Below, one piece after another: positions 1-64,000 of a stretch of DNA of 64,000 nucleotides; position 1 is the first letter of the stretch, and each line of letters opens with the position of its first letter. Location: contig CAVSWO010000002.1 of the NCBI GenBank assembly GCA_963731735.1, positions 529 to 64,528 on the forward strand, in the 5' to 3' direction. A program made the position numbers and the translations under genes. The notes under the pieces were generated by a model that worked only from the letters and a program-made list of their open reading frames with translations, was not told the DNA's origin and searched no databases. The DNA is from Candidatus Kerfeldbacteria bacterium. Its GTDB lineage: Bacteria > Patescibacteriota > Patescibacteriia > SBBC01 > CAIJZX01.

Positions 1-190
1 ATTCATCTTGATCAAACTTCTTTATAACCTTTGACCAATCAGCGGGTATTAATTCCGCATCGTTGTTTAATAGCATTATGTATCGACCCTTTGAACGTTG
101 AATACCAACATTTGATCCGCCTGAATAACCATGATTCTTTGTTAACAAACATACTGAACTTTCGGAAAAAGTGATTTTATATCTTCCATT
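1..190 (-). pseudogene. Fragment of a family-2 glycosyltransferase (middle region with G-S-N-V-G / KGRYIMLLNNDAEL motifs). It runs off the window start, and its upstream part is cut by an in-frame stop near 190.
   Basis: Manual minus-strand translation of 1-190 gives ...GYSGGSNVGIQRSKGRYIMLLNNDAELIPADWSKVIKKFDQDE. Region is ~35% GC versus ~57% for the window. Confidence 0.4.
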
Positions 191-345
191 CCTTTTTCTG
201 TCGATGCGTTGTCAACAACAATAATTTCAAAAGAATATATGTTTGAAGAATATATTGAATATAGGCACCGTTGAAGTAAAATAAAATTATTATAATTAAC
301 AATAACAAGGCTTACTAACAATTCTGCAGATTGTAGTGAGTTACT

Positions 346-660
346 TTACTCACGCAATGCTAATTTTCGAGTCAACTCCTCCAAGCGTCTATCAGTGCGA
401 CGTACAATAACGTAATTTCGAAACGTTGCTCCAAAAAGTATTAAAATCCCACCAGCCGTCAACAAATCAAACACCCTTGTAAAATGAAGTTTTTCGATGA
501 CGTAGCTTGTTGGCCCCGGTAATAATACAACCGCCGCTAGCCCGACCCATATAATCTGCCAAAAAGAAAACTCCCAAATGGAAAACTCTCGTGCCTATAG
601 TGTAAGAAAGAAAAGTAAGTCATCCATAACACAAAAAGCAATGCAATAATTTGAATCGCG
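346..660 (-). pseudogene. DUF2304-like small three-TM membrane protein (the usual partner of DPM1-like GT2), disrupted by a +1 frameshift.
   Basis: From the ATG at 660 the frame gives MNAIQIIALLFVLWMTYFSFLHYRHESFPFGSFLFGRLYGSG then stops. The next frame continues LAAVVLLPGPTSYVIEKLHFTRVFDLLTAGGILILFGATFRNYVIVRRTDRRLEELTRKLALRE. AT-rich. Confidence 0.4.
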
Positions 661-661
661 T

Positions 662-1321
662 TCATAGAATTCTCCAGGCTAACATATTAATAATTATTCT
701 TATACCATCAATAATGGTCGTGCCTTTATAATTGTCATGGTAGATGGTGGCAACTGGAACCTGAGAAAATGGTACTTTGTGTTTACCAGCATTCACAATC
801 ATTTCTGTTTCAACTGAGTATCGCGCCGAGAGCCAATTAATTTTATCGAATGCCGAAAGCGACAAAGCACGATAACCAGATTGAGTGTCCTCAACTTGTA
901 TTCGAAACAATAGTTGCATGGCTTTTGTTAAAAAAATATTCCCTAATCTAGCAACCAATGGCATCCTTCCGTGAAACTTTCTAATACCAAAAACTATTGC
1001 TGCCCTTCTTTCTTCAATAGGTTTCAACAAGCTTGGAATCTCGTTAGGATCGTGCTGTCCATCCGCATCAATAAATATTGCTGTATCAAAGCCCTGTTGT
1101 GTAGCCCAAACTACGCCCGTTTTTAACGCAGCGCCTTTTCCTAGATTGATAATATGTCGTAGAATATGGACTCGTGAATTTATAGGTAAAGCATCGTGTA
1201 AAGGTATTCGTGAACCATCGTCAATGATAACCACCTGATCAACATACTTCAACGAACCTTCAATTACTGATGGAAGGTGCTTGTTTTCGTTCAGGGCTGG
1301 AATAATAGCTACAGTTTTCAT
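662..1321 (-). CDS. Family-2 glycosyltransferase, dolichyl/polyprenyl-phosphate sugar transferase (DPM1-like).
   Basis: Protein MKTVAIIPALNE...IIDDGS...FIDADGQHDP has GT2 DxD motifs. Start taken at the internal MKT of the track ORF 662..1348, giving a 4-bp overlap with the next gene. Confidence 0.8.
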   Translation of the reverse strand: MKTVAIIPALNENKHLPSVIEGSLKYVDQVVIIDDGSRIPLHDALPINSRVHILRHIINLGKGAALKTGVVWATQQGFDTAIFIDADGQHDPNEIPSLLKPIEERRAAIVFGIRKFHGRMPLVARLGNIFLTKAMQLLFRIQVEDTQSGYRALSLSAFDKINWLSARYSVETEMIVNAGKHKVPFSQVPVATIYHDNYKGTTIIDGIRIIINMLAWRIL

Positions 1322-2244
1322 GCCAGGTAGTTTTCTGCCCACTCCCACGTCTGTACCAACCCTTGATCAAGTCTGACTTCCGGTGTCCATTTCAACTGCT
1401 TCTTCGCCTTTTTCCAGTCCAACGCACTTTTCATCACCTCTCCCGGTAAAGCCAATCGGTGCTTTACCTTTGCTTTCATTTTCGCCGCCTTCATTATTGC
1501 TACAGCTAACGCGTTGACTGATGTCTGTCGACCGGTTCCGATATTAACCTGTCCGTTCACGTTGCTGCGCATAGCGGCTAGATTTGCATTGACCACATCC
1601 GCCACATAGACATAATCCCGCGTCTGCCGCCCGTGACCATTAACCCACAATGGTTGGCCGCGTAAGAGTTGTTGGGCAAAGATTGCCACCACACCGGCTT
1701 CACCTTTCGGGTCTTGTCGTGGACCGTAGACGTTCGCGTACCGGAGGCTAAGAGATGAGAGTTTTTTCACTTGCTCGTAGAATTCAAGGTATTTGTCGAT
1801 CGCCAGTTTGGCAATGCCATAGGGAGCCTCAGGGCGTTCCTGGGCGCTTTCTGGGGTAGGAATTGGCTGGTAATCACCATAAATTGCCCCACCGGTAGAA
1901 GAAAAGATAAAACGCTTTACCTTGGCATCCACACAAGCCTCTAATAAGTTCAGTGTCCCTAGGACATTGACTTTGGCATCAAAGATTGGGTCCTCAATTG
2001 AAGTGCGAACATTTTTTTGTGCCGCAAGATGAAATACTATTTGCGGGCGAATTTTTTTGACAATTGTTGATAGCTTCAACGATCGAATATCAAGTTTGTG
2101 CAATTTGGCACTGGATTGAAGATTCTTTCGCTTGCCGGAAGACAAATCATCAATCACCTGGACTGCATGACCTTTTTGAATCAAAGCATCAACGAGATGT
2201 GACCCGATAAATCCTGCTCCCCCGGTGACGAGGATTCGACTCAT
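1318..2244 (-). CDS. NAD-dependent epimerase/dehydratase (UDP-sugar 4-epimerase-like, short-chain dehydrogenase/reductase (SDR) fold).
   Basis: N-terminal ILVTGGAGFIGSHL Rossmann motif, 308 aa, and the YxxxK region. Confidence 0.85.
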   Translation of the reverse strand: MSRILVTGGAGFIGSHLVDALIQKGHAVQVIDDLSSGKRKNLQSSAKLHKLDIRSLKLSTIVKKIRPQIVFHLAAQKNVRTSIEDPIFDAKVNVLGTLNLLEACVDAKVKRFIFSSTGGAIYGDYQPIPTPESAQERPEAPYGIAKLAIDKYLEFYEQVKKLSSLSLRYANVYGPRQDPKGEAGVVAIFAQQLLRGQPLWVNGHGRQTRDYVYVADVVNANLAAMRSNVNGQVNIGTGRQTSVNALAVAIMKAAKMKAKVKHRLALPGEVMKSALDWKKAKKQLKWTPEVRLDQGLVQTWEWAENYLA

Positions 2245-3278
2245 GCTTCGTTATCACTATACCCTAACGACCCTAAGCCGACTGATCGTAAGCCGCGCAT
2301 ATATTCAATCGTCCGTTTTAAGCCTTCATCCAGCGGCACGACCGGAAACCAGCCCAGTTTCTCGCGAGCTTGCCGGATGGCCGGGATCCCCTGCTTGGTG
2401 GAATACTCCAGCGGAAGTTCGTGACGGATATCCGGCCGAGAGCCGGCCAAGGAAGTAACTTGCTCAGCCACCTGCTGAAAGGTGTGCTCTTCCGGATTCC
2501 CTAAGTTGATTGGCCCGAGTTCATGCGATTGCATCATGCGGGTAATGCCCTCTATCGCGTCGGTAATGAACAGGAATGAGCTAATACTGGTCGGATCGCC
2601 GTGAATCTGGATAGGTTGGTTCTGCAGAGCCATCCGAATAAACTCCGGAATCATTCGACCGTCGTCCAGGCGCATCCGCGGACCGTAGGTATTAAAGAGA
2701 CGGACTATTTTCGCCTCCAATTTGAAACGTTGTCGGTAAGCCACCGTCAGCGCTTCGGCGAAGCGTTTGCCTTCCTGATACGGGGACTTGGGTCCGATCG
2801 GATCAACATAGCCCCAATAGTTTTCCGGGAAGGGCGTTTTTTCCACCGGCTCGCCGTAAATGCTGCCGGTCGACAGCAGTAAAAACTTAGCCCCGAATTT
2901 TTTGGCCATCTCGAGTCCATGGTGCGTCCCGCGAGCGTTGGCCAATAGAGTTTCAACGGTCAACTTGGCGTAATCTTTGGGAGACGACGGGGTGGCGAGA
3001 TGATAAATCTCCTGAATTCCCTGAAACGGCACCTGGAAAGCTTTGAGTTCCTTGAGTTGCTCAAGGTCAATCGGTTCGGTTACATCATGCCGCACGAATT
3101 CGAAATTTGGATTTGGCAGCAGGTGATGAATATTTTCTTCCTGGCCGGTGCTGAAATTATCAATGCAAATGACTTTATGTTTTTGGACCAGGGTGTCGCA
3201 CAGATGGGAACCTAAAAACCCGGCACCGCCGGTAACCACGACGTTCTTTTTTGAAAATGGCGCTTGATGGGTGGTCAT
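2241..3278 (-). CDS. NAD-dependent sugar dehydratase/decarboxylase, UDP-glucuronate decarboxylase (UXS)-like.
   Basis: VVVTGGAGFLGSHLCDTLV...VICIDNFSTG is typical of UXS / dTDP-glucose-dehydratase-like SDRs. 345 aa. Confidence 0.8.
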   Translation of the reverse strand: MTTHQAPFSKKNVVVTGGAGFLGSHLCDTLVQKHKVICIDNFSTGQEENIHHLLPNPNFEFVRHDVTEPIDLEQLKELKAFQVPFQGIQEIYHLATPSSPKDYAKLTVETLLANARGTHHGLEMAKKFGAKFLLLSTGSIYGEPVEKTPFPENYWGYVDPIGPKSPYQEGKRFAEALTVAYRQRFKLEAKIVRLFNTYGPRMRLDDGRMIPEFIRMALQNQPIQIHGDPTSISSFLFITDAIEGITRMMQSHELGPINLGNPEEHTFQQVAEQVTSLAGSRPDIRHELPLEYSTKQGIPAIRQAREKLGWFPVVPLDEGLKRTIEYMRGLRSVGLGSLGYSDNEA

Positions 3279-3985
3279 AGTTTGTTTGGATAATGTCCGC
3301 GGAGTTGATACCAGCGGATTCTAACAATGTCGAGTAAGGTATTCAGGTAATCCCAACCGGCAACTTTACTTTGGGAGTCGTTCAGCCAGCGCACCGGGAG
3401 TTCCAGCAGACGGAAGCCGAATCGACGGGCCAGCCAGAGCAGTTCGAAGTCGAAACCGAATCGGTTGAGTTGCTGGGCGGTAAAGATCGGTTGGGTGCGG
3501 GCCGCAAAGAGTTTAAACCCGCATTGACTATCGCGCACCCCCGGCACCAGCAAGCCTTGAATCAGGAAGTTGCCGAGCTGCCCGAGCAGAACTTTCCACC
3601 AGGCTTGCCGTCGCGCCACCTCGGCTCCGGTGATTCGACGTGAACCAAGGAGAATATCGGCCTGGCCGCGCTGATCCCAGAATCGGCCAAGCTCTTCAAT
3701 CGGCGTCGAAAGATCGGCGTCAGTCAGCAGGCGCCAATCGCCGCGGGCGGCTAACATGCCGGTTCGAACCGCCGCACCTTTGCCGCGATTGTGCTGATGG
3801 TGAATCAGACGAATTTCCAGGCCAGCCGAACGGACGCGTTCAGCGGTGGCATCCGTCGACCCGTCATCAACCACGACGATCTCAGCGGTCCAGGGCTGGG
3901 TTTCAAGGTACGACCGAATTCGGCGCAAACTTTGGGGTAGCCGTTCGGCTTCGTTATAGGCGGGAATGACGATTGATAAATCCAT
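3275..3985 (-). CDS. Family-2 glycosyltransferase.
   Basis: MDLSIVIPAYNEAERL...VVDDGSTD...DADLS motifs. 236 aa. Confidence 0.85.
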   Translation of the reverse strand: MDLSIVIPAYNEAERLPQSLRRIRSYLETQPWTAEIVVVDDGSTDATAERVRSAGLEIRLIHHQHNRGKGAAVRTGMLAARGDWRLLTDADLSTPIEELGRFWDQRGQADILLGSRRITGAEVARRQAWWKVLLGQLGNFLIQGLLVPGVRDSQCGFKLFAARTQPIFTAQQLNRFGFDFELLWLARRFGFRLLELPVRWLNDSQSKVAGWDYLNTLLDIVRIRWYQLRGHYPNKL

Positions 3986-4049
3986 GGACAGCTGAGCTTC
4001 GCCAATAATACAGCACCGCTCGAGACTATACTATACTGAAAAACCGCGC

Positions 4050-4517
4050 CTAACGCAAATCTTCAGGTTCAAGTCCCCCGCCGGTCACGCCCCCGAAGGT
4101 CCAGAACTTATTGGCAAAGAAATTCCAGAAGACCACGATCGTCACGGCCATGAAAAAGGCCACCAAGTCATGCAGGCCGAGTTGATGGTGGAGGAGATAG
4201 ATGATGGATTCAGACAATCCGAGGCCAATCAAGTTGACCGTAAAAAACTTCGCGTACTGGCGAGCATAGGCCCGGTGTTGGTCGCGGAACGTCCAGGATT
4301 TGTTGAGGATGAAGCTGACCGTCACCGCCACCACAAACGCCCCGGCGTTGGCGATCAACGGATCCCAACCGACCCACCGCGTCAGCAGCAGGTAAAAACT
4401 GACGCTGGTCAAGGTATTGATCACCCCGACCATCGCGAACTTAATAAACTGTCGCAAACCCGGACGGCGATGAATAAACGGATGTGATCGGACGCGATGG
4501 ACCAGGCGCTGCACCAT
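4050..4517 (-). CDS. GtrA-family membrane protein (flippase-associated).
   Basis: FIKFAMVGVINTLTSVSFYLLL...NKSWTFR is the GtrA signature. Start chosen at the internal MVQRL so it does not overlap the upstream gene. Confidence 0.7.
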   Translation of the reverse strand: MVQRLVHRVRSHPFIHRRPGLRQFIKFAMVGVINTLTSVSFYLLLTRWVGWDPLIANAGAFVVAVTVSFILNKSWTFRDQHRAYARQYAKFFTVNLIGLGLSESIIYLLHHQLGLHDLVAFFMAVTIVVFWNFFANKFWTFGGVTGGGLEPEDLR

Positions 4518-4518
4518 A

Positions 4519-6889
4519 CTAGCGTAAACCTCCGAGACTTGAGCCACGACCGTCGGTAAACAGATCGTACTGTTTATACAAGTGTCCATCCAGCGTCCAA
4601 TACTGCGCGAAGGTTGCTCCAGTCTTCCCAACCGCCACCAGTTCATCGTACCCGTCCTGATCAACATCTAACCCAAAGATGTCCATTTCGCCGTGGTAGC
4701 GACCGGTATACAAGCGCCAACTGGCCTTGACGACGCCGTGGAGGGTGGTCAAAAAGACCGGCGCGTTCCCGCCGCCTTCGCGCGGCGTGACGATTATTTC
4801 TTGATTACCGTCCCCATCCAGATCGCCGGTCGTGACCGCAAAACCGCCCGTCCATTTGCTCCCTAGCGGTGAGAAAACGCTGATGCGTTGATGTTGCCAG
4901 TTATAAACGCGAACTTCATGGCCGTGGCTCATGGTCACAATTAATTCATCCACCCCATCGCCGTCAATATCCCCGCTGGCCAGTTCCAGGCCGCCCCGAT
5001 AGTGCGCGTAGAGCGTCTGGCTGTCGGTCAGCCGGCCCTGATCATCATACCAGCGGAGCTGGGCGTCTTCGGATCGGGTGGCCACCGCCAGTTGCCCTTG
5101 ACCCGGTCGACGCAGCACGGCCGCGTCAATACTGCCGCGATAGTTCGAACCAAATGGCACCAGGTTGTGGATTTGTTGCCCTTGGGTCGATAAAATTTTC
5201 ACCGAAGTGCCGAAGTATTGTCCGGTCGCGATGATCCGAATGGTCCCATCGTTATCCAATGGCCCGGCCGCCACCTGGACAACGGCTGATTGCAACTGCG
5301 CCGGCCAAGCGCGGAAAAAGGCTGGGTCGGGCCGGTAGAAGCGGATGCCCGGGTCGGCGCTGGTTTGCCCAATGATAATCACGGGTCGTCGATAGCGCCA
5401 TGTGAATGTCCGGGCCGCCGAGGTTTGCCCGCGCGCGTCAACCGTTTGGACGGCCACCTGATAGACGCCTTCGGAATCAAGGGTCGGCGTCAGGCTGGTG
5501 GCGACTTGCTGGACCGCTGTTCCGAGGGCACCAATTTTACCCCACTGCACCAAGTAGGTGGCGCCCGTCGGACCGCTCCAGGTAAACCTGGGTTGGGCGT
5601 ACGGGTACGATTCATTTTGCTGGAGCAGCCGCGTTGTCGGAGCGGGCGAATACCCGACGAAAGAATTCGGCGGCGACGGAGCGCTGGCGCTGCAGCCGGC
5701 CGCCGCCAAGGCCGCATCCACCTGAATTAGGCCGTACCCATATTGACTGTCCCAGCCGCTGCTGCCGAGATCACGAGCGGTGGATTCCAGATACCCGATG
5801 ACCGAGCCGCTGGCGGCTCCACAGGCTTCCAGCAGAGCCGCCGCCGCGCTTACCTGAGCAGTGGCTTGCGAGGTTCCCGAGTACAGAGCCGTCCCGAAGG
5901 CGGTACAGGCGGAGGTGGTGCAGGTTTGCTGCGGAATGCCGTCCATGTAGCCATCACTATTTTGATCGACCAATAAATTCCCACCCGGGGCCATCAAATC
6001 GAGTTGGGACCCCACGTCCGAATACGGCGCCCGGGTATTGTCATACTGGGTGGCGCCGACCGCCACCACTTCGCGATAGGCGGCCGGATAGTCAATTGCT
6101 CCCCCGCCCCCATTCCCGGCCGCCGCCATGATCAAGATGCCTTTGGCGGCGGCGGCCTGCAGGGCGGCCTGCAGGACCGGATCGTCATCGTTACCACCCA
6201 GGCTCAAGTTGATAATATCAGCTCCATGCGCAGCCGCGTAATTGACCGCGGCGGCGATGGTCGTAGTGGTGCCGTTGCCCGCGCTGTTGAGGACTTTGAG
6301 CGGCATAATGGTAGTTTCAAATGCCAGGCCGGCGGCCGCCAGGCTATTGTTGGTAGATTCTGCAATCGTGCCGGTAATATGCGTACCGTGCCCGTTGTCA
6401 TCATTCGGATGGGCGTCCGAATTCACAAAATCCCAACCGTTCCGGTCATCAACATAGCCGTCACCGTCATCATCAATTCCGTTCCCGCGCGATCTCACCA
6501 CGATTGACCCAAAAATGTGTCTGCGCTAAATCAGGCGCTTGCACAAAGCTCCCGGAATTTTCGAACGCCACGCCGGTATCAAGGACGGCCACGACGATAC
6601 TCGGATCACCGCCGTATTTTGGACTGATCGTATCAGCCTCCCAGGCACTGCTCGAACCGACCGCTGAAAAATTCCATTGCAAACTATAATCCGGATCATT
6701 CGGTGTAAACGAAGCATGGTAATACCGTTCCGGCTGTGGAGCCTGGGTAGCAGCGTCGAGGGTAACCAAGCGGCCATCTGGCAAGCGGGCAATGCCGGGC
6801 AGGCCAATCACCGGTTCGGGTGCCGCCGCCTGCGCGACACTGACGGTCAGCCATACGGCGGTGGCGGCAACCAGGATTCTCCAGACCAT
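4519..6889 (-). CDS. Secreted S8-family subtilisin-like serine peptidase with FG-GAP/VCBS-like beta-propeller repeats at the C-terminus. The reading frame is broken by an apparent 1-nt frameshift around 6473-6501.
   Basis: ORF 6473..6889 carries the signal peptide and VAVLDTGV (catalytic Asp). ORF 4519..6501 carries DDNGHGTH (catalytic His), a GTS-type Ser region and repeated GD/DGDG modules. The two ORFs overlap in a CGCGCG run. Confidence 0.7.
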
Positions 6890-6891
6890 AT

Positions 6892-8043
6892 TTACAAGCC
6901 TCCCAGCTGGACGGTCACCGACCGGGTTTGTCCGTCTCGAAGGACGGTCAAAGTCAGGCTGTCACCCGGATGGTGTGCCAGCAACCAACTGAACGGATCG
7001 CCCGTCGGCGTTTGGCCGTCAACTTGGGTAATCACATCGCCGGCTTGGATAGCAGCCCCGGCCGCCGGGCTGCCATCAGTCACGGCCGGACTCGCGTCTG
7101 TGCCGCCGACTAACCAACCACTGGCGGTTGGATCACCGTCGACAATCGCTAACTGCCGGTCAAGCGTCCGGAGTCCGAGTTGCGGGCGCTCAATCACATG
7201 CTGTTGGAGCAGGGGTTTCAAAACTGGATCAATCACCGCCGTCGGCCAAACGCGTTGATCATCTCCAAGTAACCCAACCACTTGCCCGCTCCGATCAATC
7301 ACCGGCGATCCGACCGGCCAGGCCACTGTGGTCGCCAGTTGGTACCACCAATTCAGCTGATCGCTGGATTGCCAGGTATCCTGGTCCAGGCCGACGATCC
7401 GAGCCGGCAGCAACCTGGGTTGCCGAGGCTGGGATTGGATCACCCAAACATTCGGATCGGCCACCGCGGCTCTGGGGGTCAGCACTTTGGCCGAGGTCGT
7501 ACTCGAGGAAGCAATATTGAAAAAACGAAACGGCGTGCCGAGATCATCAACCGTAGTTTGCACCACCTGCGGTTGACCGGTCGGCGGGACAATCACCAGC
7601 GGAGTATCGGCCGGCAAATCACGCTTGAGTCCGACGTACCAGCCGTTACTGCTCAGCGGGACGACGCTCAGTAAGCCATCGCCGGCCGTGTATACGCTGC
7701 CGGCTTCTTTGGCAACCGCCAGCATACCAATCTGATCGGCAAAACCGCGCACCGTTGACGGAGCGGTCACCGGAGCGGCACTGCTATTGCGGATAACGGT
7801 GGTGGTCGTGCCGGCTGGCCACCAATTCGCCAGCCAGGAATCCGGGTAGCGTTGAATGATCGCGCCCAGCGCCACCAAGATCATCCCGCTGGTTACCAAA
7901 CCGATGGCCACCACCAAGAGCACGAACCTGCCCCAGGGCGTTCGCGGCGGCCGCACAAACGGCTGATCAGACCAGACCTGTTTCAGCTGTTGATCGGTCT
8001 TGAGTCGTTCTTTGGGAGCGGTCGGAGCGGGTTTGACTACCAT
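6892..8043 (-). CDS. Membrane-anchored HtrA/DegP-like trypsin-fold protein with a C-terminal PDZ domain; the catalytic motif may be degenerate.
   Basis: Single N-terminal TM, a GSPVIDRSGQVVGLL region resembling GNSGGP...GxVVGI, and a C-terminal AIQAGDVITQVDG...LTLTVLRDG PDZ-like segment. Confidence 0.5.
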   Translation of the reverse strand: MVVKPAPTAPKERLKTDQQLKQVWSDQPFVRPPRTPWGRFVLLVVAIGLVTSGMILVALGAIIQRYPDSWLANWWPAGTTTTVIRNSSAAPVTAPSTVRGFADQIGMLAVAKEAGSVYTAGDGLLSVVPLSSNGWYVGLKRDLPADTPLVIVPPTGQPQVVQTTVDDLGTPFRFFNIASSSTTSAKVLTPRAAVADPNVWVIQSQPRQPRLLPARIVGLDQDTWQSSDQLNWWYQLATTVAWPVGSPVIDRSGQVVGLLGDDQRVWPTAVIDPVLKPLLQQHVIERPQLGLRTLDRQLAIVDGDPTASGWLVGGTDASPAVTDGSPAAGAAIQAGDVITQVDGQTPTGDPFSWLLAHHPGDSLTLTVLRDGQTRSVTVQLGGL

Positions 8044-8047
8044 ATAT

Positions 8048-8884
8048 TTATACCCAGCGGGCGGTGATCAACACGGCCATGATTATCGAAAGTCCGACCG
8101 TCAAATATCGGCGGCCGCGGCCGGGTTCCCAGGTTTGTAACCAAATATGCCGGAGCGTCTGGGCCCAGAGGGTGACCAAGGTGGCGGCCAGAATCCCGCC
8201 CACGAATACGACTGTCGGCAGCCACCAGGTCGCCAGCATGATCTCAAAACCCAAAATCACCGCCAACCACAGATGGCGACGGCTGACATGCCAAGGAACG
8301 CCCGAGGTTTGCCAAATAATGACCGACATCGCGCCGGTCAGCAACGCCCCGCTGATGGCCAGCCACCACCAAGGCCAGATAAAAAATATTCCAATCCCAA
8401 AGCTCAAGAAGGTGATCCAGCCGAAGAAGACCGTCAGCGCCGCGACCACATTAATCAGCCGGCCGGCCAAGACGTCATCCGGATCCCGACGGATTGTTAG
8501 GACGGCCGCAAAAAAAATGCCCGAGGCGGCCAAAATAACGTATTGCCAAATCGCCAGGCTGATAACGCTGACCGCCGCTCCCGACGACAATAAAAATAGC
8601 AGGCTGATAATCGCTAACCAGCCCGGACGCTTGCCCGGCCACTGCCGCCAAATCAGCAACGGAAATATGATGCTCAAAAATCCGGTTACCCAAAGGCCAA
8701 ATCGTGGAAGACTGATCATCAGATACAACGCGATCATCCACAGCATCCCGGCCCACGGCCAAAATCGAACCAAAGAGGTTTGGAATGAACGGGCTGACGA
8801 CAAAACTGCCATAGCCCTAGTATACCACAAATCACCCCGATCCACGGCACCATTGATAGTCTTGTAGAGAAGCAGGCAGCGCAC
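8048..8884 (-). CDS. Polytopic Trp-rich integral membrane protein, function unknown.
   Basis: 278-aa ORF with at least 7 hydrophobic segments, co-oriented with its neighbours. The overlapping plus-strand ORF 8064..8867 is low-complexity and Arg/Pro-rich. Confidence 0.5.
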   Translation of the reverse strand: MRCLLLYKTINGAVDRGDLWYTRAMAVLSSARSFQTSLVRFWPWAGMLWMIALYLMISLPRFGLWVTGFLSIIFPLLIWRQWPGKRPGWLAIISLLFLLSSGAAVSVISLAIWQYVILAASGIFFAAVLTIRRDPDDVLAGRLINVVAALTVFFGWITFLSFGIGIFFIWPWWWLAISGALLTGAMSVIIWQTSGVPWHVSRRHLWLAVILGFEIMLATWWLPTVVFVGGILAATLVTLWAQTLRHIWLQTWEPGRGRRYLTVGLSIIMAVLITARWV

Positions 8885-9091
8885 GGTTCAATTGGCTCAA
8901 CTGGCAAGGAATACCTGGTGAGGGCGTTTTCTTTGCCAACGAGTCCTGGGAGACAATTTCAAACCGTGATGCACCGCCCCTCTACAAAAACACCACTCTG
9001 GGGACAGGGCTCGAATTGTAACGAGCTACGAGTGGAGTATCGTTCCGGCCCGAAAGACTGCGGGCGTAAGAAAATATTCAGTTGTACCTGT

Positions 9092-9119
9092 AGTATACCG
9101 CGATAATTCGGGGTGTCAA
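9092..9119 (-). promoter_or_regulatory. Sigma-70-type promoter TTGACA-N16-TATACT, about 200 nt upstream of the membrane-protein gene.
   Basis: The minus strand reads cTTGACAccccgaattatcgcggTATACTa. Confidence 0.5.
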
Positions 9120-9143
9120 GACCGAATGTGGACAGCTTGAGCC

Positions 9144-10022
9144 TTATTGTTCTAGCCGAATATGGGCGCCCCGCTGGGTCACAATTTTATGGTTTTTTAG
9201 GGCCCGAATCAGACCCGTCAGCCGCCGCAAAGGCAGCGGTCCAAATTGCTGCAGATCTTGATGAAGGCGCGGAAGTGTTTGATGCGGATGTGCCAGCAGC
9301 CGTGCCACAATTCTGCCCCGCCAAAACCGGTCTGAATCCTTGAACCTGGCCTGGCTGGAAATGTTCGGCAGTTTGGTCTGGCGGATGGCCGGATACGCCC
9401 GGCAATCGGCTTGGAGCGGACACCGTTCGCACCTTGGACGACGCTGAACACAGATCGTCGCCCCCAGATCCATCAGAGCATGCTGCCAGGTATCCGGTGC
9501 CCGCCTCGGCACCAGCTGATCAACCACGGTTTGGAGTTTTTTTTGCGTCGGCGCGCCGGCTACGCCAAACTCCACCCGACCGATTACGCGCCGAACATTC
9601 GTATCAATCAACCCGACCGGTTGACGAAAGGCGAAGGCCAGTAAAGCCTTGGCCGTGTACTCCCCGATGCCCGGCAAGGCCCGTAGCTGATCGTAGGTCT
9701 GGGGAAATTCGCGATTGTTCGTTTGGCTCAGCACTTTGGCCGCTTCGCGCAGGTGCAGGGCCCGACGATTGTAGCCGAGTCCGGACCAGGCTCGCAAAAC
9801 CTTGACCAGGGGCGCTCGAGCCAAGCTCTGAACATCCGGAAATTGTTTGAGCCAAGCGCGATACTTCGGGATGACCCGGTCAACTTGTGTTTGCTGAAGC
9901 ATCACTTCCGAAATCCAAATCGCGTACGGATCGCGAGTGGTTCTCCATGGTAAATCCCGCCGATGACGTGCGTACCAACCTAACAGACGTTTTTGGATGC
10001 GGCGAGTTCGCGGCTTGACCAT
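9144..10022 (-). CDS. mutY: A/G-specific adenine DNA glycosylase MutY.
   Basis: HhH-GPD motifs (LPGIGEYTAKALLAFAF), a 4Cys cluster (CVQRRPRCERCPLQADC) and an N-terminal LLGWYARHRRDLPWR. Start taken at the internal MVKPRTRR. Confidence 0.85.
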   Translation of the reverse strand: MVKPRTRRIQKRLLGWYARHRRDLPWRTTRDPYAIWISEVMLQQTQVDRVIPKYRAWLKQFPDVQSLARAPLVKVLRAWSGLGYNRRALHLREAAKVLSQTNNREFPQTYDQLRALPGIGEYTAKALLAFAFRQPVGLIDTNVRRVIGRVEFGVAGAPTQKKLQTVVDQLVPRRAPDTWQHALMDLGATICVQRRPRCERCPLQADCRAYPAIRQTKLPNISSQARFKDSDRFWRGRIVARLLAHPHQTLPRLHQDLQQFGPLPLRRLTGLIRALKNHKIVTQRGAHIRLEQ

Positions 10023-10102
10023 CGGCCTAGTATACCGTAGCCGGCAGCCGGGACAAAACCAAAACCCGCCGGGAATACCAGCGGGCATTGGGTCTAAGAT
10101 CC

Positions 10103-10300
10103 TTAGAACTGGCGCGGACCGCCACCGAAGTTCTTTCGGGGCTTGTGTTCGCGGCAGTACACCGGACGTGCGGGGGTTCCGTCGTCGTTCATCGCGGGCT
10201 GAAACGGCAGCTCGTTGATCGCGGTGCCACATTCGGCACACTTGAGATTGAGCGAGCTGACATCAACCATCGGACGAGGACCGCCCTGTTGAAACGCCAT
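10103..10300 (-). CDS. Small zinc-ribbon protein (CxxC...CxxH).
   Basis: 65-aa ORF with CAECGTAINELPF...VYCREH. An SD-like gaaagg lies upstream. Confidence 0.4.
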   Translation of the reverse strand: MAFQQGGPRPMVDVSSLNLKCAECGTAINELPFQPAMNDDGTPARPVYCREHKPRKNFGGGPRQF

Positions 10301-10564
10301 TGCGTCTACCTTTCACTATTTGTAAACTCAGACTCTTCTTTTGGGCCTATATCCCGAGTCTGCGGGATTCGACGAAGATTTGAGGCGTTTGTCCGGTATA
10401 GGGGCAAACCTAGCTCGTTCTTGCCCAATGGATAGCAAGATACACGAATATGGTTACAATGTCAACCCTGAGCCCAAGCCGGGTGAGTTCTCTGCCAAAG
10501 AAAAAACGCCCCTGCTTTCGCAAAGGCGTTGGTTCAAGAAAGAGCTTACTGCCATTGATCGTAG

Positions 10565-10894
10565 CTACTTGATCGGTGCGGGTACGGGCGTCCAGGTCGC
10601 ATCTTTCATAACCATCGCCACACCGCTGCGGAGTACGATGCGGTTGCTGGACAGTACCACGGCCACATCCACGATCTTGATGTCAGGCGGCAGATGGCCA
10701 CTCCGTACCCAGCCGTTCATGGTCAGGTCGTAGATATCACCATTGTTGAACAGCACCGCGGTTCCGCCACCCATCATCACCATCGAACTGTGACTTGAAG
10801 CGGCTTCCACAGGGGTGGCAGTCCTTTCGATCAGACCGAAACCGATGGGAACGGCCACCATCAAACCGAAAGCGAAGACCAGAAGTTTCTTCAT
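10565..10894 (-). CDS. Small secreted protein, hypothetical.
   Basis: MKKLLVFAFGLMVAVPIGFG signal peptide, with a GGAG SD 7 nt upstream of the ATG. Confidence 0.55.
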   Translation of the reverse strand: MKKLLVFAFGLMVAVPIGFGLIERTATPVEAASSHSSMVMMGGGTAVLFNNGDIYDLTMNGWVRSGHLPPDIKIVDVAVVLSSNRIVLRSGVAMVMKDATWTPVPAPIK

Positions 10895-11165
10895 GATGTT
10901 CTCCTTGTCGAAAGTTATGCGACGTTTCGAAGGTACTGCTTCCAAAGAGCAACCAAGTATCCAGACAGCACAATCAGCCTATCCCACGTTTTTCGGGGAC
11001 AGCCATATGCCATCTAGCCACTGCCTAGACCCTACCAAAAATCCGTCAGTTGTCAACCCCGCGCCACAACCAACGAAGAATTGACTAAAAAAGCCAACGT
11101 ATTGCGTATCCTTGTAAATTACGACCAAAAAAGATTCCCCAGAGTTGCGGTGCGGGGTCAAGTCT

Positions 11166-11194
11166 TTTGACCAACCGCCGGTTGCCCGCTACAA
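11166..11194 (+). promoter_or_regulatory. Promoter TTGACC-N17-TACAAT. The -10 ends 8 nt before the ATG, so the kinase mRNA is likely leaderless.
   Basis: TTGACCaaccgccggttgcccgcTACAAT followed by actcccATG. Confidence 0.55.
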
Positions 11195-11201
11195 TACTCC
11201 C

Positions 11202-11852
11202 ATGTTCATCGGGGTGGTTGGTTGTATGGGGGTCGGGAAATCGAGACTGACCGAGGCTCTGGCTCAGCGGCTTGGGTATCGGGCGTTCTACGAACCGGTC
11301 AAGGAAAATCCGTATTTGGATGATTTTTATGCCGACCCAAAACGCTGGGCGGTGTTGATGCAGTTCTTTATGCTGACCCGGCGGTTTCATCAGCACCTAG
11401 AAGTCCGGGAATTACAAGACAAAGATATCGGGATCGTTCAGGATCAGATAATTTTTGGCGATGTCCTATACGCCACCCTCAATCACCATCAAGGTAATAT
11501 TGATAGGCGTGATTTTGAAAATTATAAAACCCATTTTGAGGCGCTGCGTCCCCTGTTGACTTTGCCGGACGTGATCATCCACCTTGAAACATCGGTCGAT
11601 CAAGTGCTCGACCGGATTCGCGAACGCGGCCGTGCCAGCGAGCAGGCCATCAGCCGAGACTATCTCCAGGCGCTGACCGATCTGTTTGATAGCTGGGTCA
11701 GTTCAGTCGAAGACCAGACAACCGTCCTGCGATTGGATTGGACGAAGTATCAACCGGTTGATGAAGTGGTGCGAACAATCGAAGACCGCTTGCAGGTGCA
11801 GTTACCGATTCCGGTTACGACCCCGCCGAATGCTTCCCCAGCCCCGGCTTGA
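11202..11852 (+). CDS. Deoxynucleoside kinase (dAK/dGK family).
   Basis: P-loop GVVGCMGVGKS, YEPV, and the overall dNK motif order. 216 aa. Confidence 0.8.
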   Translation: MFIGVVGCMGVGKSRLTEALAQRLGYRAFYEPVKENPYLDDFYADPKRWAVLMQFFMLTRRFHQHLEVRELQDKDIGIVQDQIIFGDVLYATLNHHQGNIDRRDFENYKTHFEALRPLLTLPDVIIHLETSVDQVLDRIRERGRASEQAISRDYLQALTDLFDSWVSSVEDQTTVLRLDWTKYQPVDEVVRTIEDRLQVQLPIPVTTPPNASPAPA

Positions 11853-12363
11853 ATCGGATTGGGTTGTTTCGGTCATGTGCCCAGTTGATTGGGTTGAGAC
11901 GAATGTACTCACGAACACGCATTACATCCGATATAGATCTGAGTACGCGTTCATGAAAGGAACGTTGCCAGAGGGAGGCCCCCTGAGTGTTTCTCAGGAT
12001 ATTCACTCGAGCAGCTGCAAAGGTTTTGAATCCCCGAACAATTTCCGTCAATGGATTTTGTTTCACCTGATCGGCCCGCAGGTGGGGGTTTAAACCCCCA
12101 CCTGCGATAGAGGATGGCGCCTGAATAACAATTATTCCATGTACATGGTTTGGCATCAGGACCCAAGCATCGAGCGAACAATGATAGTGCTTTGGCAGAT
12201 CAAGCCAAACGCTCTGCACGGCCAGACCAAACTGGTTGATCAACATTCGTTGATTTTTTATCGATCCAAATAGTAGACGCTTATCTCTCGTGCAGAGAGT
12301 AACGAAATAATATCCTGGTTGTGTATAATCGTAGCCGGGTAAACGCAAAATAGGCCCTCGCAA
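11815..12363 (-). mobile_element. REP-associated tyrosine transposase (RAYT, IS200/IS605-like HUH Y1 transposase).
   Basis: LPGYDYTQPGYYFVTLCT, the HUH motif PNHVHGII and the catalytic Tyr region RVREYIRLNP. Lower GC than its surroundings. Confidence 0.75.
12077..12106. repeat. 30-bp perfect palindrome CGCAGGTGGGGGTTTAAACCCCCACCTGCG (PmeI site at the centre) embedded in the RAYT coding frame.
   Basis: Read directly; it encodes IAGGGLNPHLRA on the minus strand. Confidence 0.9.
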
Positions 12364-12416
12364 GCCACGTGCTCACCATACCAGGTTCCCAGAAGTTTAC
12401 AAGATTTCGATTTCCC

Positions 12417-13484
12417 TTACCGCTTCCCCAGCGCCTGCTTGAGATAATCGACGGTTGGAATTGGGGCCGGATTGAGCCCGCGCAGGGCGGAAAGATACCA
12501 ACTCACGTAACCCCCAAAGGTTAAGAGATCAATCGCCTTCTCCATGGTGTTTTGACCGTGCGGACGGAAGGTCGAAACGCTTAAGCCATTATTTTTCAAA
12601 ATTTTGGCAGTCAACAGCAACCGTCGTTGATTCCGCGGATGATAGGTAGCATCCAGCACCAGCAGAGCATGCATTTGACGAGTCAGGCGCCGATTGCGCA
12701 ACCCTTCGAGCAAATGATGGTTCAAATCCGGAATCAGAAACCAACTGGCCGGGGTTTTGGCATTTTCGTTAATTTGATTGTGCCAGGTATGCAGATTTCC
12801 GGCTGTCCATTCCGCCCCGATCAGCAATGGCCACTTCTTAGCAAACTTCTGGGCGAGTTGCTTGGCCAGATTATCATGACGCGAACGCGAAAAATGATAT
12901 TGCGCGGTTGCGGATCGCGCGCGTTTGATCCACGTCTCAACTTCCCGATCAGGATTCTTGATCCACTGCATTTTCCAGGCCAAGGCCACCAAGGCCATCA
13001 AATTATATCCCACCCCGAGCCGCGGTTGGCCGGATGGGTTGGCACTGGGAACAAATTGCCAGCTGGGAAGCTGGTCCGAGGCGGCCGCCTTCGCGAGCTG
13101 GCCTCCGCTCGTGATCACCACCACCCGCGCTTTACGACGAAGCGCGGCTTTCAGGCAGGTCAGGGTTTCTTCCGTGCTGCCAGAATAACTCGAGGCAATC
13201 ACCAGGGTCTGCCGATCAACCCAAGCCGGAAGTGTATAGTCGGCGATGATCGCGACCGGAACCGGAATTCGATCAGCCCAAACCGAACGAAGAATATCTG
13301 CTCCCAGATGTGATCCCCCCATTCCGCACACCGCGACTTTGGTAATTTTTCGAAAGTCCGCTGGCAGGGTAACCGGTTTGGCCTGGTGCCAGCCGTCGTG
13401 AAGTTGCTCTGAAAATAAATCAAGCGCCGCGCCGACTTTGCCAGGATCGCGTTTGAGCAACGGAAAAGTGTCGAGGGTAGGCAT
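12417..13484 (-). CDS. Bifunctional phosphoglucose/phosphomannose isomerase (SIS-domain PGI/PMI).
   Basis: VAVCGMGGSHLGADIL and SYSGSTEETL SIS motifs. Start taken at MPTLDTF. Confidence 0.8.
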   Translation of the reverse strand: MPTLDTFPLLKRDPGKVGAALDLFSEQLHDGWHQAKPVTLPADFRKITKVAVCGMGGSHLGADILRSVWADRIPVPVAIIADYTLPAWVDRQTLVIASSYSGSTEETLTCLKAALRRKARVVVITSGGQLAKAAASDQLPSWQFVPSANPSGQPRLGVGYNLMALVALAWKMQWIKNPDREVETWIKRARSATAQYHFSRSRHDNLAKQLAQKFAKKWPLLIGAEWTAGNLHTWHNQINENAKTPASWFLIPDLNHHLLEGLRNRRLTRQMHALLVLDATYHPRNQRRLLLTAKILKNNGLSVSTFRPHGQNTMEKAIDLLTFGGYVSWYLSALRGLNPAPIPTVDYLKQALGKR

Positions 13485-13488
13485 AGAA

Positions 13489-14178
13489 TTAGCTGATTTT
13501 TGGTGGAACAAGATGGTGTTTGATCCAGGGCCAAATGGCGGCCACCACAATCAGGAGTACCAGGATTGGCAGCAGGACTGTCCCCCAACTCCAACCGGCC
13601 CAAATCTGCGTGAACCACCAGCGACGTGGGTACGTTAACCAAGCCGCGACCGGATCAATCTGACGTGGAACTACGCGGAGCTGATATCGCCCCGGGGTGC
13701 TTGAGGCCGTGTAGACGGCCGCGTAGTAATCACCGTCGGCCGGTAAACGTAACTCTTTGGCCACCAATTGTTTGGCGCCGCTTTGCGTCAGCCAGGAAAA
13801 TACTTTGGTCGGATTCATGCCCGGATAGATGGTGGCCAAGGTGTTCGCCGGTTGTTCAATCGGGAGCACCGGTCCGGCCGTGATCGAATCTGGAGAAAAC
13901 ACCACCAGCCGCGGGGCGAATTTCTCGGCCGTGGAATTTGGCACTTCCAAATAAATTCGAAGATGCTGATCGGCTTGGCCAGTCCAGTGATAGACTCGGC
14001 TATCGCCGTCGCCTTGCAGGACGCCGAAACGAACCTGTTCCTGTTTGGACAAGTCGAGTGGCAAAGCCGTTTGCCAAGCGTTATGTCCGCGATCGACCCG
14101 GACCACGGCGGCCTGGGTCGCCAATGGCCACGTCAGGCCCAAAATCGCGAAAGCGAGAATCCAAGGTCGAACAAGCAT
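13489..14178 (-). CDS. Secreted protein with a C-terminal membrane anchor, hypothetical.
   Basis: Signal peptide MLVRPWILAFAILGLTWPLATQA and a C-terminal hydrophobic stretch. Confidence 0.5.
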   Translation of the reverse strand: MLVRPWILAFAILGLTWPLATQAAVVRVDRGHNAWQTALPLDLSKQEQVRFGVLQGDGDSRVYHWTGQADQHLRIYLEVPNSTAEKFAPRLVVFSPDSITAGPVLPIEQPANTLATIYPGMNPTKVFSWLTQSGAKQLVAKELRLPADGDYYAAVYTASSTPGRYQLRVVPRQIDPVAAWLTYPRRWWFTQIWAGWSWGTVLLPILVLLIVVAAIWPWIKHHLVPPKIS

Positions 14179-14210
14179 AGTCCTAGTGTAACGCAGCTGG
14201 CATGTTTTGA

Positions 14211-14726
14211 CTATTCCGCCACCGGAGTCCCGGCCCCCAGAGCCGATGTCTCCTCCGGACTGAGTCCCTTGGTCAACAACCGACTGCCGAAGCAGGCCCG
14301 GGTATCGTAACGCCCATCCGACCGGGCATGCAGAAACAATAGGTAACGACCCTGGCCACTGGCAAAATGCAATTCCCCTTCCGTATATTTTTTTGTGTCC
14401 GCGCCGGTCTGATCGGCCAAGGCGGCGATCCGGGGACTTGGCGTGGTCAAGCGGCCGCGATACAGGCGATCCGGCGCAATGATAACATCCGCCCCCGTCG
14501 CAGCCGGCAGGACCGCAAAAACCGATCCGGTGAGGACCAGGTCAGCGGCCGTGAGTTGATCCTGAATATCGGCCGTCGCGCATGATTGTCCATTGACCGT
14601 CACCGAAGTTGATCGGCCCCATACCCACCAGCCCCCAGCCAGCAACACAAGTGCCAACCCCAGCACCCCCAGCGCGAAGCGTCCGTTGGTGGCCGGGGGG
14701 TTAGTGTGGCGATTTCGGATCGGCAT
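14211..14726 (-). CDS. Membrane-anchored hypothetical protein.
   Basis: One TM (FALGVLGLALVLLAGGWWVW); co-oriented with its neighbours. Confidence 0.45.
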   Translation of the reverse strand: MPIRNRHTNPPATNGRFALGVLGLALVLLAGGWWVWGRSTSVTVNGQSCATADIQDQLTAADLVLTGSVFAVLPAATGADVIIAPDRLYRGRLTTPSPRIAALADQTGADTKKYTEGELHFASGQGRYLLFLHARSDGRYDTRACFGSRLLTKGLSPEETSALGAGTPVAE

Positions 14727-16212
14727 ACCGTTCAACCATCCGACCAAGTTGCTTGGCCAGTCTGCGAGTCAGCTGGTGCTTCGGCACCCGCCACGACCAA
14801 TTACCACGAATCGTGCCCGGACGATTCAGGCGGGCGGACGATCCCAAACCTAAGACATCTTGGATGGACACCATCGCCACCCCGGCTTGACTCTTATAGA
14901 CCGCCTCAATGCAACGCCAGTTCAACCGGCTGGTCGAGCCAAAATAGTCCTTGATGCGTTGCCGCTGCTTGTGGGTGGCCTCATCGCGCCACCAGCCCAT
15001 GACCGTGTTGGTATCATGCGTCGAGGTGTAATAATGAAAATCCGGCTGAACCGCTGTCGGGTGATGAATATTGTTATGCATCCAAACCCAGCCGAATAGG
15101 AAGACTCGCATGCCGTTGAGTCCATATTGCTGTCGCAGGCGTTCGGCGTTGGGGCTATACAACCCCAGATCCTCCACCATGAACGGCAGCTTCGGCCAGC
15201 GGCGTTTGATGCGCTGGAGAATTGCGTTGCTCGGGGTATTGACCCAGTGTCCGCTGCGCCCGTCTTTGGCCCGAATCGGAATCCACCAGGTATGGTCATA
15301 GCCGCGGAAATGATCTATCCGTAAAATATCGTAATGCTTGAGTGATTCGCGGATGCGCTGCAGCCACCAAGCGAAGCCTTCGTGCTGATGGGTCGGCCAC
15401 CGATAAACCGGGTTGCCCCATTTTTGTCCGGTGCTCGAAAAAATATCGGGCGGCACGCCGGCCACATATTTCCGGGTGTGATCCTTGGAGATCATAAAGT
15501 GCCGACGGTGGCTCCAAACCTCAACGCTCTCAAGCGGCGGATAAAACGGCAAATCGCCCATGATTTGAATTCCCTGTTTGTGGGCGTAAGTTTTCAGATC
15601 TTGCCATTGCATAAAAAACACCCACTGCATATAGGCATAAAATTTTTGCCGGTGCAGAATTTTTGGCGTTACGACTTTCATGGCCCGGGCTGGGGTGTGA
15701 TAGGCTTTCGGCCATTCGTACCAGCGGTGGTTTCGAAACGTTTGTTTCAGGGCCGCGTACAAACTGTAATTGGCCAGCCATTCGCCCTCGGCCTTCACCC
15801 AACGTGCAAAGGCTCGTCGGTCGGTCGGTCGGCCTTTGGCTTCAAACCACTCAAAGGCCTCGAATAATTCGCTTCGTTTCTGGCGCGTTAATTTTTTGTG
15901 CTGGATTGGCTGGTGACCATAGCGTTGTTTGAGGACAGGGTGATGCGGTAACAAACCTCGGGCCACCATGTGTTCAAAACTGATCAGACGCCAGTTACCA
16001 GCCAAGCTCGAGAGCGACGCATACGGCGAACCGACGTGATCGGGTAAAGTGATCGGCAGGACTTGCCAAAAACGCTGTCCGGCCGCCGCCAGCCAATCAA
16101 CAAAGTCATAGGCCACCGGTCCCAGATCGCCAATCCCGGACCGACCAGGCAGCGAGCGGATGGCGCAAAAGACACCGGCTGAACGTTTCATTTTGGGGTG
16201 GGATTTAGACAT
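14701..16212 (-). CDS. malQ: 4-alpha-glucanotransferase (amylomaltase, GH77), copy 1.
   Basis: GVFCAIRSLPGRSGIGDLGP...YASLSSLAGN is the GH77 N-terminus; DHFRGY catalytic region. 503 aa. Confidence 0.9.
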   Translation of the reverse strand: MSKSHPKMKRSAGVFCAIRSLPGRSGIGDLGPVAYDFVDWLAAAGQRFWQVLPITLPDHVGSPYASLSSLAGNWRLISFEHMVARGLLPHHPVLKQRYGHQPIQHKKLTRQKRSELFEAFEWFEAKGRPTDRRAFARWVKAEGEWLANYSLYAALKQTFRNHRWYEWPKAYHTPARAMKVVTPKILHRQKFYAYMQWVFFMQWQDLKTYAHKQGIQIMGDLPFYPPLESVEVWSHRRHFMISKDHTRKYVAGVPPDIFSSTGQKWGNPVYRWPTHQHEGFAWWLQRIRESLKHYDILRIDHFRGYDHTWWIPIRAKDGRSGHWVNTPSNAILQRIKRRWPKLPFMVEDLGLYSPNAERLRQQYGLNGMRVFLFGWVWMHNNIHHPTAVQPDFHYYTSTHDTNTVMGWWRDEATHKQRQRIKDYFGSTSRLNWRCIEAVYKSQAGVAMVSIQDVLGLGSSARLNRPGTIRGNWSWRVPKHQLTRRLAKQLGRMVERYADPKSPH

Positions 16213-17701
16213 CGGTCGTCGTCAGTTTTCGTAAACGTCGAGCGAGGGCTGGTGTACAGGCCTTGACCGGTAATCGCCAGGACCAATTCCGTTCAATCGT
16301 GCCGGGCAGATTCATCCGGTCGCGCGTCCCGCGACCGAGCAGGTCTTGGATTTGGATCATGGCCGCGAAACCGCGGCTGCGGTAGACCGCCTCAATCAGC
16401 GCCCAGTGCATACTCCGATGCGGCGGTAAGAAGGCCTTGACCCGCTGCCGTTCGGCCGCGGTGGCTTCATCACGCCACCAGCCCATGATGGTGTTGGAGT
16501 CGTGGGTCGAGGTATAAAAGTAATAATCAGCGGTGACCCGCGCCGGTTGATGTATGTTCGTCTGCGGCCAACGCCAGCCAAATTGGAAGACGCGCATCCC
16601 GCGTAATTTGTAAGCGGCGCGAATCAAGTCGGTTTTTTTTGAGTAGAGTCCCAGATCTTCGACCAGGAACGGACGGGCTGGCCAGCGGCGGACTAAACCC
16701 GCTAGCAGGGTTTTCCAGGGCGTCCTGACCCAATGGCCGGCCCGGCCATCAGTCGCTTTGGCTGGGATCCACCAGGTGTGTTCATAGCCGCGAAAATGGT
16801 CGATGCGGAGCACATCGTATAATCGCAGCGCTTGTCGGATGCGGCCATACCACCAGGCAAAGTCAGTCCGACGATGGGCTGGCCAATCAAAAACCGGATA
16901 GCCCCATTTTTGACCGAGGTCGGTAAATAATCCCGGCGGGACCCCGGCCACAAAAATTGGACGGCCGCGGTAATCAACTTTGAATAATTCCGGATGGGCC
17001 CATACGTCGACACTGTCGTGCCGGACGTAAAACGGCAGGTCACCGATCACCCGTAAACCCTGACGGTTGGCGTAGCGTTTCAGTTCCCCCCACTGCTGGA
17101 AAAATATCCACTGCATATAGGCGAAGAAGTCTTGGCGCCGGCGCAATTCGACCGACAACGAGCGTTGGGCGGAAACCGGATTTTGATAGCGCGGCGGCCA
17201 ATCGCCCCACTGGCGCCCTTGGTGGGCTTCTTCTAAGACCGCGTAGGTGGTGTATGGCGCCAACCAGCCGCGTTCGGCCTGACGCCAGCGTTCAAAGGCG
17301 CGGTGTTGGGCCGAAGTTCCGCCGGCTTGGAAATATTCGAACGAACGCTCCAGCAGTTTTTTCTTGGTTCGCTCGACGGCATCGTGATGAATGCGAGTAC
17401 TTTGGAGCCGGCCCGGCCGCCAAGCGGACCGCGGTAACAATTGCTTTCGGACCAGGAGTTCCGGACTAATTAATTTCCAGTCCCCGGCTCGGCTGGACGA
17501 CGAGGCGTACGGCGAACCGAAGGCATCCGGTAGCGTCAGCGGTAAAATTTGCCAGTAGCTTTGCCCGGCGGCGGCTAGCCAGTCAACAAATTGATAGGCG
17601 GATGGACCAAAGTCACCAATCCCGCCGCGGCTTGGCAACGAGCTGACCGCGCAAAATATCCCGGCTCGGCGCCGTCGGTTTGAACGTCGGATCTTAGGCA
17701 T
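16205..17701 (-). CDS. malQ: 4-alpha-glucanotransferase (GH77), copy 2, a diverged tandem paralog.
   Basis: GIFCAVSSLPSRGGIGDFGP... and DHFRGYEHTWWIP. 498 aa. Confidence 0.9.
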   Translation of the reverse strand: MPKIRRSNRRRRAGIFCAVSSLPSRGGIGDFGPSAYQFVDWLAAAGQSYWQILPLTLPDAFGSPYASSSSRAGDWKLISPELLVRKQLLPRSAWRPGRLQSTRIHHDAVERTKKKLLERSFEYFQAGGTSAQHRAFERWRQAERGWLAPYTTYAVLEEAHQGRQWGDWPPRYQNPVSAQRSLSVELRRRQDFFAYMQWIFFQQWGELKRYANRQGLRVIGDLPFYVRHDSVDVWAHPELFKVDYRGRPIFVAGVPPGLFTDLGQKWGYPVFDWPAHRRTDFAWWYGRIRQALRLYDVLRIDHFRGYEHTWWIPAKATDGRAGHWVRTPWKTLLAGLVRRWPARPFLVEDLGLYSKKTDLIRAAYKLRGMRVFQFGWRWPQTNIHQPARVTADYYFYTSTHDSNTIMGWWRDEATAAERQRVKAFLPPHRSMHWALIEAVYRSRGFAAMIQIQDLLGRGTRDRMNLPGTIERNWSWRLPVKACTPALARRLRKLTTTDV

Positions 17702-18473
17702 TGGCGATCGTGGTCAGATACTGGCAAAAGGGACATTCAGGTCCCGGTTCAGGTAGCGGTCCGGCCAGCAGCGTAATCGCTTGGTGAATCACCTCAGGCA
17801 CCCGGGCCGGATTTGTTTTGAGTGTTTTGACGGTTACCTGCATCGGAAAACCTTGATCAAGCCGATCCCCAAAGTCCGGAAAGAAATAGATCAGGTGGCC
17901 GATCCCGCTGACCGGTTTCCGGTTCTGTTCAAGCAACCAACTATAACTATCCAACTGAAACTGGTAGGCCGGAATCAGCGGTCGCGTGGTTGGGTCCGAG
18001 GAAGCGGTTTTATGGTCAACGGGCGTATAGGTTCCGTCCTCGCGAACCAAGCATTCATCCAACTTTCCATAAAATCCGTACTGATCATTTATGCTGGCGA
18101 AATATTTTTCCTGAAACGGACGTTCCAGCCGGCCGACCACCTGCCCTTCAATCAGTGGCGGTAGAGTTCCCAGCTGACGATATTGATCGAAGTAGTGTTT
18201 AATCACGATATCAAAACGATTGGCCAAACGCGAAACAATACCTTCCGGCTGGCGGATGCCCTGGTTATACTGTCGCCAAAAACAGCGCGGACAGCGTCGC
18301 ATATTTTCCAGGCCGGTGGCCGATAGCCAGCGTTTCTTTTTACCGGGCGTCCAGCGACGGCCGGGGGTGGCGGCTGGTGACGGCGGTTTAGCGGCTGGCT
18401 GCCTCGTCCGTTTCTGACGGGTTGGAAACAGTGATCCTTGACGACTGGATGAACTTCGTGAAGCGCGCGGCAT
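17694..18473 (-). CDS. PD-(D/E)XK nuclease-superfamily protein (Cas4/RecB-like) with 4 Cys and a Lys/Arg/Ser-rich N-terminus.
   Basis: CPRCFW near the N-terminus, GKLDECLV...VDHKTA (D...DxK) and a C-terminal CPFCQY. Start taken at the internal MPRASRSSS; the upstream extension is low-complexity. Confidence 0.5.
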   Translation of the reverse strand: MPRASRSSSSRQGSLFPTRQKRTRQPAAKPPSPAATPGRRWTPGKKKRWLSATGLENMRRCPRCFWRQYNQGIRQPEGIVSRLANRFDIVIKHYFDQYRQLGTLPPLIEGQVVGRLERPFQEKYFASINDQYGFYGKLDECLVREDGTYTPVDHKTASSDPTTRPLIPAYQFQLDSYSWLLEQNRKPVSGIGHLIYFFPDFGDRLDQGFPMQVTVKTLKTNPARVPEVIHQAITLLAGPLPEPGPECPFCQYLTTIANA

Positions 18474-18478
18474 AATAC

Positions 18479-19012
18479 TTAGCGTTGAACGATCCGTCCG
18501 ACAATCACGCCAATCAAGATCGCGGCGCCGCCCAGAAAAAACATCTTGGCCGCGCTGACCCAGCGGTTGACATGAAATCGTCGCCCGCTTTCGTAGCCCA
18601 GCAGAAACAGGGACACCAGCGAGGCCCCAATCGACCACCAAAAAGCCGTCTGCACACTCAACCACAAATAGGGTGCTAAGGGTACGAGACCCAAAATAAA
18701 GTACGAAAAGAACATAATCGTGCCGGCTCGCACGGCCATGCCGACCGGCGCTTCACTCCGGGTCAGGTATTCTTCGGCCGAATTTTCCGAGAGAAAATCA
18801 CCGACCGCCATTGATAAGGCTTCCACAAAGATTAAAATAATCCCGGCCACCACAATATCGGCTTTGGCTACCCCGGCGACCGCCACGCCGGACAATAAAC
18901 CCACCGTTGAAACCAAGCTGTCTTCGCTGCCAAATATAAAGCTTTTGACGTACAGGGCGTTCGAATACTGTTGGCTATGACCGTTAGGCGTGGGGTCGGT
19001 GATCGCTGACAT
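18479..19012 (-). CDS. VIT1/CCC1-family (vacuolar iron transporter-like) membrane protein.
   Basis: FGSEDSLVSTVGLLSGVA matches the VIT signature. 177 aa. Confidence 0.75.
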   Translation of the reverse strand: MSAITDPTPNGHSQQYSNALYVKSFIFGSEDSLVSTVGLLSGVAVAGVAKADIVVAGIILIFVEALSMAVGDFLSENSAEEYLTRSEAPVGMAVRAGTIMFFSYFILGLVPLAPYLWLSVQTAFWWSIGASLVSLFLLGYESGRRFHVNRWVSAAKMFFLGGAAILIGVIVGRIVQR

Positions 19013-19301
19013 GATTTAAGAAATTTGGCTCATCAAAGACCGGGCGAAAATACAGTAAGTCGTAATTGTGCTGGGTCAGGACTTCCGTTATACCATCCCG
19101 CAAGTGCCGCGGAATGGCCGTAATATACCCGCGCACAAGCGAATCTTCATCAACCTCTGATTTTCCGAGCTTATGGGCTTGGGATTCGGTTGAAGCTTTA
19201 ACCAAATCGGCGGACACGTATTTTTTATAGTTCATCGGGGTGTCGCCGATTAGGGCGTGCAGTTTTTCACGCATATCAGGCGACCAAAACATGGCAATCA
19301 T
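18984..19301 (-). CDS. Hypothetical protein.
   Basis: 105-aa ORF, co-oriented with its neighbours; no recognisable motif. Confidence 0.3.
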   Translation of the reverse strand: MIAMFWSPDMREKLHALIGDTPMNYKKYVSADLVKASTESQAHKLGKSEVDEDSLVRGYITAIPRHLRDGITEVLTQHNYDLLYFRPVFDEPNFLNHVSDHRPHA

Positions 19302-19978
19302 TGCGGTTGGGATTCAATTGTCGCTTGCTGTATCACGTCTCCAACCGCAATTGACTGGACGACGTCCTGACCGGCAGTCACCCGGCCAAAGATCGTATAC
19401 GCCTTGGGTAAATCGCGATCAGCCAGCATGATAAAAAATTGGGATCCGTTGGTGTTCGGTCCGGCGTTCGCCATCGCCACGGTGCCGGTGGTGTAGTCGC
19501 CGGTCACCGGTTCATCCGGAAATTGATAGCCCGGTCCGCCGGTTCCCCACCGCTCCGAACTGATCGAGGCATCCTTGGTTTGCGGATCGCCAGCCTGAAT
19601 CACAAAACCCGGTTCCACCCGGTGCCAAATAATCCCGTCGTAAAATTTCTGCTGGACCAGGTAAATAAAGTTACTGACGGCCAGCGGCGCCTGGTCGGGC
19701 AGGAGTTCGATGACGATATCGCCTTTGGTGGTGGTCAGGCGGACTTGTTTATGCTGAATTTCCTGGTCGGGTAGTTTACCCGGAAATGTATATCCCATAG
19801 TGCTTTTGGCTTGGTTAATATTGATCGGGTTGGGTGCTTGGGTATTAGTGGTATTTGTCAGGTTGGTGTTGGCCGGGGCCGGTAATCGAAAATTGGTCAG
19901 CCCCAAAATGACCGCCGCGACGATGATTACGCCGGCTCCAATTAGTTGGACTTGGCTGTCTTTGATCGGATTTTTCAT
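19298..19978 (-). CDS. Peptidyl-prolyl cis-trans isomerase, cyclophilin type, with an N-terminal TM and a Thr/Asn-rich linker.
   Basis: FHRVEPGFVIQAGDP...GTVAMANAGPNTNGSQFFI cyclophilin motifs. Confidence 0.85.
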   Translation of the reverse strand: MKNPIKDSQVQLIGAGVIIVAAVILGLTNFRLPAPANTNLTNTTNTQAPNPININQAKSTMGYTFPGKLPDQEIQHKQVRLTTTKGDIVIELLPDQAPLAVSNFIYLVQQKFYDGIIWHRVEPGFVIQAGDPQTKDASISSERWGTGGPGYQFPDEPVTGDYTTGTVAMANAGPNTNGSQFFIMLADRDLPKAYTIFGRVTAGQDVVQSIAVGDVIQQATIESQPQ

Positions 19979-21153
19979 CAGGCATTCGGTGCTTGGGCGT
20001 GCTGGGCAGACAGCCAGGCTAACGGATCATACCAAGCGGATAAATCAGACTCGTGACTGACGTAACCGCGGATATCTGTGCTTTTGCCTTTAAGCAGGCC
20101 AAAGTGTAAATGCATCCGTTCGCTGTCCGTTTCGGCCGTCCCGCCGGAACCCAAGACCGCCAGTTGTTCGGCCTGGCGGACGCTGGCGCCGGCTGGTTTA
20201 CGAACGGAAGCTAGCCGGATATGGCCGTACACGGCCGTGACGGTTTCATGATTGACCGTGTACTCGACCAACATGACGCCGCCATACCCGCTGGCCGTAC
20301 GGGCGGAACGAATCAGACCATCGGCAATCGCGTAGACCGGGACGTCGGTCCCCTGTTCGGCGGCTGTAGTTTCCGCATCAACCGCCGTGTGGTACCCGGT
20401 GAACCGCTCGGGCTGAATCGGCGAATTGGTCGGGGTAATATATTGGCCGAAAGTTTTTTTCGTGACCCGCCCGACAAAATTATCCATCGGGTAGACAACG
20501 GAACTGGTCGGGCCGGTCGAACCAAACTGCACGGATTTGACAAAGGCCTGAAATACGCTGTCCGACACGTCCGGCGCTTTGGCGAATGAATAAAAAATGG
20601 CCGGGTCCGCGTCCGAGGCGCGCAGGTCAATCACCGTATGCTGCTGCGTCCGCCAGGTCGGCTGATCGGTCAGGTCCGGGGCTGAGGATTTCTGTTGAAT
20701 TACCAGCGTCTTGGCCGGGTGATCATTGATCGTGCTGGTGGACTGCGAAATAACCTGAACCGTGTCTGGGGTTTGGAAATCGCTGGCCTGATAATACGTA
20801 ATAAAGAACTTCGAGTTCGTCAAACTCTCCCCAGCCGCGGTTGGATCATAGACATTAATGGCTCGACTGCCAGACCGGTATTCCACCACCCATCCCGAGG
20901 GAATCGAGGCCGAAAAATTAAAATTTGGATCGCGATCCTGGATATCATTGGTGGAAAATAGCGACGTATCGGTAATCGGCTGGAGATTGGTATTTTGCTG
21001 GTTGCCGTCGGTCACCTGGTCTGATTGATTTGTCACGTTTGCCAGATCGTTCAAGGTCGGGGCCACGGTTTTCCGATGCCCGACCAGCGCCCACCCGACC
21101 GCTAATACCAGGCCAATGGCCACGCCAATTACGAGATATTTCCAAGTCCGCAT
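19978..21153 (-). CDS. Membrane-anchored M23-family metallopeptidase.
   Basis: C-terminal YGHI...MHLHFGL (HxxxD / HxH) M23 motifs. Start taken at MRTWKYLVIGVAIG (TM). Confidence 0.8.
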   Translation of the reverse strand: MRTWKYLVIGVAIGLVLAVGWALVGHRKTVAPTLNDLANVTNQSDQVTDGNQQNTNLQPITDTSLFSTNDIQDRDPNFNFSASIPSGWVVEYRSGSRAINVYDPTAAGESLTNSKFFITYYQASDFQTPDTVQVISQSTSTINDHPAKTLVIQQKSSAPDLTDQPTWRTQQHTVIDLRASDADPAIFYSFAKAPDVSDSVFQAFVKSVQFGSTGPTSSVVYPMDNFVGRVTKKTFGQYITPTNSPIQPERFTGYHTAVDAETTAAEQGTDVPVYAIADGLIRSARTASGYGGVMLVEYTVNHETVTAVYGHIRLASVRKPAGASVRQAEQLAVLGSGGTAETDSERMHLHFGLLKGKSTDIRGYVSHESDLSAWYDPLAWLSAQHAQAPNA

Positions 21154-21273
21154 GCCTGTAGCATACACAATTTTAGCAATTTCATCCACGCCGATTGATT
21201 GACACTCAATTCCGACCGTGGTAAAGCAATCGCAACGTTGTGTTCCTTCCAACTCGTTGTCCTGGAGGTTCGT

Positions 21274-22779
21274 ATGGACTGCCGTCTTCGTCATCAGTTG
21301 CAACCGCTGCAACCCCTGGCGCTGTCCCCAAACTTGTCGGTGGGTCAGGTGGTAGCTCAGCTCCGTCATTGCGCCATCGGCGCCCGTCACCTCGGTGAGG
21401 TAGCCGACACGCTCACGCATTTTGTGCAAACCGGTCAACCGCCACTCTTGATTACCGATCATCGGCTCAATACGCCGCTCGGCTTGCTGCTCCGGAATTG
21501 GGTCAAAGCCGGTTGGGCCCGCGGTTTGGTCTCGCCGGATGCGCTGATCCGGGATCGCTACCGCTCCACCCCGACAGCCGTTGTGATTGGCTTGTTGCCG
21601 GAGCGGATTGAATGCGAGGTGCTCAAGCGCTGCACCCGAACGATCTTCATCAACCCATACGGGTACGCCGCGCCCGGCCAGATCCGAGACGGAAGCTTTC
21701 CGGACGTGGTCTTTTCCGACCCGACCTTTGTCTTACCGGTCTTGTCGGCCGTCTTGGATGAACGCCTGCGACACGATCCGATGAGCGTTTCCGAATTACT
21801 GCTACAGCTACAGCAGTTTGGAAAACTCGGTCAGGACGTAGCCGAAGGCGCCGAAACACTGCGGGTGATGGTCGAGGATCCCGAACTGACCGCGATCCTC
21901 ACGCTGTCTGGCATCATGACCGTCGCGAAAATGGGTCCGCTGATTTGTGACCTGATCGACCGCGGCATGGTTCAGGCCATCGTCAGCACCGGCGCACTCA
22001 TGGCGCACGGACTGGTTGAAGGCCAAGGACTGCAGCACTACCAGCACGACCCGCGATTTGATGACGCGCAGTTGGCCGCCGCCAAACTCAACCGGATTAC
22101 CGATTCGCTCGAGCCGGAAGAGAATTTGGACGAGACGGAAGCTATGATCCACCAGGTCATGCAAGCCTACGGTTCCAAGCTCGTTTCCAGTCCGGTTGAA
22201 CTCAACCACCGCATCGGTCAATACTTGACCGAACGGTATCCCGACCATCGAGCGATTCTGAAGTCTGCTTATCAGCGCGGCGTTCCAGTCCTGGTGCCGG
22301 CTCTGGTCGATTCCGAGCTCGGCAACGATATCTACGTCCGGAATCTCGAACGGGTCAAGCAGGGTTTACCGCGGCGAATCTTCGATCCATCGATTGATTC
22401 GGCCGGATTGGTCGAACTGGCCAGTCGAGCCACCCGGCTGGGAATTTTCACCATCGGGGGCGGCGTCCCTCGGAACTACGCCCAGAATGTCGCGCCCTTG
22501 ATCGAGATCATCAACGATCGGTTGATCGATAAAGTTCCGCTCTCCAAGTTTTCGATGGGTTGTCGGATTTGTCCCGACCCACAGCATCTCGGACACTTGA
22601 GCGGCTGCACCTATCACGAGGGCATGTCGTGGCGGAAGATGGAACTGGACGGCCGTTTCAGTGAGATCATGGCTGACGCGACCATGGTCTTTCCGTTCTA
22701 CGTCCAGTATCTTCTCGACCGGGCCCAAGTCCCGGCCAACAAACGCAATCATGTCTGCGAACTGCAGTTCGCGGATTAA
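21274..22779 (+). CDS. Deoxyhypusine-synthase-like family protein carrying an extra N-terminal domain of about 190 aa.
   Basis: The C-terminal ~320 aa are DHS-like (GGGVPRNYAQNVAPLIEI and others). GGAGG SD before the ATG at 21274. Confidence 0.75.
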   Translation: MDCRLRHQLQPLQPLALSPNLSVGQVVAQLRHCAIGARHLGEVADTLTHFVQTGQPPLLITDHRLNTPLGLLLRNWVKAGWARGLVSPDALIRDRYRSTPTAVVIGLLPERIECEVLKRCTRTIFINPYGYAAPGQIRDGSFPDVVFSDPTFVLPVLSAVLDERLRHDPMSVSELLLQLQQFGKLGQDVAEGAETLRVMVEDPELTAILTLSGIMTVAKMGPLICDLIDRGMVQAIVSTGALMAHGLVEGQGLQHYQHDPRFDDAQLAAAKLNRITDSLEPEENLDETEAMIHQVMQAYGSKLVSSPVELNHRIGQYLTERYPDHRAILKSAYQRGVPVLVPALVDSELGNDIYVRNLERVKQGLPRRIFDPSIDSAGLVELASRATRLGIFTIGGGVPRNYAQNVAPLIEIINDRLIDKVPLSKFSMGCRICPDPQHLGHLSGCTYHEGMSWRKMELDGRFSEIMADATMVFPFYVQYLLDRAQVPANKRNHVCELQFAD

Positions 22780-22787
22780 CCTTCACA

Positions 22788-22816
22788 CCCAGTGCCAACG
22801 GCGCTGGGTTTTTCTA
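22788..22816 (+). terminator. Rho-independent terminator after the DHS-like gene.
   Basis: cccagtgcc-aac-ggcgctggg followed by ttttt. Confidence 0.7.
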
Positions 22817-22821
22817 TCAAG

Positions 22822-22850
22822 TTGACCCGAAGGAAACTTTTCCCTATACT
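22822..22850 (+). promoter_or_regulatory. Promoter TTGACC-N17-TATACT for tRNA-Gln.
   Basis: TTGACCcgaaggaaacttttcccTATACT, 11 nt upstream of the tRNA 5' end. Confidence 0.7.
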
Positions 22851-22861
22851 CGTTCCGTCCT

Positions 22862-22935
22862 TCCGGGATCGTCTAATGGTAGGACGCCAGGTTCTGGCCC
22901 TGGTAATTGGGGTTCGAATCCCTGTCCCGGAGCCA
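22862..22935 (+). tRNA. tRNA-Gln (anticodon CUG), with an encoded CCA.
   Basis: Manual cloverleaf: acceptor TCCGGGA/TCCCGGA, anticodon stem CCAGG/CCTGG with loop TTCTGGC, T-loop GGGGTTCGAATCCC, 3' GCCA. Confidence 0.85.
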
Positions 22936-23100
22936 TAGCGAAAGCGGCCGTCCGAGTGACGGACGTCTTCGCAATCGGGAGTCGGCAGGGATTCGAACGG
23001 GCAGAAGCGACCGAGCAAAGCTCGGGAGCGTCGATGAGCCGCCAGTGGCGGGTCGGCGCTGCCCAGGACAACGAGCCCCGCGAAAGCGGGGTGAGGCGGA

Positions 23101-23119
23101 AATCCCTGTCCCGGAGCCA
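23101..23119 (+). repeat. 19-nt perfect direct repeat of the tRNA-Gln 3' end (AATCCCTGTCCCGGAGCCA), 165 nt downstream of the tRNA.
   Basis: Read directly. The intervening 22936-23100 is GC-rich with hairpins and an inverted GGATTCGAAC motif. Confidence 0.9.
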
Positions 23120-23163
23120 ATTTTGTGTACTACGAAAAGCTGGCCACCACGTTATCCCATAGG

Positions 23164-24738
23164 TCACCGGTCTGGGCTGTTTTTTTCGGACTGATCGGAT
23201 GAACTTGGCGAAGTCAAGTCAAGTTTGGCCGGTGGCGGTGGCGCGGCTTGCTGACTCTGACCGTCCACCTGGACTTCCAGATGGACCGTCGTTTTCAGCA
23301 GTTCAGATAACTTTTCCTCCAAGCCATGGCGGTTTTTCGGATCAGTCAGTCGCGCCCGATGCAGCTCAAACGGAACCCCGAGATGAATCACCCCCGGGCC
23401 GACTGATGCAATCCAGGCTTGCTGTAATGACAATCGCAGGCTCGGCTGGTCGGGTGTGAGCACGGCTTGGGCTTTGGCCCAGGCTTGCTTGACGGCCGCT
23501 AGGTCGAGCGATTTGGTTGTCGGTTTGGCGGCCTGGGGTTTTTTTGTTGGTTTGGCGTCAGCCTTCGATGCTTTTGGTCCGGCCGTCGCGCTTGGCGGAG
23601 ACGTCGGGCGATCGGGAGGCGGAATCGGTGCGGTTCGTTCTTCGACCGGTAAGCCGATGGCCGCGAAGGCCAGCTCAAGCGGCACTTCCAACATGGCCCC
23701 ACGATATAAACGTCGTTCGGCCTCGGTCAACTGCCCAACCATTTCGGTCGCCTGCGACGTGCTAATTTGTTTGCCCATTGATAAAAGTTCGGTGACCGTA
23801 TCCTGGGTATAGGTTTGCACCGCTGAGTCAATCAGACTCGGATCAACTGTCGCCAGCAGCACTGCCCGACTCATGGTAATTAATTCATGCACTAGCACCG
23901 GAATATCTCCGCCCTCATCACAATATGCATGAAAGGCCCGGATTGCCTCAGCCGCCTGGCGATTAACCAGTGATTGCATAATTTGGGTAGTCAATTGTTC
24001 GTTCGAACGGGGCAGGATCAAGTCCGCCATTTCGCCCGTGACCGTCGTATCCTGGAACGCAAACAGTTGCCCGAGCATACTTTCGGCGTCGCGCAACGAA
24101 CCGCCGGCAAACCGCGCGATGCGCTCGGCTACTCCATCTTCCAACTTGCGTTTTTCCAGCTTGGCAATTTTCTGCAGCCGCTCGGCGATTTCCGTAACCG
24201 TCAGTTTTTTAAAATCGAATCGCTGCGTTCGGGAAATAATCGTCTCGGGAACCCGGTGAATTTCGGTGGTTGCCAAGATGAACATGGCGTGGGCTGGCGG
24301 TTCTTCCAGCAGTTTCAGCAGCGCGTTGAAGGCCGCCAGGGACAGCATGTGCACTTCGTCGATAATAAAAACTTTCATTTTTCCGTAGGACGGGGACGAA
24401 CGCGCGCTTTGAATAATATTTTCGCGGACGTTATCAACGCCGGTTTGCGAGGCGGCGTCAATTTCCACGATATCTAAATTTCGTCCCTCGAGCATCCCCC
24501 GGCAAGCCGCACAGGTATTGCATGGTTCACCATCGGCCTTCCGTTCCGGACAATTTACCGCCCGCGCCAACAAGCGCGCCACCGTGGTTTTCCCGATCCC
24601 GCGCGGTCCGGTAAACAAATAGGCATGCGCTAGCCGATCATGCGCCAGCGCATTCACCAAGGTAATCCGAATATGCTGCTGATTGACGAGTTCAGCGAAG
24701 GTGGTGGGTCGGTATTTTCGGTAAAGGGTTTCGGCCAT
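23164..24738 (-). CDS. dnaX: DNA polymerase III subunit gamma/tau.
   Basis: MAETLYRKYRP...AYLFTGPRGIGKTT... AAA+ clamp-loader motifs. 524 aa. Confidence 0.9.
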   Translation of the reverse strand: MAETLYRKYRPTTFAELVNQQHIRITLVNALAHDRLAHAYLFTGPRGIGKTTVARLLARAVNCPERKADGEPCNTCAACRGMLEGRNLDIVEIDAASQTGVDNVRENIIQSARSSPSYGKMKVFIIDEVHMLSLAAFNALLKLLEEPPAHAMFILATTEIHRVPETIISRTQRFDFKKLTVTEIAERLQKIAKLEKRKLEDGVAERIARFAGGSLRDAESMLGQLFAFQDTTVTGEMADLILPRSNEQLTTQIMQSLVNRQAAEAIRAFHAYCDEGGDIPVLVHELITMSRAVLLATVDPSLIDSAVQTYTQDTVTELLSMGKQISTSQATEMVGQLTEAERRLYRGAMLEVPLELAFAAIGLPVEERTAPIPPPDRPTSPPSATAGPKASKADAKPTKKPQAAKPTTKSLDLAAVKQAWAKAQAVLTPDQPSLRLSLQQAWIASVGPGVIHLGVPFELHRARLTDPKNRHGLEEKLSELLKTTVHLEVQVDGQSQQAAPPPPAKLDLTSPSSSDQSEKNSPDR

Positions 24739-24807
24739 ACAAAAACCAAGTCAGTGGACTGAGTGTACCGTAGTCACCCGCTCGGAGCAAGCCGGCCGAG
24801 CCGAACC

Positions 24808-25449
24808 TTAGCCTTCCGGCGATTCTTGAGCCTGCTCGGATTTTTTGATGATATTTTCAACCGCCGCCCAGCGGGTATCGCCGTCTTTCGGCACCAGCAC
24901 AACTACCTCATCGCCGTTTTCACCTTTAAAATAGGTGACCGAAGCCAGTAAGACTTTATAGGGCTTGCCGCCCGCCAGCACCTTATACTCACCGGTTTCC
25001 GAATCACGAACCAATTCGCCAATCAAACGCTGACGCTCAACCGGTCCAATTTGTTTATAGATAAATGACCCGTCGCGGGTGATAGTTAACTTGAGAACGT
25101 CGCCTTCAACTAATTTCGATTTTGACGCGTAGTTGGCCGGAACGGAATATTGTTTCCCATCCGGGCCGACCATATTCTGACCGTCAAAAACACCTTCAAT
25201 CACCCGCGCCCCTTCCGGATCGGCACTGGTGCTGAGTTGGGCCGCTTTCTGGCGAACCGTTGGACCGGCGGGCATCCCGGCCTGCCCGGCTAGGGCGCGG
25301 CGCAAAGCGGACAAACTATCTTCTACCTGTTCGATATAACGTAAAATCACATCCGGTTCAAGCTGATTAGCCGTCGGAGGCGTTGGTTCAGCGGTCGGAG
25401 TATCAGTCGGTGCTTCGGGTTGTACTATTGGTTGTTGGTCTTCTTCCAT
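24808..25449 (-). CDS. Hypothetical protein (Pro/Thr/Glu-rich N-terminus, folded C-terminal domain).
   Basis: 213-aa ORF upstream of dnaX; no motif recognised. Confidence 0.45.
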   Translation of the reverse strand: MEEDQQPIVQPEAPTDTPTAEPTPPTANQLEPDVILRYIEQVEDSLSALRRALAGQAGMPAGPTVRQKAAQLSTSADPEGARVIEGVFDGQNMVGPDGKQYSVPANYASKSKLVEGDVLKLTITRDGSFIYKQIGPVERQRLIGELVRDSETGEYKVLAGGKPYKVLLASVTYFKGENGDEVVVLVPKDGDTRWAAVENIIKKSEQAQESPEG

Positions 25450-25607
25450 GCGAATGTTTTTTCAATTTTTCTTTTTGGCTTTTCCAGCCCAAGCAGAATA
25501 CCAAATTTTCGCCGCTCTGCCAAACCCCCAGGTCACTCACCGCCTATACACAGGCTCTCCACATTGGAAAAGCAAAGAAAAAGGGACGACCGTAGCCGTC
25601 CCGAACT

Positions 25608-26114
25608 TCAGCTTGATGCGCGCATGTTGTGCAATCCCTCGTGCAGGACCACCCGCTCAAGCGGATCATCCGGATCATTGATCAGCTGGCGTTGCCCAAT
25701 CAGGGTGAAGGGTCGTGAGGTGTCCCAGCCGCGTTGCCGGAGAAAGTCCAGCACTCGGCGATCAGTCCCCAGTAGCGGCAAATCGAAAACGTTTTCGACC
25801 GAAACCCGACCTAGCACCCCGTCGGATGAAGCCGGCAACAAATCCCCGTCATCAACGCCCACGAAGTAGTACAGCACCAGTTCCCAATTGATGATGCACC
25901 GGGCGAACTCTACCAGTTCACGGTCAGCAATGCCTGATTCTTCTTTGACTTCCCGGTAGGCGCCAGCCGACGGAGATTCACCCGGCTTGATCTGGCCGCC
26001 GAGTCCGGTCCAGCGCCGGGCGAATTTCTTCATCTGCGGACTTCGCTCCAGCAGTACCAGATGGGTGGCCGGCTGGTGGCGTTGAAAAAACACGATCGTA
26101 TAGGCCGATTCCAT
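25608..26114 (-). CDS. NUDIX hydrolase.
   Basis: Nudix box GGQIKPGESPSAGAYREVKEESG. Confidence 0.8.
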   Translation of the reverse strand: MESAYTIVFFQRHQPATHLVLLERSPQMKKFARRWTGLGGQIKPGESPSAGAYREVKEESGIADRELVEFARCIINWELVLYYFVGVDDGDLLPASSDGVLGRVSVENVFDLPLLGTDRRVLDFLRQRGWDTSRPFTLIGQRQLINDPDDPLERVVLHEGLHNMRASS

Positions 26115-26181
26115 GATTTCCTCCAGTTCTCAAAGGTGCAACCTCCAATGGTCGCCACCTTAGCAAGGGCCGCCCAGCCGG

Positions 26182-26706
26182 TCAAACGCGATAGCGGTAG
26201 ACCACCACCCGGCCCTCGGGTTTCTCCCGGGCTTCCGGTGTCCATCCGGCAATTGAAAAGACTGCCGAAATAATTCGCGTTCCCGGCCGGAGTTCGCGTT
26301 TGAACTTCGGACCCAATTTTTTCATAGCCTCGGGCGTCAAAAAGCAAAATACCACATCGGCTGCCGACAAGTCTTGGTGAAAAAAATCCTGCAGCCGGAT
26401 CGACGCGCGCGTCCGGAGTCCGGCCGCCGCGATTCGCATCCAGGCCGCCAACCAAACTGGCAATGACAGCTCATACCCGATCGCCCGCAGGTTCGGGAAG
26501 CGCTTGGCCGCGGTGAGCAGAATCCGTCCGTCACCGGCCCCTAAATCCACAATCGTTTCGCCGTCCTTGAGCGCGGCCATGGTTAGCATCCGTTCCACGT
26601 CTCGACTGCGGGTTGGAACATACGGTGCCGCCCGCCAGGCACCCCAAGCGGTCGTGATCGCAGACACAACGACCACCAGTAATACGACCAGCCAGATCAG
26701 ACTCAT
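26182..26706 (-). CDS. Class I SAM-dependent methyltransferase with an N-terminal TM helix.
   Basis: IVDLGAGDGRILLTAA motif I. Confidence 0.7.
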   Translation of the reverse strand: MSLIWLVVLLVVVVSAITTAWGAWRAAPYVPTRSRDVERMLTMAALKDGETIVDLGAGDGRILLTAAKRFPNLRAIGYELSLPVWLAAWMRIAAAGLRTRASIRLQDFFHQDLSAADVVFCFLTPEAMKKLGPKFKRELRPGTRIISAVFSIAGWTPEAREKPEGRVVVYRYRV

Positions 26707-29246
26707 GTGCCGCGCGGTTCAGTCATCGGCATCGGAGCCGCCGCCACAGCTCCAAGCTGCGTGCGGGATAAAATTTCTTGTTCGACATAGGCTCGATCTT
26801 TGCCGTACCGTAATCGGGCGTATTCCCGAATCGCTTCAGCCATCCGCGGGTGGCCCGGTTGCGGCGGATAGGTTTGTAAATGAAATGGCGGCGCTTGGGT
26901 ATTATTAATCAGTAACCGGATGTAGGCGGTGTAGCGTTCTTGATTGACCAGGTCGAAAGCCGAGAAGGTCGGCTCAAATTGTTTGGCTAATATTTCGGCA
27001 TCCTCGACACCAACCCGGAAGGCGATCATCGTGCCGACGTTCCCGAGTACCGCTTCTTGCACTTTAGCATCACCAGCTTGGACCAGCTGTCCCATGTATT
27101 GATGGGCCATGGTCAGGTTCAGCCGGTATTTTCGCGCTTCGGATAAAATGGTGGCGATCGAGTCGGTGATAAAATTCTGAAACTCATCCAGGTAGAGATA
27201 GAAGTCCGGCCGCTGGTCTTCCGGCACGTTGGTCCGGGCCAAGGCCGCCATTTGTAACTTCGACACAATAATCAGGCCCAGCAAGTTGGCATTGACTTCG
27301 CCGACTTTGCCTTTGGCCAAATTGACCAGCAGAATTTTTCGGCCATCCATAATCTCCCGGAAGTTAAATCCCGAGCGCGGTTGACCGATGATATTCCGCA
27401 TCATGGCATTTTCCACGAACCGCCCGACTTTCGAAATCAAGTAGCCCAGCATTTCGGATTTATGGAAATCGGAGGTCTTGGCCATTTCCTTTTCCCAGAA
27501 AGCCCGGACGACTGGGTCTTTAACCTTGGCGACCTTGGCTTGCTGAAAAGCTTTATCCGTGAACATCCGCGGAATATCGGCAATCGTACCCGGATGCTCT
27601 TCGTCTTCCATTAGGGTCAGCATGGCATTGCGCATATTGTGTTCGAACATCGGTCCGACCATCTCGGGCGGAAAGAGTTTCATGAAAATCGCAATCATTT
27701 CCTGAACCGCGAAATCTCGCTCCTCCGGCGTTTTCGCTTCGAGCATATTCAAGCCCACCGGCCGTTCGGTATCACCCGGCTCAAACATAATCACATCGTG
27801 CATCCGTTCTTTCGGAATCCCCTCCAAAATATCTTCCACCAGGCTGCCATGCGGATCGACCACGCAGACGCCTTGACCGGACGCAATGTCCTGTTTAGCC
27901 ATCTCGGCCATCAGCACCGATTTTCCGGAACCGGTGGTGCCGACGATGTAGACATGGCGCCGGCGATCTTCCGCCGCCAAGCGAATTTGGTGATCTTCGC
28001 CACGATACAGATTGTGTCCCAGTAAAATGCCCTGGACCGGTAAATCTGCCGGCGCCCCGGCGCGTTTGGCCGCCAGCCATTCAATATTCGGGGCCGGCGT
28101 GTCCGGCAACGGAAAGTGGTATAAGCTGTTGACTTCCTCACTATTGAGAATCATGCCGTTCTGCGGGCGGAAGTGCCGATAGATGAAATCGTGAATCATC
28201 TGGCCGCCGTGAGCAATCGCGCGCGGCTTGAAACCGTTGCCCGAGTCGATGGCCGTAAACTGACTGAAGGCGTTGATAATATTTTCCAGGTGTATCCGCA
28301 CGTTGCGTTCATTCGGTGAAGCGGTCACGATCCGGATGTTGACGTCAAAGCCCGGCTTGCCGGCCTTGTCTTCCAGCGAACGCACCAAGGATTGTTCCAT
28401 CGGCGTTAATTGATGAGCCCCGCCGTATGCGTAGTCTGACTGTTTGGGCGTGGATTTGAGCGAAGCCGTCAGGAATCCGGTCATTGAGCTCCCCGATGTT
28501 TTGGCCGGTTGGCCAGCCTGCATCCGGTGGGCCAGCGCTTTGCCGGCCCGTTGCCAACCGGCCGACTTGGGACGTATCAAGAGTTGGATAGCCGCCCCTT
28601 CGTCTGGCTGCACTTTGCTCATAACATTCGCAATCGCGTAGAGCGGATCGCTTTCAAGTTGCTTGTAGGTCCGAATCGGATAAGCGGCTGGTTTCGTCAG
28701 CCGCATGGAGGTAGCTAAAATATGCGTTTGCGAGGCAAACAGATTATAGTCTACGACTTCCTCAATCTGGGCGTGCGGATACTGAGCTTGAATCTGGAGT
28801 TCAACCAATTGCCGCAGATCGCGCGGGACGCCCAGGTAAAAATGAATTCGCCCGTCGTGCGCGACCAGCTCCAAAGCCAGGTGTCGCGGCGTGCTAAACC
28901 AGAATTGATGCCAAGCTCGCGCCAGCGGGTTGCCGGCTTGATTCGGCCGCAGATTCCCGAGGGTGATAAACAGCGTTTCAAATCCTGCTAAGACTTCTTG
29001 CCACTCCTTATGCTCCAATTCTTTTCGCCAGGATTCTTTGGGTAAGCGCACTTTCAGCACCAAATATTCCAGGGCGGACGGAATCAACCGTTGCCGCTGT
29101 AACCACCAGCGCAATCCAAATACCACCCCAAGCACACCGAGTACTAACCCTAACCCAACCCACAGCCACGTCAATTGCGTAGCGGCTTGATGGGCCGCGC
29201 CAGTCAGCACGTTGGTATCTGGATTAAGACCCTGGGCGAGTAGCAT
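26703..29246 (-). CDS. VirD4/TraG/TraD-like type-IV coupling-protein-family P-loop ATPase (membrane-anchored).
   Basis: N-terminal TMs and Walker A VYIVGTTGSGKS. 847 aa with conjugative-coupling-protein-like architecture. The family call rests on pattern, not on alignment. Confidence 0.55.
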   Translation of the reverse strand: MLLAQGLNPDTNVLTGAAHQAATQLTWLWVGLGLVLGVLGVVFGLRWWLQRQRLIPSALEYLVLKVRLPKESWRKELEHKEWQEVLAGFETLFITLGNLRPNQAGNPLARAWHQFWFSTPRHLALELVAHDGRIHFYLGVPRDLRQLVELQIQAQYPHAQIEEVVDYNLFASQTHILATSMRLTKPAAYPIRTYKQLESDPLYAIANVMSKVQPDEGAAIQLLIRPKSAGWQRAGKALAHRMQAGQPAKTSGSSMTGFLTASLKSTPKQSDYAYGGAHQLTPMEQSLVRSLEDKAGKPGFDVNIRIVTASPNERNVRIHLENIINAFSQFTAIDSGNGFKPRAIAHGGQMIHDFIYRHFRPQNGMILNSEEVNSLYHFPLPDTPAPNIEWLAAKRAGAPADLPVQGILLGHNLYRGEDHQIRLAAEDRRRHVYIVGTTGSGKSVLMAEMAKQDIASGQGVCVVDPHGSLVEDILEGIPKERMHDVIMFEPGDTERPVGLNMLEAKTPEERDFAVQEMIAIFMKLFPPEMVGPMFEHNMRNAMLTLMEDEEHPGTIADIPRMFTDKAFQQAKVAKVKDPVVRAFWEKEMAKTSDFHKSEMLGYLISKVGRFVENAMMRNIIGQPRSGFNFREIMDGRKILLVNLAKGKVGEVNANLLGLIIVSKLQMAALARTNVPEDQRPDFYLYLDEFQNFITDSIATILSEARKYRLNLTMAHQYMGQLVQAGDAKVQEAVLGNVGTMIAFRVGVEDAEILAKQFEPTFSAFDLVNQERYTAYIRLLINNTQAPPFHLQTYPPQPGHPRMAEAIREYARLRYGKDRAYVEQEILSRTQLGAVAAAPMPMTEPRGT

Positions 29247-29736
29247 GCGGATCGTGGGGCTGGCGCAAGGCCAGCAGTTTGTCGGTTTTAATTTTGGCTT
29301 CTTGCTCGAGGAAGAATTGGTTGACGCCCGGAATGATCTTCAGCCAGTTAACAATCAGGTCAAGAATTTTCTTGGTTTGAACTTTGGTCTGTTCCAAAAG
29401 GCCAGCCACTTTTTCAGCCGTGGCTTCGCCCAGACTGCGAAATTGCGCTTGGGTGGCTGGATCAAGTTTTTGATAGGTATCTTCCAGCCCATCCGAAAGT
29501 ACCTGTTCAACTTCTTTCACGAATAAACTTTCCGGGGCGGTTGGCGCCTCGGGCGTGGCCGCCGGCACCGGGGGTGGAACAGTCGGCGTGTTTGGTTCGT
29601 GTTCTAAAAACTCCGGTTTCCATTCCGGTTGTTCGGCTGTTTCCCGAGACTGCTCCGGCGCCGGCGGCATTTCCGGCGCGGGCATTGGTGGGTGCTCCGG
29701 TTTGGCGGGTCGTAGCGGTGATTCGGGCATGCGCAA
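29224..29736 (-). CDS. Pro/Glu-rich hypothetical protein with a C-terminal helical domain.
   Basis: 170-aa ORF immediately upstream of and overlapping the VirD4-like gene; the N-terminus is low-complexity. Confidence 0.35.
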   Translation of the reverse strand: MRMPESPLRPAKPEHPPMPAPEMPPAPEQSRETAEQPEWKPEFLEHEPNTPTVPPPVPAATPEAPTAPESLFVKEVEQVLSDGLEDTYQKLDPATQAQFRSLGEATAEKVAGLLEQTKVQTKKILDLIVNWLKIIPGVNQFFLEQEAKIKTDKLLALRQPHDPHATRPGS

Positions 29737-29782
29737 ATTATACCATATTTCACGCCTCGGAGCCGGGTTTCAGCCAGAGGGG

Positions 29783-29811
29783 TTGACAAATCTGAATACC
29801 TGTGCTAGTAT
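29783..29811 (+). promoter_or_regulatory. Promoter TTGACA-N17-TAGTAT.
   Basis: TTGACAaatctgaatacctgtgcTAGTAT upstream of the lipoprotein pair. Confidence 0.6.
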
Positions 29812-29884
29812 CACGGGTCTTTTTGAGGAGCTTCTGATCCAGATTCCCGTTCCCCAGCGGAACACTCAGTCATAGGAGGAAGTC

Positions 29885-30253
29885 ATGAAAACGTTCGTTC
29901 ATTCCATCGTGATGGTGGTGGTTTCGATCACCCTCATCGTCAGTACCGTCGGGTGTGTCGGGCAGCAACTGCTCGGACCGCCCGAGAAATGCGCCGTCTA
30001 CTTCATCAACAATCTGCCGGACCGGATCATCCTGTACTCCCCGGACAACAAGATCACCGAACTCGGACCGAACGGTATGTATCATCTGATGCTGCCCACG
30101 TCGGTCGAATCGTCCTTCCGGTGGACGTATCCGGACGGTCGCGGCGGACGAACCATCAGGTTTACGCCTGATGCCGAACTGGGCGATGCCGTCGGACCGA
30201 ATGGGTTCAAAACGGACACCATCGTCTACGCCTCTGGCGCAGTCATCCGATAG
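29885..30253 (+). CDS. Lipoprotein, hypothetical.
   Basis: Strong SD AGGAGGAAGTCATG, then a signal peptide with the lipobox-like STVGC. Confidence 0.7.
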   Translation: MKTFVHSIVMVVVSITLIVSTVGCVGQQLLGPPEKCAVYFINNLPDRIILYSPDNKITELGPNGMYHLMLPTSVESSFRWTYPDGRGGRTIRFTPDAELGDAVGPNGFKTDTIVYASGAVIR

Positions 30254-30263
30254 GAGGTTCGCG

Positions 30264-30722
30264 ATGCGTTTCATGCAAGTCAGTTTGGCCAGCATGCTGC
30301 TCGTGGCCCTGACCGGTTGCGCCGCCAATTGGCAGTCGATGGGAATCGGACTTTCCGGTTCTCCGAATCCGCCGTACGTGCACGCCGATCTGCCGATCGC
30401 GCAGGCGCTGCAGGTGTTTTCGACGCCTCGACTTGAGGTGCGCGACTGCAACGGCGGTTGGCCGACGGTCAACCAGCGCTGGTTTCTCAGCGGTACCCAG
30501 GGTGCGCAAACGTTTCGTCTGGTTCCCGGCGGTCGAGTTATCTCGGCCGAAGCCAACTACGACGGGCGGAAGATCCGACTGGGTAATGGTCACTGGGAGT
30601 TTTCAGTTCGTAACTTCCGAGACGGTGGCAACCGCTTACTGATTGTCCTGCTGACGATCCAGGAACCGGGCTACGCGCCGCGGTATTACGAGCTCGACTG
30701 TCTGGTATTCAATGGATACTAG
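30264..30722 (+). CDS. Lipoprotein, hypothetical.
   Basis: SD AGGAGGTTCGCGATG and the lipobox LTGCAAN. Start taken inside track ORF 30171..30722. Confidence 0.7.
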   Translation: MRFMQVSLASMLLVALTGCAANWQSMGIGLSGSPNPPYVHADLPIAQALQVFSTPRLEVRDCNGGWPTVNQRWFLSGTQGAQTFRLVPGGRVISAEANYDGRKIRLGNGHWEFSVRNFRDGGNRLLIVLLTIQEPGYAPRYYELDCLVFNGY

Positions 30723-30757
30723 GTGGTCACCATCACTTCCGCTTCGGCGGATACATC

Positions 30758-30796
30758 AGAGGCGACACGAAGTCTGTGTCGCCTCTTTCTTTTATT
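30758..30796 (+). terminator. Rho-independent terminator.
   Basis: agaggcgacac-gaagtct-gtgtcgcctct followed by ttcttttatt. Confidence 0.8.
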
Positions 30797-30804
30797 CATA
30801 AAAG

Positions 30805-30833
30805 TTGACAAAGAGTCAAAAACGTGCTAAAAT
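30805..30833 (+). promoter_or_regulatory. Consensus promoter TTGACA-N17-TAAAAT.
   Basis: TTGACAaagagtcaaaaacgtgcTAAAAT. Confidence 0.7.
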
Positions 30834-30873
30834 AGCATTACAAAAGTAAAAAATAAAAACACATTTCATCCGT

Positions 30874-31602
30874 ATGGCGCTGAAAGAAATCCAAACAGCG
30901 GCTGTTCGCTTGGTACACGTGACTGATCCGAATGATCGGGATGTCGCGACGCTCCAGCAACGCTTTGCACTCCATCCTCATGACGCTGAGGCGATTTTAT
31001 CCGTGCATGAAGCGAATTCGATCCGACCGTATCGGGATTATGTCCACGCCGGTTGGCTGTGGCCGAACTATGATCGGGATTACAAGGACATCACCTTGGA
31101 TGAAGTCAGCGTTATCACCGGTCCGGCTACTCTGATTCTGGTTGACCGATCGAAAGCCGATTGGATGCAGGCCTTTATTGATCGCCGAATGCAACCGGAC
31201 CAGGTCGATTGGCAGGCTACGCCCCTGACGCTGCTCGGCGAACTGCTGATCCAACGCGCCCGCGAAACTGAACGCGAAGCAGAAATTTTCAGCCAGCAAG
31301 TCGCCACCTCAATCGGCGACCGTGACGCGGTGCTCTACGGCCAGGCCCTACTCGGATTATCAGACAGCCTGGAGCAGTTGGCTGACCATGCCGCAGCTCA
31401 AGGCGAGCAGGATGGTTTGGAGCTGTTACGGATTGCGGCGCATCGATTGAATCACCGGGGCCAACAACTCCTGGCGCTCCGCCGCCAAGCGGTTCGCCAG
31501 CCGCAGGCCAGTCCCTTCGTCCTGCCTAAAGTTGTCCACGGCTATGCGGTCGCTTCGGTTATCACCGCCCTGCTGGTCTTGGGTTTTATGATTGGACGCT
31601 AA
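30874..31602 (+). CDS. CorA-N-terminal-domain-like protein with a single C-terminal TM and no GMN motif.
   Basis: LVHVTDPNDRDVATLQQRFALHPHDAEAIL resembles the CorA cytoplasmic hPLxxED segment, and the protein ends with one TM. Confidence 0.45.
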   Translation: MALKEIQTAAVRLVHVTDPNDRDVATLQQRFALHPHDAEAILSVHEANSIRPYRDYVHAGWLWPNYDRDYKDITLDEVSVITGPATLILVDRSKADWMQAFIDRRMQPDQVDWQATPLTLLGELLIQRARETEREAEIFSQQVATSIGDRDAVLYGQALLGLSDSLEQLADHAAAQGEQDGLELLRIAAHRLNHRGQQLLALRRQAVRQPQASPFVLPKVVHGYAVASVITALLVLGFMIGR

Positions 31603-31603
31603 C

Positions 31604-31738
31604 ATGAAAAAGACGCAAACCAAACTCACTGAACCAACGCTGGCCTTAAAAATTTCGGTCGGCTTCTTATTGGCCACCGGCATCGCCAGTTTACTTTTAG
31701 CAGCAATCGGGACGGTCTTAGTCTGGATCCGCGCCTAA
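31604..31738 (+). CDS. 44-aa single-TM peptide.
   Basis: Manual read: MKKTQTKLTEPTLALKISVGFLLATGIASLLLAAIGTVLVWIRA. The ATG lies 2 nt after the upstream stop. Confidence 0.35.
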   Translation: MKKTQTKLTEPTLALKISVGFLLATGIASLLLAAIGTVLVWIRA

Positions 31739-31747
31739 ACTTTCGTT

Positions 31748-32782
31748 ATGCAACTCCTCGTCGACCAACTCACCACACCCTCCGGACTGCTGCTGCTGTT
31801 CGGCTTCGCCGCCATCTTCATGTTTTTCGGCGTCGTCTTGCTGCGTGAATCAAACCGGGAAAAAATTCGCGGTTCGATATTGCATCTCTACTCCCAGGAC
31901 CTGACCGCCCTGGCCCGTCAAAATAAACTTGATCCGGTCATCGGTCGCGAACATGAAATCAATCGGGTGATTCAAATACTTTCGCGCCGAACGAAAAACA
32001 ATGCAGTCTTAGTCGGAAACTCCGGGGTCGGAAAAACCGCCATCGCCGAAGGCTTGGCGATCAAAATTGTGCATGGCGAAGTGCCGGGTCCGATTCGCAA
32101 CAAGCGGATTTTGTCGCTCGACTTATCCGGCTTAGTGGCCGGTACCAAGTACCGTGGTGAATTTGAAAAACGTCTGAAGGCGATCATGGATGAAGTCATC
32201 GCTTCGCAACGGGAAATTATTTTGTTTATCGATGAGTTACACACCTTAGCGGAAGCCGGCGAAGCCAGCGGCGCGATTGACGCGGCCGATATTTTGAAAC
32301 CGGCCTTGGCCCGCGGCGAACTGCAAGCCATCGGCGCGACCACCGAACAAGAATATCAAGATTACATTATGCAAGACGTGACGCTTGAACGCCGCTTCCA
32401 ACCGGTCATGGTGAATGAACCGGATGAAACCGAGACGCTGGAAATTTTGAAAGGTTTGCGCAGTCGCTACGAACAACATCATCATGTAAAAATTGATGAC
32501 GCGGCATTATCGGCGGCGGTTACCACCGCGGACAAATTGTTACCCGACCGTCACTTCCCGGATAAAGCGATTGACGCCATGGATGAAGCCTCGGCTAAAG
32601 TTCGCTTGGCCGCTATTCAAACTGGAAATCACCAAGAAGTTCCGCACGTCACCGCCAACGACGTGACAGGCGTGCTCGAAGAATGGGCCCGTGACCTTGC
32701 CTGCTTTGCGCAGGATCACGAGCCGAAAGGTCGAGCTCCGGCCGAGGGATCGGTTCACTCCCCCGCCCCCGGAGATAACTAA
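31748..32782 (+). CDS. Membrane-anchored AAA+ ATPase equivalent to the ClpA/B/C D1 module only (no N-domain, no D2).
   Basis: N-terminal TM, then [53 protein letters not shown] (Clp D1 hallmark) and Walker B ILFIDELH. 344 aa. Confidence 0.75.
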
Positions 32783-32845
32783 GGTGAACTATTCGTCCGT
32801 TATCCTCCGGAGACGGACGAAAAATCACAAATAAAAAATAAAAAT

Positions 32846-33037
32846 ATGGAACAATCTATGAATCCGGCGGTTCCGATGGATCCGCCCCAGCCGACGCCGA
32901 CTGAACCTTCGACTCCGACGATGAAACACGACCACTGGTTTGTCCAGATGGTCGGCGGCTTAACCATTGCCAACACGATTGTGTCGGCTCTAGCCATCTT
33001 CTGGGTCTTTATGGAATTCGGCCTGCCAACGGCCTAA
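32846..33037 (+). CDS. Small membrane protein, hypothetical.
   Basis: 63 aa, Pro-rich N-terminus then a TM helix; followed by a terminator. Confidence 0.35.
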   Translation: MEQSMNPAVPMDPPQPTPTEPSTPTMKHDHWFVQMVGGLTIANTIVSALAIFWVFMEFGLPTA

Positions 33038-33056
33038 CGCACCTTGTCCTTCAACG

Positions 33057-33087
33057 GCCCCCGGGGTCCAATCTCGGGGGCTTTTTC
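33057..33087 (+). terminator. Rho-independent terminator.
   Basis: gcccccg-gggtccaatct-cgggggc followed by ttttt. Confidence 0.75.
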
Positions 33088-33098
33088 TGTTCGAAATA

Positions 33099-33107
33099 TG
33101 CTACAAT
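33099..33107 (+). promoter_or_regulatory. Extended -10 element TGcTACAAT. It ends 6 nt before the cysS ATG, so the mRNA is leaderless or nearly so.
   Basis: atatgcTACAATaggcccATG. Confidence 0.55.
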
Positions 33108-33113
33108 AGGCCC

Positions 33114-34493
33114 ATGCTGAAGCTCTATAATACGTTGACGCGTAAACTCGAAGCCTTCAAACCGCGCCAGGGGAAGCTGGTTGGGATGTATACCTGCGGA
33201 CCGACCGTATATAACACCGCTCATCTCGGCAATCTTCGGACCTATATTTTTGAAGATATTTTACGTCGAACGCTAGAATTTGATGGGTACACCGTCAAGC
33301 ATGTCATGAATGTGACCGATGTCGGGCATTTAACCAGCGACGCGGATACCGGCGAAGATAAAATTGAGGCCCAGGCCAAAAAAGATCACCAGTCTGCGCA
33401 CGATATCGCGGCCGTGCACGCCAAAGAATTTTTTCTCGATTTAACTCGGCTGAATATTTTGAAGCCGACGACGGTACTCTATGCCACCAAAACCATTGAT
33501 CTGCAAATCGCCTTGGTCGCGCAACTGGAAAAACAAGGGTATACTTACGTGACACCCGACGGCGTCTATTTCGATACCGCAAAGTTTTCACGGTATGGTC
33601 AACTCAGCGGCCAACGGGCTCAGGATAAAAAAGCTGGCGCCCGGGTGGAAATCAATCCCGATAAACACCACCCAAGCGATTTCGCGCTTTGGAAATTTTC
33701 CAAACCCGAAGATCACCGGCAAATGGAGTGGGACAGTCCCTGGGGTCGCGGTTTCCCGGGCTGGCACCTGGAGTGCTCCGCCATGTCGATGCACGAACTC
33801 GGTCCGCAATTCGATATCCACTGCGGCGGCGTTGATCATATTCCGGTCCACCATGAAAACGAAATTGCTCAAAGCGAAGCGGCGACTGGAAAACATCCGT
33901 TCGTGAAATACTGGCTGCACGGTGAATTTATGCAGCTGCCGGACAAGCGGATGGGGAAATCCGAGGGCAACGCGATTACCCTGCAGAACGTGATTGATAA
34001 AGGGATTGATCCTTTAGCGTTCCGGTATCTCGCACTCCAAACCCATTACCGCCAAAAAATGAATTTTAGTTGGGAGGCGTTGGAAGCGGCGGCTCAGGGC
34101 CTCAAAGATTTACAGGTACGCGTTTCCGACCTGGGCTCGGAAGCGAAAATTGGTTGCGCCGAATTTGAACAAGAATTTCAATCCTCCATCAATGATGATC
34201 TCAATACCGCCAAAGCACTGGCAGTCGTTCAAGAAACACTGAAATCGGAATATCCAAATCCCGCAAAACGGCAAAGCTTGAACATCATGGATCAGATTCT
34301 TGGGCTGGGTTTCCAGACACTTCAAAAACCAGAATTTACAATTCCGGCTGAGACACAAAACCTGCTTGATCAACGCGAGCAGGCCCGCCAGCAGGGTGAC
34401 TTTGTGATGGCGGATAAGCTCCGCGCACAAATCTTGAAAGCCGGGTACGCCATCGAGGATACCGAGCAGGGTCCGCGCTTGCGGAAAAAGTAA
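33114..34493 (+). CDS. cysS: Cysteine--tRNA ligase.
   Basis: HIGH-type motif (HLGNLRTY), KMSKS-type motif (KMGKSEGN) and zinc-binding Cys residues. 459 aa. Confidence 0.9.
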   Translation: MLKLYNTLTRKLEAFKPRQGKLVGMYTCGPTVYNTAHLGNLRTYIFEDILRRTLEFDGYTVKHVMNVTDVGHLTSDADTGEDKIEAQAKKDHQSAHDIAAVHAKEFFLDLTRLNILKPTTVLYATKTIDLQIALVAQLEKQGYTYVTPDGVYFDTAKFSRYGQLSGQRAQDKKAGARVEINPDKHHPSDFALWKFSKPEDHRQMEWDSPWGRGFPGWHLECSAMSMHELGPQFDIHCGGVDHIPVHHENEIAQSEAATGKHPFVKYWLHGEFMQLPDKRMGKSEGNAITLQNVIDKGIDPLAFRYLALQTHYRQKMNFSWEALEAAAQGLKDLQVRVSDLGSEAKIGCAEFEQEFQSSINDDLNTAKALAVVQETLKSEYPNPAKRQSLNIMDQILGLGFQTLQKPEFTIPAETQNLLDQREQARQQGDFVMADKLRAQILKAGYAIEDTEQGPRLRKK

Positions 34494-34518
34494 AAACCAC
34501 GTACAGTAGCCCAGCTTT

Positions 34519-34695
34519 ATGTCTGCAAACTTTTGGCATTCATTGCCACGGCCAATCCTGGCGCTCGCACCGATGGAAGGGTCGAGCCGGTCGGCCGTAG
34601 GCCGAGCACATAAACTGCTTCATGTGCGACCGGCGAGACGGGCGCGGCGATGCTTCGCAGGAGCCGACGCGCCCCGGAAGGATTCATTGTCATGA
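34519..34695 (+). CDS. 58-aa ORF whose first 21 residues copy the Dus N-terminus (MSANFWHSLPRPILALAPMEGS...), upstream copy A.
   Basis: Manual translation. Its stop TGA overlaps the next ATG (ATGA). Confidence 0.4.
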   Translation: MSANFWHSLPRPILALAPMEGSSRSAVGRAHKLLHVRPARRARRCFAGADAPRKDSLS

Positions 34696-34874
34696 GTAAA
34701 GATTTTTGGAAAAAGTTACCAAAGCCAATACTAGCTTTAGCCCCGATGGAAGGGTCACGGCGGCCGATAGAGCGAGTGAACTGCTTCACTCGCGTGCCGC
34801 CGCGACGGGTGACGCTATGTTCCAAGGGAACGAGCGGCACCCGGGCCCCTGGAATTGGAGCGAGCATTTCATGA
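34692..34874 (+). CDS. 60-aa ORF with the Dus-like N-terminus (MSKDFWKKLPKPILALAPMEGS...), copy B.
   Basis: SD-like GGAAGGA upstream and an ATGA overlap with the dus start. Its N-terminal codons differ from copy A mostly at synonymous sites. Confidence 0.45.
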   Translation: MSKDFWKKLPKPILALAPMEGSRRPIERVNCFTRVPPRRVTLCSKGTSGTRAPGIGASIS

Positions 34875-35891
34875 ACAATTTTTGGAAATCACTCCCACGG
34901 CCAATCCTGGCGCTTGCTCCAATGGAAGGGGTCAACGACACCGCTTTCCGGCAACTGTGTAAACAGCACGGCGCGGATTTGGTGTATACCGAATTCGTCG
35001 CGGCCGACGCGATTGTGCACGAAGCCAAACGTACCATGGGTCGCTTGCGATATGACCCGGCAGAACAGCCGGTGATTGCGCAAATCTTTGGGCGTAATCC
35101 TGAATCGTTTCGGGCGGCCGCCAAAGCGATTGACCAGATGGGTTTTGCCGGCTTGGATATTAATTTCGGCTGCCCGGCTCGTAAGGTAGTGCATCGCGGA
35201 GAAGGCGTGGCCCTGCTGCGCGAACCGGCATACGCGCGCCAGCTGATCGAAATCGCGCTCGAGAGTGTGACGATTCCGGTTTCGATCAAAATCCGGACCA
35301 GTATTCGGGCCGAACGGAAAGAAGTTCAAGACGGCGCCGAAAACCACACCGCCCTGGATTTTATTGAGGCCGTCGGAGATTTACCGATCGCAGCAGTAAT
35401 GATTCACGGCCGCGCTTTCGAGCAAGGTCATCAAGGCGATGTCGACACCGCCATGATCAAAGCCGTCAAACAACACTTCAACGGTCTGGTCTTAGCCAAC
35501 GGCGGGATATTCACTCCGGAACGGGTGGTCAGTATGCTGCAGGAAACCGGTGCCGACGGCGTCGGCATCGCGCGCGGGACCTGGGGCAGTCCCTGGATTT
35601 TTTCCCAAGCCCGGCAGTTGCTTACGACCGCGCGATTATGATCCGGTTTCCTGGGAGACGATCAAGCAGACCATGCTTGAGCATGCCCGGCTGAATTTTG
35701 AACTCAAGGGCGAGCATGGACTGGTCGAATTACGGAAACATCTGGCCAAGTATATTACCGGCTGGCACGGCGCCCGCCATTTCCGAGCCCAGGCAGTTCA
35801 GGTCAAAACACTCAACGATGTCGACCAACTCGTACAAGACATTGAAGCGCGCCGTGAAGTAGCGGCAAAACAAAAAACGGATTACAGATGA
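34871..35891 (+). CDS. tRNA-dihydrouridine synthase (Dus family), with a 1-nt frameshift in a CGCGCG run near 35629-35634.
   Basis: MNNFWKSLPRPILALAPMEGVNDTAFRQLC... is a Dus TIM-barrel. The C-terminal helical domain (DYDPVSWETIKQTMLEHAR...) continues in the +1 frame as ORF 35550..35891. Confidence 0.75.
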
Positions 35892-35952
35892 TCGGACTCT
35901 GCCCGTCCTGAGTTACTCCCCTGGCTCACACCTGCTGCCGCGGCAGTTGGTG

Positions 35953-36549
35953 TTAAATTTCGTATTTATACTTTTTCTTCTCGGCCGCGCCGCCCTTTAT
36001 GAGAATCATGGCCACAATCGGCGCGATGATCCAGAAGAAGCGTCCGTTTTCCGAAACAAAGAGATTGCGCGTTAGTGGGGCTAAGCTAGTCGCCGCCGTG
36101 TCCGGCAGAAAAGATAAGGTGATAGAAATCAATAGACCGACGTGCAGAAAACTGAAGATCAAGGTTTGCCACCATGCGCCCTGGTTGTCCGACGAGGCCA
36201 CGGTCGATAACAAAGCCGAGCGCGACATCAGGAAGAACAGCGCGATAAAGACCACCACGAACATTGAAATACGAAAGACGAAAAACTGGTCAACGCCGAT
36301 ATCGGCCGAATAGTTACCAATATACGGAGCGGTGTTCACTACCGCTAAGGCCATATAGACCGAAACCAAGATGACCAACACCCGATCCCGACCGAGTGAT
36401 AAACCGTACAGCAGCGCGGCGATGATAAAGAACAGGATGATAAACAGATCCCAGGTCGGTTTTGACCAATCAATTGAAGCCACGTAATGTTGAGCGTCGG
36501 TGGCCTTTTGCGTCAGATCAACGGCCGCTAACGCGGTAACGGATTCCAT
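35953..36549 (-). CDS. Integral membrane protein, hypothetical.
   Basis: 198 aa with several TM helices. Confidence 0.5.
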   Translation of the reverse strand: MESVTALAAVDLTQKATDAQHYVASIDWSKPTWDLFIILFFIIAALLYGLSLGRDRVLVILVSVYMALAVVNTAPYIGNYSADIGVDQFFVFRISMFVVVFIALFFLMSRSALLSTVASSDNQGAWWQTLIFSFLHVGLLISITLSFLPDTAATSLAPLTRNLFVSENGRFFWIIAPIVAMILIKGGAAEKKKYKYEI

Positions 36550-36601
36550 GTGTGTGTTTCTTTACACACCTAGTATAGCACAAATTTCTTCGGTCGGCAA
36601 C

Positions 36602-37702
36602 CTAGAGGCCGGCGGATTGCAATTCTTTCAGCAGTTTTTTCTGCTGGCCCGAAAGTTTACTCGGAATTTCCACCATCACGGTTACGAAATGGCTCCCCCG
36701 TCCGGTGCCGCGGATATTGACAAGCCCTTGATTCTTCAGGGAAAAAACTTTGCCGCTTTGGGTGCCGGCCGGAATTTTCAGGGTCTGGGTGGAGTCTAAG
36801 CCCGGGACTTCGACCGTGCCGCCCAGGGCAGCTTGCGTAATCGAAATGGTAATCGTTGAGAGGAGATCCGACCCACGGCGTTTGAAAACCGGATCGGGAG
36901 CCACGCGGACACGCAGATAGAGATCACCCGGCGGTGTACCGCGTCGGCCGGCTTCGCCTTTCCCGCTCAAGCGAATCTGCTGACCTGAATCTATGCCCGC
37001 CGGAATTTTGACCGTCAACCGGTCCATCAGCGACCGTCGACCCTCGCCATGACAAACCTTGCACGGTTTTTCGATAATCGTACCCTCGCCTTTACAGGTT
37101 GGGCAGACTTGGACCGTTTGCACGGTGCCCAAGAATGTTTGTTGGGCGCGTTGCACTTGGCCGCTGCCTTGGCAGGTGGCGCAGGTTTGGCGGTGACTGC
37201 CAGGTTCGGCACCTGCTCCTTTGCAGTGCTGACAAACGACCTGGTGCTTGAGTTCAATCGTTTGACTCCCGCCAAAAGCGGCCGTCCGAAAATCAATTGA
37301 TAATTCGGCTTCAATTTCCCGGCCGCGGGCTGGTTGCCGTTGCCCACGACTCGATCGACCGAATCCGAACAGATCGCCAAAAATGTCACCCATATCACCG
37401 AAGTCAACATTCCCGGTAAATCCGCCGCCGGCCGCGTTCCCCCAGGCCGACTGGCCGCCGAACCCGCCGAAGCCACCTTGGCGCTGGGCTTGTTCGGAGG
37501 TGGTACCAAATTGGTCGTACTGTTGACGCTTCGTTTGGTTACCTAAAACTTGATAGGCCTCGTTGACCTGCTTAAACTTCTCGGCGTCGCCGCCGGCTTT
37601 GTCGGGGTGCAGTTCATGAGCCTTCTTGCGAAATGCCTTCTTGATCTCATCCGCGCTGGCGGTGCGGGCAACTCCGAGAATCGAATAATAATCCTGAGCC
37701 AT
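36602..37702 (-). CDS. dnaJ: Molecular chaperone DnaJ.
   Basis: J-domain with HPD (HELHPDK), a G/F region and four CxxCxGxG zinc-finger repeats. Confidence 0.9.
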   Translation of the reverse strand: MAQDYYSILGVARTASADEIKKAFRKKAHELHPDKAGGDAEKFKQVNEAYQVLGNQTKRQQYDQFGTTSEQAQRQGGFGGFGGQSAWGNAAGGGFTGNVDFGDMGDIFGDLFGFGRSSRGQRQPARGREIEAELSIDFRTAAFGGSQTIELKHQVVCQHCKGAGAEPGSHRQTCATCQGSGQVQRAQQTFLGTVQTVQVCPTCKGEGTIIEKPCKVCHGEGRRSLMDRLTVKIPAGIDSGQQIRLSGKGEAGRRGTPPGDLYLRVRVAPDPVFKRRGSDLLSTITISITQAALGGTVEVPGLDSTQTLKIPAGTQSGKVFSLKNQGLVNIRGTGRGSHFVTVMVEIPSKLSGQQKKLLKELQSAGL

Positions 37703-37724
37703 ACTGCCGGCTACTCTACCATAA

Positions 37725-37751
37725 TTAGCACTCTCAATGCAAGAGTGCTAA
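37725..37751. promoter_or_regulatory. CIRCE operator (HrcA binding site) upstream of dnaJ.
   Basis: TTAGCACTC-tcaatgcaa-GAGTGCTAA, a perfect 9-N9-9 inverted repeat. Confidence 0.85.
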
Positions 37752-37829
37752 GCGGTCTCGGCCGGCCAATGGCTAGCTCCCCCGCTGTCTCCCAGCCCAG
37801 CCCAGGGCCGAGCCGATCTGTCCGGCCGA

Positions 37830-38945
37830 TTACTTGCCCCACTCCAATTTTTCAGCCGGGGCAGTATCATGGACCACGTGCAAAATACGGAGATGGCGAT
37901 ACAACCAGACCAACAGCCAACCAATCCAGGTGGCCGCGAATTGAAAGACGCCGGTTAGGATTTTCAAGATGAAAAACAGACCGAGGGCCAGCAACCACGG
38001 AACTACCGAAACATATTTTTTCACATACCGGTCGTATTGGCGGTTGACCAGTTCCGTCAGAAAAGAATGAATGGTCTGGGTATCACCGATATTTTGATTA
38101 AATTGATCGCTCAAAGCCTGCCGGATATTATCCGCAACTTGGGCCCGGGCCTGAACCAACTCTTGCTCCAGTTCAGATTCAAATTGCTGTCGCGATTCGT
38201 TCGGATCAATGGTGATATCGCTCGAAAACCCTTCGATCCCGCCCAGCCGATCATTGAGCGCCTGCTGTTTGTCGAGGCTGCTGGTTAACTGATCAAATTG
38301 GATGTCGTCAAGCAATTGATGGGCGGGCGGAATTTCTGTTTCGACTAGTTTGCTGAGCGTATAGTCCGGCTGGTAGCCGTCGATGAAATTTGGCAGGAAG
38401 CGTTCGATGACCGTCACGGCTTGGTCTGACAAATGCTGGCCCAACTCTTCGGGCGTGGAACTGGTTCCGCGGAGTTGCTGGTAATACAGTGTCGATACAC
38501 TCAACATCAAGAGCGTGACCATCAGCGGTAACGCCCAGCCAGCCGTCAAATGCGGTTTGACCAACAGCCGACTATGCGCGTCGCTGACAAAACGCTCCAG
38601 TGACCACCACAGCACCAGCCAGGTAAAGACCAGCACCCCAAGCGTCAGCCAAGTTAGCGGAAAAAATATCAGCAGCGGCAGGGCTGCCAGCAGCGCTCCC
38701 ACCAATCGGATCCAGCGCGCGCTGGCCACAAATCCGCTGGTCGTTAAGCCGCCCAGCCATAATCCAAAAGCGAAAAACCCGAAGATAATGAAGAACAGTA
38801 AATTCGGCAGGCTGGCGGTGGTGAAAGCCAGGTGGCCCTGGAGCGTTTGACTGACCACATACCACCAGCCGGCCGCGGCCGCCATACTCGGCGCCCAAAA
38901 CCACAGCAGTTTCGGGTTCCAGGGATTTTGTACCTCCGCCAGCAT
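37830..38945 (-). CDS. Polytopic membrane protein, hypothetical.
   Basis: 371 aa; N-terminal half TM-rich, C-terminal half soluble. Confidence 0.5.
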   Translation of the reverse strand: MLAEVQNPWNPKLLWFWAPSMAAAAGWWYVVSQTLQGHLAFTTASLPNLLFFIIFGFFAFGLWLGGLTTSGFVASARWIRLVGALLAALPLLIFFPLTWLTLGVLVFTWLVLWWSLERFVSDAHSRLLVKPHLTAGWALPLMVTLLMLSVSTLYYQQLRGTSSTPEELGQHLSDQAVTVIERFLPNFIDGYQPDYTLSKLVETEIPPAHQLLDDIQFDQLTSSLDKQQALNDRLGGIEGFSSDITIDPNESRQQFESELEQELVQARAQVADNIRQALSDQFNQNIGDTQTIHSFLTELVNRQYDRYVKKYVSVVPWLLALGLFFILKILTGVFQFAATWIGWLLVWLYRHLRILHVVHDTAPAEKLEWGK

Positions 38946-38950
38946 CGGTG

Positions 38951-39232
38951 TTAGGCCTGAAATCCGAAATCGTTGGCCGGTGCGGCGGTGGCTTCCAACG
39001 GTCCGAATTGATGCTCGTATTTTTTCAGATTCTCTTCGAGCGCCTTCAGGAACCGTTTGGCATGGCTCGGGCTGGTGATCACTCGGCTAACCAGCTGTCC
39101 ATGCGGCGGCAGAACGTGCAAAAAGTCAAAGACGACTTCTTCCTTGGTGTGTGAGATCTGCACCATGTTGGTGTACTGGCCTTTTAGTACATCATCGCTG
39201 GCTTTGATTTGAATTTGTTGTGGTGAAGCCAT
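38951..39232 (-). CDS. DUF3467-like small protein.
   Basis: GQYTNMVQISHTKEEVVFDF resembles the DUF3467 core motif. Start taken at MASPQQ. Confidence 0.5.
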   Translation of the reverse strand: MASPQQIQIKASDDVLKGQYTNMVQISHTKEEVVFDFLHVLPPHGQLVSRVITSPSHAKRFLKALEENLKKYEHQFGPLEATAAPANDFGFQA

Positions 39233-39376
39233 AGAGATTTTGATTAACGAACGCGGGTAGTATAGCACCGCAATCCTCGCCTGCACAGCCGGTCTGTCCG
39301 CCGACACGATTCAAGAAAATTCTATCGATACAAAAACCGCCCGAGAAATTCGGGCGGTTTAAGCGTTCGAATGGTG

Positions 39377-41500
39377 TTATGGAGCCAGCTCGCCAGCCGG
39401 TAATTTGCTTGGGCCTCCGCCGCCGCCAGATCCACTGGTGCAAAGGACTGGCTTAGTCAGCAGTAAATCTTCATAGGGCTGTCCTTTGGTATCATAGTAG
39501 AAGATCTTGTACCCATCACCGGTTGATGGCGTATAGCTGAAGGCCGGCAGGCACAGGGTAGTATTTATCGGAGTTGGCGCCACGTCACTCTCGGCCGTAT
39601 ATCCTCCCTGGAAATTCAGTTTGAGGTACGGCACATGGACGGGCGTGGTAATTGAACTGTCAACTACCGGCTGCACCATCAGCGGTTCAATTGTTCCGGA
39701 AGTGGTGGTCGAGGCGGAAACGGATTGGCTCGGGAAATGTATACTCCCTAACTGGTAGGTCCGCGCAAAGTTAAAGTTGAAGGTGCCTTCAAAAGATCCG
39801 GGATTGCCATCCGCGACGGTTGCGTTCGTAAAGTGAGTTACGTGGAGACCACGGTTGTAGCTCTGGGTGCAGCTGGTCTTAAGCGCGCGGTTGGTCAAGA
39901 ATATATCAGTGTACGGTTCGCCGTTTTGGTCGAAGTAGAAGGTGGTGTCACCTTCGCCCGTCGTGCCATTCAGGCTGTAGCTCGGGGTACAGGCCGTCAC
40001 ATTAAACGTCTGAGACGGTACGTTTGGATCAGCGCTGACCCAAAGATGCCCGGCTAAGTGCATGATCGTTTGAGGCACAATCACGGAACCCTCGATGTTT
40101 CCGGCTGTCGCATGAATGCCAAATGGTCCAATCGGGTTATAGGCACTGTTGTAATACGGTCCGGTTCCGTCAGCACTTAACCCGTACAGCAGGGTCTGAT
40201 CTTGGTACAGGTCGAAGTGACCCAGGCTGAAGTTTGATGGATCGGAGGCAATCACTTGTGACATGAGATGCAGGTCGGTAAAACTTGAAACCCGCAACAT
40301 GCGTTCACGTTTGGTCACGCAATCTTCGGTCACGACTGGCTGGGTTAAGAAGACATCGGAATAAGCGTTACCCCGGGTGTCAAAGAAGTAGCGGGCCGGT
40401 ACTTCGCTTTGGGTGACATCAACGGATGGCATACACAGCGTGGCTTGCTGTGATTCCCCCTGGTAGGGCGCGCCAGTGATTCGTATCAGCGCTTCGGGAG
40501 TCGTGTAATTGTCACCGAAGGTGAATTCCGGCATCAAGGTCAGCGGGGTGTCGCTTGGATAATCAACCACTTGGCTGCCATACGAAAAACCGTTGGCGAA
40601 GTTGTACAATCCAAGGTTAGCATTGCCGACTTGGAGGATATTCAGCGAGTGCGATAGTGTGCTCGGCAAAAACGAACCTTCCGTATTCGTGACGCTGGAA
40701 AATTTCAGTGACCGGTTTTTTATATCATCACAAGATTCGGACGTAGTTCGATTGGTTAGTTTACTGTCAGTGTAGGTTGAGCCATCGCTGCCAATATACA
40801 AACGAGATTCCGAGCTCTGGCCGATACACAGCGTCAAATAATCCGGACCCGAAGTTGCGTCCCGCATGTAACTAATAGTCACCATTTGGGCTGGAAATCC
40901 GAGCGGAGGATCTTCAATGGAAAATGGTGTAGCTTGTGCAGACGCCTCGGGTATTAAATATTTTTCAATCGGAGAACGATGACTGGGTGCCATGGCGGTG
41001 TTGCCCGGAGTCAACTCTATATAGACTGGGTAGGCACTGACCGGTACCTGTGCACTGGCTTCAGGTATCAACCATTGAGCGATTGTTGAACGACCGCTGG
41101 TCTCTTGATTGAGCGGGGGAAGCATGGAGACGGGTTGTGATTCAACATTTGGCGTAGCCTGAGACTCTCCCGCCGCCGAAGTTTGTGAATAAAACGTGTA
41201 CTGGCTATTGCCGACTTTGGCTTTGTAATACAGCGAAGCAAAAGCCTGATTTTGGTCCATCATCGAAACCGCATTAGAAATCACCGTGACTTTTAAGGGC
41301 TTATTTTTCGTTCCACCGCCTCCATTCCCGGAATCAAGCAATTTGGGAAAGGCCAACATCGCAAACCCCATAGCCAGCGCGCTCATGCCGATGGCCGTAC
41401 CTAAAAAAATACGGGTGGCGCTTAAGGCGATCCCCGTTGAGGTGGTTTGCTGGGTTGCTGACGAGACCTGATTCTTATCGGTATCGATGGTCAGTCGCAT
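39377..41500 (-). CDS. Large membrane-anchored or secreted surface protein with four Cys-bracketed internal repeats.
   Basis: N-terminal TM, duplicated YLIPEASAQ, and four modules of the form TLC...(Y/F)(Y/F)(F/Y)D..G.(A/P)Y.D.(F/L)LT......C. Gly-rich C-terminus. Confidence 0.6.
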   Translation of the reverse strand: MRLTIDTDKNQVSSATQQTTSTGIALSATRIFLGTAIGMSALAMGFAMLAFPKLLDSGNGGGGTKNKPLKVTVISNAVSMMDQNQAFASLYYKAKVGNSQYTFYSQTSAAGESQATPNVESQPVSMLPPLNQETSGRSTIAQWLIPEASAQVPVSAYPVYIELTPGNTAMAPSHRSPIEKYLIPEASAQATPFSIEDPPLGFPAQMVTISYMRDATSGPDYLTLCIGQSSESRLYIGSDGSTYTDSKLTNRTTSESCDDIKNRSLKFSSVTNTEGSFLPSTLSHSLNILQVGNANLGLYNFANGFSYGSQVVDYPSDTPLTLMPEFTFGDNYTTPEALIRITGAPYQGESQQATLCMPSVDVTQSEVPARYFFDTRGNAYSDVFLTQPVVTEDCVTKRERMLRVSSFTDLHLMSQVIASDPSNFSLGHFDLYQDQTLLYGLSADGTGPYYNSAYNPIGPFGIHATAGNIEGSVIVPQTIMHLAGHLWVSADPNVPSQTFNVTACTPSYSLNGTTGEGDTTFYFDQNGEPYTDIFLTNRALKTSCTQSYNRGLHVTHFTNATVADGNPGSFEGTFNFNFARTYQLGSIHFPSQSVSASTTTSGTIEPLMVQPVVDSSITTPVHVPYLKLNFQGGYTAESDVAPTPINTTLCLPAFSYTPSTGDGYKIFYYDTKGQPYEDLLLTKPVLCTSGSGGGGGPSKLPAGELAP

Positions 41501-41580
41501 AAATGTATTTTATTGATTATTTCTTCTCTTCGACATCTAGTATAGCAAAAAATACACCGTTTGTCAATTTGCTCCTCGCC

Positions 41581-41910
41581 CTACCGATTATCGCCTGAAC
41601 CGTGGATTTGATTCCGTTCCAACCGCGACAGCAGTTTGTCTAAATTGGTCTGGGCGACGGCGTCCAGTTCCAGTCCCAGCTCGGTGGCTAACTGCGCCAA
41701 GTACCACAGCACATCACCCATTTCTTTTTGAATCTCTTGGCGAGTAACTTCGTCGATCTGGCCGCCTTTGTCCCGTAGGATCTTTTTAATTTTTTCAGCC
41801 ACCTCGCCGGCTTCGCCGACCAGGCCTAAGGTCGGGTAGACAAAGTTTTGACCGGCGTCAGGATATTTGGCGGTGGTTCGACTTGATTGTTGATAGCTTG
41901 AAAATTCCAT
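41581..41910 (-). CDS. MazG-like nucleotide pyrophosphohydrolase (small all-alpha NTP-PPase).
   Basis: YPTLGLVGEAGEVAEKIKK...EMGDVLWYLAQLA. Confidence 0.75.
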   Translation of the reverse strand: MEFSSYQQSSRTTAKYPDAGQNFVYPTLGLVGEAGEVAEKIKKILRDKGGQIDEVTRQEIQKEMGDVLWYLAQLATELGLELDAVAQTNLDKLLSRLERNQIHGSGDNR

Positions 41911-41951
41911 GATTAAGAAATCAATGACAAGATTAGGTTGAGTATAGCATA

Positions 41952-42623
41952 TCAGGGTTCATAGTCTTTGGGCGCCGACGGCTGGTTACCCGGCATTCGT
42001 TCGATCGACAGCATCAGACCGTCCACTAGAATTTTTCCCAACACCACCGCCCACAGCGCGAACCAACCAAGGCTGACATGAACTACCAGCATCAGAAAAA
42101 CCGCCAATTCAACCACTGACGCGTGGATCAAGCTGGCCCGGAATATATCATGCGATACGATAAACCCACGACGTTGATTGAGCTCGCCCGCGACCCCGAT
42201 GATCAGGAGACTCACATTCATAAGGCCAAATGTCAGCAAGCCGGGGTCGGTGGAGGTTTCGGTAAACCATCGGACATGCCGAGCCCAGGTCGCGTCGGTC
42301 AAAAAGCTGAGCGCGACAGCTCCGCCGGTCCAGGCTAAGACCATTGAGCTGATCAGCCAGAGTGAGCCGAGGCTCAAAACCACCGCCCACAATACGTGGG
42401 CCGTGGCCGGGATATCCCAAGTAGCCAATTCAACTTCAACCGCCTGGTTTTCCCGGGCGTGAACTAAACCCCGTTTCAAAAGCGCCACACTTGTTATGAG
42501 GACGCCTTCCCACCAATATGCCAACCAGAGTGTTCCGACATCCCAATTTCCGGTCTGCACAAACACCAGTGGCAAGGCGTTGACGGCCAGCCAGAACCAC
42601 CGAGTTGGAGACTGCAGCGGCAT
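41952..42623 (-). CDS. Integral membrane protein, hypothetical.
   Basis: 223 aa with 5-6 TM segments. Confidence 0.5.
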   Translation of the reverse strand: MPLQSPTRWFWLAVNALPLVFVQTGNWDVGTLWLAYWWEGVLITSVALLKRGLVHARENQAVEVELATWDIPATAHVLWAVVLSLGSLWLISSMVLAWTGGAVALSFLTDATWARHVRWFTETSTDPGLLTFGLMNVSLLIIGVAGELNQRRGFIVSHDIFRASLIHASVVELAVFLMLVVHVSLGWFALWAVVLGKILVDGLMLSIERMPGNQPSAPKDYEP

Positions 42624-42718
42624 GATAGGTTCAGCCTAGCAGTCTGCCGCGCTTTTGCCTAGCCGATTATTTGCAGGCGCTTTTTGGGCGCATATATCCA
42701 AGTTTATCGCGGCTGGAC

Positions 42719-42746
42719 TTGACAATATTTCCTACCGGTGTATACT
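42719..42746 (+). promoter_or_regulatory. Strong promoter TTGACA-N16-TATACT with no protein gene downstream.
   Basis: cTTGACAatatttcctaccggtgTATACTgg. Confidence 0.6.
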
Positions 42747-42752
42747 GGCGGT

Positions 42753-43362
42753 TGTCTTTACAGGCCATCTTTGCGTCGCCCATGGGGTGCCGGGAGGGAT
42801 AGTCGCTCATCGAAGCGAGCAATTATCGAAGCGGTTGCGCTTCTCTCTCGGCCCCCGGGCGGCCGTCGAACGACATCCCCGCGGGGCGGGGCGCTGGGAC
42901 CTGCGCGGTCTCGACCTGAATTCCAACTTCGAGTTGGAATGAAGCCAGGGATCTGCGCGCCAGAGCCTGCCATCAGGTTCCAGCCCCCGCCGTGGTGGAT
43001 GCTTCCGTTCACGCACGCGAGCCGAACGCAGGACGACAAGAGTCCTGAAAACTGCTCGCGCGAACCGGCGAGGGTTCGGGGCTTCCGTGCGCCCCACCCT
43101 CGTCCGGTCTAAGACTTCTTCCTCGATCCTTCAGCTTTCAGCTTCGCCTTCCCGGTCTGCTTCCGGCAGACCACCGTGATTCACGGCGCAACCGAGACAG
43201 CGCCGCCACCATCAACGGAAGAAAGGAGGTGACCAATGAAAGGCCGCTCTCCGCTCTCGGGTAACCGGTAGCGCGCGGCGAATACGCTCTCACATTCGGG
43301 CCACCGCCCAATCACAATTTGACGAGCCTCCCCCGTTTCCTCGGAACCGGGGGAGTTTTTTC
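42753..43362 (+). ncRNA. Candidate structured non-coding RNA or long leader: ~610 nt, ~68% GC, no credible ORF, bounded by a promoter and a terminator.
   Basis: Many perfect hairpins (ccaac-ttcga-gttgg, ggtctgc-ttccg-gcagacc, cgaaccggcgagggttcg). Only Arg/Pro-rich overlapping ORFs. An 11-codon ORF with a perfect SD lies at 43236..43271. Confidence 0.4.
43328..43362 (+). terminator. Rho-independent terminator.
   Basis: ctcccccg-tttcctcggaac-cgggggag followed by ttttttc. Confidence 0.8.
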
Positions 43363-43365
43363 TAT

Positions 43366-43394
43366 TTGACGAATGGAGCGGCTTCCGTTAGAGT
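43366..43394 (+). promoter_or_regulatory. Promoter TTGACG-N17-TAGAGT.
   Basis: TTGACGaatggagcggcttccgtTAGAGT, then a GGAGG SD and the ATG at 43428. Confidence 0.6.
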
Positions 43395-43427
43395 GCCGTT
43401 GCTCTTTTCCTTCGACCCGGAGGTTGC

Positions 43428-43775
43428 ATGACCGTTATTCGGAAGTTCGGCCCAACCCGTTTTCGTGAGTACGAAGTCGTGGCGGGCGACGAAGTCATGA
43501 CCATCAGCCAGAGCGGCGTTTCATTCAAGCTGGCCTACTTGCCGGAACTGCCTTTCACACGGTATTACGTCTGGTTCAGCTACATCAAGAGTGCCAGGGA
43601 AAACGAGTATATGCTCTCGTGCCATTACCGGTTGCGGGATGGCAAGGATCGACCGAACATGATCCAAATCATCGGCTCGTTTGCAAGCCTGACCGATGCC
43701 CAGGATTTCCTGCGCGGCGTGGCCCCGCTGCTGCCCGAGCTGCCGGCCGACCAACTCCCGAACAACCAGTCCTAG
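43428..43775 (+). CDS. Hypothetical protein.
   Basis: 115 aa with its own promoter and SD. Confidence 0.55.
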   Translation: MTVIRKFGPTRFREYEVVAGDEVMTISQSGVSFKLAYLPELPFTRYYVWFSYIKSARENEYMLSCHYRLRDGKDRPNMIQIIGSFASLTDAQDFLRGVAPLLPELPADQLPNNQS

Positions 43776-43781
43776 CCCCGG

Positions 43782-44372
43782 CTAGGACTTTTTTTCTGCC
43801 GGCAGAACGGCTGCCAATTTTTCTACCGTCGTGAAGACGTGGGTTTGAAACCCGAGTGAGCCGGCGAACGAAGACACCTCTGCCGAATGATCAATCAGCA
43901 AACAATCCGACGGTTGGTAGGCGCCTTTCTGTAACAGCAACTTATAAAATTCCTGATCATGTTTGGTCAGACCGAGATCGCAGGAAAATAACAAGGTGTC
44001 AAAAAATTCCGGCAAATTATAGGCGGTCCGGATGGCATTTTTCTTATCCGGCGAACAATCGGTGGCCAAGCCCAAGGCGACTTGCCCGTGAAGCATGTTG
44101 ATCAACCCCCAGACTTCCCGATTCGGATCAACGTGGAGAAAATATTTTTTTCCCGCCACTACCGCCTGGTTTCCAAACAATCGTTCAACCATCGCCCAAA
44201 AATCTTCCGGCGGCAAACTCCCGGTCATGTAGGCGTAACTATGCTGCTCGAGTTCTGCGCTAATCGCTTGGTGATCTGTCTGTCCGGCGACTTGGCCGAT
44301 CGCCTGCATCAAACCGGTGAAGGTTCGCCGGTCGAGCACGCCGTGATAATCGAAATATATGATCTTGGCCAT
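43782..44372 (-). CDS. HAD-superfamily hydrolase.
   Basis: Motif I IIYFDYHGVLD, with downstream ATDCSP and D-rich motifs. Confidence 0.65.
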   Translation of the reverse strand: MAKIIYFDYHGVLDRRTFTGLMQAIGQVAGQTDHQAISAELEQHSYAYMTGSLPPEDFWAMVERLFGNQAVVAGKKYFLHVDPNREVWGLINMLHGQVALGLATDCSPDKKNAIRTAYNLPEFFDTLLFSCDLGLTKHDQEFYKLLLQKGAYQPSDCLLIDHSAEVSSFAGSLGFQTHVFTTVEKLAAVLPAEKKS

Positions 44373-44472
44373 GGCGATAGTTTAGCACCGCGTTGACATT
44401 TGGGCGAGGTATGCTAGCGTCAAGTCAAGCAGCTCATTCGCAGCCTATCTCTTGGCCAAAACACGAGGAGCC

Positions 44473-44793
44473 ATGATCGAGCACGTCAAGCTGTTTGACT
44501 ACGCGCACGACGGAGCCTGTTTCCTGCACACCCGTGAAGGTTCAACGCTCTGGATTGCGCATCGCAATTTCCAGTTCCGTTTATTCACGCGCTTGAACCT
44601 CCGGATCCGGCCCAACGACCGGGTCAGTCTGACCTATCACGCCGGCGCCATCCAGCTGATCGTCGGGCAGCAATCGGCCGACCAATGTCGGACCATCGCC
44701 CTGGCCGAAGCCGAACTGACGCCGCGTTTGGCGAGCTGGATCGACCGAGCCAATCTCTACCTGGGATCGTCCCAGCCCCCGGTGCTACCGTAA
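44473..44793 (+). CDS. Hypothetical protein.
   Basis: ORF 44452..44793; start taken at MIEHVKL. Confidence 0.4.
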   Translation: MIEHVKLFDYAHDGACFLHTREGSTLWIAHRNFQFRLFTRLNLRIRPNDRVSLTYHAGAIQLIVGQQSADQCRTIALAEAELTPRLASWIDRANLYLGSSQPPVLP

Positions 44794-44796
44794 GCA

Positions 44797-44830
44797 CCGG
44801 GGTATTTTTATAAAAAAACGGAGCTCATGA
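44797..44830 (-). terminator. Terminator hairpin (cggagctcgtcatgagctccg plus a T tract on the minus strand).
   Basis: Read directly. Confidence 0.6.
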
Positions 44831-45055
44831 CGAGCTCCGAGACTTCTGAAAGAACGGCCAGCCGGTCTGCGCGAGAATTTCCCCGTAGATGGCCAACCCG
44901 ATGACAATCGCCACTCCGTTCCAGGTCAGGACTTGGCCGAACATCAGCAGGAAGATGATGGCAACAACTTCGAGCGTGCCGCCGATGGCCAAGTACTGGT
45001 TGGGCGGAAAATTTCCCTGCGCCTCCAAATCACGATAGGTCCGCGATCCTAACAT
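44825..45055 (-). CDS. Small two-TM membrane protein.
   Basis: Strong SD AGGAGGAGATAATG; 76 aa. Confidence 0.5.
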   Translation of the reverse strand: MLGSRTYRDLEAQGNFPPNQYLAIGGTLEVVAIIFLLMFGQVLTWNGVAIVIGLAIYGEILAQTGWPFFQKSRSSS

Positions 45056-45084
45056 TATCTCCTCCTAGGTGTGTGGGTAGTGGG

Positions 45085-45122
45085 AGTATACCACAATCCC
45101 CCCCCCAACCTCCGCGCGGCCG
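45085..45122. repeat. Copy R1 of a 20-bp GC-rich motif family (...CCCAACCTCCGCGCGGCCGG), fused to an extended -10 element GTATACCACA on the opposite strand.
   Basis: Read directly; compare R2-R5. Confidence 0.8.
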
Positions 45123-45394
45123 GCGCGGTACATTAAATTTCGTGAGAGTCAAGAATTATTCGACGGAAATATTAGTTCAAGTCTACTATCACAAAAACAC
45201 TCGCAGAAGTAAGAAAACTCCCGAGACGGCAGAGCCAAGTAGGAGTACTGAAGGGACGCCGACCAGACGGCGCAGTTCCAATGAAATCGATTGTTTGGTT
45301 TTGAAGGCAAACCGGTATTGACAAAAAACGGTTTTTTTGCTAGCCTGCTTGGTCAGTTAAATGACGTCAAAATCTAAACAATCTGGAGGATACG

Positions 45395-45598
45395 ATGTTC
45401 ATTCCTGTGCTTCTCCTCGCCCTGGCTACCGGTAGTGGCATTGCGCTGGGATATGGAACGCATAGCGCCGCCATCGGCTGGGCCGCTTCTTTCGGCCTCC
45501 TGATGCTCGCCGTGAGCATTATTCAGATCATGCACTACTTGGATGCCATCCTGGATTCCCAGCAGGCCATCCGCGAACTCATCAGGAATCGGATGTAG
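45395..45598 (+). CDS. Small two-TM membrane protein.
   Basis: SD GGAGGATACGATG; 67 aa; terminator downstream. Confidence 0.5.
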   Translation: MFIPVLLLALATGSGIALGYGTHSAAIGWAASFGLLMLAVSIIQIMHYLDAILDSQQAIRELIRNRM

Positions 45599-45625
45599 AA
45601 CCTTCCGACCAGGCCAACAAACTTT

Positions 45626-45656
45626 GGGAGCCCCCTCGGGGACTCCCTCTTTTTTA
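45626..45656 (+). terminator. Rho-independent terminator.
   Basis: gggagccccctcggggactccc followed by tctttttt. Confidence 0.7.
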
Positions 45657-45704
45657 CAACCTTCTTAAAAACTTTGGTCGAGGCTCCACCTGCTTTGTCT
45701 AGGC

Positions 45705-45733
45705 TTGACTAGTCACAAATAAACCGCTATCCT
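45705..45733 (+). promoter_or_regulatory. Promoter TTGACT-N17-TATCCT.
   Basis: TTGACTagtcacaaataaaccgcTATCCT. Confidence 0.5.
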
Positions 45734-45821
45734 GTGCAAGCTCTCTTCCGACTGGATGGGAGTCTTGTTCATCACTTGTCTCGGAGATACTTGCCGGGAC
45801 GCTTCTCCAGGGGGCTTTACC

Positions 45822-46610
45822 ATGAAGCGTTGCAAACTGCTGGGGGCATTTTCCATCCTGCTGATGCTGACCCTGCCCCTCTCGGCCTTCGCGGCCACGC
45901 TGACCGTCACGCCGAGCGCACCGCTCGGCTGGGGTCCGCAGAACGTGACCGGTGGCGGCACCGTCGCCATCACCACCACCTACCCGCGGACGACCGACGG
46001 TTCGCTTCAGTTCACGGGTTCCAGCGGCAGCTCCAAGGCCGACTACGAGCTCGACAACCTCAATCCCGGCGGCTTCGGGCTAGTCAAGGACATCACGTCC
46101 GTCGGCTACGAATTCTACCGGAACAGCTCGAGCAGCAACCCGGCGGTTCAGGCTCCGGCCATGCGGCTCGGCGTCTACGATCCGGTTTCGGGTGCCGCTT
46201 CGCTGCTGATCTACGAACCGGTTTACAACGGCTACCCGTCGTCGGTTCCGACCGACAGCTGGGTGACGATCGACGGTCTCAATGGGAACTGGTGGATGCG
46301 TGCTTTCGGCTCGCCCTCCTGCTCGTACGAGATCTACGACATCACCCTGGCCGAGTGGGCGACCAATTCGAACAACGGCAATCCGTTGCAGCCGTACAAC
46401 GGTTGCACACCGAACCCGGTCGGTCCGAACGCCTGGGTCTACGCCATCAACGTGGGTATCGGTTCCGGCTGGAACGGCGCCTTCGACGGCGCGGTCGACA
46501 ACGTTACCCTCGGGTTCAATGGCCTGTCGGTGACCTACAACTTCGAACCGGATCTGCCGACCCCGGATTCCAAGACCTCTTGGGGTCGGCTCAAGACCAT
46601 CTACCGCTAA
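45822..46610 (+). CDS. Secreted Gly/Ser/Asn/Thr-rich protein, hypothetical.
   Basis: Signal peptide MKRCKLLGAFSILLMLTLPLSAFA; 262 aa. The alternate-frame ORF 45734..46615 is Arg-rich junk produced by high GC. Confidence 0.6.
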   Translation: MKRCKLLGAFSILLMLTLPLSAFAATLTVTPSAPLGWGPQNVTGGGTVAITTTYPRTTDGSLQFTGSSGSSKADYELDNLNPGGFGLVKDITSVGYEFYRNSSSSNPAVQAPAMRLGVYDPVSGAASLLIYEPVYNGYPSSVPTDSWVTIDGLNGNWWMRAFGSPSCSYEIYDITLAEWATNSNNGNPLQPYNGCTPNPVGPNAWVYAINVGIGSGWNGAFDGAVDNVTLGFNGLSVTYNFEPDLPTPDSKTSWGRLKTIYR

Positions 46611-46631
46611 CCTAGCTGCACCTTCAACACC

Positions 46632-46660
46632 CCGGCCGTTGCGCGAAGCGCAACGGCCGG
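46632..46660 (+). terminator. Long GC hairpin (ccggccgttgcgc-gaa-gcgcaacggccgg) with a weak U tract.
   Basis: Read directly. Confidence 0.5.
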
Positions 46661-46666
46661 TCTTCT

Positions 46667-46692
46667 AATCCCCCAACCTTCGCCCGGACTGG
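46667..46692. repeat. Copy R2 of the motif (AATCCCCCAACCTTCGCCCGGACTGG), between convergent gene ends.
   Basis: Read directly. Confidence 0.8.
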
Positions 46693-46716
46693 GTCAGACC
46701 GCAGGCTGGAGTTGGA

Positions 46717-47136
46717 CTAATTTCCTTGTATCGCCTTTACAATTTCGTCGATGACTCCCTCCGAAACTTTCCGCTCTGTCCCCCGTTCATAATGACTACC
46801 GAAAGCCTTGTCCTCAAACAGTTCACCGGCGAACGTAACCGGTTTGTTATATCTCGGCCGAACGTGCCAATGCACGTGCGGATTCGGAGGATCGTTCCGA
46901 TAGGCGTGATTCATTAAGCAGGTCCAGTTGAACATCGTTGCACCGAATGCTTTCTTGCATGCGGATTCGAGTTGTTTCACCACCTGCGAAAAATCATTCC
47001 ATTGATCCGCAGTCAGGTTGGACATGGATCCAACTGGCTCCTTGCATACCACGATGCAACGACCGAGATAGGTTTGGTCGTCATTTTTTAGTAAGACTTT
47101 CCAATGCGGAGTTTCGAAGATCAGGTACTGCTTCAT
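46717..47136 (-). CDS. HIT-family (histidine triad) hydrolase.
   Basis: HVHWHVRPRY histidine-triad motif; 139 aa. The -10 lies 7 nt from the ATG, so the mRNA is leaderless. Confidence 0.8.
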   Translation of the reverse strand: MKQYLIFETPHWKVLLKNDDQTYLGRCIVVCKEPVGSMSNLTADQWNDFSQVVKQLESACKKAFGATMFNWTCLMNHAYRNDPPNPHVHWHVRPRYNKPVTFAGELFEDKAFGSHYERGTERKVSEGVIDEIVKAIQGN

Positions 47137-47144
47137 GGTATTGA

Positions 47145-47178
47145 GTATACCACACCCCCAACCTTCGCCCGGCCGGGG
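47145..47178. repeat. Copy R3 (GTATACCACACCCCCAACCTTCGCCCGGCCGGGG).
   Basis: Read directly. Confidence 0.8.
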
Positions 47179-47201
47179 TCACTGTGAAGGCGCGGTTAGA
47201 A

Positions 47202-47969
47202 TCATCGAATACTACGAATCCACTTTTTCAATAGTTCTTTTATTTCAGCCAAATGTCGCGGATCGATAAATGTGTGGGGTGCGCCAGCGATTGTATGAAT
47301 TTCTTTTGAACCAGGGATGGCATCAAAAAACATTTTTTGGTGCTCAGGCGGCGTAGCGTCATCAAGTTCACCAGCCAAAAGAAACACGGGCATGGTCAAT
47401 TTCCCTGCCTCGGGGAGTAAATCATATTTTAGCCGATCGGCTAGGTGAGACCATTTCAGGCGTTTGATCACGCCCGGCATTGTTCTACTCGGCCTCACGC
47501 GCCAGCCAGTAGCTTCCCAATCGCGCAAATCCTCAGGTGTATGCGTGTCAAGAGAAAGCCTGCCTGAAACGACTGTCGAGATTGGCGCCAAAGCCATAAC
47601 TTCCCGTGGAAATTTTTCGGCATAGAGTGCCACGCAAATTCCTCCAAGGCTATGCCCAGCTAATGCGAATGGCTCACGATACCATTTCTGCGTTTTTGCC
47701 CACGCGATCACCGTTTCCAAGTCCTCATAGTAACTCGTAATCGTCGCGTCCTCATAGTTCCCCTCGCTCTCCCCGAACGTATCTCGCGCGTCAAAAAGCA
47801 CGACCGTATACCCTGACTCTTTCCAAGCGTCGGCCAGTGTTTTAATGTGCTGTTGTTCCTTATTGCCTCCTAACCCATGCATCACAAATGCCAGCCCTTT
47901 CTGATTCGGTACTTCCTCAACCAACACCGCAATTTTTTCGCCCTTACTATTTTGGATGAGGGTTTTCAT
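47202..47969 (-). CDS. Alpha/beta-fold hydrolase.
   Basis: GHSLGG nucleophile elbow; 255 aa; leaderless promoter context. Confidence 0.8.
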   Translation of the reverse strand: MKTLIQNSKGEKIAVLVEEVPNQKGLAFVMHGLGGNKEQQHIKTLADAWKESGYTVVLFDARDTFGESEGNYEDATITSYYEDLETVIAWAKTQKWYREPFALAGHSLGGICVALYAEKFPREVMALAPISTVVSGRLSLDTHTPEDLRDWEATGWRVRPSRTMPGVIKRLKWSHLADRLKYDLLPEAGKLTMPVFLLAGELDDATPPEHQKMFFDAIPGSKEIHTIAGAPHTFIDPRHLAEIKELLKKWIRSIR

Positions 47970-47976
47970 GACTCAA

Positions 47977-48014
47977 GTATACCACAATCCCACCCAACCT
48001 CCGCCCGGCCGGCG
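47977..48014. repeat. Copy R4 (GTATACCACAATCCCACCCAACCTCCGCCCGGCCGGCG).
   Basis: Read directly. Confidence 0.8.
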
Positions 48015-48089
48015 TTAACTTGCGGGTGGGGGCTGGGCTTGACGCTGCAATGCTCTGGGCGTACCCTAATCGCAGGTGGCACAGAATCT

Positions 48090-48497
48090 ATGCCGCCTGT
48101 TCGTACAAGCCATAAATTAGCCGCCAGACGAAAAGCACTCCGGCACTCAATGACCGAACCGGAGATATTTTTATGGTCTCATCTGAAGAATCGTAAATTG
48201 CTTGGTTATAAGTTCAGGCGTCAACACAGTATCGGTCAATATATTCTCGATTTTTATTGTCATGAATTGTATCTAGCGGTTGAAGTTGATGGTTCGCAAC
48301 ATTTTGAACCGGCGGCTCAACGATACGACCGTCTACGCACAGAATATCTCGAGTCATTGAAGGTACAAGTTGTTCGGTACACGAACAGTGATGTGCTGAA
48401 TAATCTCGATAGGGTCTTGGAAAATCTCATGCAGGTGATTCGGCGGCGGCGAGTTCGACCTCCCCGGCGCTCGACTTCTCGCGCCACCCCTCCCTAA
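48090..48497 (+). CDS. DUF559 endonuclease-domain protein (Vsr-like fold).
   Basis: TEPEIFLWSHLKNRKLLGYKFRRQHSIGQYILDFYCHELYLAVEVDGSQH is the DUF559 signature. Confidence 0.7.
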   Translation: MPPVRTSHKLAARRKALRHSMTEPEIFLWSHLKNRKLLGYKFRRQHSIGQYILDFYCHELYLAVEVDGSQHFEPAAQRYDRLRTEYLESLKVQVVRYTNSDVLNNLDRVLENLMQVIRRRRVRPPRRSTSRATPP

Positions 48498-48616
48498 TCG
48501 GGAGGGGAAATTGTGGTCGCCGCCTCAACCCGCTCCCCTCCTTCTGCTCCCCGGGATACGGGGAGCGTTCCGCGTTAGCGGAACAGAGGGGCCGAGGAGG
48601 GGCCACCGAACGTAAT

Positions 48617-48642
48617 GCCCCCCCAACCTTCGCCCGGCCAGC
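48617..48642. repeat. Copy R5 (ATGCCCCCCCAACCTTCGCCCGGCCAG).
   Basis: Read directly. Confidence 0.8.
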
Positions 48643-48694
48643 ATAGTTTGTGACATTACAAAACGGCCCGGCTTTCGCCGGGCCGCATGATTAC

Positions 48695-50665
48695 TTATTT
48701 ACTTTCCTCTTTTCCGGCGGAGCCGGATCCGGCTTCGCCGGGCTTTTCATCCACGACTTCCCCTTCAACGGGGCCTTGTCCTGAGGCCGAACCGGAGTCG
48801 GCCGAAGGACCTCCTTGTCCACCCTGCGCCTGTTGCATGGCTGGACCAATCTTCTGAATCGCTTCGGACAGCGCCTTGGTGGCGTTTTCGATCGCCAGTT
48901 TATCGGTACCGTCTTTGACCTTTTTGAGGTCATTCATCTTGCCTTCAATATCGGCGCGCATTTCGCCCGGGACTTTGTCGCCGGCGTCTTTGAGCGCTTT
49001 TTCGGCGGTGAAGACCAGCTGTTCAGCCGCGTTCTTGGTATCAATCAATTCCTTCTTCTTGGCGTCTTCGGCCGCATGAATTTCGGCGTCCTTACGGAGT
49101 TTCTCGACTTCCGCCTTATCGAGGCCGGTTGAACCTTGAATCGTGATTGACTGCTCCTTGCCGCTGGTTTTGTCCTTGGCTTTGACGTTCAGGATGCCGT
49201 TGGCGTCAATATCGAAGGTAACTTCGATCTGCGGCGTGCCGCGCGGCGCCGGCGGAATGCCGTCCAGGATGAAGCGGCCGAGGGTTTTGTTGTCCGGTGC
49301 CATCGGGCGCTCGCCTTGCAGGACGTGAATCTCGACTTGCGGCTGGTTGTCCGCGGCGGTCGAGAAGACCTGCGACTTCGAGGTTGGAATAGTCGTATTA
49401 CGCTCGATCAGCGGGGTCATGACTTGGCCGAGGGTTTCCAGGCCGAGGGTCAACGGGGTGACGTCGAGCAGTAAGACATCTTTGACTTCACCTTGGAGTA
49501 CGCCGGCTTGGACGGCCGCCCCGAGAGCCACCACTTCGTCCGGATTGACGCTGGCGTTCGGTTCCTTGCCGAAGAATTCCTTGACGGTTTTGATCACCAG
49601 CGGCATCCGGGTCATCCCGCCGACGAGAATCACTTCGTTAATGTCGGACGGTTGGAGCCCGGCGTCGCTTAAGGCTTTCTTGGTCGGTTCGAGGGTCTTT
49701 TGGACCAGGTCGCCAACCAGGTTTTCCAGCTGGGCTCGGCTGAAGGTTTTGACTAAGTGCAGCGGACCGGCATCACCTTGGGTAATAAACGGCAAGTTGA
49801 TTTCCGTTTCCTGCGAGCTCGAGAGTTCCTGCTTGGCTTTTTCCGCGGCTTCTTTCAGGCGCTGGAGCGCCAGGTGGTCTTTCGACAAATCAATCCCCTC
49901 CTGTTTGCGGAACTCTTCAATCAGCCAGTGAATGACTAACTGGTCGAAGTCGTCGCCGCCGAGGTGCGTATCGCCATTCGTCGATTTGACTTCAACCGTG
50001 TCGGCTGAAACTTCCAATATCGAGATGTCGAAGGTTCCGCCACCCAGGTCATAGACCGCGATTTTTTCATCTTTCTTTTTGTTGAAGCCGTAGGCCAAGG
50101 CCGCGGCAGTCGGTTCGTTGATGATGCGTTTGACGTCAAATCCGGCGATCCGGCCGGCATCCTTGGTGGCTTGGCGCTGGGCATCGTCAAAATAGGCCGG
50201 CACGGTAATCACCGCTTCGGTAATTTTTTCACCCAAGCGAGCTTCGGCGTCGGCTTTGAGTTTGCCGAGGACCATGGCCGAAATTTCCTGCGGCGTGTAG
50301 TCTTTATCGCCCATGGTGACTTTGACGCCTTCGCCGGCGTGCTTGATTTCGAACGGCATGATTTTCAGGTCGCGCTGGACTTCCTCGTCGTCCCAACGGC
50401 GGCCGATCAGGCGCTTGATTGAAAACAGCGTGTTCTTCGGGTTGACCACCGCTTGGCGCTTGGCCACCTGGCCGACCAACCGTTCGTTGGTTTTTGACAG
50501 GGCCACCATCGACGGCGTGGTCCGGCTGCCTTCGGCGTTTTCAATAATTTTTGGTTCGCCACCTTCGACGACCGCCATGGCCGAGTTGGTGGTTCCGAGA
50601 TCGATTCCGAGAATTTTTGGCATAATGATGAGAGAGTTATTTAGCGATGTTGATGAAGGAGCCAC
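48695..50665 (-). CDS. dnaK: Molecular chaperone DnaK (Hsp70).
   Basis: [22 protein letters not shown] and other Hsp70 signatures. 656 aa. Confidence 0.95.
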
Positions 50666-50976
50666 GGCTGATCCTGATCCAGCTGTTCATGGATGCTGAG
50701 CAAGTCGTCGTCGCCGATCGGTTGATCCTGTTCCAGCATGACCACCTCTTCGGCCGACAAATCGGTTACCAGGCCTTGGGCCGTCAGACCGTTTGGATTG
50801 ACGGTCAGAATCGAGAGCAGGGCCGTACCGCAGACGCCACAATCGATGTGCGCCAGCAATTGCTGATCCTGTTCGCCCAGAATCCGCAGGCGTTGCCAAT
50901 CATAGATATTGGCGCAGCTTGGGCAGCGAACGCTCAGCCGCAGCATGTTATGGTTAAAGTTGGATGGAAGAGCCAT
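50641..50976 (-). CDS. Small CxxC...CxxC zinc-ribbon protein inside the heat-shock operon.
   Basis: RCPSCAN...CGVCGT; 111 aa; overlaps the dnaK start by 25 nt. Confidence 0.4.
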
Positions 50977-51092
50977 AGGTGTTCCTCGAGTGGACCCGGG
51001 AGATTCCCCTGTGCGTAGCCAGAGCCATGCTTGGAAAAATACTTCCCGGACCCGCTTGAGGCCGCGTCGCCGGCCGGCGACGCGGCTACCCG

Positions 51093-51497
51093 TTAGTCGA
51101 CTTTGACGTCGATTTTTTTGGGTTTGGCGGCTTCGGTCTTGGGAACGCTGATTTTCAACAGGCCGTCTTTATAGGCCGCCGCGGCCCGTTCGCCGGCTAC
51201 CGATTTCGGCAGGGCTACGCTGCGGAAAAATTGGCCGTAGCGGACTTCTTTGCGGAAGTACTGCTTATCGTCGACTTCCGACTTGTGCTTGGTTTCGCCG
51301 GAGATCTTCAGGATATTGTCCTCGATCTCGATCGATACATCTTTTGGATCAATGTTCGGCAACGGGGTTTCGACAATCACGTTGTCATTATCCTCGTAGA
51401 CGTCCAGGGCCGGGGTCATGACCCGGGTCGGCAGGTCGCCCCAGGACCGTTCGAAGTCATCGAAGAGATCCATCGGTGTCCATTTGATAAGTGCCAT
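51093..51497 (-). CDS. Hsp20 / alpha-crystallin family small heat-shock protein.
   Basis: ACD-domain pattern (DVYEDNDNVIVETPLPNIDPKDVSIEIEDNILKISGE). Confidence 0.85.
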   Translation of the reverse strand: MALIKWTPMDLFDDFERSWGDLPTRVMTPALDVYEDNDNVIVETPLPNIDPKDVSIEIEDNILKISGETKHKSEVDDKQYFRKEVRYGQFFRSVALPKSVAGERAAAAYKDGLLKISVPKTEAAKPKKIDVKVD

Positions 51498-51540
51498 GCG
51501 TTTGTCTCCTTATTACTTAATACGATTGGAAGCCCGGTTA

Positions 51541-52005
51541 TTATTCAGCCACCGTGACTTGGGCTGGTTCCAGCACGCGATCATCGGCCAGCCAGCCGAG
51601 TTTGACCGTGGCCACGATTGCGCCGCTCGGCTGCCCCTCAGCTTTGACCTTCGAAACGGCATGGTGCCGGTTTGGGTCGAAGGTCTCGCCGGGCTGCGGA
51701 TCAATCGCGGTCAGGCCAACGTTGGTTAAAATGTCAGCGAATTGTTTGGCAATATGGTGAAAACCTTTGACCCATTCCTGCTGTTGCTGGTCGGCTGGGA
51801 CATGATCCCAGGCCCGCTTGAGGTTGTCATAGACCGGCAGGAACTGCATGACCGCGGCGGCTTGGGAAAATTTGGCCAACTCAGACTTTTCCTTGTCCGT
51901 CTGCTTTTTGAGATTCAGGTAATCGGCTTTGGCGCGTTTCCAGCCGTCCAAGTGCGCTTGGACTTGCTGCTGGAGGTGTTCGATCTCGGCTTGTTGATCA
52001 GTCAT
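51541..52005 (-). CDS. grpE: Nucleotide exchange factor GrpE.
   Basis: The N-terminal coiled coil is followed by a C-terminal domain with the GrpE pattern (FDPNRHHAV). Confidence 0.85.
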   Translation of the reverse strand: MTDQQAEIEHLQQQVQAHLDGWKRAKADYLNLKKQTDKEKSELAKFSQAAAVMQFLPVYDNLKRAWDHVPADQQQQEWVKGFHHIAKQFADILTNVGLTAIDPQPGETFDPNRHHAVSKVKAEGQPSGAIVATVKLGWLADDRVLEPAQVTVAE

Positions 52006-52007
52006 AG

Positions 52008-52718
52008 TTAGACGGTTTGTAGCAATGATTGGGTAAAGCGGACCAGGGCGACATTATTCGGATAGTCTTGGCGCATCGGGCCGATGATGCCGAACAATCC
52101 TTCGCGTTTTGACCGCAGACGATAGCGGGCGATGATGGTACCGCAGATGGCGCTAAACGGATTTTCCTTGCCGATCCAGACGGTGACGTCCTGGCCAACT
52201 TTCGGATAGATCCGCCCGACCACGTCATCAAGATGGTCAATCACCTGGGTGAGATTTTGCATTAGATCAATATGCTCGAATTCCGGATGTTGAAAGAGAT
52301 TGGAAACCCCGGTGTAAAACGTGTCGTTTTTGTCAAAGGCGACCAGCACCGATTCTTCCGCCATTTCGGCCATGGCCTTGGCCAGGTGGCGCAGGAGTTC
52401 ATCCGGATGCGCGCCGTATTGGTCGATCAGTTGCTTGAGAGCGGTTTGCTGGGTTTTTGGCAGTGGCCGATCCGGCAGATCACGATCCAGATACCAGCGC
52501 CAGGCGCTTTCGGTCGGCACTCGGCCGGCGGATGTGTGCGGTTGCTGCAGCATGCCCGCTTCAGTCAGCGCCGCCATGTCATTCCGGACCGTGGCGGGTG
52601 AGACATCCAGGCCGGGTTGGTCCACCAATTGCCCAGAACTGACCGGCTTAGCCGTCATAACGTACTGGTTGATGATGGTGCCCAGCAGGGCTTCTTGGCG
52701 TGGGGTAATTGGAGGCAT
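52008..52718 (-). CDS. hrcA: Heat-inducible transcription repressor HrcA.
   Basis: MPPITPRQEALLGTIINQYV... wHTH N-terminus. Start taken downstream of CIRCE. Confidence 0.85.
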   Translation of the reverse strand: MPPITPRQEALLGTIINQYVMTAKPVSSGQLVDQPGLDVSPATVRNDMAALTEAGMLQQPHTSAGRVPTESAWRWYLDRDLPDRPLPKTQQTALKQLIDQYGAHPDELLRHLAKAMAEMAEESVLVAFDKNDTFYTGVSNLFQHPEFEHIDLMQNLTQVIDHLDDVVGRIYPKVGQDVTVWIGKENPFSAICGTIIARYRLRSKREGLFGIIGPMRQDYPNNVALVRFTQSLLQTV

Positions 52719-52759
52719 ACGGGCGGTTTCCAGTCCGGCGCCAGCGGCACCAACCTGGA

Positions 52760-52786
52760 TTAGCAGTCTACCATAGAGAGTGCTAA
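52760..52786. promoter_or_regulatory. CIRCE operator upstream of hrcA, overlapping a TATACT -10 element.
   Basis: TTAGCAGTC-taccataga-GAGTGCTAA. Confidence 0.8.
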
Positions 52787-52872
52787 TTTGAGTATACCCC
52801 CGCTCTTTTTTCGCGTCAAATCCCCTAGCCTGCGCCGGCTGGGGAAAGAAAAACCCCACCAAGGGTGAGGTT

Positions 52873-53385
52873 TTAGGGTTCCTGGTCCTCGCGGGGAGGC
52901 CAGTATTGGTGAATCGTGTGATATAGAATGAGCACAGATTCCGGGTAGGACAGCAGCTTGTAGTGAATCGGCACCCAGTAGGAATACTGGTTGTCGGTAT
53001 ATTGGATCAGCCCGGCCGCCGGTGAACTCGGCAACCGTCCCTGACAGACCATCCAGGAAGGCACCTCCTCCCCAAACAGCTGCGCCGCCCGGGCGTTGAT
53101 TTCTTCAGCCAGTCGGTCGAAGGCATCGGCCTCATCCAGTTTCGGCGATAGACAATGGTCGTCCGCGTACAGTTCGCCGTGCCGGCAGATTTCGGCCGTC
53201 ACGAAATACAGAATCTTCAAGCGGTGTGCCGACCGACTCAGGATGTGTTGGATGCCTTCATGACTGTGTCCAGCCATGACCAGGACGCCATCCCAGAGGG
53301 CGTCATAGACGTACCGGATTAAGGCTCGCTCAGAAGGGCGGCAAGCCAGGCGTGGCAGATCACGCTTCCATGACGTGAATTTCAT
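52873..53385 (-). CDS. Hypothetical protein.
   Basis: The C-terminal 171 aa of track ORF 52873..53811. The upstream part of that ORF overlaps the pgeF-like gene in another frame. Confidence 0.4.
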   Translation of the reverse strand: MKFTSWKRDLPRLACRPSERALIRYVYDALWDGVLVMAGHSHEGIQHILSRSAHRLKILYFVTAEICRHGELYADDHCLSPKLDEADAFDRLAEEINARAAQLFGEEVPSWMVCQGRLPSSPAAGLIQYTDNQYSYWVPIHYKLLSYPESVLILYHTIHQYWPPREDQEP

Positions 53386-53419
53386 GTGACTACGCTCCTC
53401 CCGGAGGGTGTGGGAGTGA

Positions 53420-54115
53420 CTACGTCCGGAGTTTGATCCAGCCGACCTGGACTTCCGGGGAAGCGGGACGGTCCCGCCGGTACGAGAACAATTCGGGCGT
53501 TTCGTAAGTACACCGCAGATCGAGATCAATCCGTTCACGGTGCACGCCCCGATCAAGCAACTGCTTGATGGCGATCTGGCGTAAATCCAAGTAGGCGCGA
53601 TCACCGATGACCTGGATTGCCTCCGGCCAAGCCTCGAACGGAACGGCTTGGGCTGGTTCGACCGGGTAATGGCGCTGACAGATTGCGGGGCTGATGCCGA
53701 CCTGCAAATCGCTCGGCCGCGAACCGAAGGCACTGGCCAAGCTGACCACCATTTGTTCCGGCATCCGTTCAGCCAGACCTTTGCGGCCGGCGTGGCCGAG
53801 CCCGATGGCATGGGTAGCGGGATCGTAGAAATACAGCAGCAAACAATCGGCCGCCGTCATGGCCAGCGTGATGCCAGTCTGTTCCGTGACCAGTCCGTCG
53901 ACCCCATCGAGAAACTTTCCGCCGTCCACCATTCCAACCAGGGCGACGGTCGAATTGTGGGCCAAACCGGCCTGGACGAGTTGATTGGCTGGCAAGCCCT
54001 GGGCCTGCAAATACTGCTGGCGATTCTCCCAACCGCTGGAACGCGACATGCTGCCGTCGGCCTTGGCGGAAAAACCGTAATCCAACGTCTCAGTTGGCAA
54101 GGTACGAAAACGCAT
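53420..54115 (-). CDS. pgeF: YfiH/PgeF (DUF152) laccase-domain purine nucleoside phosphorylase / peptidoglycan editing factor.
   Basis: TADCLLLYFYDP...IGLGHAGRKGL...CTYETPELFSYRRD family motifs. Confidence 0.75.
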   Translation of the reverse strand: MRFRTLPTETLDYGFSAKADGSMSRSSGWENRQQYLQAQGLPANQLVQAGLAHNSTVALVGMVDGGKFLDGVDGLVTEQTGITLAMTAADCLLLYFYDPATHAIGLGHAGRKGLAERMPEQMVVSLASAFGSRPSDLQVGISPAICQRHYPVEPAQAVPFEAWPEAIQVIGDRAYLDLRQIAIKQLLDRGVHRERIDLDLRCTYETPELFSYRRDRPASPEVQVGWIKLRT

Positions 54116-54265
54116 GGGATTCCTCCGCGGTAGGGTTGTCTGATCGTGCATGCTTGGTCGGAGTATATGATGAATTTTTGCCAGCAGTCAACTAGTTGAT
54201 TGACAGGGCGGGGACCTTAGGCTACAGTCAGCCTGCCCTTTCTCATTTGTTTCCCTTCACCCAGG

Positions 54266-54522
54266 AGCTGTCAATGCACCTCCGTATTTCTGCCCGACAG
54301 GTCCGTGAATTTATTCTGGGCCTGTTGGGGTTTGGTCTGCTGGCGCTGCTCTACTGGCTCACCAAGGACACCTTGGTAACACAGCTGATCATGCTGATTG
54401 CCATCGCGGTCTTCCTGGGCATGCTCTTGTTCATTGTCGTCAGTGCAATCTTCATCGTCATGACTTTCCTGTTTGAGAAGTGGCGGCACTTCAGGGAAGG
54501 AAAAACTTCCCTTTCCGACTGA
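54266..54522 (+). CDS. Small membrane protein.
   Basis: SD AGGAG, start MHLRISAR, two TM helices; a TTGACA-N17-TACAGT promoter lies at ~54206. Confidence 0.45.
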
Positions 54523-54567
54523 ACGAGATAGACGCCCTCGGCGATCAAAACGAACGACCTAGAACCC

Positions 54568-55701
54568 CTAGGTCGTCTTTTTTTGAATCTGCTGATAGAC
54601 CGCTTCAATCTGATCGGTAACGGTCGGCCAGGCATACTTTTTGGCGGTCGCCATTCCGGCCTGTCCCATGCTGGCCCGCCGGGCTGGATCTTTGGCCAAA
54701 TCGGTCAGCGCCCGGGCCAGGTGGCGCGCGTTTTTGGCGGGCACCAGTAAGCCCTGCTTGCCGGGTTCGACGATCCAACGATAGCCGTCGATATCGGAGG
54801 CCACCACCGGTGTGCCACAGGCCATAGCTTCAAGCAAGACGATGCCAAAACTTTCATTGCCGGTCGCCGGCGAACAATAAATGTCGGCCGTTCGATAGTA
54901 GCGCGGTAATTCATCCGGCGAGACGTATCCGGCGAATTCGACCCGATGCCGCAGGGTCAGCGGCACATACGCATCGTAGTATTTTTGCATCCAGCCGGTC
55001 CCGACCACAATGATCCGGTAGCTATCCCCTAACTCGGCCTCCAACCACGGCAAGGCCAGCAACAAAAACTTGGCGCCTTTGCGGGGGTCCATCCGCCCGA
55101 CGAATAAAATATTGGTTTTGCCGTCTTGATACTGCTCCAGCGGCGGCACCTGCGGCGAGAATCGCTGCGTATCAATGCCATTGGGAATAATCGTCATCGG
55201 TACCTGCGGGAAGTAATGGTGCACGAATTCTTCGGCCGCCGGCGAGACCGCGATGTGAGCCTGGATTTTCCTGATGGCGTCCGCGAACACCGGACGAAAA
55301 ATACGCGGCACATATTCGCCGGCGCTGCCGTTGAACTGTCGGGCGCTGTGATAGGTTCCGACCTTGGGGGTGCGCATGGATTTACTGGCGATCAGCGGCA
55401 AGCCGGGGTCGAGCGGACTTTGAACATGAACGACATCAAATTGTTCTTCGGTTTCAACCCGCTGCAATAATTTGCCAAGTTTCCATCCCAAGGTTAAGGA
55501 AATGTTGGCGCCGTTACTCATCAATGGCACCTGAAAGCCATGGCGCAAGACGCGCAATCCACGATCATCCGGCTGTTTGGTGCCGCCGGTGATGACCGTC
55601 ACCTGATGACCACGCCGTTGCAACTCCTGGCCCAGATGCCAAACATGCTCGGTCACTCCGCCGAGGACCGGATAATAGGCTTGGGTTACGAGGGCGATGT
55701 T
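54568..55701 (-). CDS. Family-4 (GT4) glycosyltransferase.
   Basis: GT-B GT4 pattern (EAMACGTPVVASDIDG). Confidence 0.8.
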   Translation of the reverse strand, partial: NIALVTQAYYPVLGGVTEHVWHLGQELQRRGHQVTVITGGTKQPDDRGLRVLRHGFQVPLMSNGANISLTLGWKLGKLLQRVETEEQFDVVHVQSPLDPGLPLIASKSMRTPKVGTYHSARQFNGSAGEYVPRIFRPVFADAIRKIQAHIAVSPAAEEFVHHYFPQVPMTIIPNGIDTQRFSPQVPPLEQYQDGKTNILFVGRMDPRKGAKFLLLALPWLEAELGDSYRIIVVGTGWMQKYYDAYVPLTLRHRVEFAGYVSPDELPRYYRTADIYCSPATGNESFGIVLLEAMACGTPVVASDIDGYRWIVEPGKQGLLVPAKNARHLARALTDLAKDPARRASMGQAGMATAKKYAWPTVTDQIEAVYQQIQKKTT

Positions 55702-55825
55702 CATCCCGTTGAAGGTTATCGGTGCTGAGTTAGCAAGCAAAACATGGTGGCGGAATCCATTCTAGCACAAATAGCCAACCGGTACTCGTGACGCTCGCAC
55801 CGGACGGCTGGTCGGCTGCTTTGGG

Positions 55826-56377
55826 TTAGAACGTCAAGTCGAATCGGTCGCCGCTGTCGCCGAATATTACTTGCAGGTCGGTGGCCGCGGTTGGCAGACT
55901 AAATTTCATGTAACCGCGATCGCCACTGACCGTATTGCTCGCGACTTTCAAACTGCTGAGGTTAGCGTTGCCGGCGCTTGAGTGCAGGACGACTAAGCCC
56001 GACAAGCCGTTCTGCACGGCCAAGACTTGATTGCTTTCGACCGCGTCAAAATAGACGACCACAAACGATTGGCCGTCGGCTGCGTCTTTGCCTTCAAACG
56101 AGGTGAGTTTTGATGCGCTCGAAAAGTGCAAGGGAACATCGGCCACGGTCACCGTTTCATCAAGCGTATGGTCACCCTTGAATTCTGTCTGCAGGGCGAG
56201 GTTGGTTGGTGCGGCATTGGTGTTGGTGGTCGCGTTTGTATTTTGGTTGGTATTCTCAGTGTTACTCTTGCCCGATACATAGCTCGAAACGGTGTCCTGA
56301 TTAAAATACCAAACCACCCCGGCCGCGATCAGGACCACGAGTAGGACTCCGAGGAGGATCAACATTCGACGATTCAT
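55826..56377 (-). CDS. Secreted or membrane-anchored hypothetical protein.
   Basis: N-terminal TM MNRRMLILLGVLLVVLIAAGVVWYF followed by an Asn/Thr-rich linker. Confidence 0.5.
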   Translation of the reverse strand: MNRRMLILLGVLLVVLIAAGVVWYFNQDTVSSYVSGKSNTENTNQNTNATTNTNAAPTNLALQTEFKGDHTLDETVTVADVPLHFSSASKLTSFEGKDAADGQSFVVVYFDAVESNQVLAVQNGLSGLVVLHSSAGNANLSSLKVASNTVSGDRGYMKFSLPTAATDLQVIFGDSGDRFDLTF

Positions 56378-56502
56378 AGCTGTGGATAGTATAGCAAATT
56401 CTCTGACAGTTGGTAATCCGGCGCCCTTGACTTCGGGCAGGTCTGTGATAACCTCCAGTCCGCCATTCCGCCGTTCATTTGACCTTTTCAGGGAGGAATT
56501 CG

Positions 56503-57120
56503 ATGGTTACCTCACCGGCTGTACCCGCCTATCCAGCGATTGGACGTCAGGAGTTCATGGAGTATTTGGAAAGCTTTTTCAGCCCCCGCCAGATGATCAA
56601 GGTCCGGGCGGCCTACGAATTTTCCAAAGCTGGCCACAAGGGTCAGCAGCGGGATGATGGAACTCGGTACTTCGAACACCTAAAGGCAGTCACCTGGATC
56701 GTCATTCATGAGCTCGGTTTCGTGCACCTGGCCACCACCATCACGGCCCTGCTCCACGACATCGTCGAGGATCAACATATCCTAACGCCCGAAAGCATCG
56801 AAATGTTTTTCGGGCTCGAAGCGGCGGTCAACGTCAACCTGTTGACCAAGCATGACGGCGATTCGACCGCCGAGTATCTGTCTCGCATGAAGCGTTCCGG
56901 TCGCTGGCGCGTGATGGTTGTCAAATTGGCCGATCGGCTGCAAAACCTTCGCTCACTCAACGCCTGCAAACCGAGCAAACGCGCTCGGACTATACAGGAA
57001 ACAATTGAACTTTATGGTCCGTTGGCCGAACACCTAACGGACATTGCGCCGCGCAAGTATCGACCGCTGGCGCTAAGTATCCAGCGACTTCTCGAGGATG
57101 AACTCGAGCAACTCCGTTAA
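56503..57120 (+). CDS. HD-domain phosphohydrolase (SpoT/RelA-type HD, small alarmone hydrolase-like).
   Basis: H...HD motif (LLHDIVED) with Rel/Spo HD-domain spacing. SD GGAGGAATTCGATG. Confidence 0.65.
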   Translation: MVTSPAVPAYPAIGRQEFMEYLESFFSPRQMIKVRAAYEFSKAGHKGQQRDDGTRYFEHLKAVTWIVIHELGFVHLATTITALLHDIVEDQHILTPESIEMFFGLEAAVNVNLLTKHDGDSTAEYLSRMKRSGRWRVMVVKLADRLQNLRSLNACKPSKRARTIQETIELYGPLAEHLTDIAPRKYRPLALSIQRLLEDELEQLR

Positions 57121-57129
57121 AACATTCCC

Positions 57130-57158
57130 CCATTGCCATGCAGTGGGGGTTTTCTTTG
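57130..57158 (+). terminator. Rho-independent terminator.
   Basis: ccccattgccatgcagtggggg followed by ttttcttt. Confidence 0.75.
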
Positions 57159-57211
57159 GTACTCCACTCCGGACGATCTTCGAACTTGGTATCTGACGAA
57201 AACGGAGTATT

Positions 57212-57979
57212 TCAGGCTGCCAGATCTTTACCAGGGCCATTCATCTTAAGGTGCTTGGAGTTTGCTTCCTTTACTTCCCTGTCGTACTTATCACACAACT
57301 CCTCGAATTCTCGAAAGTGGCCATTGTCTTTTCTTAGGGCTTGCAGCGTAAGTGTACTATTCGGGTATTGATCTTTAACAGTGTTGGAAACCAGTGACCT
57401 GAGAAGTGATCCTCCAAGAAACAGACTACGCTCTGGCTCCGGTAGCAATATCATTGAGTTAAAGAAAACAGCATCTACAACTGCCAGTTCCACTCCTAAG
57501 TTAACGGTTCGTGGGTTTGAATGGGCGTCACCAGATCCATACCTTAGGTGGTGCAAGTATTTTCCACTATTATCGCCAAACCAGTGGGCAACCCCGGTGA
57601 TTTCAGGTTCTCCAAAAACCGAATTATATTGTTGTGCCTCGACTAAAAGCTTCTGAATATTATAGCCAAACTCGTTCTTTGCTTCTGTAAATGCAGTTTC
57701 GGACTTACGTTTCACAGTAATAAAAAATTTCAATGATTTTTCCAGTACTTCGATCATCATTTTGTACATTGTGGGAGCTGTGGCATTGGGCTCTGTGTAA
57801 GCAAGAAGCCTTAGTGCAATATAATCTGAATCACACTGCATCCTAAGCGGCGCTGCAAATCCAAACCAGTTCTCTTCGTGTGGCTGCTGTTTTATACTTC
57901 TTGTCATGTAATCAATGCGGCCGTCTTGTTTGAACTCAGCCCTGACCAAGAGAATCAAGTTATAATCGACTAATGTCAT
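57212..57979 (-). CDS. AT-rich (~42% GC) hypothetical protein with an Rx6H (HEPN-like) motif; a candidate horizontally acquired gene.
   Basis: 255 aa; start taken at the internal MTLVDYNLILLV; motif HHLRYGSGDAHSNPRT. Sits beside tRNA-Glu and the 3'-end repeat. Confidence 0.4.
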   Translation of the reverse strand: MTLVDYNLILLVRAEFKQDGRIDYMTRSIKQQPHEENWFGFAAPLRMQCDSDYIALRLLAYTEPNATAPTMYKMMIEVLEKSLKFFITVKRKSETAFTEAKNEFGYNIQKLLVEAQQYNSVFGEPEITGVAHWFGDNSGKYLHHLRYGSGDAHSNPRTVNLGVELAVVDAVFFNSMILLPEPERSLFLGGSLLRSLVSNTVKDQYPNSTLTLQALRKDNGHFREFEELCDKYDREVKEANSKHLKMNGPGKDLAA

Positions 57980-57997
57980 TATGTGTAGGTATTGGTA

Positions 57998-58017
57998 CCG
58001 CCAAGGGGATTCCTTCT
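57998..58017 (-). repeat. 20-nt perfect direct repeat of the tRNA-Glu 3' end (GAATCCCCTTGGCGGTACCA in tRNA orientation), 153 nt downstream of the tRNA.
   Basis: Read directly: plus-strand TGGTACCGCCAAGGGGATTC occurs at 57998 and at 58171. Confidence 0.9.
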
Positions 58018-58170
58018 CCTCCACGACTCGCGACCCGACGGGTTCCCGCTCGTCGCTCCCCCGAAGCCGGGGTTCCTCTCCGAGTGCCACCGGCACTCGT
58101 TTCGGATACCCTTCGAATCCAGGTCTCAATCGCCAGGATGCCCGACCGCGAGGGTCGGCCACTCTGGCGA

Positions 58171-58248
58171 TGGTACCGCCAAGGGGATTCGAACCCCTGT
58201 TACCAGGATGAGAACCTGGCGTCCTAGACCGGACTAGACGATGGCGGC
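58171..58248 (-). tRNA. tRNA-Glu (anticodon CUC), with an encoded CCA.
   Basis: Minus strand GCCGCCATCGTCTAGTCCGGTCTAGGACGCCAGGTTCTCATCCTGGTAACAGGGGTTCGAATCCCCTTGGCGGTACCA; anticodon loop TTCTCAT. Confidence 0.85.
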
Positions 58249-58258
58249 AAGCAGCAGC

Positions 58259-58287
58259 ACTCTACAGGAAAAAATCCATAAAATCAA
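58259..58287 (-). promoter_or_regulatory. Promoter TTGATT-N17-TAGAGT for tRNA-Glu.
   Basis: Minus strand TTGATTttatggattttttcctgTAGAGT, 10 nt before the tRNA 5' end. Confidence 0.6.
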
Positions 58288-58417
58288 GACTGATAAGTTT
58301 ATCTGATTATGCTCGATTCCTGCTAAAACAAAACAGCTGTGACGCTTGACGTTGAGTCTTCGATCGTGAGACTCGACGCGCGGTCGACAGCCATTTTGGT
58401 TTCGTGATGTTTCGAAA

Positions 58418-58639
58418 TTAGAGCAGCCGGTTCGTCCGTTCCGTGTTCAAGAAAACACCAGCCATCACGCTCAGCATACCCATCAACAGATGGAAGACTG
58501 GGTCGCCGAAAAGCTGCTGGGTACCGATTTGGTTGATGAAACCGTACTGGACCCAGAACGCCATAAGACCGTTAACGAGACCGAACCAGAAGAAGGCTTT
58601 GGCCAAGACGGACATATCAAATTTCCACATTGCGTTCAC
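58418..58639 (-). CDS. Small membrane protein.
   Basis: 73 aa with two TM helices. Confidence 0.4.
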   Translation of the reverse strand: MNAMWKFDMSVLAKAFFWFGLVNGLMAFWVQYGFINQIGTQQLFGDPVFHLLMGMLSVMAGVFLNTERTNRLL

Positions 58640-58717
58640 CTCCTTTCGGTTTTTGGCCGAACGTATTCGGCTGGGGATAATTGCTCGTATTAGTATACCA
58701 CACTGATGCCGGACTGT

Positions 58718-59749
58718 TTACGCAAGTGCTTGCTGACCAACGGCCACGGCCTGCTCAACAAAACGGTTCGAATACCCCCATTCGTTATCATACCAGGCGC
58801 CGACTTTGACCAGATCATTATCGATCACCTTGGTCAGCGGTAAATCGACAATCGCCGAATGCGGGTTACCTTTGAAGTCCGAGGACACGAGCGGTTCGGT
58901 GTTGACCGCTAAAATGCCGCGCATGTCCGGACGCGCGGCCCAACGGGAAAAGGCTTCATTCACGGCTTCGATGGTGGTGGTCTTATTCGTCAGGAAAGTG
59001 AAATCCGTATAGGAGACGACCAGGCTCGGAACCCGGAGCGCGTACCCGTCAAACTTACCCTGTAAATCCGTCAAGACTTCGGTGGTCGAAATGGCCGCCC
59101 CGGAAGTGGTCGGAACAATATTCATGGCGGCCGCCCGCGCCCGGCGCAAATCCGGATGCAGCGGCGGAACCGGACCATCCACTAAATTCTGTTCGGCGGT
59201 GTAGGAATGAATGGTTGTCATGCCGGCTTTTTTGACCCCGAACTCATGCATCATCACGCGCGTCACCGGTGAAACGCAGTTGGTGGTACAGGAAGCGTTG
59301 GAAATAACCGCGTCGCCATGGTTGTCGCTTTCGTTCACGCCGAGCAGGTAGGTTTTGATGTCGCCGCCTTTGGTTGGCGCCGAAACGATCACCCGTTTGG
59401 TACCTGATTCGAGGTGAACCTTAGCCGCGCCGTCTTTGGTAAAGCGACCGGTGCATTCCATCACCACGTCAACCTGTAATTCCTTCCAAGGTAACTTGGC
59501 CGGATCCTTTTCCGATAAAAATTTGATGCGGTGGCCGGCGACTTCCAGCGCGTCCCCGAGAACCTTGACCGACTTCGTGTAGGGACCGTAGGCGGTGTCG
59601 TAGCGTAACAAGTGAGCCATGACTTCCAGGCTGCCAAGATCGTTGATGGCCACGATTTCAAGCTCCGGTTTTTCAATCGCGATTTTGAGTGCATTGCGAC
59701 CAATCCGGCCGAAACCGTTGAAGGCAATGCGAATAGGACGAGTCGGCAT
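58718..59749 (-). CDS. gap: Type I glyceraldehyde-3-phosphate dehydrogenase.
   Basis: NGFGRIGR, ASCTTNC, and an N-terminal Rossmann fold. 343 aa. Confidence 0.9.
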   Translation of the reverse strand: MPTRPIRIAFNGFGRIGRNALKIAIEKPELEIVAINDLGSLEVMAHLLRYDTAYGPYTKSVKVLGDALEVAGHRIKFLSEKDPAKLPWKELQVDVVMECTGRFTKDGAAKVHLESGTKRVIVSAPTKGGDIKTYLLGVNESDNHGDAVISNASCTTNCVSPVTRVMMHEFGVKKAGMTTIHSYTAEQNLVDGPVPPLHPDLRRARAAAMNIVPTTSGAAISTTEVLTDLQGKFDGYALRVPSLVVSYTDFTFLTNKTTTIEAVNEAFSRWAARPDMRGILAVNTEPLVSSDFKGNPHSAIVDLPLTKVIDNDLVKVGAWYDNEWGYSNRFVEQAVAVGQQALA

Positions 59750-59751
59750 GG

Positions 59752-60537
59752 TTACGCGTGTGAGTCGATAATAGCTGACGCCATTGTAACAAATTCTTCG
59801 GCCTTGAGGCTAGCGGTACCAACCAAGGCGCCGTCATAGCCGTCCGGAGAAATATAGCGGGTAATATTTTTCGCATCCACGCTGCCGCCATAGAGAATAC
59901 TAAAGTGCCGATCAACTACCGGTTCATCATACAAATCAACCAGCACCTGATGAATTACCTGGCGCATGTGTTCGGCGATGGCCGGGTCGGCCGGTTGGCC
60001 GGTGCCAATCGCCCAAATCGGTTCGTAGGCGATTGCCATCCGGTGTCCTCGCCCGGGCGGCGGCAGACTGCGAAAGGCGGCCTGGAGTTGCTGCCGGACG
60101 ACCGCTTCGTGCTGATGGTCGGCCCGCTGGGCGGCTGTCTCGCCGACGCACAAAATCGGCTGCAATTCATGGCCGAGTGCCGCCACCATTTTCCGGGAGA
60201 CCATCGCGTCGGTTTCGCCCAGCAACTGTCGCCGTTCGGAATGGCCGACAATCACGTAGGTCGCCCCCAGCCCTCGCAAGTCCTGGGGTGACACCTCGCC
60301 GGTAAAGGCGCCGCGTCGATCCCAAAACGTATCCTGGGCGCCGAGCTGGACCGTTGAGCCCGCTAGGATTCTCCCTACCTCCGGCAGACTGATGTAACTT
60401 GGACACAGCACTAACCGCACACCGCTGGTCAGATTGGCGGATTGCTGAACGATGGCCGCAGCCACAGCTGCCGCCTGACTGGGCGAAAGCTGCATCTTCC
60501 AATTGGCGGCCAGAATCGGCCAGTGTGAACTAGCCAT
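59752..60537 (-). CDS. tpiA: Triosephosphate isomerase.
   Basis: AANWKM, VGHSERR, YEPIWAIGTG. Confidence 0.9.
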   Translation of the reverse strand: MASSHWPILAANWKMQLSPSQAAAVAAAIVQQSANLTSGVRLVLCPSYISLPEVGRILAGSTVQLGAQDTFWDRRGAFTGEVSPQDLRGLGATYVIVGHSERRQLLGETDAMVSRKMVAALGHELQPILCVGETAAQRADHQHEAVVRQQLQAAFRSLPPPGRGHRMAIAYEPIWAIGTGQPADPAIAEHMRQVIHQVLVDLYDEPVVDRHFSILYGGSVDAKNITRYISPDGYDGALVGTASLKAEEFVTMASAIIDSHA

Positions 60538-61123
60538 CGGCAGGCGCGGATGTTTCCTGATCAGGCGTTTCAGCCTGGACGTCGATGGGCTGCGGATTCA
60601 AGAGCTGATCGAGGTTTTCATTTTGGTTGAGCTCCTGGTAATCCGGCAGTTCTTGAATCCCGTTCAAACCGAGATACCGAACAAAGTCGGCGGTGACCTG
60701 ATAGGAGGTCTGCAGTTTATCTTTGTGATGTTTGGCTTCAATCAAACCCTTGATCATCAGGTTGCGTAAAATCAAGGCGCAGTTGACGCCGCGAATCGTG
60801 TCTAACTGAATTTTCGAAATCGGACCGCGGTAGGCCACAATCGTCAACGTCTCCAGGGCCGGCCGGGTCAGTTCACCGGCCTGCTCTTCCTTCAAGAAAT
60901 CGGTGATCAGTTTGCTGTTCAGCGGGTTGGTCACCAGCTGCACGGTCGTGCTGTGTTTGAGCAGATTAATCCCCTGTTCGTCCTGGTTATATTTTTCTGT
61001 TAAGCCGGCCACGGCGGATTCGATCTGATCGGGTTTAACGCCGCAAAGTTCAGCCAGTCGTTTGATGGTCAACGGTTTGGTTGAAGCAAATAGGAGACTT
61101 TCGATTTTTCCGGACAGTTCCAT
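60530..61123 (-). CDS. scpB: Segregation and condensation protein B.
   Basis: LLFASTKPLTIKRL...tandem wHTH; 197 aa; follows scpA. Confidence 0.8.
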   Translation of the reverse strand: MELSGKIESLLFASTKPLTIKRLAELCGVKPDQIESAVAGLTEKYNQDEQGINLLKHSTTVQLVTNPLNSKLITDFLKEEQAGELTRPALETLTIVAYRGPISKIQLDTIRGVNCALILRNLMIKGLIEAKHHKDKLQTSYQVTADFVRYLGLNGIQELPDYQELNQNENLDQLLNPQPIDVQAETPDQETSAPADG

Positions 61124-61127
61124 AGGC

Positions 61128-61835
61128 TTAGGTTATCGACTCAATGATTATAGCTTGAATATCCACATCGCCGAAGCGATCGGCTTGATTGACCGTGGCG
61201 TGGCGCTGTTTGACCAGTTCCAGAACCGCCAAAAAGGTCACGATCGCCTCAGTCTTGCTTTTGGCCTCGGCCAGCAGGCTGTGCAGCGTGGCCTGGCGCC
61301 GGTCGAGCAACAGCGATTTCACTTGCTCAATTTTTTGCCGGATGTTCATCGTCCGGACCATCACCCGTTGCGGCAGCTTGACGATCGGCTCCAGTTCCAT
61401 CAACACCCCGGCGAACAAATCACGCATGGTGTCCAACGTCAGGTGCTGCGGCGGATTAAAAATCGGTTCGATCGTGGCGTATCCATCGCGCGGATAGCCA
61501 ACCCGATGCCGGTTCCAAAGTTTCGTAACTTTTTTGGACGCCTCGATGAAGGCTTGGTACATCTTGAGCTGGCGTTCCAATTCCAAGCCGGTCTCATCCT
61601 CCGGAGCATCGCCGGGCACCATTAGGCGTGACTTGATGACCAACAGCTTGGCCGCCACGACCAAAAAATCCGCCAGCTCATCGGCTGGTAATTCTTCCAA
61701 ACCTTGAAGCTCGGCAATATATTGTTCGGTCACCGTGGCCAGGGAAATCTGGCTGATATCCATCTCCTGCCGTTCAATCAGTTGGAGCAGCAGGTCGAGC
61801 GGGCCGTTGAAGGTGTGGCTTTGAACGTGTCGCAT
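61128..61835 (-). CDS. scpA: Segregation and condensation protein A.
   Basis: FNGPLDLLLQLIERQEMDI is the ScpA N-terminus. Confidence 0.85.
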   Translation of the reverse strand: MRHVQSHTFNGPLDLLLQLIERQEMDISQISLATVTEQYIAELQGLEELPADELADFLVVAAKLLVIKSRLMVPGDAPEDETGLELERQLKMYQAFIEASKKVTKLWNRHRVGYPRDGYATIEPIFNPPQHLTLDTMRDLFAGVLMELEPIVKLPQRVMVRTMNIRQKIEQVKSLLLDRRQATLHSLLAEAKSKTEAIVTFLAVLELVKQRHATVNQADRFGDVDIQAIIIESIT

Positions 61836-61841
61836 GAAATC

Positions 61842-62345
61842 CTAGCGGCGTTTGGCGCGGGTGGTTTTTGTTTTGGCCGGGGCGGCTTCGGAAACGTTGC
61901 CGACCGTCGGCTCTTCAAGTTGTACGTAGTCTTTGATCTTCATCCGGATTGAATCGGTGAACGAACCGGCGCCGAATAACGCGTCACGGAGTTTCAGCAA
62001 ACCGCGGTCCATGACCACGCTGACCCGGTGGAGTTTCCCGAACGGACTCAGGGCACCCGGTTTGACCTTAAACTGTTTGACCATCTCCCCTTCTTTGGCC
62101 AGCCGGACCGTTTTGGCTTTCAATAATTTCTTGATGGCCGGGAGATTCAATCGGCGATTGGCGGCCAGGATGACCAAGTGATAATCACGATCGGCTTTAA
62201 TTAACAATGTTTTAACGATCGCGTTGGCCTTGACCTTCGTGGTTTGGGAAAGATCATAGACGGTAAAGACCGTCTTGTGTTCCAGCGGTTCAAATTTGAG
62301 CTTGGTTTTTTTGAGATAGGTGGTAACTTTGGCGGGAATAGGCAT
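61842..62345 (-). CDS. YbaK/ProX-like aminoacyl-tRNA deacylase domain protein.
   Basis: VKTLLIKADRDYHLVILAANRRLNLPAIKKLL...SPFG pattern. Start at MPIPAKV; the upstream part of the track ORF is low-complexity. Confidence 0.65.
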   Translation of the reverse strand: MPIPAKVTTYLKKTKLKFEPLEHKTVFTVYDLSQTTKVKANAIVKTLLIKADRDYHLVILAANRRLNLPAIKKLLKAKTVRLAKEGEMVKQFKVKPGALSPFGKLHRVSVVMDRGLLKLRDALFGAGSFTDSIRMKIKDYVQLEEPTVGNVSEAAPAKTKTTRAKRR

Positions 62346-62356
62346 CGTGATGATGA

Positions 62357-62659
62357 TTAGTGAAAGGTAAGGCGTTGTTGTTGGCCGAGGGCGCGGCGGG
62401 CGGTCGCCCGGCCGAGCGGCGTCAGTTGGACTTCCTGGATAAACCACTTCTTGGGCGTCCGGCGTCCGTAGCCGATCAGCAGGCCCTTGTCGATCAGCCG
62501 CTCGAGCGAGCGCGTTAGGCTGTCGGTGGTTTCCTTGGTGGCGCTCCGGCGGTAAAAGCTTTGAAAGACCGAACGCGGGATGTGCGCTCGCGCGCGCCCG
62601 TAGCATTCCCGCAGAATAAAGCGTTGGAGAGCCGACAGACGCATGGACATCGACATCAA
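62357..62659 (-). CDS. Small winged-helix DNA-binding protein, hypothetical.
   Basis: 100 aa, 4-nt overlap with the aspS stop; LERLIDKGLLIGYGRRTPKKWF is wHTH-like. Confidence 0.45.
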   Translation of the reverse strand: MMSMSMRLSALQRFILRECYGRARAHIPRSVFQSFYRRSATKETTDSLTRSLERLIDKGLLIGYGRRTPKKWFIQEVQLTPLGRATARRALGQQQRLTFH

Positions 62660-64000
62660 TCCGGCGATTCCGATCGAATTTGGACGTGGGCCTCGCGCAG
62701 GGTAGCCGGCGGTAAGTCGCTGGGGGCGCCCATCATCAGATCCCGGGCATCACCGGTTTTTGGAAAGGCAATCACTTCACGGATGTTCGGTTCGTTGGCC
62801 AGTACCATCACCAGTCGGTCGATCCCCGGCGCCATGCCGCCGTGCGGCGGGGCGCCGTAGCGAAAAGCTTTCAGCATGTGCCCGAACCGGGCCTCAATTT
62901 CTTGGTCGCTCAAGCCGAGCACCTGAAAAACTTTTTGCTGGAGCTCGGGTTGGTGGATCCGGATCGACCCCGATGAAATTTCAAATCCGTTCAGCACCAG
63001 GTCATAGGACCAGGCGCGGACCGCCAACGGGTCATCCGCCAACTTGGCCACATCATCGGGGTGCGGCATACAGAACGGGTGGTGGAGTGATTGGATTTTC
63101 CCTTGACTGTTTTTTTCAAACATCGGGAAATCAACGATCCAGGCGAAGGCTAATTCATTCGGGTCGTTTGGATCGCGGCGGAGATCCGGCTTATCCGTTT
63201 GATACTTTTTGATCGCCTCCGCGTAGGTCAACCGCGGAAACGGATCAGCGCTCAATTTTTTTTCGGGCGTAACCGTCGCCACCAGCTCGCGCATCAGCCG
63301 TTCGTTCAATTCCAGGACGGCGGCCTGGTCAACAAATGACATTTCTAAATCGAGTTGGGTAAATTCCGGCTGGCGGTCACCGCGTTGGTCTTCATCTCGG
63401 AAACAGCGGGCGATTTGGAAATAGCGTTCAATCCCGGCCACCATTAAGAGCTGTTTAAATTGCTGCGGACTCTGCGGCAAGGTATAAAACTTTCCGGCGT
63501 GTAAGCGTGAGGGAACAATGTATTCGCGGGCACCTTCGGGCGTGCCCTTGGTCACGTACGGAGTTTCGACTTCGATGAAACCTTCCTGGTCGAGCCAAGT
63601 TCGAATAAACTGGACGACCCGGTGACGGAGCCGGAGATTGGCCTGCATCCGTTGACTGCGTAAATCCAGATACCGATGGGTCAAGCGGGTTTCTTCACTG
63701 ATCTGCCGCGTATCATCAAGCGGAAACGGCGGTGTTTCGGCGGTCGACAGAATCGTCAACCGCTTGGCCTGAATTTCGATCGCGCCGGTGGGCATTTTCT
63801 GATTGACGTTTTTCGGCGAGCGTTCGGCTACCTGGCCCTCGACCGCAATCACAAATTCATCGCGCAGCTGCTTGGCTTGCTCGTATTCCTGACATTCGCC
63901 GGGCGCGAAGACAACCTGAACTTGGCCGGTCCGGTCGCGGAGGTGGACAAAAATAATCTTGCCCATGTCGCGGCGGACGTGGACCCAGCCCTGGAGCATC
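62656..64000 (-). CDS. aspS: Aspartate--tRNA ligase; the N-terminus lies beyond the window end.
   Basis: Class II aaRS motifs (FRDEDQRGDRQPEFTQLDLEMSF, GGMAPGIDRLVM); the anticodon-binding OB fold sits at the window edge. Confidence 0.9.
   Translation of the reverse strand, partial: MLQGWVHVRRDMGKIIFVHLRDRTGQVQVVFAPGECQEYEQAKQLRDEFVIAVEGQVAERSPKNVNQKMPTGAIEIQAKRLTILSTAETPPFPLDDTRQISEETRLTHRYLDLRSQRMQANLRLRHRVVQFIRTWLDQEGFIEVETPYVTKGTPEGAREYIVPSRLHAGKFYTLPQSPQQFKQLLMVAGIERYFQIARCFRDEDQRGDRQPEFTQLDLEMSFVDQAAVLELNERLMRELVATVTPEKKLSADPFPRLTYAEAIKKYQTDKPDLRRDPNDPNELAFAWIVDFPMFEKNSQGKIQSLHHPFCMPHPDDVAKLADDPLAVRAWSYDLVLNGFEISSGSIRIHQPELQQKVFQVLGLSDQEIEARFGHMLKAFRYGAPPHGGMAPGIDRLVMVLANEPNIREVIAFPKTGDARDLMMGAPSDLPPATLREAHVQIRSESPD

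Follow-up and report, generated by a model that had tools for sequence, protein, structure and literature searches.

Directly downstream of a tRNA-Glu gene, the stretch of DNA analyzed here (64 kb, hereafter the window) repeats the 3' end of that tRNA, and just beyond the repeat lies an AT-rich gene. Such an arrangement raises the question of whether the repeat marks the edge of an integrated island or defense islet at a tRNA, as an earlier note on this DNA had proposed, or whether it delimits an element of another kind. The best explanation of our results, and one that we consider probable, is that this locus and a second locus at a tRNA-Gln gene both carry a divergent RtT-like element, about 150 nt long and non-coding, which lies on the 3' side of the tRNA and on the same strand.

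The tRNA-Glu and tRNA-Gln loci of the window

On the minus strand, ARAGORN and Rfam agree on the tRNA-Glu(CUC) gene that had been placed at 58248-58171. The sequence of its final 20 nt, GAATCCCCTTGGCGGTACCA, has exactly one further exact copy, at 58012-57993. The perfect 20-nt copy that had been described thus exists but lies 5 nt away from the position given for it (58017-57998), and the spacer, which begins directly after the tRNA end at 58171, measures 158 nt (58170-58013) rather than 153 nt. Shuffle controls gave 0 matches to GAATCCCCTTGGCGGTACCA in 100 shuffles with 3 mismatches permitted, and a search of the 64 kb for a third copy with up to 3 mismatches, including the region beyond the AT-rich gene, found none. 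The features of this locus are as follows.

58171-58248, minus strand: tRNA-Glu(CUC) with encoded CCA (ARAGORN; Rfam tRNA, 60.8 bits; repeat search)
58190-58171, minus strand: repeat copy 1, the part of tRNA-Glu from the T-loop to CCA (repeat search)
58130-58170, minus strand: segment b of the Glu unit, a bulged 16-bp hairpin without a U-tract (fold; alignment A1)
58112-58120, minus strand: X of the Glu unit, GGATTCGAA (covariation with the T-loop; fold)
58013-58111, minus strand: core of the Glu unit, GC-rich hairpins (folds)
58099-58081, minus strand: core hairpin CGAGUGCC-GGU-GGCACUCG (folds)
about 58056-58030, minus strand: core hairpin GCGAC..GUCGC (folds)
57993-58012, minus strand: repeat copy 2, identical to tRNA-Glu over the 20 nt from T-loop G57 to CCA
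57212-57979, minus strand: AT-rich ORF of 255 aa (likely 231 aa from 57907) with a HEPN fold; a neighbor, not part of the element

Segment b follows tRNA-Glu directly and has the shape, in different letters, of the hairpin that follows tRNA-Gln; neither a terminator-like nor a promoter-like site was found in it (58130-58170). The letters of X are those of the T-loop and the first two bases of the T-stem in reverse complement, and X begins 51 nt into the spacer (58120-58112), in agreement with the earlier observation of an inverted T-loop-like sequence about 50 nt in. It provides the 5' strand of a closing stem, P1, which has 6 bp in the Glu unit; the first 6 nt of copy 2 form the 3' strand of this stem, and the remainder of copy 2 is a tRNA-like 3' tail. 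Of the other structures that had been read from the letters, the C(UUCG)G-type hairpin amounts to merely a 4-bp stem around GGCUUCG that falls outside the family fold, and the degenerate T-arm before the copy is there in the letters but is not conserved across the family.

The same architecture had also been noticed at a second tRNA, and our analysis bears this out for tRNA-Gln, where a 165-nt spacer separates the tRNA from a 19-nt copy of its 3' end. The window contains a single copy of the unit at each of the two tRNAs.

22862-22935, plus strand: tRNA-Gln(CUG), the second host of this element type (ARAGORN)
22936-23119, plus strand: the second element, or Gln unit (fold; repeat search; model R1)
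22938-22972, plus strand: segment b hairpin of the Gln unit
22989-22997, plus strand: X of the Gln unit
23101-23119, plus strand: repeat copy 2 of the Gln unit, identical to the tRNA-Gln 3' end at 19/19 nt

In the Gln unit, P1 pairs CAGGGAUU with AAUCCCUG and is lengthened by CGGGA/UCCCG, and this closing stem of 8 + 5 bp is present in the minimum-free-energy fold, together with P2 (GGGCAG/CUGCCC) and further hairpins with AAA, AGU, and GAAA loops. A promoter-like site for tRNA-Gln lies at 22822-22850, and neither a promoter-like nor a terminator-like site was found between tRNA-Gln and its unit. The structure that the two spacers were suspected of sharing is indeed present, since both contain a bulged hairpin, alike in shape but with compensating changes of letters, the sequence GGATTCGAA at about 50 nt, and a CC-RGU-GG hairpin, the triloop hairpin that was found repeatedly in cores across the family. 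Moreover, both spacers fold more stably than their shuffles (z = -3.1 and -3.7). Imposing the family fold on the Glu unit costs 5.2 kcal/mol above its minimum-free-energy fold, and because its P1 also has only 6 bp, the Glu unit may be a decaying copy. Housekeeping genes, namely a deoxyhypusine-synthase-like gene and dnaX, flank the Gln element, and there is no island at this locus. The ORFs scanned here were the deoxyhypusine-synthase-like gene, dnaX, a NUDIX gene, and one ORF without a Pfam hit.

The AT-rich gene at 57212-57979 exists as an ORF with a GC content of 0.43, although its start is probably 57907, because homologues begin there. Its foreign composition was confirmed by a GC3 of 0.43, compared with 0.65-0.68 in neighboring genes. 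Both this ORF and the HD_4 gene (56479-57120) are missing from the slot in three relatives (L121, L122, and L123), in which the flanking genes for 73-aa and 183-aa proteins are conserved. Two close homologues were found among 5.8 billion proteins, and the family comprises 39 clusters among 1.8 billion representatives. Sequence searches of Pfam, PADLOC, PHROGs, and the PDB gave no match for the ORF, a comparison of its family with Pfam HEPN gave no hit (best member, E = 0.19), and the four-helix HEPN fold comes from fold search only. The description of the gene as HEPN-like thus stands at the level of the fold, but the Rx6H motif on which it had been based (RYGSGDAH) does not hold up: its H is missing in homologues, R122 is conserved with no H after it, and the family is without a conserved Rx4-6H, in which it differs from HEPN proteins such as the sacsin HEPN domain (3o10), TT1696 (1ufb), and the HEPN toxins. 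The motifs of the family are EVxEKSLK, GHNxEKLR, and RYGS, the window copy having Y for the H of the family (GYN versus GHN), and no MNT partner gene adjoins the ORF. We conclude that the ORF, which encodes a rare protein of HEPN fold, is a foreign gene occupying a variable slot outside the repeats, and that nothing ties it to the element. The neighbors scanned at the Glu locus were the HEPN-fold ORF, HD_4, a membrane protein, and the 73-aa ORF; the next gene has a glycosyltransferase label that comes from precomputed Pfam hits on the homologues of relatives.

Distribution and fold of the unit family

Genomes, one for each species, were scanned for the succession T-arm, GGATTCGAA, and AATCC. 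The scan returned at least 120 loci, which contain at least 77 units that have both X and a repeat beginning in the T-loop; the tRNAs beside these units are of at least 15 types. For metagenomes, the pattern was restricted to X and the P2 stem as found in Gln-type cores, with no tRNA in it, and gave 67 matches at 65 loci. A tRNA lies 40-87 nt upstream in about 45 of these 67 matches; most others lie after a tRNA 3' end missed by ARAGORN, after another unit, or near a contig end, and two fall inside coding sequence and look like chance. Taken together, the scans bring the family to more than 100 units beside at least 15 tRNA types, with hosts in the Saccharibacteria and other CPR groups, Actinobacteria (Collinsella), Clostridia, Spirochaetes, and Proteobacteria (Desulfuromonadales, Gammaproteobacteria). 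The units in these scans follow common rules: they always come after a tRNA, their closing stem derives from the T-loop, and their end is the tRNA end.

Units are roughly 150 nt in size and have the 5'-to-3' order tRNA, segment b, X, core, and second direct repeat (DR2), all on the same strand as the tRNA. Outside the CPR, segment b is usually a U-tract terminator. The core is made up of two to four GC-rich hairpins, often including one long hairpin with the CC-RGU-GG triloop, and DR2 is a direct copy of the tRNA from C56/G57 onwards to CCA. In a few loci (L106, L143, L045, and L105), the inverted copy extends through the acceptor to CCA.

A search of the fetched loci for tRNA 3'-end repeats that was independent of X led to tRNAs with other T-loops, and in these X has the letters that pair with the respective T-loop. 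TTCAAGT is paired with ACTTGAA in 7/7 units, which all belong to Collinsella tRNA-Leu and thus to one lineage; TTCGATT is paired with AATCGAA in 2/2 independent loci, and TTCAAAT is paired with ATTTGAA. As shown here, X and the beginning of DR2 form stem P1, which closes the core, while the acceptor 3' strand and NCCA form the tail. The fold is further seen in an alignment of 36 units from the metagenome scan with the X and P2 pattern (A5), where 95.5% of the cells pair in the predicted structure, compared with 33-46% when the partner is slid, and where 53 double-sided changes stand against 14.6 +/- 6 in shuffles (0/500); two P2b pairs are split about evenly between CG and UA and between GC and AU. 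Moreover, in 56 of 67 non-redundant units, the fold is more stable on the tRNA-sense strand than on the complementary one (p = 5e-9), and the loops of the tRNA-sense strand include purine-rich triloops (GAA 22, GCA 6, GGA 4, and GTA 4). The two strands have about equal numbers of G-U pairs (108 against 95). Within its tRNA part, copy 2 has 2 mismatches in 416 positions versus 243 in 936 in duplicated trailers, a comparison that is biased by the 12-nt exact-match seed.

Insertion into DNA and putative transcription

Three relatives with a common synteny of scpA-scpB-tpiA-gap-small ORF and tRNA-Glu provide filled and empty versions of the same site. In L121 the unit is present after tRNA-Glu and its copy 2 is followed by ATTGGGAAATGAGCGAAAATCGG, in L122 there is no unit and tRNA-Glu is directly followed by the flank that comes after the unit in L121, and the tRNA-Glu site of L123 is empty. 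Similarly, Collinsella tRNA-Leu has a unit in L025 that is absent from L090, and the L025 unit is bracketed by a 64-nt perfect duplication (64/64) reaching from the T-loop through the native terminator. Units also occur in tandem (L089, L138, and L158) and as truncated or decayed copies (L012, L101, L147, and L143), and within one genome the cores are alike at different tRNAs while X is re-matched to each T-loop. The repeat has a variable right end, located anywhere between 4 nt inside the acceptor and more than 200 nt beyond the tRNA, and the trailer and terminator are also duplicated in 35/82 loci, with graded divergence. At the DNA level, the unit behaves as a duplicative insertion bounded by two copies of the tRNA 3' end. 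Two known modes of insertion were considered and rejected, namely a casposon-like fixed target duplication, given the variable right end of the repeat, and a retrovirus-like primer-binding site, as most inverted copies reach only the T-loop and T-stem and few reach CCA. Clustering of the ORFs from -3 to +4 kb around the loci recovered only the Collinsella synteny and no protein family common across phyla, such as a transposase, RT, or TnpB.

Some units are placed such that their transcription follows from their position. [quoted passage not shown] The tRNA and X are separated by a U-tract terminator in many phyla, and an anchored survey covering 64 non-redundant loci gave no signal for a -10 box at a fixed position before X, so that transcription there would need read-through. 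An independent sRNA gene with its own promoter was rejected as a candidate, as a few loci had a -10-like box 6-8 nt before X but the survey of 64 was negative. By analogy with the rtT RNA of E. coli, we infer that units are co-transcribed with the tRNA and released by tRNA processing. Transcription from the tRNA promoter would run through the unit, which would form a 3' or internal spacer in the tRNA transcript, and tRNA-processing enzymes might then excise it as a stable structured RNA with a 3' end that would be matured in a tRNA-like manner.

The mobility of the units could also be that of a purely selfish, non-autonomous DNA element resembling a MITE or an IS200/IS605-type palindrome-associated element, which would target the T-loop GGTTC as single-stranded DNA, have hairpins that serve for recognition as DNA, and make RNA only as a by-product, an alternative to which we give roughly one chance in several. 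Presence and absence at a given site, tandem copies, and spread within a genome to different tRNAs are all in line with such an element, as are the hairpin-rich ends with their dominant GNA triloops, which are typical also of stable single-stranded DNA hairpins. The terminator that usually lies between tRNA and unit, the lack of a promoter signal, and the truncated or decayed copies listed above fit it as well. Yet IS200/IS605 elements, to our knowledge, do not make a target duplication, the 8-kb flanks of units across phyla show no associated transposase or HUH gene, and the tRNA part of copy 2 remains identical while the duplicated trailers diverge. In addition, units within tRNA operons must be transcribed, the strand asymmetry of the fold favors the transcribed strand, and the rtT RNA of E. 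coli has been detected as a stable RNA (PMC4986893, PMC3318445).

Much less probable is the explanation from which the question of this locus arose, namely that the copy of the tRNA-Glu end is the far att site of a tyrosine-integrase island or defense islet and that the spacer is an edge or remnant of it. The repeat spans the T-loop to CCA, as in the T-loop-class att sites that Williams reportedly described in 2002, with a repeat from the T-loop to the tRNA 3' end; relatives have filled and empty sites; a foreign HEPN-fold gene lies 13-85 nt past copy 2, and the slot after tRNA-Glu is variable among relatives; and in one provirus contig (L127) copy 2 is followed by more partial tRNA-end repeats. 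What the repeats enclose, however, is a gene-free, non-coding unit of 158 nt and not the AT-rich gene, which lies outside them with no third copy beyond it, and in L121 the unit precedes the native flank that adjoins the bare tRNA in L122. In our view, the repeat is not the island edge proposed in the earlier note. Pfam scans of the 255-aa ORF, HD_4, and two neighbors at the Glu locus and of four ORFs at the Gln locus detected no integrase or recombinase, and cross-locus clustering gave no common neighbor gene. The same architecture is present at tRNA-Gln amid housekeeping genes, and two independent deletions would not yield remnants of one conserved, covarying fold. Furthermore, the duplicate at Collinsella tRNA-Leu consists of the native trailer and terminator (64/64 nt), which fits a target duplication and not an attP arm.

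We give hardly any credence to a guide-RNA-like gene, in which X and the core would be a scaffold and copy 2 a 16-21-nt 3' guide directing a distant protein to tRNA genes: its order resembles that of TnpB omega-RNAs and Cas12k homing crRNAs, in which a scaffold is followed by a 3' segment identical to the DNA target, the match begins at C56/G57, right after GGTT, in nearly all units, and the guide-like part is conserved past the requirement of P1, but no TnpB, Cas12, or TniQ gene lies near any unit, all 65 non-chance metagenome matches are beside tRNAs or other units and not at IS ends, the repeat often runs into the trailer and terminator, which would be superfluous for a guide, and the restored tRNA would be a target too.

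Relation to RtT and to other known systems

Descriptions of RtT in E. coli go back to 1978, and its Rfam family (RF00391) is proteobacterial. At the E. coli tyrT locus it forms 178-bp units in 3.14 repeats, each of which ends in the last 19 nt of tRNA-Tyr; the rtT repeats of tyrT-tyrV and the RtT RNA are said to have been described by Egan and Landy in 1978, Rossi et al. in 1981, and Bosl and Kersten in 1991. In E. coli K-12 (1286000-1287800), we found four RF00391 matches of 133-137 bits in tandem 178-bp units, one of them between tyrT and tyrV. A closing stem, GGGGAAGGAU/AUCCUUCCCC, and a tail, CCACCACCA, are present in each match, and the annotation of the region includes rttR and tpr; the unit ends in the tRNA 3'-end copy AATCCTTCCCCCACCACCA, and the Rfam RF00391 consensus has the same closing stem. 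Processing frees RtT RNAs from the transcripts of tyrT and other tRNA operons, and these RNAs may have a modulating effect on the stringent response (PMC4986893). Within the tyrT operon, rttR corresponds to a single repeat unit (PMC3318445), and the mode of action of RtT is described as unknown (10.1101/2024.07.17.603846).

Gammaproteobacterial units from our own scan reach RF00391 at 61.4 bits (L073) and twice at 54 bits (L129), with a gathering score of 45, and further units (L078, L043, and L002) score 26-28 bits, below this threshold. Neither window unit matched RF00391 even at E <= 10, no known Rfam family other than tRNA was found in the window, and the same was true of 18 non-proteobacterial loci. 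A CPR-type model (R1) scored 89.7 bits for the Gln unit at 22986-23109, a sequence that is in the R1 seed alignment, and 37-38 bits for L121 and L030; it gave weak full-length matches to units of other phyla (E 0.02-0.3) and reached neither E. coli RtT nor the Glu unit. A direct covariance-model link from CPR units to E. coli RtT was therefore not obtained with R1. It is by anatomy, and not by Rfam score, that the window units are assigned to RtT, and homology rests on this shared anatomy and on intermediates rather than on a direct score.

If the units are related to RtT, the Rfam model detects only part of a much wider family, which includes the CPR, Actinobacteria, Clostridia, Spirochaetes, and Desulfuromonadales. 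They would then give comparative leverage on the old question of RtT, with cultivable organisms, such as Collinsella, in which it could be tested. A bolder proposal, which we put forward as speculation that may well prove wrong, is that RtT is one branch of a cross-phylum superfamily, including the CPR, of tRNA-attached RNAs whose closing stem and tail are re-templated for each host tRNA. The existence of such a superfamily would call for copying by a mechanism in which the tRNA or its gene is read, such as target-primed, template-switching, or RNA-guided insertion at the T-loop, and for a conserved role of the tRNA 3'-end mimic, perhaps that of a decoy or sensor for acceptor-end enzymes or toxins. 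In full-text literature searches for accounts of such elements across phyla, only the RtT papers came up. In annotation, a short repeat of a tRNA 3' end that lies 150-200 bp downstream of the tRNA should not be taken for an island att site.

Several known systems share features with the units. Like T-loop-class att sites, they have a direct repeat from the T-loop to the tRNA 3' end, leave the tRNA intact, and occur as empty and filled alleles, but they are without integrase or cargo, their repeats lie 150-190 bp apart around a folded unit, and the duplication often takes in the native terminator. MITEs and REP/BIME sequences are likewise short, non-coding, hairpin-forming, multi-copy, and variably present; they have fixed ends, whereas the ends of the units are re-matched to each host tRNA and the units lie strictly on the tRNA 3' side. 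Spacer sRNAs of tRNA operons, such as 3'ETS-leuZ of E. coli, are released by tRNA processing and illustrate how the non-coding part of a tRNA transcript can give rise to a stable, functional RNA; in contrast to the units, these spacers are immobile and have neither a tRNA-derived closing stem nor a copy of the tRNA 3' end.

The comparison with RtT comes closest. The window units differ from RtT in that their inverted copy is the whole T-loop (GGATTCGAA) and not mainly T-stem and acceptor, in their core (P2 in the Gln unit), in being without a tpr-like ORF, and in their host, a CPR bacterium in which they sit at tRNA-Glu and tRNA-Gln rather than at tRNA-Tyr. The host is placed in the CPR by the GAPDH encoded in the window, which shares 76-79% identity with proteins labeled Candidatus Kerfeldbacteria. 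Like RtT, they lie directly 3' of a tRNA gene and on the same strand (the Glu unit from 58170, the Gln unit from 22936), they end in a copy of the host tRNA 3' end that includes CCA, and in both of them the inverted copy pairs with the direct copy as a closing stem, albeit of only 6 bp in the Glu unit. The tRNA-like 3' tail and the G/A-rich interior with its short GC hairpins and GNA triloops are also common to both. RtT has duplicated trailers, tandem arrays, and copies between tRNAs; tandem or intra-operon copies are present in related loci (L138, L158, L153, L089, and L032), and the window has single copies. By score, too, the gammaproteobacterial units whose X is GGATTCGAA are like RtT.

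Repeat start and hairpin loops

Across the family, the repeat starts nearly always directly 3' of GGTT (G52 G53 T54 T55), and at tRNA-Glu this motif lies as follows.

58194-58191, minus strand: GGTT preceding the repeat in tRNA-Glu

A GGTT followed by a 20-nt match reads like a 5' PAM or TAM with its target, and this resemblance is a possible lead toward an RNA-guided reading; no protein partner for such a reading was seen in the neighbourhoods of the units.

Among 67 non-redundant units, GNA triloops (GAA 22, GCA 6, GGA 4, and GTA 4) and RGU triloops (AGU 10 and GGU 7) predominate in the hairpins. A GNA triloop with a C-G closing pair is a textbook example of an ultra-stable mini-hairpin in DNA, and for this reason the hairpins of the family may have a role as single-stranded DNA.

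Irregular units and other tRNA-end repeats

At tRNA-Asp in locus L143 (3335-3560, minus strand), a near-perfect palindrome of ~90 bp is made up of the tRNA 3' end, the terminator, and the inverted copy. Since this inverted copy matches 25 nt of tRNA-Asp, CCA included, while the downstream repeat (copy 2) has decayed to 8 nt, it could base-pair with tRNA-Asp itself rather than with copy 2.

Four loci (L147, L150, L169, and L174) carry the same truncated unit after tRNA-Lys, in which the inverted T-loop copy reads ATTTGAA versus a T-loop of TTCGAAT and both P3 and copy 2 are missing. This unit looks like a dead copy that has either spread or been sampled repeatedly. At three further loci (L159, L179, and L182), tRNA-Gln-like 3' ends with an odd T region (GGTTCCAACTTCGTCCCA...) lie ~60 nt upstream of the units and receive no call from ARAGORN; copy 2 has the normal AAATCCC start there, and its sequence differs from the upstream tRNA-Gln-like end.

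A tRNA-end repeat of another kind lies 119 nt downstream of tRNA-Thr(GGT) in L030 (minus strand), where a pseudo T-arm (GGTTCAATTCCGCGCATGGGCTCA) is combined with 14 nt that repeat the acceptor end (CATCGGCTCCAG) and the layout of inverted copy and core is absent. The unit of L127 (minus strand) lies where provirus contig IMGVR_UViG_3300018495_003362 ends. Beyond its copy 2 come 26-nt repeats in tandem (CCCCGACGGGTCACTAAGCGAAGCTT), and every one of them includes part of a tRNA 3' end, which gives the impression that an integrating element used the site again and again.

Variable surroundings of tRNA-Glu

Among Kerfeldbacteria, both flanks of tRNA-Glu are variable. In the syntenic relative L121, a called 91-aa GIY-YIG gene (6746-7021) ends within the 5' part of tRNA-Glu (6997-7074), and in the relative L123 this upstream slot holds a GAF gene. 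In the window, the stretch at 57160-57195 (minus strand; AGTTCGAAGATCGTCCGGAGTGGAGTACCAAAG), past the AT-rich ORF's stop codon and ahead of the shared terminator, has a T-loop-like start (GTTCGAA) and a finish resembling the tRNA-Glu 3' end (GTACCA). This could be the decayed remnant of a tRNA end or of an RtT element, or the resemblance may be due to chance.

56479-57120, plus strand: HD_4 (RelA/SpoT-type HD) gene, convergent with the AT-rich ORF

The HD_4 gene has native codon usage (GC3 of 0.645), and three relatives lack it at the syntenic position. The presence of a RelA/SpoT-type HD gene near the Glu unit is curious beside the hint of a stringent-response connection in the literature on RtT.
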